IMG/VR virus record: IMGVR_UViG_2703718805_000010
Strand: one strand, 5' to 3'
Source: a virus
Lineage: Duplodnaviria > Heunggongvirae > Uroviricota > Caudoviricetes
Length of the DNA: 12,579 nucleotides
Positions 1 through 12,579 of the stretch are shown here, piece after piece; positions within the stretch are counted from its first letter, which is position 1; every line of letters starts with the position of its first letter. A model generated the notes under the pieces. That model was given only the letters and a program-made list of their open reading frames with translations. It did no database searches and was not told the origin of the DNA. A program made the translations under genes and the position numbers.

Positions 1-273
1 CTCATCGTCCATTAGCAACCCCGCATGTGTCAGCGCATCCAGCGGCGCTTTCAGAATATTGTCCAGGTCACGGCGGCGCTTATCCGGTGGCTCGGCAATA
101 ATCTTTATCGCCAGCCTTCCGGACAGGCTTAATTTCAGCCGCTGCTGGCGAACAATAAGCGCCACTGCCCGGCGATAACGCTCCCCGGCTTTTGATACAA
201 AATATGTGCTGCCACGGCGTCGCCAGTAAGTGTTCACCGTCGGCGGGTAAGGTAAAACCAAATCTATGAGCAT
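1..273 (-). CDS. rusA: RusA-family Holliday junction resolvase; N-terminal 91 codons in window, 3' end runs off the window start
   Basis: ATG at 273..271 on the minus strand, open for 91 codons to position 1. Translation MLIDLVLPYPPTVNTYWRRRGSTYFVSKAGERYRR...PDKRRRDLDNILKAPLDALTHAGLLMDDE matches recalled E. coli RusA motifs (LPWPPS.N.YY...G and PDRRRRDLDN..KA.DALT.AG..DD). Track ORF 80..280 is another frame of the same DNA. Confidence 0.75.
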   Translation of the reverse strand, partial: MLIDLVLPYPPTVNTYWRRRGSTYFVSKAGERYRRAVALIVRQQRLKLSLSGRLAIKIIAEPPDKRRRDLDNILKAPLDALTHAGLLMDDE

Positions 274-285
274 CAGTCACCTCTT

Positions 286-1335
286 TTACCCAAGCACGCC
301 AGTTGCAAAGGCGTGATCAAGAAAACGAAAAATTAAATCAACCTGAGAACCATGCTTTTCTTCGAACGCCAGCGGATCCGCATGAAGCTCGTTGTGATGC
401 TCCCGACACAGCGGTAGCGTGAAAATATCGTGGGATTTTGTTCCCATTCCGCCCTGACCATGACCAATCAGATGATGAGGATCGTCCGCTGGCTTACCAC
501 AACACGCACACGGCTGTGTCTTTACCCAGCGTGTGTATTTCTCATTTACCCAGCGGCGACGTTTAGGTCGTTTCATGAAGGATTCCGGAGACTCCGGATC
601 AACGGCAATGCTGACCACCGTCTTTTCCTGTGGTGGGTTCTGTTGCTGGTGGGTGTGAGGCGGTAGCGCAATATTTTTTGTGCGCTGCTTCAGTATGCTG
701 GTGGCGGTCTGTTCTCCCGGTATGATGTCGCTTTCACGGTATACGGAGCGGATTTTTTCCGCCGGTAATCCCAGAGAACGACGCGCTACTGCCTCAGGTA
801 GTGCATCCACCACCTGATTGCAGGCCGCCCACCAGGATAATTCGGCCAGCGATAACTCCCTCTCCTGCGTGCCGCTTATTGCGTGACGGATGACGTCAAT
901 CATCCAGGCAACCAGATTCTGCTGAGCAAGTTGATCGAGTGATTCTGATGTCTGGTCGCGCAGCTGGTTGTCACAGTGCCAGCACAACACCATCGCGCCG
1001 GTACCGTAACGGTGAATGACTGTTTCGCTGTGATGATAATCGCCGTGTGGCCACTGGCAGGATTTAATATGGCGCAACAGCCAGTCAGACAATGCACCAG
1101 CACCACCAGCAGCACGAATCACCCGTGCGTTACTGAAAAACGGCAGCAATGTTTTGTCTTCCACTAGCGGCTGGCGAACGGCAGGAACAACCCCGGACGG
1201 CAGATTACGCATGCTTTTCGGTTCCGGCTCCACCAGTACCCGGGTATTGTGGAATACCGGCATGGATTCACGGCCCGGCTTAACGATCACCAGCCCGAGT
1301 TCCGGTACCAGAACAGGTCGAAGTAATACCCGCAC
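286..1335 (-). CDS. nin-region phage protein, probably DUF968/YdfU-like, with C-terminal Cys/His (HNH-like) metal-binding motif
   Basis: 349-codon ORF. GTG start at 1335 preceded by GGAGG (1340..1344, 4-nt spacer) and overlapping the upstream stop. C-terminus has CACCGKP...HH..GHG...H...C.EHHNELH spacing. Family name is from memory, not a search. Confidence 0.6.
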   Translation of the reverse strand: MRVLLRPVLVPELGLVIVKPGRESMPVFHNTRVLVEPEPKSMRNLPSGVVPAVRQPLVEDKTLLPFFSNARVIRAAGGAGALSDWLLRHIKSCQWPHGDYHHSETVIHRYGTGAMVLCWHCDNQLRDQTSESLDQLAQQNLVAWMIDVIRHAISGTQERELSLAELSWWAACNQVVDALPEAVARRSLGLPAEKIRSVYRESDIIPGEQTATSILKQRTKNIALPPHTHQQQNPPQEKTVVSIAVDPESPESFMKRPKRRRWVNEKYTRWVKTQPCACCGKPADDPHHLIGHGQGGMGTKSHDIFTLPLCREHHNELHADPLAFEEKHGSQVDLIFRFLDHAFATGVLG

Positions 1336-1336
1336 G

Positions 1337-1609
1337 TTACCTCCAGATGCGTTGCTGGAATGTGCGGGACGGACGCGGCGGGCGTTCGGAATAAAGGAGC
1401 CTGACGTAGATTATCCAGTGACGGTAGTCGAGGCTAAGGGCTTTCTTAAACTCATACCCACGTCTGCGGTAGTTATGAATCAGCCATTCGGCCTGTTCTT
1501 CAGTGCAGGGATCGTGCTGATACCAGTCATATTTGAATGTGTGAGAACACCGCCCTTGCCTGCTGGCAGGGGCGATATCAGAATTGTGATGTTTGGTATT
1601 GTGCGCCAT
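1337..1609 (-). CDS. hypothetical small nin-region protein (about 90 aa); start uncertain
   Basis: The track ORF runs to 1690, but that start is TTG and lies inside the terminator T-tract. First ATG is at 1609..1607 (MAHNTKHHNSDIAPASRQGRCSHTFKYDWYQHDPC...), with only a weak SD. Stop abuts the GTG start of the downstream gene. Confidence 0.4.
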   Translation of the reverse strand: MAHNTKHHNSDIAPASRQGRCSHTFKYDWYQHDPCTEEQAEWLIHNYRRRGYEFKKALSLDYRHWIIYVRLLYSERPPRPSRTFQQRIWR

Positions 1610-1678
1610 CGGTTGTCTCTGCTGGCGCAGCAGGTGCCAGTTGTTCAGGCTGGCGTGTGGATTGTAAACCAGAATGCC

Positions 1679-1707
1679 AGGAAAAAACAAAACCCGCGAA
1701 GCGGGTT
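1679..1707 (-). terminator. intrinsic terminator ending the restriction-modification transcript
   Basis: Minus-strand hairpin AACCCGC-ttc-GCGGGTT (1707..1691) followed by TTTGTTTTTTCC (1690..1679), about 70 nt downstream of the endonuclease stop at 1780. The + strand reading lacks a T-tract, so it looks unidirectional. Confidence 0.6.
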
Positions 1708-1779
1708 AGTAAAAATGTACTGAAGTCAATGACGTGCCATCACAGTTAAAATATGACAGACTCTATTTACGTAGAGATG

Positions 1780-2658
1780 TCAGACTGCAAGATCCAAGGG
1801 AAGATCAGAAATATCCTTTAATCTTTTACCATTAACCATCACGGAAAGCATGTCAGCTGCATCGCTGAGCCCCAGTATTTCAACTGCTGATATAAGTTCA
1901 TAAAGCGCAAAATGATACACGCAATCTATATCACCAGTACCAAGAGCAATAGACGCCAGACGACTTGGAGTAGGCTCAGCAGTAACAACCATTACATGAG
2001 GGAGATTTCCCTTACGGTTGCGAATAAGATTTAATGCCTCAGAACGAGCATTCTGGGCCCGGTCGCTTCTTATTGTCCATTTGCAGGAAATACTTGCGTG
2101 TAATATTGGTTTCCCACCATTCGAACTCCTGAGAGCTGACATGCGGGTAACAGAATCATCCACCAGTAATTCAGGACTGTTGATAACTTGATCACATTCA
2201 GGTTCTCTTTCAACAATAATATCTGGTGAAATCGTATAATCACTCCCCAGTGCAGCAGCTAGCTGAGGATTACTTTTTGCAGCACTATCCAATGCTATAA
2301 GATGGGCATATTGTTCATATTTAGCTATCTCTAATCTGTTTCTACCAGAAACCTGATGTACATTCCATTTTCCAGGGCGTAAGTGGCTGAGTTTAAAAAA
2401 GGTTTTTTCTATAAACTCTGCGCAGATACTCTCAAACTGATTACCAGATGTTTGCCCTGCAACACGTTCACCAATCGTTTCAGCCTGCAAGAAGCGAGCA
2501 ATTTCTCTTGCTATAGCTTTACTGTTTTTGTTACTGCTATCTGCGTTACTAACAACTCCGGCAGTATTAATTGTGAGCGTATTCAGTAACAATTGGGCAT
2601 GAAACTCCTTTCTGGCTTCAGCAAAACCAACTATGCTGTCAACCAAATCTCCATTCAT
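1780..2658 (-). CDS. type II restriction endonuclease, NgoMIV/Cfr10I-like (PD...K-X13-E active-site spacing)
   Basis: Start taken as ATG 2658..2656 with AAGGA SD 9 nt upstream, 13 nt after the methyltransferase stop; the track start at 2793 would overlap the methyltransferase by about 120 nt. Protein has SPDIIVE, then Lys 47 residues after the Asp (ISCKW), then Glu 14 residues after the Lys (ARSE). This matches the recalled NgoMIV catalytic residues D140/K187/E201. Gene sits directly downstream of a C5-MTase. Confidence 0.7.
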   Translation of the reverse strand: MNGDLVDSIVGFAEARKEFHAQLLLNTLTINTAGVVSNADSSNKNSKAIAREIARFLQAETIGERVAGQTSGNQFESICAEFIEKTFFKLSHLRPGKWNVHQVSGRNRLEIAKYEQYAHLIALDSAAKSNPQLAAALGSDYTISPDIIVEREPECDQVINSPELLVDDSVTRMSALRSSNGGKPILHASISCKWTIRSDRAQNARSEALNLIRNRKGNLPHVMVVTAEPTPSRLASIALGTGDIDCVYHFALYELISAVEILGLSDAADMLSVMVNGKRLKDISDLPLDLAV

Positions 2659-2671
2659 TTCTGGATTTCCT

Positions 2672-3796
2672 TCAGGCTGCTTGACTATTCTTACTGATGT
2701 TATTCTTATACCGTCCCTGCAAAACTCCATACACATATTGTGCGATTTTTGCCGCAAATAGCGGTGGAACAGCATTCCCGATCTGCTTTGCAATCTCAGT
2801 TTTTGAACCGGTAAAAATGAAATTATCAGGAAAAGACATTAATCTCGCTGCCTCACGATGAGTTATTGGCCGATCCTCTTCCGGATGTAAATATCGCCCT
2901 TTCTCCGGTTTGAAAAACTCAGTACGAATCGTTACTGAAGGTCTGTCCCACCACAGACGTCCAAACAAATCGGTCCCTCCAGATTTCTTTTTTAGCCAGC
3001 ACGCCGGGGTTATATCAGGTCTTTTTTTCTGTAAATCGAAACGGTTACCTCCTGGTGGAACCGCTTTATATCGCTCCAGAGAAACAGGTGTGGGATTACG
3101 CCCAAAATGTAAGTTCAGCGGAGGAAGTTCATTACGAATATCAGTTCCAACAGGAGCAGGTAAGTCACCAATTGCATCACGCGTACAGACCCATTCAGGC
3201 AAAGCGACATCCTTATCAGGGGAACGATGCGTTGGTGCTGGCGGGAACGCCGGAATACTATGCACATCGAAGAGTTCTCGTTTGATACCGATTGCTATCG
3301 TTCGTTTTCTTGTCTGAGGTACTCCATAGTCAGCAGTATTCAACACCATTGGATTAAGCAGAATAAAGCCCATGGATTTCGCTCTAAACGTAATGTCCGC
3401 AAACTCATCGCTTATCAGCAATCCGGGGACATTTTCCATGACGAACATACAAGCCCTTGAACGCTCAATGACATCCATATAAGGCTCCCACAATGCTCTT
3501 CGGTGATCACCATAACGATTCTTATTCAATAAACTGAATCCCTGACACGGGGGGCCACCTATGACCACATCAGCCTCAGGAACAGTATTGCTGGATGCCC
3601 ACTCCTCAATATTTGCCTGAACTCCATGCAAACCAAAATTGGCATTGTAGGTATTTATAGCTGCAGCATTATTATCAATAGCAAGGATACTTTCAAAGTA
3701 GTCAGACATCTCTCCATGAAGAAAACCATAAGATAATCCACCTGCCCCACAAAAGAGGTCTATCACTCTGAATTTATTTAATTCTTTCATCCGCAT
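2672..3796 (-). CDS. DNA (cytosine-5)-methyltransferase
   Basis: 374 aa with canonical C5-MTase motifs in order: motif I DLFCGAGGLSYGF, motif IV GGPPCQGFS, motif VI ENVPGL, motif VIII QTRKR, motif X GNAVPP. ATG at 3796 with GAGG SD 7 nt upstream. Confidence 0.9.
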   Translation of the reverse strand: MRMKELNKFRVIDLFCGAGGLSYGFLHGEMSDYFESILAIDNNAAAINTYNANFGLHGVQANIEEWASSNTVPEADVVIGGPPCQGFSLLNKNRYGDHRRALWEPYMDVIERSRACMFVMENVPGLLISDEFADITFRAKSMGFILLNPMVLNTADYGVPQTRKRTIAIGIKRELFDVHSIPAFPPAPTHRSPDKDVALPEWVCTRDAIGDLPAPVGTDIRNELPPLNLHFGRNPTPVSLERYKAVPPGGNRFDLQKKRPDITPACWLKKKSGGTDLFGRLWWDRPSVTIRTEFFKPEKGRYLHPEEDRPITHREAARLMSFPDNFIFTGSKTEIAKQIGNAVPPLFAAKIAQYVYGVLQGRYKNNISKNSQAA

Positions 3797-3974
3797 CCAT
3801 ATGCCTCAGATTAATGTTGAGCGTCTTACAGGACGCGTAATGTTAACTGGGGCTTTCTCTATCTGCCTTTTGGTGTTCATGCCTGAGGCAGACAGCCTCA
3901 GGCACCCGCAGCAATTCTACTTAACTCACGTCACCTCGCCAATATGAAATCAATCAGAAAGGTGATCCATAAAA

Positions 3975-4661
3975 TCACTCCTTCTCTTCTTTTCCGTAGT
4001 GGAGTTGGCCAATTTTGATAAGAGGGCGTCCCTGAGATTTGCGGTGTAGATTGGTATCGCGCAGAGAATACACACAGCCACAATATTCCTGCTGATAGAA
4101 TTTTTCGCGCTTGCTGATTTCAATCATACGGGACGAGCCGCCCTGCTTGCGCCAGTTATAATCCCAGTACACCATACCCGGATAATGCGCAACAGCTCGC
4201 CGCCCACACTCGTTAACCTGCTGCATATTTTTCCAGCGTGAAATGCCCAGTGAACTGCTGATCACACTGAAACCATTTTCAGCAGCGTACAACGCTGTCC
4301 GCTCAAAACGCATGTCAAAACACATGGTACAACGGATCCCCCTCTCAGGCTCCCATTCCATTCCTTTGGCACGTTCAAACCAGTTGTCGGTGTCGTAATC
4401 AGCATCGATAAACGGCACGCCGTGTTGTTCAGCAAAGCGAATATTTTCATCCTTACGAATTAAATACTCTTTCTGAGGATGAATGTTCGGGTTGTAGAAA
4501 AAGATGGTGTAGTCGATTCCCGAGGCCTGAAGCGCCTCCATCACTTCACCGGAACATGGAGCACAGCAAGAGTGCAGTAGTAGTTTGTTTGCCCCGTTTG
4601 GGAGCTCCAATTTAGGCCGTTTGAAATCAGCAATAGTCATAAATATTTTTATTGGGGTCAT
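3975..4661 (-). CDS. queH: QueH-family (DUF208) epoxyqueuosine reductase homologue
   Basis: 228-aa ORF with [28 protein letters not shown] and YCGCVYS blocks, which I recall as conserved blocks of B12-independent QueH. Start may be 4661 or the in-frame ATG at 4640; neither has a strong SD. Confidence 0.7.
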
Positions 4662-4814
4662 GAAAATAGCACAGAGTGTAGCATCAGAGCAGGGCTATCG
4701 GGAATATATGTCTAAATCTGGTAATATCTGGTTTTGACGCAAAGCGGACAACCACGCTGGCTCTACCCTGCGCCATGAAAATGTCAATTCACATCTGAAC
4801 TAATGCTCTTTAAT

Positions 4815-5240
4815 CTAGTAACGTCTAAAATATCTAACATTTCCTTGATAAAATGCCAGTACACGCTGCATAGCTTCGCTCTTCCGGCACTCGCGACAGA
4901 TTATGTTCATACGCCTGTCGTAGCGGCGTATTTCTCCGTCGGGTAATGTCCAGATAAGGCCCGGATCAACCACTGCAGGTTTCTTCACCTTTGCCCTTGA
5001 GAGTTTTTTGCGAGCATTTTGCCAGTCCTTACGCGCCTGTTCAGACGGGAATAACCCGTAACCAGAGTTGTATACATCGCCACTGGCAACCAGCTCTCTG
5101 GCAAGAACGCTCATCAGATATCTTGTCGCACCTGTCTTGGCTTCCAGTTGCCGTAACGTCTCGCGCCCACTCCGGCGTACTAGCTCAACAACCTGCCCTT
5201 TAATTTTTTCCCGCTCTTCTTGTGTAAATACTTTTGCCAT
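4815..5240 (-). CDS. hypothetical phage early protein (141 aa), basic C-terminus with CxxC
   Basis: ATG at 5240 with GAAGG SD 6 nt upstream; the track start at 5255 is TTG. Translation MAKVFTQEEREKIKGQVVELVRRSGRETLRQLE...ICRECRKSE... No family recognised. Confidence 0.5.
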   Translation of the reverse strand: MAKVFTQEEREKIKGQVVELVRRSGRETLRQLEAKTGATRYLMSVLARELVASGDVYNSGYGLFPSEQARKDWQNARKKLSRAKVKKPAVVDPGLIWTLPDGEIRRYDRRMNIICRECRKSEAMQRVLAFYQGNVRYFRRY

Positions 5241-5255
5241 AAGCGCCTTCGGCAA

Positions 5256-6026
5256 TCACTTTTCCGATACAACACGGCGGGAAGAATCAGTAATCTGTCG
5301 AACAATATCCCGGTGCTTGTTCAGCTCCCGCAGCGCGGCGCAGATTCGCTCCCACTTCTGAACATCACTTTTCGCCCTGCGCAGCGCCAGGTTTGCCCTG
5401 CGCAGGGACGGAAAAATCAGCTCATCTGCTTGCGTTTCGGTAAACGATAGCAACGGCTGCACAATGTCCGCCACAGTTTCTGTTTTAATTTCTTCCTGTG
5501 TTGCGGCTTCCCGGACTGGTAACGCAGCACCTGCTGGCTGAGGAAAGGCCTTACCATCATTTTCCGTTACCAGCGCGGCTTTCGGCTCTGCTGGTAAATT
5601 ATCGCCCGGCATGCAGTAACGAAATTTACCGTTCTGATTAACGCGTGCCAGGCGCCCCGTTGCTGTTACGACCGCCAACGTGGAAGCAACCTTGCGAATG
5701 CTAACACCGAACTTATCCGCCAGTTCCTCACACGTTTTAGCCCCATCCTGACCGATAAACTCAATCATCATGTCTGCGGTAACTTTTTGTTCGACCTCCC
5801 CGGTCAGCATATCCTGTGCTTCAGATTTTACTGGCCGCTCTTCGGTTACCCGGGATTCACCTTCGCCAGCCAGAAACCAGGTGTGACCAGTTTTATCAAC
5901 GACGCCATTTCTTTTGAGTTCCCACAGCTCGTTGACAGCATCTTCGCGGCTGATTCCAAGGCGCGATGCCACTACCTGTGAAGAGGCTTTTTTCAGTGCT
6001 TTCAGTGCGTCAAATACGGTTTCCAT
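5256..6026 (-). CDS. hypothetical phage protein (256 aa) with two helix-turn-helix/winged-helix-like segments
   Basis: ATG at 6026 with GGAGG SD 8 nt upstream. Segments VVASRLGISREDAVNELWELKRNGVV and CEELADKFGVSIRKVASTLAVVTATGRLARV look like DNA-binding wHTH units. Sits immediately after the DnaC-like gene. No confident family assignment. Confidence 0.55.
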   Translation of the reverse strand: METVFDALKALKKASSQVVASRLGISREDAVNELWELKRNGVVDKTGHTWFLAGEGESRVTEERPVKSEAQDMLTGEVEQKVTADMMIEFIGQDGAKTCEELADKFGVSIRKVASTLAVVTATGRLARVNQNGKFRYCMPGDNLPAEPKAALVTENDGKAFPQPAGAALPVREAATQEEIKTETVADIVQPLLSFTETQADELIFPSLRRANLALRRAKSDVQKWERICAALRELNKHRDIVRQITDSSRRVVSEK

Positions 6027-6047
6027 TAAAATTTCCTCCGGACAAAA

Positions 6048-6794
6048 TTACTTCACAACCCTCATATTGCTGACATTTGGACGCCAGCTATCCCAGTTAA
6101 ACGTCACCCATCGACCACCGCTCATGGTCATCCGGTCCATAATCCTCTCACCAAGAAGCGTGCTCATTGCGGCATGATTCAGGTTTGTTAACATCCCGAC
6201 ACTGCACAGTGATGCTGTCCGGCGATCAATTATCTGGTGTAATACCACCTGCTCGTTTTTCGTCTCCCGCTGAACGCCTATTTCATCCAGGACCAGCAAA
6301 TCAACCCCGCAAAGCTCCTGTAAAAATTTTTCCCCGGATTTGCCGTTGTCGTAGCTGTCATGCAACACGCTCATGACGTCAGACACGGTGACGATAATCA
6401 CGCTTCTCCCCTTCACCATCAGCCGGTTGCCCATCGCCGCTGCAAGGTGATTTTTCCCGGTGCCGGTTTTACCGCTGAACACAAAATTCGTGCACCCGGT
6501 CATCAGTTCGTCAGCTATGGATTTGGCCTGGCTCAGCGCGTATTTTTGCCCGTCGTTCTGCACCTGATAATTTGCAAACGAGCATTTGCTGTGCAGAGGC
6601 TGGATGCCCGAACGATTCAGGATTTTTTCCACCCGCAACTGGCGATTCTGGCGGTTAATCTCCTCGCTGCGTTTTCGTCCTTCAGCAAGTTGCCATTCCC
6701 GCCACTCCTCCACCGTCCGGTACGGTGGAACCGACCCCTGTGGTGCAAGTCTGCGAATACGTTCAAGAACCCCAACTGCCGCAATGTTTTTCAT
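6048..6794 (-). CDS. DnaC-like helicase loader (AAA+ ATPase), phage replication protein
   Basis: 248 aa, collinear with recalled E. coli DnaC: Walker A FVFSGKTGTGKNHLAAAMGNRL, Walker B DLLVLDEIGVQ, GMLTNLN, GERIMDRM, WVTFNWDSWR. ATG at 6794 lies 6 nt after the O-like stop. Confidence 0.9.
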   Translation of the reverse strand: MKNIAAVGVLERIRRLAPQGSVPPYRTVEEWREWQLAEGRKRSEEINRQNRQLRVEKILNRSGIQPLHSKCSFANYQVQNDGQKYALSQAKSIADELMTGCTNFVFSGKTGTGKNHLAAAMGNRLMVKGRSVIIVTVSDVMSVLHDSYDNGKSGEKFLQELCGVDLLVLDEIGVQRETKNEQVVLHQIIDRRTASLCSVGMLTNLNHAAMSTLLGERIMDRMTMSGGRWVTFNWDSWRPNVSNMRVVK

Positions 6795-6800
6795 GACACG

Positions 6801-7763
6801 TCACCCCCTGAATCCCGGCGGTATTTCAGTGTCCGGTTCAGAAATGTGATTCACGCAACGCTGCGCAGGCGAACGCCCCAGGCGGATAACCAGTTCATCC
6901 CATTTTTCCCGGAGTTTTGCCGGACTCATGATGTTTTTTACCCAGAACGAATCCCGCTGGAGACGCCCAAACATTTCACAAATTTGTCTGTGAGTTCTGC
7001 CATCCAGCATCCGCATTGTGCGAACGTCATTGGCCCATGCTGTCCAGTTGGGTTCTTTCGGTCTAGTGATCTCGCCATCATAGCTGGCCGCCTGCTCGTA
7101 AAGACTCACGATTCGTCCCCAGATCCACTGTGCGCACACCAAATCTTCCTGACTTCCCCACTGGCGTTTTTTCGCACTGAACACAACCGCGTCAGGGTGT
7201 CGGGTTAAAAAATCCTGTTCAGCCGTCTGCGGGTCCGGTTGCGAAGCGTCCGGACAAGAAGATCTTTTATCTGACGGATCAGGTTTTAATACTGACGGAT
7301 CGGGGTCAATCATCGGCCCCCTAATCGGCAGTTTTTTATCAACAGTTGATCCATCAAAATTTGACGGGTCAACCGTTGAGGGGTCAATATTTGACGGGTC
7401 AACTGTTAACGGGTCATTTTTTGCCGGGCTAATTTTTCTTTTCGGTTTATATGACTCACGCGCCGCCGCCGCAGCTGCTTCGAGTTTTTCCACATTAAGC
7501 CGATAGATATTGCTTACATTACGCCCACCGACCTTACGCTCTTCCTTCGTCAGCCAGCCCTCTTTCGCCAGTTCTGCAATAGCCGATTTCACTGTGGATT
7601 CACTTCTTGCACCGATCTGACGCCGGATAGTTTCAATGGCAGGCCATGACACGCCCTCGTCATTGCTGTAGTCTGCAAGACGGGCCATAACCGCCACCCT
7701 GGATAAGATCATGCCGGTGAAGGCGCACCCTTCCCAGACAAGACCATGAAGCTTGCTGCTCAT
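6801..7763 (-). CDS. replication initiation protein (lambda O-like functional analogue) with internal repeat linker
   Basis: ATG at 7763 preceded by a GGGGG run; the track start at 7778 is GTG. N-terminal HTH-like domain (RVAVMARLADYSNDEGVSWPAIETIRRQIGARSESTVKSAIAELAKEGWL), then a repeat linker DPLTVDPSNIDPSTVDPSNFDGSTVD, then a C-terminal domain. Position upstream of the DnaC-like gene fits. Confidence 0.7.
   Translation of the reverse strand: MSSKLHGLVWEGCAFTGMILSRVAVMARLADYSNDEGVSWPAIETIRRQIGARSESTVKSAIAELAKEGWLTKEERKVGGRNVSNIYRLNVEKLEAAAAAARESYKPKRKISPAKNDPLTVDPSNIDPSTVDPSNFDGSTVDKKLPIRGPMIDPDPSVLKPDPSDKRSSCPDASQPDPQTAEQDFLTRHPDAVVFSAKKRQWGSQEDLVCAQWIWGRIVSLYEQAASYDGEITRPKEPNWTAWANDVRTMRMLDGRTHRQICEMFGRLQRDSFWVKNIMSPAKLREKWDELVIRLGRSPAQRCVNHISEPDTEIPPGFRG
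7271..7416. repeat. iteron-like direct repeats inside the O-like gene (candidate phage replication origin)
   Basis: TGACGGATC at 7272..7280 and 7293..7301; TGACGGGTCAAC at 7362..7373 and 7392..7403; GGGTCAAT at 7303..7310 and 7381..7388; GGGTCA at 7411..7416. The arms TTGAC/GTCAA are inverted repeats. The repeats encode the VDPS peptide repeats, as lambda ori iterons lie inside O. Confidence 0.55.
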
Positions 7764-7785
7764 AAAACCCCCGAACACCGTGCTT

Positions 7786-12579: not shown

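What the first reader, a model, noticed from the sequence alone, without database searches (positions are those of the whole stretch)
1679..3796. Prophage-borne type II restriction-modification module with an NgoMIV/Cfr10I-like endonuclease
A C5-cytosine methyltransferase (all canonical motifs present) is followed 13 nt later by an ORF with Asp, Lys +47 and Glu +14 spacing, the PD...K-X13-E arrangement of the NgoMIV/Cfr10I/Bse634I family that cuts around a CCGG core. The pair sits in the nin region of a lambdoid prophage and ends in its own intrinsic terminator (1679..1707), so it looks like an autonomous accessory unit. The endonuclease region looks more AT-rich than flanking phage genes by eye (not computed). 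At least one GCCGGC (8138..8143) and some RCCGGY sites (for example near 765 and 1000) occur in the prophage itself, so they would need methylation.
Basis: partly seen in the sequence, partly recalled or inferred. Interest (0 to 1): 0.55.

Follow-up and report, generated by a model that had tools for sequence, protein, structure and literature searches.

The report
Prophage NgoMIV-type restriction-modification gene pair
This is an intact but ordinary restriction-modification gene pair, a cytosine methylase plus an NgoMIV-like DNA cutter predicted to target GCCGGC, carried by a lambda-like prophage of pathogenic E. coli, already named as such in public annotation, and sitting where related prophages carry a small toxin-antitoxin locus.

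Summary
On the minus strand a C5-cytosine methyltransferase gene (3796..2672; Pfam PF00145, 4e-54) is followed 13 nt later by a 292-aa NgoMIV-family endonuclease gene (2658..1780; PF09015, 6e-127). The endonuclease is 66% identical to crystallised NgoMIV. All catalytic residues and all GCCGGC-contact residues are conserved.

The 2.1-kb module is 100% identical to DNA in E. coli O157:H7 strain 9000. It occurs in 60 of 5,426 complete E. coli genomes. RefSeq already calls the genes "NgoMIV family type II restriction endonuclease" and "DNA cytosine methyltransferase". The finding is therefore real but already known in kind.

Three corrections or additions:
1. The unit is not autonomous. About 665 related prophages carry hokD (a hok/sok toxin-antitoxin locus) at this position. 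Here about 2.09 kb of foreign DNA (~1710..3802) replaces the mok/hok reading frames.
   - The hok promoter, the 5' leader and the mok ribosome-binding site (7 nt before the methylase ATG) are kept.
   - The "own" terminator is the hok terminator.
2. The methylase is not the usual partner of NgoMIV-type enzymes. It is about 25% identical to them and has an unrelated target-recognition domain. Its lineage elsewhere pairs with an HNH nuclease.
3. GCCGGC depletion is general in E. coli and is not linked to this module.

Interest is low.

The parts
3914..3942 (-). hok-type sigma-70 promoter (TTGGCG-17-TAGAAT). Inferred to drive the M-R transcript, with +1 predicted at G3907.
   Evidence: Promoter scan. 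An identical promoter sits in front of hokD in the related prophage L002. The Rfam hok-leader model starts at 3907.
3803..3907 (-). Remnant of the hok mRNA 5' leader (tac hairpin, ucb-like box). It ends with the mok Shine-Dalgarno GAGG (3807..3804), 7 nt upstream of the M ATG.
   Evidence: Rfam RF01794 scores 61 bits (gathering score 59), with only model positions 1-88 truly aligned. The window aligns base-for-base to the hokD locus of L002 up to 3803. The organisation of R1 hok is taken from PMC9841398.
1710..3802 (-). Foreign block of about 2.09 kb (M, spacer, R and a 70-nt 3' tail) that replaces the mok/hok reading frames, the sok promoter region and the fbi element of a hok/sok locus.
   Evidence: Alignment A1 of the window against L002. 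GC is 42.8% against 48-54% in the flanks. About 665 genomes carry the flanks with a short insert such as hokD, against 57-60 with this block.
2672..3796 (-). C5-cytosine DNA methyltransferase (374 aa; alternative start at 3790 gives 372 aa, WP_001427299.1).
   Evidence: PF00145 at 4.2e-54 and TIGR00675 at 5e-45. Motifs I, IV, VI, VIII, IX and X are present. PGAP name.
2659..2671 (-). 13-nt M-R spacer containing an AGGA Shine-Dalgarno-like element.
   Evidence: Read directly from the sequence.
1780..2658 (-). NgoMIV-family type II restriction endonuclease (292 aa, WP_001012717.1). Predicted specificity G/CCGGC.
   Evidence: PF09015 at 6e-127 over the full length. PDB 1FIU at 1e-118. D40, Q69, E76, D146, K193, R197-S-D-R200, E207 and R233 correspond to NgoMIV D34, Q63, E70, D140, K187, RSDR191-194, E201 and R227.
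1681..1707 (-). Intrinsic terminator (7-bp GC-rich stem, 3-nt loop, T tract). It is inherited from the hok locus and was not brought in by the R-M cassette.
   Evidence: Terminator scan. The same hairpin and T tract follow hokD in L002. RNA fold.
8138..8143 (.). The only GCCGGC site in the window (inside the YdaT-like gene). It is a predicted substrate that needs methylation.
   Evidence: Site count.

Best explanation
The region is an intact Type II restriction-modification operon in the nin region of a lambdoid prophage of E. coli. It is seen in O157:H7, O111, O103, O39 and some commensals.

**The two enzymes**
- The first gene encodes a C5-cytosine methyltransferase.
- The second encodes an NgoMIV-family PD...K-X13-E endonuclease.
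- By residue conservation the endonuclease should recognise GCCGGC and cut G/CCGGC. It probably acts as a two-site tetramer like NgoMIV; this is inferred.
- The methylase must modify a cytosine inside GCCGGC to protect the lysogen and the phage's own sites (8 in the strain 9000 prophage). This is inferred.

**How it is expressed**
[quoted passage not shown] This is shown by alignment.
- It is therefore most likely transcribed in the lysogen from the retained hok promoter. M would be translated from the former mok ribosome-binding site, and the transcript would stop at the former hok terminator. These steps are inferred.
- The Sok antisense promoter region and the 3' fbi element are gone.

**Likely effect (inferred)**
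- Restriction of incoming unmethylated phage and plasmid DNA.
- Post-segregational stabilisation of the prophage, the role hok/sok would otherwise play.
For: **R identity and residues**
- PF09015 full-length hit of 423 bits.
- 65.8% identity to NgoMIV 1FIU.
- Catalytic E70/D140/K187/E201, the CCGG-reading RSDR motif and the outer G:C contacts D34, Q63 and R227 are all conserved. Their roles are taken from PMC5389614, PMC3413111 and PMC2532715.

**M identity**
- PF00145 match and all motifs present.

**Intactness**
- The same WP protein accessions are annotated without a pseudogene flag in each of the four carrier genomes inspected.
- The 2,118-bp DNA is at least 99% identical in 59 of the 60 carriers.

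**hok replacement**
- Window and L002 are collinear up to 3803 and again from about 1710.
- The Rfam hok-leader model aligns over its 5' half only.
- The hok promoter and terminator are shared.
- The native upstream region shared by the closest M-R relatives L085 and L083 is absent from the window.

**Host compatibility**
- The immigration-control region of strain 9000 has no mcrBC or mrr.

**A phage-borne lineage**
- The closest relative (R 89%, M 85%) is also in a lambdoid nin region, after cI-cro-cII-O-P.
Against: - No expression, methylation or cleavage data exist for this module. No paper on it was found.
- The methylase is not orthologous to the roughly 318-aa methylases that accompany R orthologues in more than 70 other loci. 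It is about 25% identical to them and shares no similarity in the target-recognition domain. Its specificity therefore rests only on the logic that it must protect against its neighbour.
- The predicted leader fold pairs the ribosome-binding site and M start with an upstream box, so translation of M from this leader could be weak.
- Promoter and terminator assignments come from consensus scans and homology, not from mapped RNA ends.
Confidence: 0.82

Rival explanations
1. The pair is an autonomous accessory unit (moron) with its own promoter and its own terminator.
For: - A terminator-like hairpin directly follows R.
- The block has a distinct GC content.
- An internal promoter-like site exists at 3696..3668, but it lies inside the M coding region.
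Against: - The terminator and its flanks are shared with hokD-bearing prophages that lack the R-M genes.
- Foreign DNA begins only about 5-7 nt before the M ATG (3802/3803).
- The roughly 70-nt upstream region conserved between the closest relatives L085 and L083 is missing.
- In the scanned 1300..4200 there were 4 promoter-like sites against 5.5 expected by chance.
Confidence: 0.08
2. The endonuclease is silent or inactive in vivo. The relevant activity would be the methylase alone, either protecting phage DNA against GCCGGC or CCGG-type restriction in new hosts or acting as an epigenetic orphan.
For: - Phage-borne orphan methylases are common; this rests on established knowledge.
- The prophage carries a second DNA methyltransferase downstream of Q.
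- The leader fold may limit expression.
- No functional data exist.
Against: - R is full length with every catalytic and recognition residue intact.
- R carries the same RefSeq protein accession, with no pseudogene flag, in the four carrier genomes inspected, and the module DNA is at least 99% identical in 59 of the 60 carriers across several serotypes.
- The one IS insertion seen nearby hits QueH, not R.
- The M-then-R order with a 13-nt spacer is a typical operon layout.
Confidence: 0.12
3. The enzyme recognises a different or degenerate CCGG-containing site, for example RCCGGY like Cfr10I and Bse634I, rather than GCCGGC.
For: - The partner methylase belongs to a different lineage from the usual NgoMIV-type partner. 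It could have a broader target such as CCGG or RCCGGY.
- CCGG-family enzymes share a common core (PMC3413111).
Against: - R is 66% identical to NgoMIV itself. The only PDB sequence hit at E<=1 is NgoMIV, not Cfr10I, Bse634I or SgrAI.
- D34, Q63 and R227, which specify the outer G:C pair in NgoMIV, are conserved (PMC5389614, PMC3413111).
- Bse634I uses Pro203 and Asn73 instead.
Confidence: 0.07
4. The main selected role is prophage addiction (post-segregational killing), replacing the hok/sok function at this locus, rather than defence against other phages.
For: - The cassette sits exactly where a hok/sok locus lies in about 665 related prophages and reuses its signals.
- hok/sok mediates post-segregational killing, and hok is enriched in prophages (PMC9841398; bioRxiv 10.1101/2025.08.07.668861).
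- Type II R-M systems can act as addiction modules; this rests on established knowledge.
Against: - The two roles are not exclusive.
- Chromosomal hok loci are often reported to be inactive for post-segregational killing.
- The host has few GCCGGC sites, 6 in 121 kb sampled, which weakens but does not remove post-segregational killing.
- There are no data on prophage loss.
Confidence: 0.3

Closest known systems
NgoMIV (Neisseria gonorrhoeae; PDB 1FIU/4ABT), Type IIF, G/CCGGC
   Same: - 65.8% identity over 281 aa, covering the full length of Pfam PF09015.
- The same catalytic residues (E70, D140, K187, E201), the same RSDR CCGG-reading motif and the same outer-base-pair contacts (D34, Q63, R227).
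   Different: - The host is E. coli and the location is a prophage.
- R has 6 extra N-terminal residues.
- The partner methylase is of another lineage: 372-374 aa with a roughly 128-aa unrelated target-recognition domain, against the roughly 318-aa methylases next to R orthologues elsewhere.
- Tetramer formation and the cleavage position were not tested.
Cfr10I / Bse634I / SgrAI (CCGG-family PD...K-X13-E enzymes, RCCGGY or CRCCGGYG)
   Same: The permuted active-site motif PDX46-53KX13E and the R-(D/E)R recognition motif (PMC3413111, PMC5389614).
   Different: - They gave no sequence hit at E<=1 in the PDB search.
- They lack the NgoMIV-type D34/R227 contacts that fix the outer G:C pair.
M-R pairs in Pantoea, Cronobacter and Cedecea, and in a second lambdoid phage contig (L085) and a chromosomal locus (L083)
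   Same: - The same gene pair and order, with a short M-R gap (14 nt).
- R is 84-89% identical and M is 72-85% identical.
- L085 is also in a nin region, after O and P.
   Different: They keep a native upstream region that the window lacks, and they are not embedded in a hok leader.
[quoted passage not shown]
   Same: The promoter, the first roughly 104 nt of the leader including the tac hairpin and the mok Shine-Dalgarno, and the terminator are retained.
   Different: The mok and hok reading frames, the region where the sok promoter lies, and the 3' fbi element are deleted and replaced by M-R. It is a remnant, not a toxin-antitoxin system.
Other phage- or prophage-borne R-M systems, for example the Stx2-phage Type II system of E. 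coli O104:H4 and P1 EcoP1I (recalled from memory, not checked here)
   Same: A temperate phage carries a complete R-M system that is expressed from the lysogen.
   Different: The enzyme families and the positions in the phage genome differ.

Membership tests
NgoMIV family Type II restriction endonuclease (Pfam PF09015) | Full-length match to the family profile above the curated threshold | tested here: met
   423 bits against a cut-off of 23.2, profile positions 1-275 of 275. PADLOC REase_II PDLC03527 at 8e-126.
NgoMIV family Type II restriction endonuclease (Pfam PF09015) | Permuted active site PD...K-X13-E plus the upstream Glu (NgoMIV E70, D140, K187, E201) | tested here: met
   E76, D146, K193 and E207 align to these residues. 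The motif definition comes from PMC3413111 and PMC5389614.
NgoMIV family Type II restriction endonuclease (Pfam PF09015) | R-(D/E)R motif that reads the CCGG core (RSDR 191-194) | tested here: met
   R197-S-D-R200. Role taken from PMC2532715.
NgoMIV family Type II restriction endonuclease (Pfam PF09015) | Contacts that specify the outer G:C pair (D34, R227, Q63), giving GCCGGC | tested here: met
   D40, R233 and Q69 are conserved. Roles taken from PMC5389614 and PMC3413111.
NgoMIV family Type II restriction endonuclease (Pfam PF09015) | Cleavage at G/CCGGC, and a Type IIF tetramer acting on two sites | not testable with these tools
   This needs purified enzyme.
C5-cytosine DNA methyltransferase (PF00145) | Conserved motifs I (FxGxG), IV (PCQ), VI (ENV), VIII (QxRxR), IX and X (GNxVP) | tested here: met
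   All found at residues 15, 83, 121, 161, 314 and 340. PF00145 at 4e-54 and TIGR00675 at 154 bits against a cut-off of 100.65.
M.NgoMIV-type methylase (the usual partner of NgoMIV-family endonucleases) | Orthology to the methylase encoded directly upstream of R orthologues | tested here: not met
   - In 75 other loci the upstream methylase is mostly 300-340 aa.
- It is only 22-30% identical to the window M.
- Similarity is confined to motif blocks 6-182 and 311-362, with none in the target-recognition domain.
- The M.NgoMIV sequence itself was not available for comparison.
Type II R-M operon | Adjacent, co-oriented M and R genes that form one unit | tested here: met
   A 13-nt gap on the same strand. 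The pairing is conserved in L083 and L085. No controller (C) protein ORF is present.
Type II R-M operon | M protects the sites that R cuts (matching specificity) | not testable with these tools
   This is inferred only from co-occurrence and from both genes being intact in the carrier genomes.
[quoted passage not shown] | hok (and mok) reading frames plus the Sok antisense RNA | tested here: not met
   - Only the promoter, about 104 nt of the leader and the terminator remain.
- The Rfam RF01794 score of 61 bits rests on model positions 1-88.
- No hok ORF is present.
Lambdoid prophage nin-region accessory gene (moron) | Location between the replication genes and Q/RusA; presence or absence polymorphism among related prophages; deviant base composition | tested here: met
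   Context. The block is present in 57-60 genomes against about 665 with hokD at the site. GC is 42.8% against 48-54%.

The most novel reading that the evidence does not exclude
The R-M cassette did not simply land in the nin region. It was grafted onto the expression platform of a hok/sok addiction locus: the hok promoter, the structured leader with its tac hairpin and anti-SD box, the mok ribosome-binding site and the hok terminator.

The retained RNA leader could then time or throttle methylase and endonuclease synthesis. That would make it a controller-protein-free solution to the problem of establishing an R-M system in a new host, and it would convert one type of addiction module into another.

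Separately, the same methylase lineage pairs elsewhere with a conserved wHTH-HNH nuclease. That nuclease would then be an uncharacterised restriction enzyme family with the same target, presumably GCCGGC-containing.
Probability: 0.2. Interest if true: 0.45.

Novelty: already known. Interest (0 to 1): 0.18.

Why it matters
**For the scan**
- This is a true positive of a routine kind. The genes are already named correctly in RefSeq for 60 complete E. coli genomes.
- The enzyme family has crystal structures and a well-understood mechanism.

**Practical relevance (modest)**
- Carriers include O157:H7 (among them strain 9000 and the UK 'Z' cattle and human isolates), O111 and O103 STEC.
- These strains should have GCCGGC-methylated DNA, resist NgoMIV and NaeI digestion, and restrict incoming unmodified DNA.
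- This bears on transformation efficiency, on phage and plasmid uptake, and on 5mC signals in long-read data.

**The more instructive points**
- One addiction or defence cassette (R-M) replaced another (hok/sok) almost exactly at its ribosome-binding site and terminator. This is a clear example of cassette exchange at a nin-region hotspot.
- A highly conserved endonuclease has been combined with a non-orthologous methylase whose own lineage otherwise partners with an HNH nuclease.

Tried and rejected
**Public collections and literature**
- The INPHARED phage collection gave no DNA match. By protein it gave one distant match (MT836008, 56%). The module is not in deposited phage genomes, only in prophages.
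- Searches for NgoMIV+O157, NgoMIV+prophage, GCCGGC+methylome, Eco56I and lambdoid+R-M+O157 found nothing on this module. I recalled that E. coli RFL56 makes a GCCGGC enzyme (Eco56I), but could not document it.

**Site depletion as evidence of activity: rejected**
- The GCCGGC observed/expected ratio is 0.12-0.2 in 121 kb of host chromosome and 0.3-0.6 in the 46-kb prophage.
- GGCGCC behaves similarly.
- The depletion is therefore a general E. coli trait.

**Other systems considered**
- A Druantia (DruM) or DISARM reading, prompted by the top PADLOC hit for M (DruM2, 2e-90), was rejected. No other genes of those systems are nearby, and R is a Type II enzyme.
- A controller (C) protein was looked for. 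There is no such ORF between QueH and M.
- An IS3 element seen in one carrier (H62) was checked as a possible inactivation of R. It interrupts QueH instead.

**Loose ends**
The enterobacterial neighbours came from the look-up of encoding contigs instead.
- The consensus scan found no sok promoter in L002. The statement that the sok promoter region is deleted rests on its position in R1 hok/sok (own knowledge plus the coordinates in PMC9841398).
- The source strain was not identified exactly. The 2.1-kb module is 100% identical to strain 9000 and others, but the flanks 1300..4700 are only 98.9-99.0% identical to the best genomes.
Full report
**1. What is in the sequence**

Both genes lie on the minus strand.
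- A 374-codon ORF runs 3796..2672. RefSeq starts it at the ATG at 3790.
- Exactly 13 nt later a 292-codon ORF runs 2658..1780.
- The first protein is a C5-cytosine DNA methyltransferase. It matches Pfam PF00145 at 4.2e-54 and TIGR00675 at 154 bits against a cut-off of 100.65. Motifs I, IV, VI, VIII, IX and X are all present.
- The second protein matches the Pfam family built on NgoMIV (PF09015) end to end, at 423 bits against a cut-off of 23.2.
- In a search of all PDB sequences the second protein hits only NgoMIV (1FIU/4ABT), at E = 1e-118. Identity is 65.8% over 281 aligned residues.

Asp146, Lys193 (+47) and Glu207 (+14) align with the catalytic D140, K187 and E201 of NgoMIV.

The other items are also confirmed.
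- A hairpin plus T tract lies at 1707..1681.
- GC content is lower in the pair (R 41.6%, M 44.2%) than in the flanks (54% and 48%).
- GCCGGC occurs once, at 8138. RCCGGY sites occur at 761 and 997, among ten in total.

**2. Where it comes from and whether it is known**

- The 2,118-bp interval is 100% identical to E. coli O157:H7 strain 9000 and to many UK 'Z' isolates. It is present in 60 of 5,426 complete E. coli genomes, always on the chromosome.
- In strain 9000 it lies in a 46-kb lambdoid prophage integrated at ydfJ. It sits between the replication genes, DUF977 and QueH on one side and DUF968, RusA and Q on the other, which is the nin region.
- RefSeq already names the proteins "NgoMIV family type II restriction endonuclease" (WP_001012717.1) and "DNA cytosine methyltransferase" (WP_001427299.1).
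- 57 genomes cover at least 80% of window 1300..4700, that is the module together with its QueH and DUF968 flanks. The carriers include O157:H7, O111:H8/H11, O103:H2, O39:NM and non-STEC strains.
- In the four carrier genomes I inspected the two genes carry the same protein accessions and no pseudogene flag.
- An IS3 element in one carrier interrupts QueH, not the R-M genes.
- No deposited phage genome carries the DNA. Only one carries a distant homologue of R, at 56%.
- I found no paper describing this module.

**3. Predicted specificity**

Structural papers on the CCGG family assign the following roles.
- The RSDR segment reads CCGG (PMC2532715).
- D34 and R227 contact the outer G:C pair (PMC5389614).
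- Q63 contacts the outer C in the minor groove (PMC3413111).
- NgoMIV is strictly specific for GCCGGC because of this network. Bse634I, which accepts RCCGGY, uses Pro203 and Asn73 instead (PMC3413111).

All of these NgoMIV residues are conserved in the window protein: D40, Q69, E76, D146, K193, R197-S-D-R200, E207 and R233. I therefore predict G/CCGGC. Cleavage itself and the tetrameric two-site mechanism are inferred, not shown.

**4. The unit is embedded in a hok/sok locus**

I searched with the two flanks joined together.
- About 665 genomes carry the flanks with only a short insert between them. In every such arrangement listed, that insert is annotated as hokD.
- I aligned one such prophage (L002, strain MS20654) with the window.
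- Collinearity runs from QueH through the hok promoter (TTGGCG-17-TAGAAT, window 3942..3914) and the hok mRNA leader, down to the mok Shine-Dalgarno GAGG(C) at 3807..3803.
- It resumes at about 1710 with the terminator hairpin and T tract.
- Between those points L002 has mok/hok (about 300 bp), and the window has M-R (about 2.09 kb).

Other evidence agrees.
- Rfam's RF01794 model, which here matches in the sense orientation of the hok mRNA leader, scores 113 bits in L002. In the window it scores 61 bits, with only positions 1-88 truly aligned.
- The M start codon (3796) lies 7 nt after the former mok ribosome-binding site.
- The closest M-R relatives (L085, L083) share a conserved native upstream region that the window lacks.
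- Three carriers diverge upstream of 3927 but still keep the leader. The mosaic unit is therefore hok promoter/leader, M, R, hok terminator.

So the "own terminator" is inherited. Expression in the lysogen most plausibly depends on the hok promoter (inferred).

The following are deleted:
- the region between the mok and hok start codons, where the R1 sok promoter lies (my knowledge; R1 coordinates for mok at 116-118 and hok at 174-176 from PMC9841398);
- the 3' fbi element, visible in L002 as GCACCC...CCTCAA, complementary to the 5' end.

The predicted fold of the retained leader has two features (z = -3.5).
- It keeps the 5' hairpin.
- It pairs the Shine-Dalgarno and M start with the upstream anti-SD-like box.

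This could throttle M translation, but that is speculation.

**5. The methylase is not the usual partner**

- R belongs to a very large and strikingly conserved family: 59-78% identity across Proteobacteria, Acidobacteria, Firmicutes, Planctomycetes and others.
- In 75 of those loci the gene directly upstream of R is a C5 methylase, mostly 300-340 aa.
  - It is only 22-30% identical to the window M.
  - Similarity is limited to the catalytic motif blocks (residues 6-182 and 311-362).
  - There is none across the roughly 128-aa target-recognition region.
- Window-like methylases are widespread in Enterobacterales and marine Gammaproteobacteria. They are 67-75% identical along the whole length, including the recognition domain (alignment A4).
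- In Salmonella Cerro, Edwardsiella tarda and Idiomarina they are followed not by an NgoMIV-type gene but by a conserved nuclease of about 325 aa.
  - It has winged-helix domains and a C-terminal HNH motif.
  - The Salmonella and Idiomarina copies are 63% identical.
- Only the sub-clade with M 72-85% identical has the NgoMIV-type R. This sub-clade comprises Pantoea, Cronobacter, Cedecea, the lambdoid contig L085 and the chromosomal L083.
- Similarity between the two groups of methylases fades only in the last roughly 20 residues. That fits an exchange of the downstream nuclease gene.

The consequence is that the methylase's target is inferred only from the need to protect against its neighbour. 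The HNH enzymes probably share that target.

**6. Host compatibility and site statistics**

- In strain 9000 the immigration-control region has GmrSD/DUF262 genes and a DUF262+HNH pair where K-12 has mcrBC and mrr. The classical 5mC-dependent restriction genes are thus absent at that locus. This is consistent with tolerance of an extra C5 methylase. Only that locus was inspected.
- In the 46-kb prophage GCCGGC occurs 8 times, against 13.8 expected from base composition and 25 from a Markov model.
- In 121 kb of host chromosome it occurs 6 times, against 29 and 51 expected. GGCGCC behaves the same way.
- The depletion is a general E. coli property and says nothing about this module.

**7. Verdict**

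- The claim of autonomy is not supported.
- As a kind of system it is already known and already annotated.
- The hok-locus graft and the non-orthologous methylase, whose lineage has an HNH alternative partner, are small points that I could not find documented in the searched literature.
- Interest is low, about 0.18.

Noticed in passing
L086 4001-6071, L088 4001-6073, L090 4001-6068 (relatives of the window M, 2672..3796): The window's methylase lineage is 67-75% identical to these proteins, including the target-recognition domain. In Salmonella Cerro, Edwardsiella tarda and Idiomarina it is paired with a conserved nuclease of about 325 aa carrying winged-helix and HNH domains. The HNH domain is nearest to E. 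coli McrA, and no family name is assigned. This is probably an uncharacterised restriction enzyme with the same target as the methylase.
   Followed up: partly
window 10699..10750 (+): A full-length DicF antisense sRNA (Rfam RF00039, 75.8 bits) lies next to the dicB/ydfABC-type genes. A weak, sub-threshold STnc100-like match follows at 10748..10957. This is the Qin/Kim-type immunity and cell-division-inhibition region of the prophage.
   Followed up: no
window 3975..4661 (-): The prophage encodes an epoxyqueuosine reductase QueH (PF02677, 1e-65) just upstream of the hok/R-M slot. About 665 E. coli genomes carry it together with the hok leader and the DUF968-side flank. Its role in a phage is unexplained.
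   Followed up: no
L093 1-9540 (strain 9000 chromosome 689187-699539): The immigration-control region of the O157:H7 host has GmrSD/DUF262 genes and a DUF262+HNH pair where K-12 has mcrBC and mrr. They flank an EcoAI-family type I system and symE.
   Followed up: partly
window 286..1335 (-): The DUF968 protein (PF06147, 5e-77) has a weak HNHc_6 nuclease match (9e-5) at its C-terminus. It sits between the R-M pair and RusA, and its function is unknown.
   Followed up: no
window 1300..1678 and 3797..4700: The R-M block is 100% identical to strain 9000, but the flanks are only 98.9-99.0% identical to the best complete genomes. The window's source strain is therefore not in the collection, or the flanks are mosaic.
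   Followed up: partly
L095 3635-4848 (strain OkiPb01684): An IS3-family element is inserted into QueH right next to the intact R-M pair in one carrier.
   Followed up: yes
window 3760..3907 (-): The predicted fold of the retained hok leader (-43.7 kcal/mol, z = -3.5) keeps the 5' tac hairpin. It also pairs the mok Shine-Dalgarno and M start codon with an upstream anti-SD-like box. This may limit methylase translation.
   Followed up: partly

Follow-up and report, generated by a model that had tools for sequence, protein, structure and literature searches.

The window analyzed here is the whole 12,579-nucleotide stretch of the virus record IMGVR_UViG_2703718805_000010, and it represents a Qin/Rac-type lambdoid prophage. 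Its genes encode an S24 repressor, a P22-Cro-like protein, YdaT, O-like and DnaC-like proteins, and DUF1627 and DUF977 proteins, followed by queH, with DUF968 and RusA genes downstream of queH; the other arm carries DUF1391, the DicF RNA, DicB and DUF1482. The features that concern us first are these:

3975-4640, minus strand: queH coding sequence, 221 aa (Pfam QueH, RefSeq WP_000150294.1, start conservation, and a model compared with PDB 7lc5/7lc7)
4815-5255, minus strand: DUF977 (Ren-like) gene, the upstream neighbour of queH (Pfam DUF977, 100.2 bits; PHROG 'Ren-like exclusion protein')
2672-3796 (RefSeq start 3790), minus strand: C5 cytosine methyltransferase gene (PF00145 DNA_methylase, 184.6 bits; PADLOC MTase_II)
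1780-2658 (RefSeq; ORF to 2793), minus strand: NgoMIV-family endonuclease gene (PF09015 NgoMIV_restric, 422.3 bits; PADLOC REase_II)
10699-10750, plus strand: DicF small RNA (Rfam, 75.8 bits; gathering score 48)
10820-11113, plus strand: DicB gene, after DicF

The preliminary description of this DNA had placed queH in a prophage, and the lambdoid setting was confirmed both in the window and in related loci. A 41-kb prophage region (L001) is near-identical to the window, with 97% identity over window positions 1-6048, and an identical arrangement is annotated on an O103:H2 chromosome, flanked by ompW on one side and by phage head genes on the other. The isolated 45-kb phage HannyBb carries a 95%-identical copy of queH (PP925841 33011-33697; L101 5001-5687), annotated there as 'hypothetical protein'. 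The assembly collection has 25,425 blocks in which the exact 221-aa protein is indexed, and in all ten places that were sampled the order was DUF977 - QueH - Hok - ... - DUF968 - RusA - Q, with DUF977 upstream of queH each time.

The gene had been described as the open reading frame 3975-4661, a minus-strand frame that encodes 228 aa when counted from its first ATG in the ORF list and that ends in a stop codon at 3975-3977. This reading frame is real, but its start is better placed at the ATG at 4640, which is the RefSeq start (giving 221 aa) and the point at which the alignment of homologues of 214-222 aa begins. The in-frame ATG farther upstream, at 4661, is not conserved among related copies, and ATG 4640, not ATG 4661, is most likely the true start. 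No recognisable Shine-Dalgarno sequence was found before either of the two.

A profile search assigned the product to Pfam PF02677 (QueH) with 221.5 bits and an E value of 1.1e-65 over profile positions 1-174 of 175; with a cut-off of 23.5 bits for this family, the score lies far above chance level. All four sequence blocks by which the protein had been recognised as a QueH/DUF208 homologue, including YCGC, were present, and the search confirmed 3975-4640 as encoding a full-length member of the family. RefSeq names WP_000150294.1 'epoxyqueuosine reductase QueH' in every genome record listed. As a search of NCBIfam with the protein gave no model match at E <= 0.01, the RefSeq name must derive from evidence of another kind than an NCBIfam model. 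The QueH call is correct and already annotated, and the reaction and structure of the family have been published; however, phage-centred resources (PHROGs and the annotation of HannyBb) list the gene as unknown where the bacterial annotation of RefSeq gives QueH. A literature search found no description of a prophage-borne QueH in E. coli. The PHROGs family is phrog_3217, 'unknown function', whose profile starts only at residue 34 of the protein, suggesting truncated gene calls.

The best PDB matches by sequence, and the sole solved relatives found in this way, were those to Thermotoga maritima QueH (PDB 7LC5/7LC7/9DEU; E 8e-22), which belongs to the same family, has the same fold and shares the H-x-CC-A-P, NPNI-x-P, RC-x-x-C and YCGC motifs with the prophage protein, although the two are only ~31% identical. 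We built an AlphaFold model from a 25-sequence alignment (pLDDT 75.2, pTM 0.76). The five top Foldseek matches of this model were all PDB entries of T. maritima QueH, with a target-normalised TM score of 0.81 and an rmsd of 2.9 Å, and the next matches, the PP-loop proteins LarE and TtuA, had TM scores below 0.4; the predicted structure has the three-dimensional QueH fold. Li and colleagues reportedly showed in 2021 that the conserved CCxxC/D, CxxC and CxC set binds a [4Fe-4S] cluster and an adjacent iron. The corresponding pattern, CCAPC...CxxC...CGC, is complete in prophage QueH, where all seven cysteines (C25, C26, C29, C104, C107, C187 and C189 in the 221-aa numbering) are present. Six of them align with cysteines of the T. 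maritima protein, whereas C29 aligns with Asp13 of its CCAPD motif. The T. maritima entries in the PDB include C9S and D13N mutants, so both of these positions have been targeted by the depositors. In a census of the family at 50% identity, CCAPC occurred in 57 of the 60 full-length representatives, and prophage QueH has the typical signature. The protein also has a basic C-terminal tail of ~25 residues that is conserved among proteobacterial QueH proteins but does not align to T. maritima chain residues 4-178 of 192, the portion compared.

Much closer relatives are found on bacterial chromosomes. Chromosomal QueH proteins of Enterobacterales and other Proteobacteria (Scandinavium, Enterobacter, Kluyvera, Erwinia, Providencia, Photorhabdus and Serratia) are 75-92% identical to prophage QueH over the full length, and their genes stand alone, as the prophage gene does. 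The setting differs, in that chromosomal queH lies among ordinary genes (tmcA is its neighbour in Providencia) and prophage queH lies in a lambdoid prophage; the surroundings of queH in Scandinavium, Enterobacter, Providencia and Ewingella are ordinary chromosomal ones with no prophage, and the copies in these four genera fall within the 79-92% identity of the many enterobacterial and other proteobacterial proteins that carry the annotation QueH.

Queuosine synthesis and its dependence on B12 were defined in E. coli, whose QueG relies on supplied corrinoid. The QueG (YjeS) protein of E. coli and QueH have the predicted conversion of oQ34 to Q34 in common (PMC5372724), but they are non-homologous and differ in their cofactors, with cobalamin and Fe-S in QueG and only Fe/Fe-S in QueH (PMC13443448, PMC4646009). 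QueG needs cobalamin for this final step, and knocking out queG (yjeS) alone causes oQ to accumulate in E. coli (PMC4646009, PMC11841063). At a presence threshold of 80% coverage or more, queG was found in all 5426 complete E. coli genomes, which bears out the earlier statement that E. coli normally uses QueG, whereas queH was accessory, being present in 995 of the 5426 (~18%). Every queH carrier therefore has both reductases. Such pairs occur elsewhere: Zallot and colleagues are said to have noted in 2017 that Acinetobacter baylyi ADP1 has both QueG and QueH. The QueG and QueH of Staphylococcus aureus are regarded as redundant, with different cofactors and an iron-dependent QueH (PMC13443448). 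These two species resemble queH-carrying E. coli in having, within one cell, two redundant reductases with different cofactor needs, but both of their genes are chromosomal, whereas the second enzyme of E. coli is prophage-borne and varies between strains.

From the family assignment, the ligand motifs and the relationship to the chromosomal proteins we infer that prophage QueH is enzymatically active, and we think it probable that the gene encodes a functional Fe-S, cobalamin-independent QueH, captured from Enterobacterales as an accessory ('moron') gene and serving lysogens as a B12-independent backup for Q34 maturation. Its predicted substrates are tRNA-Asp, -Asn, -His and -Tyr, in which it would convert oQ34 to Q34 with no need for cobalamin. 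Because queG is universal and QueG depends on corrinoid, prophage QueH would most likely free the last step of queuosine synthesis from the supply of B12, both in lysogens and during lytic growth. The reading that had been proposed, a prophage-borne QueH homologue offering a B12-independent route to Q34, is supported by the family HMM, by the sequence and fold matches to the solved QueH structures, by identities of 79-92% to chromosomal QueH of other Enterobacterales, by the prophage setting and by the presence of queG in every genome, and a role as a backup for Q34 maturation is plausible.

The sequence that accompanies the gene bears on when it would be expressed. Two further features were delimited by comparison of related copies:

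3971-4690, minus strand: queH module, consisting of the gene with ~50 nt upstream and ~4 nt downstream (blastn boundaries)
4683-4675, minus strand: putative extended -10 element TG-C-TACACT (TGCTACACT), 43 nt upstream of ATG 4640 (comparative alignment)

The similarity found by blastn extends over 3971-4689 in the comparison with another prophage (L004) and over 3971-4690 in that with the Scandinavium copy on the chromosome (L007). As DNA similarity is confined to 3971-4690, the mobile unit is the gene with ~50 nt of upstream sequence. Within this upstream sequence the block TCTGATGCTACA, which contains the -10-like TG-n-TACAcT, is invariant in six aligned copies, and the sequence farther upstream differs. 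The motif TGnTAnnnT lies at -42 to -44 in prophage copies and in chromosomal copies (Scandinavium, Kluyvera, Enterobacter and Symbiopectobacterium), and the sequence around it has fully diverged between prophage and chromosomal copies; the closest chromosomal copies thus have an extended -10-like element upstream in common with the prophage one. The element probably came in with queH, and queH probably has its own promoter. We picture a housekeeping-type enterobacterial queH that would have been captured along with its extended -10 element, within ~50 nt of native upstream sequence, and that would now be a stand-alone gene of the early-right region, between the replication/DUF977 genes and hok/sok. 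Transcription would start at its own promoter and, once the prophage is induced, would also reach it by read-through of the early-right operon. The consensus scan found no intrinsic terminator after queH, and transcripts may run on from queH into the downstream genes, as may those from the phage early-right promoter into queH. No riboswitch (e.g. preQ1) was found near queH with Rfam, whose only matches above the gathering score were DicF and a partial sok.

A different reading of the same region is that QueH acts only in lytic growth, as part of a delayed-early operon that tunes the host tRNA for phage translation, and that the gene is silent in the lysogen. The position of queH in the early-right operon, on the same strand and between the replication genes and the Q antiterminator, is what such a role would predict, and the two-hexamer consensus promoter scan gave no promoter upstream of queH on the coding strand and did not report the element at 4683-4675. 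However, the conserved extended -10-like element moves with queH and is common to chromosomal copies that need their own transcription, and differences in decoding between oQ and Q are not established. We therefore regard an exclusively lytic function as unlikely.

It is less likely still that queH is a neutral passenger, of no use to phage or host, that hitch-hikes in a successful prophage family. The gene is redundant with the universal queG, as a passenger could well be, and we know of no growth phenotype of queG loss in E. coli. In the test strain of one study, deletion of queG, and with it loss of the oQ-to-Q step, left growth unchanged (PMC11841063). Against this stands the evolution of the prophage alleles: comparison of the window allele with two others gave dN/dS values of 0.057 and 0.052 at dS of 0.27 and 0.45, which shows strong purifying selection and indicates that the protein has been kept functional during its residence in prophages. 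Prophage QueH has also kept 114 of the 115 positions that are invariant in 24 homologues, the exception being I142V, and queH is retained across mosaic prophages that differ in repressors, replication genes and neighbours. Carriage of the gene may bring a fitness benefit.

The preliminary description had also raised the question of whether queH and the two genes downstream of it act together. The methyltransferase and the endonuclease form a type II restriction-modification (R-M) pair. As had been described, the methyltransferase ORF, on the same strand as queH, starts at 3796 and leaves 178 bp between the two genes (184 bp with the RefSeq start at 3790). Comparison with the APEC O18 prophage L002, which has an intact hok/sok locus, resolved this interval and its surroundings into the following features:

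1709-3802, minus strand: type II R-M cassette of 2094 bp that replaces the mok/hokD reading frames (blastn breakpoints against L002)
3803-3972, minus strand: retained 5' part of a hok/sok locus, the '178-bp spacer' (Rfam RF01794)
3942-3914, minus strand: hok-promoter-like site in the spacer (consensus promoter scan)
3899-3875, minus strand: first hairpin of the hok mRNA leader
3807-3804, minus strand: mok Shine-Dalgarno sequence GAGG
1683-1707, minus strand: retained terminator hairpin of hok mRNA, aacccgc-ttc-gcgggtt with a T run after it, beyond the end of the endonuclease gene (sequence; hokD 3' end in L002)

The breakpoints fall at 1708/1709 and 3802/3803; where the window has the cassette, L002 has 287 bp with hokD, and homology between the two resumes at 1708. 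The Rfam model RF01794 (sok) matched the spacer with 61 bits, the real match covering only model positions 1-88 and ending exactly after the mok Shine-Dalgarno sequence, compared with 120.5 bits and a match throughout for the intact locus of L002. The distance from GAGG to the ATG is 7 nt for the methyltransferase gene (ATG at 3796) and 8 nt for mok in the intact locus. The promoter, leader, mok ribosome-binding site and terminator are thus common to the window and the hok/sok loci of lambdoid prophages (such as hokD of Qin), but the mok/hok reading frames have been replaced by the R-M genes; no Hok ORF is left in the window, where the cassette stands in place of the hokD region of L002. Because these frames are gone, the remnant is not a functional hok/sok locus. 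The R-M genes are plugged into the hok/sok expression frame, and queH is the usual gene upstream of that locus. The retained hok segment is found in 3923 of the 5426 genomes, in up to 7 places per genome. Over 1683-3972, one post-segregational killing module has thus been exchanged for another in the same expression frame, the R-M pair taking the place of exactly the mok/hokD reading frames; judging by the sequence of L002, the exchange seems to have cost the locus its sok promoter region and its 3' fold-back element.

It is very improbable that queH and the genes of the methyltransferase and endonuclease work as a single system, for instance a QueH-dependent modification tied to restriction. 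The genes do adjoin on one strand, no intrinsic terminator was detected between queH and the methyltransferase gene, and of the 60 complete E. coli genomes (out of 5426) that have the R-M pair, 57 have it next to queH. The converse does not hold: only 57 of the 995 queH-carrying genomes have the queH-methyltransferase junction, so that ~94% of the carriers are without the pair, and in 741 of the 995 hokD lies downstream of queH and fills the R-M slot. Even with an identical QueH protein, hok rather than R-M genes was found in all ten sampled contexts, and among 80 IMG/VR loci with identical QueH 55 were of the hok type and 21 of the R-M type. Moreover, the R-M pair sits within the hok/sok locus as a self-contained cassette of 2094 bp whose breakpoints are sharp, a PADLOC search for defence systems gave no match for QueH, and the chromosomal queH orthologues are stand-alone genes. 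The co-occurrence counts largely refute joint action of the three genes, which are neighbours by cassette exchange and not a functional unit; the R-M pair is a cassette without relation to queH, and only a minority of these prophages have it in place of hok. The cassette had no match in the phage genome collection. The NgoMIV site GCCGGC occurs once in the window against 3.0 expected occurrences, an avoidance that is not significant.

We also considered a recurring link between queH and a methylase in Erwinia and Pantoea and rejected it, as the methylase is a housekeeping dcm(-vsr) gene that is transcribed divergently, and its proximity is a coincidence. In these chromosomes the gene just upstream of queH, on the other strand, encodes a cytosine methylase (L013 3774-5183, L017 3870-5817, L019 ~4867-5553). 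The methylase of L017 is dcm-vsr and that of L013 is dcm (NF007772, 848-860 bits), neither of them an R-M system, and that of L019 was seen only as a tblastn match.

That QueH takes part in modifying phage DNA with 7-deazaguanines (by a Dpd-like or phage DpdA-type pathway) instead of in tRNA modification, which had been offered as an alternative, is scarcely credible: the 20 window ORFs tested with Pfam lack TGT/DpdA, FolE, QueD, QueE and QueC domains, in agreement with the earlier remark that the window has no DpdA/TGT-like or QueC/D/E genes, no DpdA/TGT, FolE or QueC/D/E gene is annotated in the near-identical 41-kb region, prophage QueH is nearly identical to chromosomal orthologues of the tRNA pathway and has no divergent residues, and to our knowledge reduction of the oQ epoxide has no counterpart in DNA. 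Phages are known to use queuosine-pathway enzymes on their own DNA (PMC6884629, PMC10516641), but the QueH step follows preQ1 insertion and QueA and acts on the oQ epoxide (PMC5372724). The phage clusters of DpdA with FolE/QueC/D/E resemble prophage queH in placing queuosine-pathway genes on phage genomes; their defining genes are absent from the window, and QueH acts at the end of the pathway that is specific to tRNA.

Returning to QueH as a B12-independent backup for Q34 maturation, K-12 has QueG alone, and ~18% of complete E. coli genomes add to it a prophage-borne, B12-independent reductase. If the gene is expressed, prophages would contribute a tRNA-modification enzyme as cargo, and strains would differ in the oQ/Q status of their tRNA when corrinoid is limiting. 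We tentatively go one step further and suggest, as a possibility somewhat short of an even chance, that prophage queH is a lysogenic-conversion gene, expressed from its own extended -10 promoter in uninduced lysogens, which would make Q maturation independent of corrinoid and of BtuB uptake in about one fifth of E. coli strains. If this is true, the strains affected would include major Shiga-toxin-producing lineages (O157:H7, O103 and O111) as well as ST131 and avian pathogenic lineages, and prophage content would decide how strains differ in oQ versus Q, along with any effects on how NAU/NAC codons are decoded. K-12, the strain used to work out the pathway, would not show such differences. 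The literature search brought up no account of this reading. The relevance of the gene is to tRNA modification and to the accessory genes of prophages, and no concept is changed by it.

The Qin prophage of K-12 is without queH. In this prophage (L103, MG1655 1645119-1645872) relB-relE lie directly upstream of hokD, at the position that queH occupies in its relatives, and the site upstream of hok holds variable cargo. DicF, DicB, DUF1391 and DUF1482 mark the window as a Qin-type prophage and are homologous to the dicA-dicB arm of K-12 Qin, with 86-96% identity.

A 78%-identical match in a record labelled 'Acinetobacter phage MD-2021a' was rejected as a case of carriage by a phage, as the record is evidently a bacterial chromosome: this 328-kb sequence (CAKLQH020000001.1, L102) contains soxR, cynX and tadA along with a QueH labelled 'putative prophage protein'.

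Two minor observations concern the other arm of the window. The STnc100 sRNA family gave a weak match right after DicF, at 10748-10957 on the plus strand, with 34.2 bits, below its gathering score of 47. The S24/HTH repressor ORF, listed as 8416-9189 on the plus strand with TTG (8416) as its start codon, shares 8 nt with the Cro-like gene (8208-8423, minus strand). Its real start is probably an ATG 19 codons downstream (MSTIATS...), related loci being called with a 238-aa product, and a start at that ATG leaves a normal divergent operator region.

Follow-up and report, generated by a model that had tools for sequence, protein, structure and literature searches.

The window, i.e. the whole stretch of 12,579 nucleotides analyzed here, is an E. 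coli lambdoid prophage. ORF prediction combined with Pfam, PHROG, NCBIfam and RefSeq searches gave the minus-strand order cro, cII-like gene, initiator and DnaC-like gene, with the repressor gene facing away from them:

8473-9189, divergent from the minus-strand genes: LexA-like cI repressor
8208-8423, minus strand: cro
7786-8211, minus strand: cII-like/YdaT-family gene
6801-7763, minus strand: initiator gene, 320 aa (ORF and translation; the same CDS is annotated in RefSeq)
6048-6794, minus strand: DnaC-like/IstB-like ATPase, helicase loader, directly downstream of the initiator in the same operon

The succession of cI, cro, cII-like gene, initiator and DnaC-like gene is the lambda order and places the initiator within the pR operon. 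The loader matches Pfam IstB_IS21, NCBIfam PRK12377 (504 bits) and DnaC (299 bits) as well as PHROG 50. Genes for DUF1627, DUF977 and QueH likewise lie on the minus strand, and the window further holds the DicF RNA, dicB, ydfABC and hok/sok. With at least 99 % identity, the initiator gene is present in 1085 of 5426 complete E. coli genomes. Over positions 7230-7430, an ORF scan found no reading frame of at least 50 aa on the opposite strand.

To describe the initiator, we combined database searches with an AlphaFold2 model built with 32 homologues. This gave a layout of an N-terminal winged helix, a disordered linker, a lambda-O-like C-domain and a DnaT-like tail, with the following parts assigned by similarity:

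7449-7763, minus strand: N-terminal winged-helix DNA-binding domain, codons 1-105 (Pfam HTH_36; AlphaFold2)
6864-7307, minus strand: region homologous to the C-terminal half of lambda O, codons 153-300 (BLASTP)
6804-6863, minus strand: DnaT-like C-terminal 20 residues, QRCVNHISEPDTEIPPGFRG (phmmer against PDB)

The protein belongs to PHROG 391 ('replication initiation O-like'), whose profile aligns over positions 1-298 with the full length of residues 1-320 at E 4.2e-115. The N-terminal winged helix, which we presume to be the iteron reader, was modeled with a pLDDT of 74-89 and an H-H-H-wing topology. It matches Pfam HTH_36 with 27.9 bits (cut-off 25), and a DnaD_N match remained below threshold. 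Foldseek returned only generic winged helices of the MarR/ArsR/PadR type for this domain (E ≥ 4e-3), and a protein search using the domain alone yielded mostly fragments. Phage_rep_O (PF04492) is the N-terminal domain of lambda O, phi80 gp15 and P22 gp18. The Pfam scan detected no Phage_rep_O match in the N-domain at E ≤ 0.01; phi80 gp15 scores 88 bits in the same type of scan.

The C-terminal half has different affinities. Residues 153-300 share 35 % identity with lambda O over 148 residues (E 5e-26), residues 183-304 share 36 % identity with phi80 gp15 (E 4e-26), and codons 178-297 form a folded helical domain in the model (pLDDT 72-91). In the C-terminal tail, 14 of 20 residues are identical to the C-terminus of E. 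coli DnaT (9zbt_D/2ru8); phmmer matched the PDB chains 6aep, 2ru8 and 9zbt at E ~1e-4, and the NCBIfam DnaT match was weak. Because the N-domain matches HTH_36 and not Phage_rep_O, the protein is not a lambda O orthologue throughout and is best described, on sequence grounds, as a lambda O analogue or mosaic. A possible internal start at Met151, preceded by a GGGGG run, was discarded, as the run belongs to a degenerate iteron unit and most relatives lack the methionine.

Between the two folded domains, residues 108-174 are predicted to be disordered (pLDDT < 50), and this segment coincides with a repeat array and an A-rich tract in the DNA. Together with a dyad next to the tract, all these elements fall within the predicted disordered linker (codons ~108-177), in agreement with the original prediction, which had placed iteron-like repeats in the linker of the initiator. 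No strand is assigned to the elements:

7339-7428: candidate iterons, 15-bp-period tandem array of 5-6 units (repeat search and TRF)
7391-7402: palindromic iteron core TTGACCCGTCAA; motif and 15-bp phasing are the same in relatives
7376-7387: palindromic iteron core TTGACCCCTCAA (sense strand); motif and phasing likewise the same in relatives
7361-7372: palindromic iteron core TTGACCCGTCAA; motif and phasing likewise the same in relatives
7346-7357: weaker iteron core TTGATGGATCAA; outer half-sites retained, centre differs
7256-7309: tract, A-rich on the sense strand, proposed unwinding region on the promoter-distal side of the array
7233-7255: dyad GTCCGG-N11-CCGGAC, an inverted repeat at the position of the lambda ori palindrome

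The array covers initiator codons ~112-145. TRF reported a period of 15 with 5.2 copies and a period of 30 with a score of 101, and TGACGGGTC represents every second unit of the 15-bp array. On the sense strand the unit reads (A/G)TTGACCC(G/C)TCAA(A/C)nn, and its cores are 12-bp palindromes of the form TTGAC-SS-GTCAA, with four cores (one of them weaker) and degenerate flanking units at 15-bp spacing. The inverted TTGAC/GTCAA arms that had been noticed earlier were recovered as the palindromes at 7361-7372, 7376-7387 and 7391-7402. The motif TGACGGRTC, of which at least four copies had been claimed, has exactly four occurrences over the 12.6 kb of the window, starting on the plus strand at 7272, 7293, 7362 and 7392, compared with 0.15 expected; 0 of 200 shuffles reached four. 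These copies do not form the single array that had been proposed, since they are split between two separate elements, the 15-bp array and the repeat pair of the A-rich tract. The proposed spacing of 21-30 bp thus applies to the intervals of 21 and 30 bp but not to the 69 bp between the second and third copies, and the DNA under constraint is wider than the proposed 7271-7416, reaching from ~7233 to 7428.

The encoded peptide reads ...NDPLT VDPSN IDPST VDPSN FDGST VDKK..., further on DPDPSVLKPDPSDK, and therefore includes the predicted VDPS(N/T) repeat (VDPSN IDPST VDPSN). To compare the DNA with what this peptide requires, the same peptide was resampled with synonymous codons in 100,000 trials. 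Four TTGAN4TCAA sites were observed versus 0.27 in the resampled sequences (p = 1e-5). For GATCCGTCAG, the repeat of the A-rich tract, two copies stand against 0.07 (p = 9e-4; 0.09 % of trials). As resampling rarely gives the observed motifs, the DNA repeats are more regular than the peptide demands.

The two copies of GATCCGTCAG are located at 7271-7280 and 7292-7301, 21 bp apart, and form the repeat pair CTGACGGATC. The tract further contains three GATC sites (7261, 7277 and 7298) and a terminal half-site GGGGTCAA (7302-7309). An adjacent AT-rich element had been suggested as a check of the origin idea; such an element is present, conserved and aligned with the AT-rich tracts of lambda and phi80, but it is only ~60-66 % AT (GC 0.375-0.40), and its duplex instability lies in the 96th-99th percentile of the window without being the window's least stable DNA. 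The first GATC of the tract is invariant in 61 of 61 homologues. Clustering of GATC as such was rejected as a signal, since four sites occur in 7261-7351, yet synonymous resampling averages 5.7, i.e. more; what carries information here is only that two Asp codons are GAT throughout the family.

A comparison of 26 homologues over the dyad revealed pairing in 73.5 % of the cells versus 60.3 % in shuffles (0/500) and 20-39 % in slid controls. Eight of the ten pairs show changes on both sides, so that the symmetry is kept by compensatory changes, and the protein sequence over the dyad is variable. Some family members carry a lambda/phi80-like version of the dyad, GAATTCTGACGAATCC: in the members from Proteus, Providencia and Symbiopectobacterium (L093, L094 and L117) the dyad region reads GAATTCTGACG(A/C)AT(C/T)C and resembles the lambda/phi80 palindrome.

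Several other origin-type signals were searched for. OriC-type 13-mers (GATCTnTTnTTTT) gave one match with two mismatches at 7261-7273, and the eight matches in the window versus 5.8 expected are at chance level. Two candidate DnaA boxes, TTATCAACA at 7336-7344 and TTTTCCACA at 7486-7494, have one mismatch each and were dismissed, since they are not conserved in relatives and the window total of six DnaA boxes versus 3.1 expected is not above chance. The IHF consensus has no match, and no Rfam family, promoter-like or terminator-like site in the region explains the conservation.

To analyze this conservation across the family, we collected homologues by a contig scan with one genome per species, which resulted in 71 loci from ~25 enterobacterial genera, 61 of them with the full gene. 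A scan of IMG/VR was uninformative, because every locus it yielded had a protein identity of 99-100 %. All 61 full genes share the N-domain, an array with a 5-residue/15-bp period and a conserved 'GGDPSVxSKxDPSDKK' segment. As a measure of synonymous conservation we used the top-codon fraction, the share of sequences with the commonest codon at conserved-residue columns, in 27 non-redundant homologues. It reaches 0.90 over the 16 columns of the A-rich tract, whereas the 60 columns of the N-domain give 0.53 and the C-terminal part gives 0.42 (Mann-Whitney p = 5e-8).

Codon usage within the array was counted in 224 units from 50 loci for the majority unit type TCTGACnCnTCAAAA. The first Ser of the unit is encoded by TCT in 170 and TCC in 13 cases and never by AGY, the second by TCA (191) or TCG (23), and Lys by AAA throughout (151/151). 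Outside the array, the same genes use TCT for 8 % and TCA for 16 % of their Ser codons and AAA for 61 % of their Lys codons. The middle codon of each unit varies freely, which indicates that the units are old and yet fixed at their synonymous sites. In the clade of the window (Edwardsiella, Erwinia, Mixta and Morganella), the units follow each other in strict 15-bp phasing and take one of two forms, TTGACCCCTCAA and, as its reverse complement, TTGAGGGGTCAA; the orientation sets the peptide to DPS/DPP or EGS/EGL, so that it is the palindrome and not the peptide that is preserved. Units in both orientations are the pattern that would be expected from a symmetric dimer reading duplex DNA.

These data bear directly on the simplest alternative, namely that the repeat is a low-complexity protein linker, (V/I)DPS(N/T), grown by replication slippage, with a DNA repeat that is functionless in itself. 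Such a linker would account for the position within a predicted disordered segment, for the 5-residue periodic peptide in all homologues and for copy-number steps of exactly five residues among close relatives; E. coli relatives with 88-92 % identity indeed show array deletions of exactly 5, 10 or 15 residues (1-3 units), and one E. coli relative lacks seven residues (21 bp) of the A-rich-tract repeat element. It does not account for synonymous positions that stay fixed over ~25 genera while the middle codon varies, for reverse-complement units that change DPS to EGS and keep the palindrome, for a top-codon fraction of 0.90 in the flanking tract versus 0.53 in the N-domain, or for DNA motifs that synonymous resampling almost never yields. 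We therefore regard it as very unlikely. Taken together, the codon data, the unit orientations and the dyad indicate that selection acts on the DNA rather than on the peptide in array, tract and dyad.

If selection acts on nucleic acid, the target might still be the mRNA, e.g. a dyad hairpin or a structured segment that affects translation or decay. The compensatory changes in the dyad (7233-7255) are equally expected from an RNA stem. However, there is no Rfam match, the A-rich tract lacks a predicted pairing partner, and what the array conserves is a set of short palindromes irrespective of their orientation, as is typical of sites where a dimer recognizes duplex DNA. Equivalent DNA elements in lambda and phi80, moreover, lie within a defined origin. 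An mRNA-level feature appears highly improbable on this evidence.

The location of iterons within O-type genes is textbook knowledge, and ori-lambda in gene O combines four iterons of 19 bp with an AT-rich tract and a palindrome. The annotated lambda iterons (39034-39118) correspond to O codons 117-145, the same place as the array (~112-145). Residue 153, where the homology to the lambda O protein sets in, marks the transition from iterons to AT tract. As in lambda, the repeats are found in the middle of a gene of the pR operon and are inverted repeats individually; farther from the promoter they are followed first by the A-rich tract and then by the dyad, and the strand polarity relative to pR is also the same. 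Added repeat units lengthen the protein here as they do in lambda and the Stx phages, whose initiators each have their own iterons in the gene, with six iterons in the Stx versions (PMC7466680). P22, L and lambda possess different initiator families that also carry their own iterons in the gene, and the N-terminal half of O together with the iterons constitutes a specificity unit (PMC8022706; for lambda and the Stx phages, PMC7466680).

The differences from lambda are equally clear. The initiator has an HTH_36 N-domain instead of Phage_rep_O, its candidate sites are 12 bp long at 15-bp spacing instead of 18-19 bp at ~20-24 bp, and the AT tract, which includes two conserved repeats with a GATC each, is weaker. 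In place of the P partner there is a DnaC-like AAA+ loader, and the protein ends in a DnaT-like tail. The claim that the locus mirrors lambda, with iterons inside an O-like gene, thus holds for the C-terminal homology, the codon positions and the selection at the DNA level, but not for the N-domain, which is not of the lambda O type.

Phage phi80 (JX871397) offers a second reference, with four annotated gp15-binding sites at gene 15 codons ~122-147. Its sites are likewise situated between the N- and C-domains, its C-domain is 36 % identical, and its AT tract has CAGTATTAAAA, and AAAAGATCTTC followed by GTCCG, in common with the tract of the window. In contrast, the phi80 sites are 15-16 bp long with 21-bp spacing and the motif TTCCCGAAAACGGGAA, the N-domain is Phage_rep_O, and the partner gp14 is lambda-P-like. 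Closer relatives are found among SfII, SfIV, phiP27, Yersinia YeP1-3 and many enterobacterial prophages (PHROG 391), which share the N-domain family at 40-77 % identity. The 15-bp array architecture and the conserved tract GGGGATCCGTCAGTAAAnTCAAAACAnGATCCATCAGATAAAA are common to them as well. Most of these relatives have the unit TCTGACnCnTCAAAA (SDxSK), compared with TTGACCCSTCAA (V/I-DPS-N/T) here, and their C-terminal domains and downstream partners vary. They are annotated as 'replication protein O' or 'primosomal protein I', and for SfIV no origin is marked in the genome record or in the paper on the genome.

The theta plasmids pSC101, R6K, P1, RK2 and F resemble the locus in that the repeated sites of a winged-helix initiator adjoin an easily melted tract. 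In these plasmids, the iterons are helically phased direct repeats of ~17-22 bp, which as a rule lie between genes and together with DnaA boxes. The locus studied here differs by its palindromes at 15-bp spacing within a coding region and by the lack of a significant DnaA box; with no Rep_3-type or Rep-family Pfam match in the initiator, it does not qualify as a plasmid-type iteron origin. Among the lambdoid origins compared (lambda, phi80 and mEp460), the 15-bp spacing has no studied precedent, the sites of all three being longer and farther apart. Our literature search returned the general principle but no description of the origin of this initiator family. Judged by its sequence features, the compact palindromic iteron is a new type within the known lambda-type origins.

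The mEp460-type phages illustrate how such modules are assembled. Up to ~7268 they have the dyad and the C-domain in common with the window (86 % nucleotide identity). Their N-domain is of a third kind and comes with four or five palindromic repeats of 23 bp and an AT-rich triplet repeat of their own at the same position within the gene. A mosaic joint with these phages lies at ~7268, and the comparison shows that lambdoid initiators swap 'N-domain + iterons + AT tract' against 'dyad + C-domain'. This agrees with the classical view of iterons and the N-terminal half of O as one specificity unit. Within the family, N-domain clades match iteron variants; this is weak and not independent evidence, because N-domain and iterons are physically adjacent.

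A mosaic joint at this place is also what a recombination hot spot would leave, and palindromes with constraint at the DNA level show only that some factor reads the DNA. The elements might therefore be functional duplex sites other than an origin, i.e. operators for autoregulation of the initiator, sites for other phage or host proteins, or such a hot spot. Against this, the order of repeats, A-rich tract and dyad as well as their position match the lambda and phi80 origins, and the protein homology starts at the same boundary. Furthermore, the TTGAC-SS-GTCAA and TGACGGRTC motifs occur nowhere else in the window, so that there is no second operator set, and no promoter-like site is nearby for an operator to control. 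We consider a function of this kind unlikely. Instead, array, tract and dyad probably constitute an ori-lambda-like replication origin of the prophage within the linker-coding part of the initiator gene, a reading to which we assign a probability of roughly 0.78.

Acting as an origin, the locus could work as follows. Derepression would allow transcription from pR and thereby synthesis of the initiator, whose N-terminal winged-helix dimers would bind the TTGAC-SS-GTCAA palindromes. Neighbouring sites, ~1.4 helical turns apart, would place the dimers on roughly opposite faces of the helix and might give rise to a compact O-some-like complex. Negative supercoiling together with transcription through the site could then melt the A-rich tract (7256-7309), in which the GATCCGTCAG repeats may serve as weaker initiator sites. 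The lambda-O-like C-domain, possibly with the DnaT-like tail, would recruit host DnaB via the phage DnaC-like loader. The VDPSN/IDPST peptide repeat would then follow from the DNA sites as a side effect, and its location in a disordered linker would explain why it is tolerated. The module is present on a 15,977-bp circle (NZ_CP148542), which was considered as a lambda-dv-like plasmid, but its initiator and ydaT are frameshifted and it gives no evidence of autonomous replication.

A more far-reaching reading, which we put forward only tentatively and think rather doubtful, is that of a distinct origin architecture instead of a re-skinned ori-lambda. Dimers on opposite faces at a spacing of 1.4 turns would form a complex unlike the wrapped lambda O-some, and the dyad is upheld by compensatory change. 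The invariant first GATC could link firing to Dam methylation or SeqA. The DnaT-like tail, finally, might recruit the helicase through the PriA-PriB-DnaT restart primosome interface together with the DnaC-like loader, and not by a lambda-P-type hijack.

The linker is a clear example from nature of dual coding, in which DNA function constrains a coding sequence: the DNA-binding sites dictate the sequence of a disordered protein segment, and a flipped site turns DPS into EGS. The synonymous-site signature that accompanies this arrangement may be used by annotation pipelines to find origins within genes. Related modules are present in SfII, SfIV, phiP27 and many enterobacterial prophages, and such initiators currently bear no annotation other than 'helix-turn-helix protein' or the incorrect 'primosomal protein I'. 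A replication module found in more than 1000 complete E. coli genomes (initiator ≥ 99 %) thereby gains a concrete candidate origin at ~7233-7428 and an iteron consensus.

The repeat units of the initiator gene vary within the family. In three members, from Tatumella (L147), Citrobacter (L146) and a metagenome-assembled genome (L148), the 15-bp units are replaced between codons ~100 and 190 by units of 30 bp, which encode ten-residue peptides such as SEPQGPKSGL and FEPPVFRATSGL. The Edwardsiella gene (L085) carries a higher-order period of 45 bp. Together, the 30-bp units and the 45-bp period suggest that iterons have been duplicated in blocks.

The initiator of mEp460_ev081 (L159) shares its C-domain with that of the window, but its N-domain is of a third, Pfam-negative kind. 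Its gene has repeats of its own:

1961-2129 (mEp460_ev081): repeat region of 23-bp palindromic and 12-bp AT-rich repeats, at a position equivalent to that in the window

The palindromic repeat, CATCnGGnCATTTTGACCnGATG, is present in four or five copies and the AT-rich one in three, and the set looks like a further, undescribed group of iterons.

Two other features lie in or near the proposed origin region:

7336-7344, plus strand: DnaA-box-like TTATCAACA with one mismatch, the array on one side of it and the A-rich tract on the other
6360-7208, plus strand: 282-aa open reading frame, antisense to both the DnaC-like gene and the C-domain part of the initiator gene

Sites like the first occur in the window at chance level, and it has no counterpart in relatives. 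The second ends short of the proposed origin region and therefore does not account for the synonymous constraint. It is probably a mechanical open reading frame, and is open in L156 as well. This record (NZ_CP148542.1; 15,977 bp, circular, labelled plasmid) consists solely of the immunity, replication, nin and lysis region of the window's prophage, a make-up similar to that of lambda-dv. Its initiator and ydaT frames are both shifted, so that the record is possibly an artefact of assembly or contains long-read errors.

Elsewhere, the window carries the following prophage genes and RNAs, of which DicF and sok are usual Qin/Rac-type cargo:

10699-10750, plus strand: DicF antisense RNA (75.8 bits)
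3727-3907, minus strand: sok antitoxin RNA, adjoining hokD
3975-4661, minus strand: QueH (epoxyqueuosine reductase) gene, within the nin-like region

The end of the initiator resembles a host protein:

6804-6863, minus strand: DnaT-like C-terminal tail, QRCVNHISEPDTEIPPGFRG, the last 20 residues

Aligned with the C-terminal 20 residues of E. coli DnaT, 14 of the 20 positions match, and many family members, even with differing C-domains, end in (I/V)P.GFRG. This DnaT-like ending probably explains why initiators are labelled 'primosomal protein I' in phage records. The role of the DnaT C-terminal tail is not stated in the 2026 preprimosome paper; the resemblance hints that the initiator has borrowed a partner-binding tail from DnaT.
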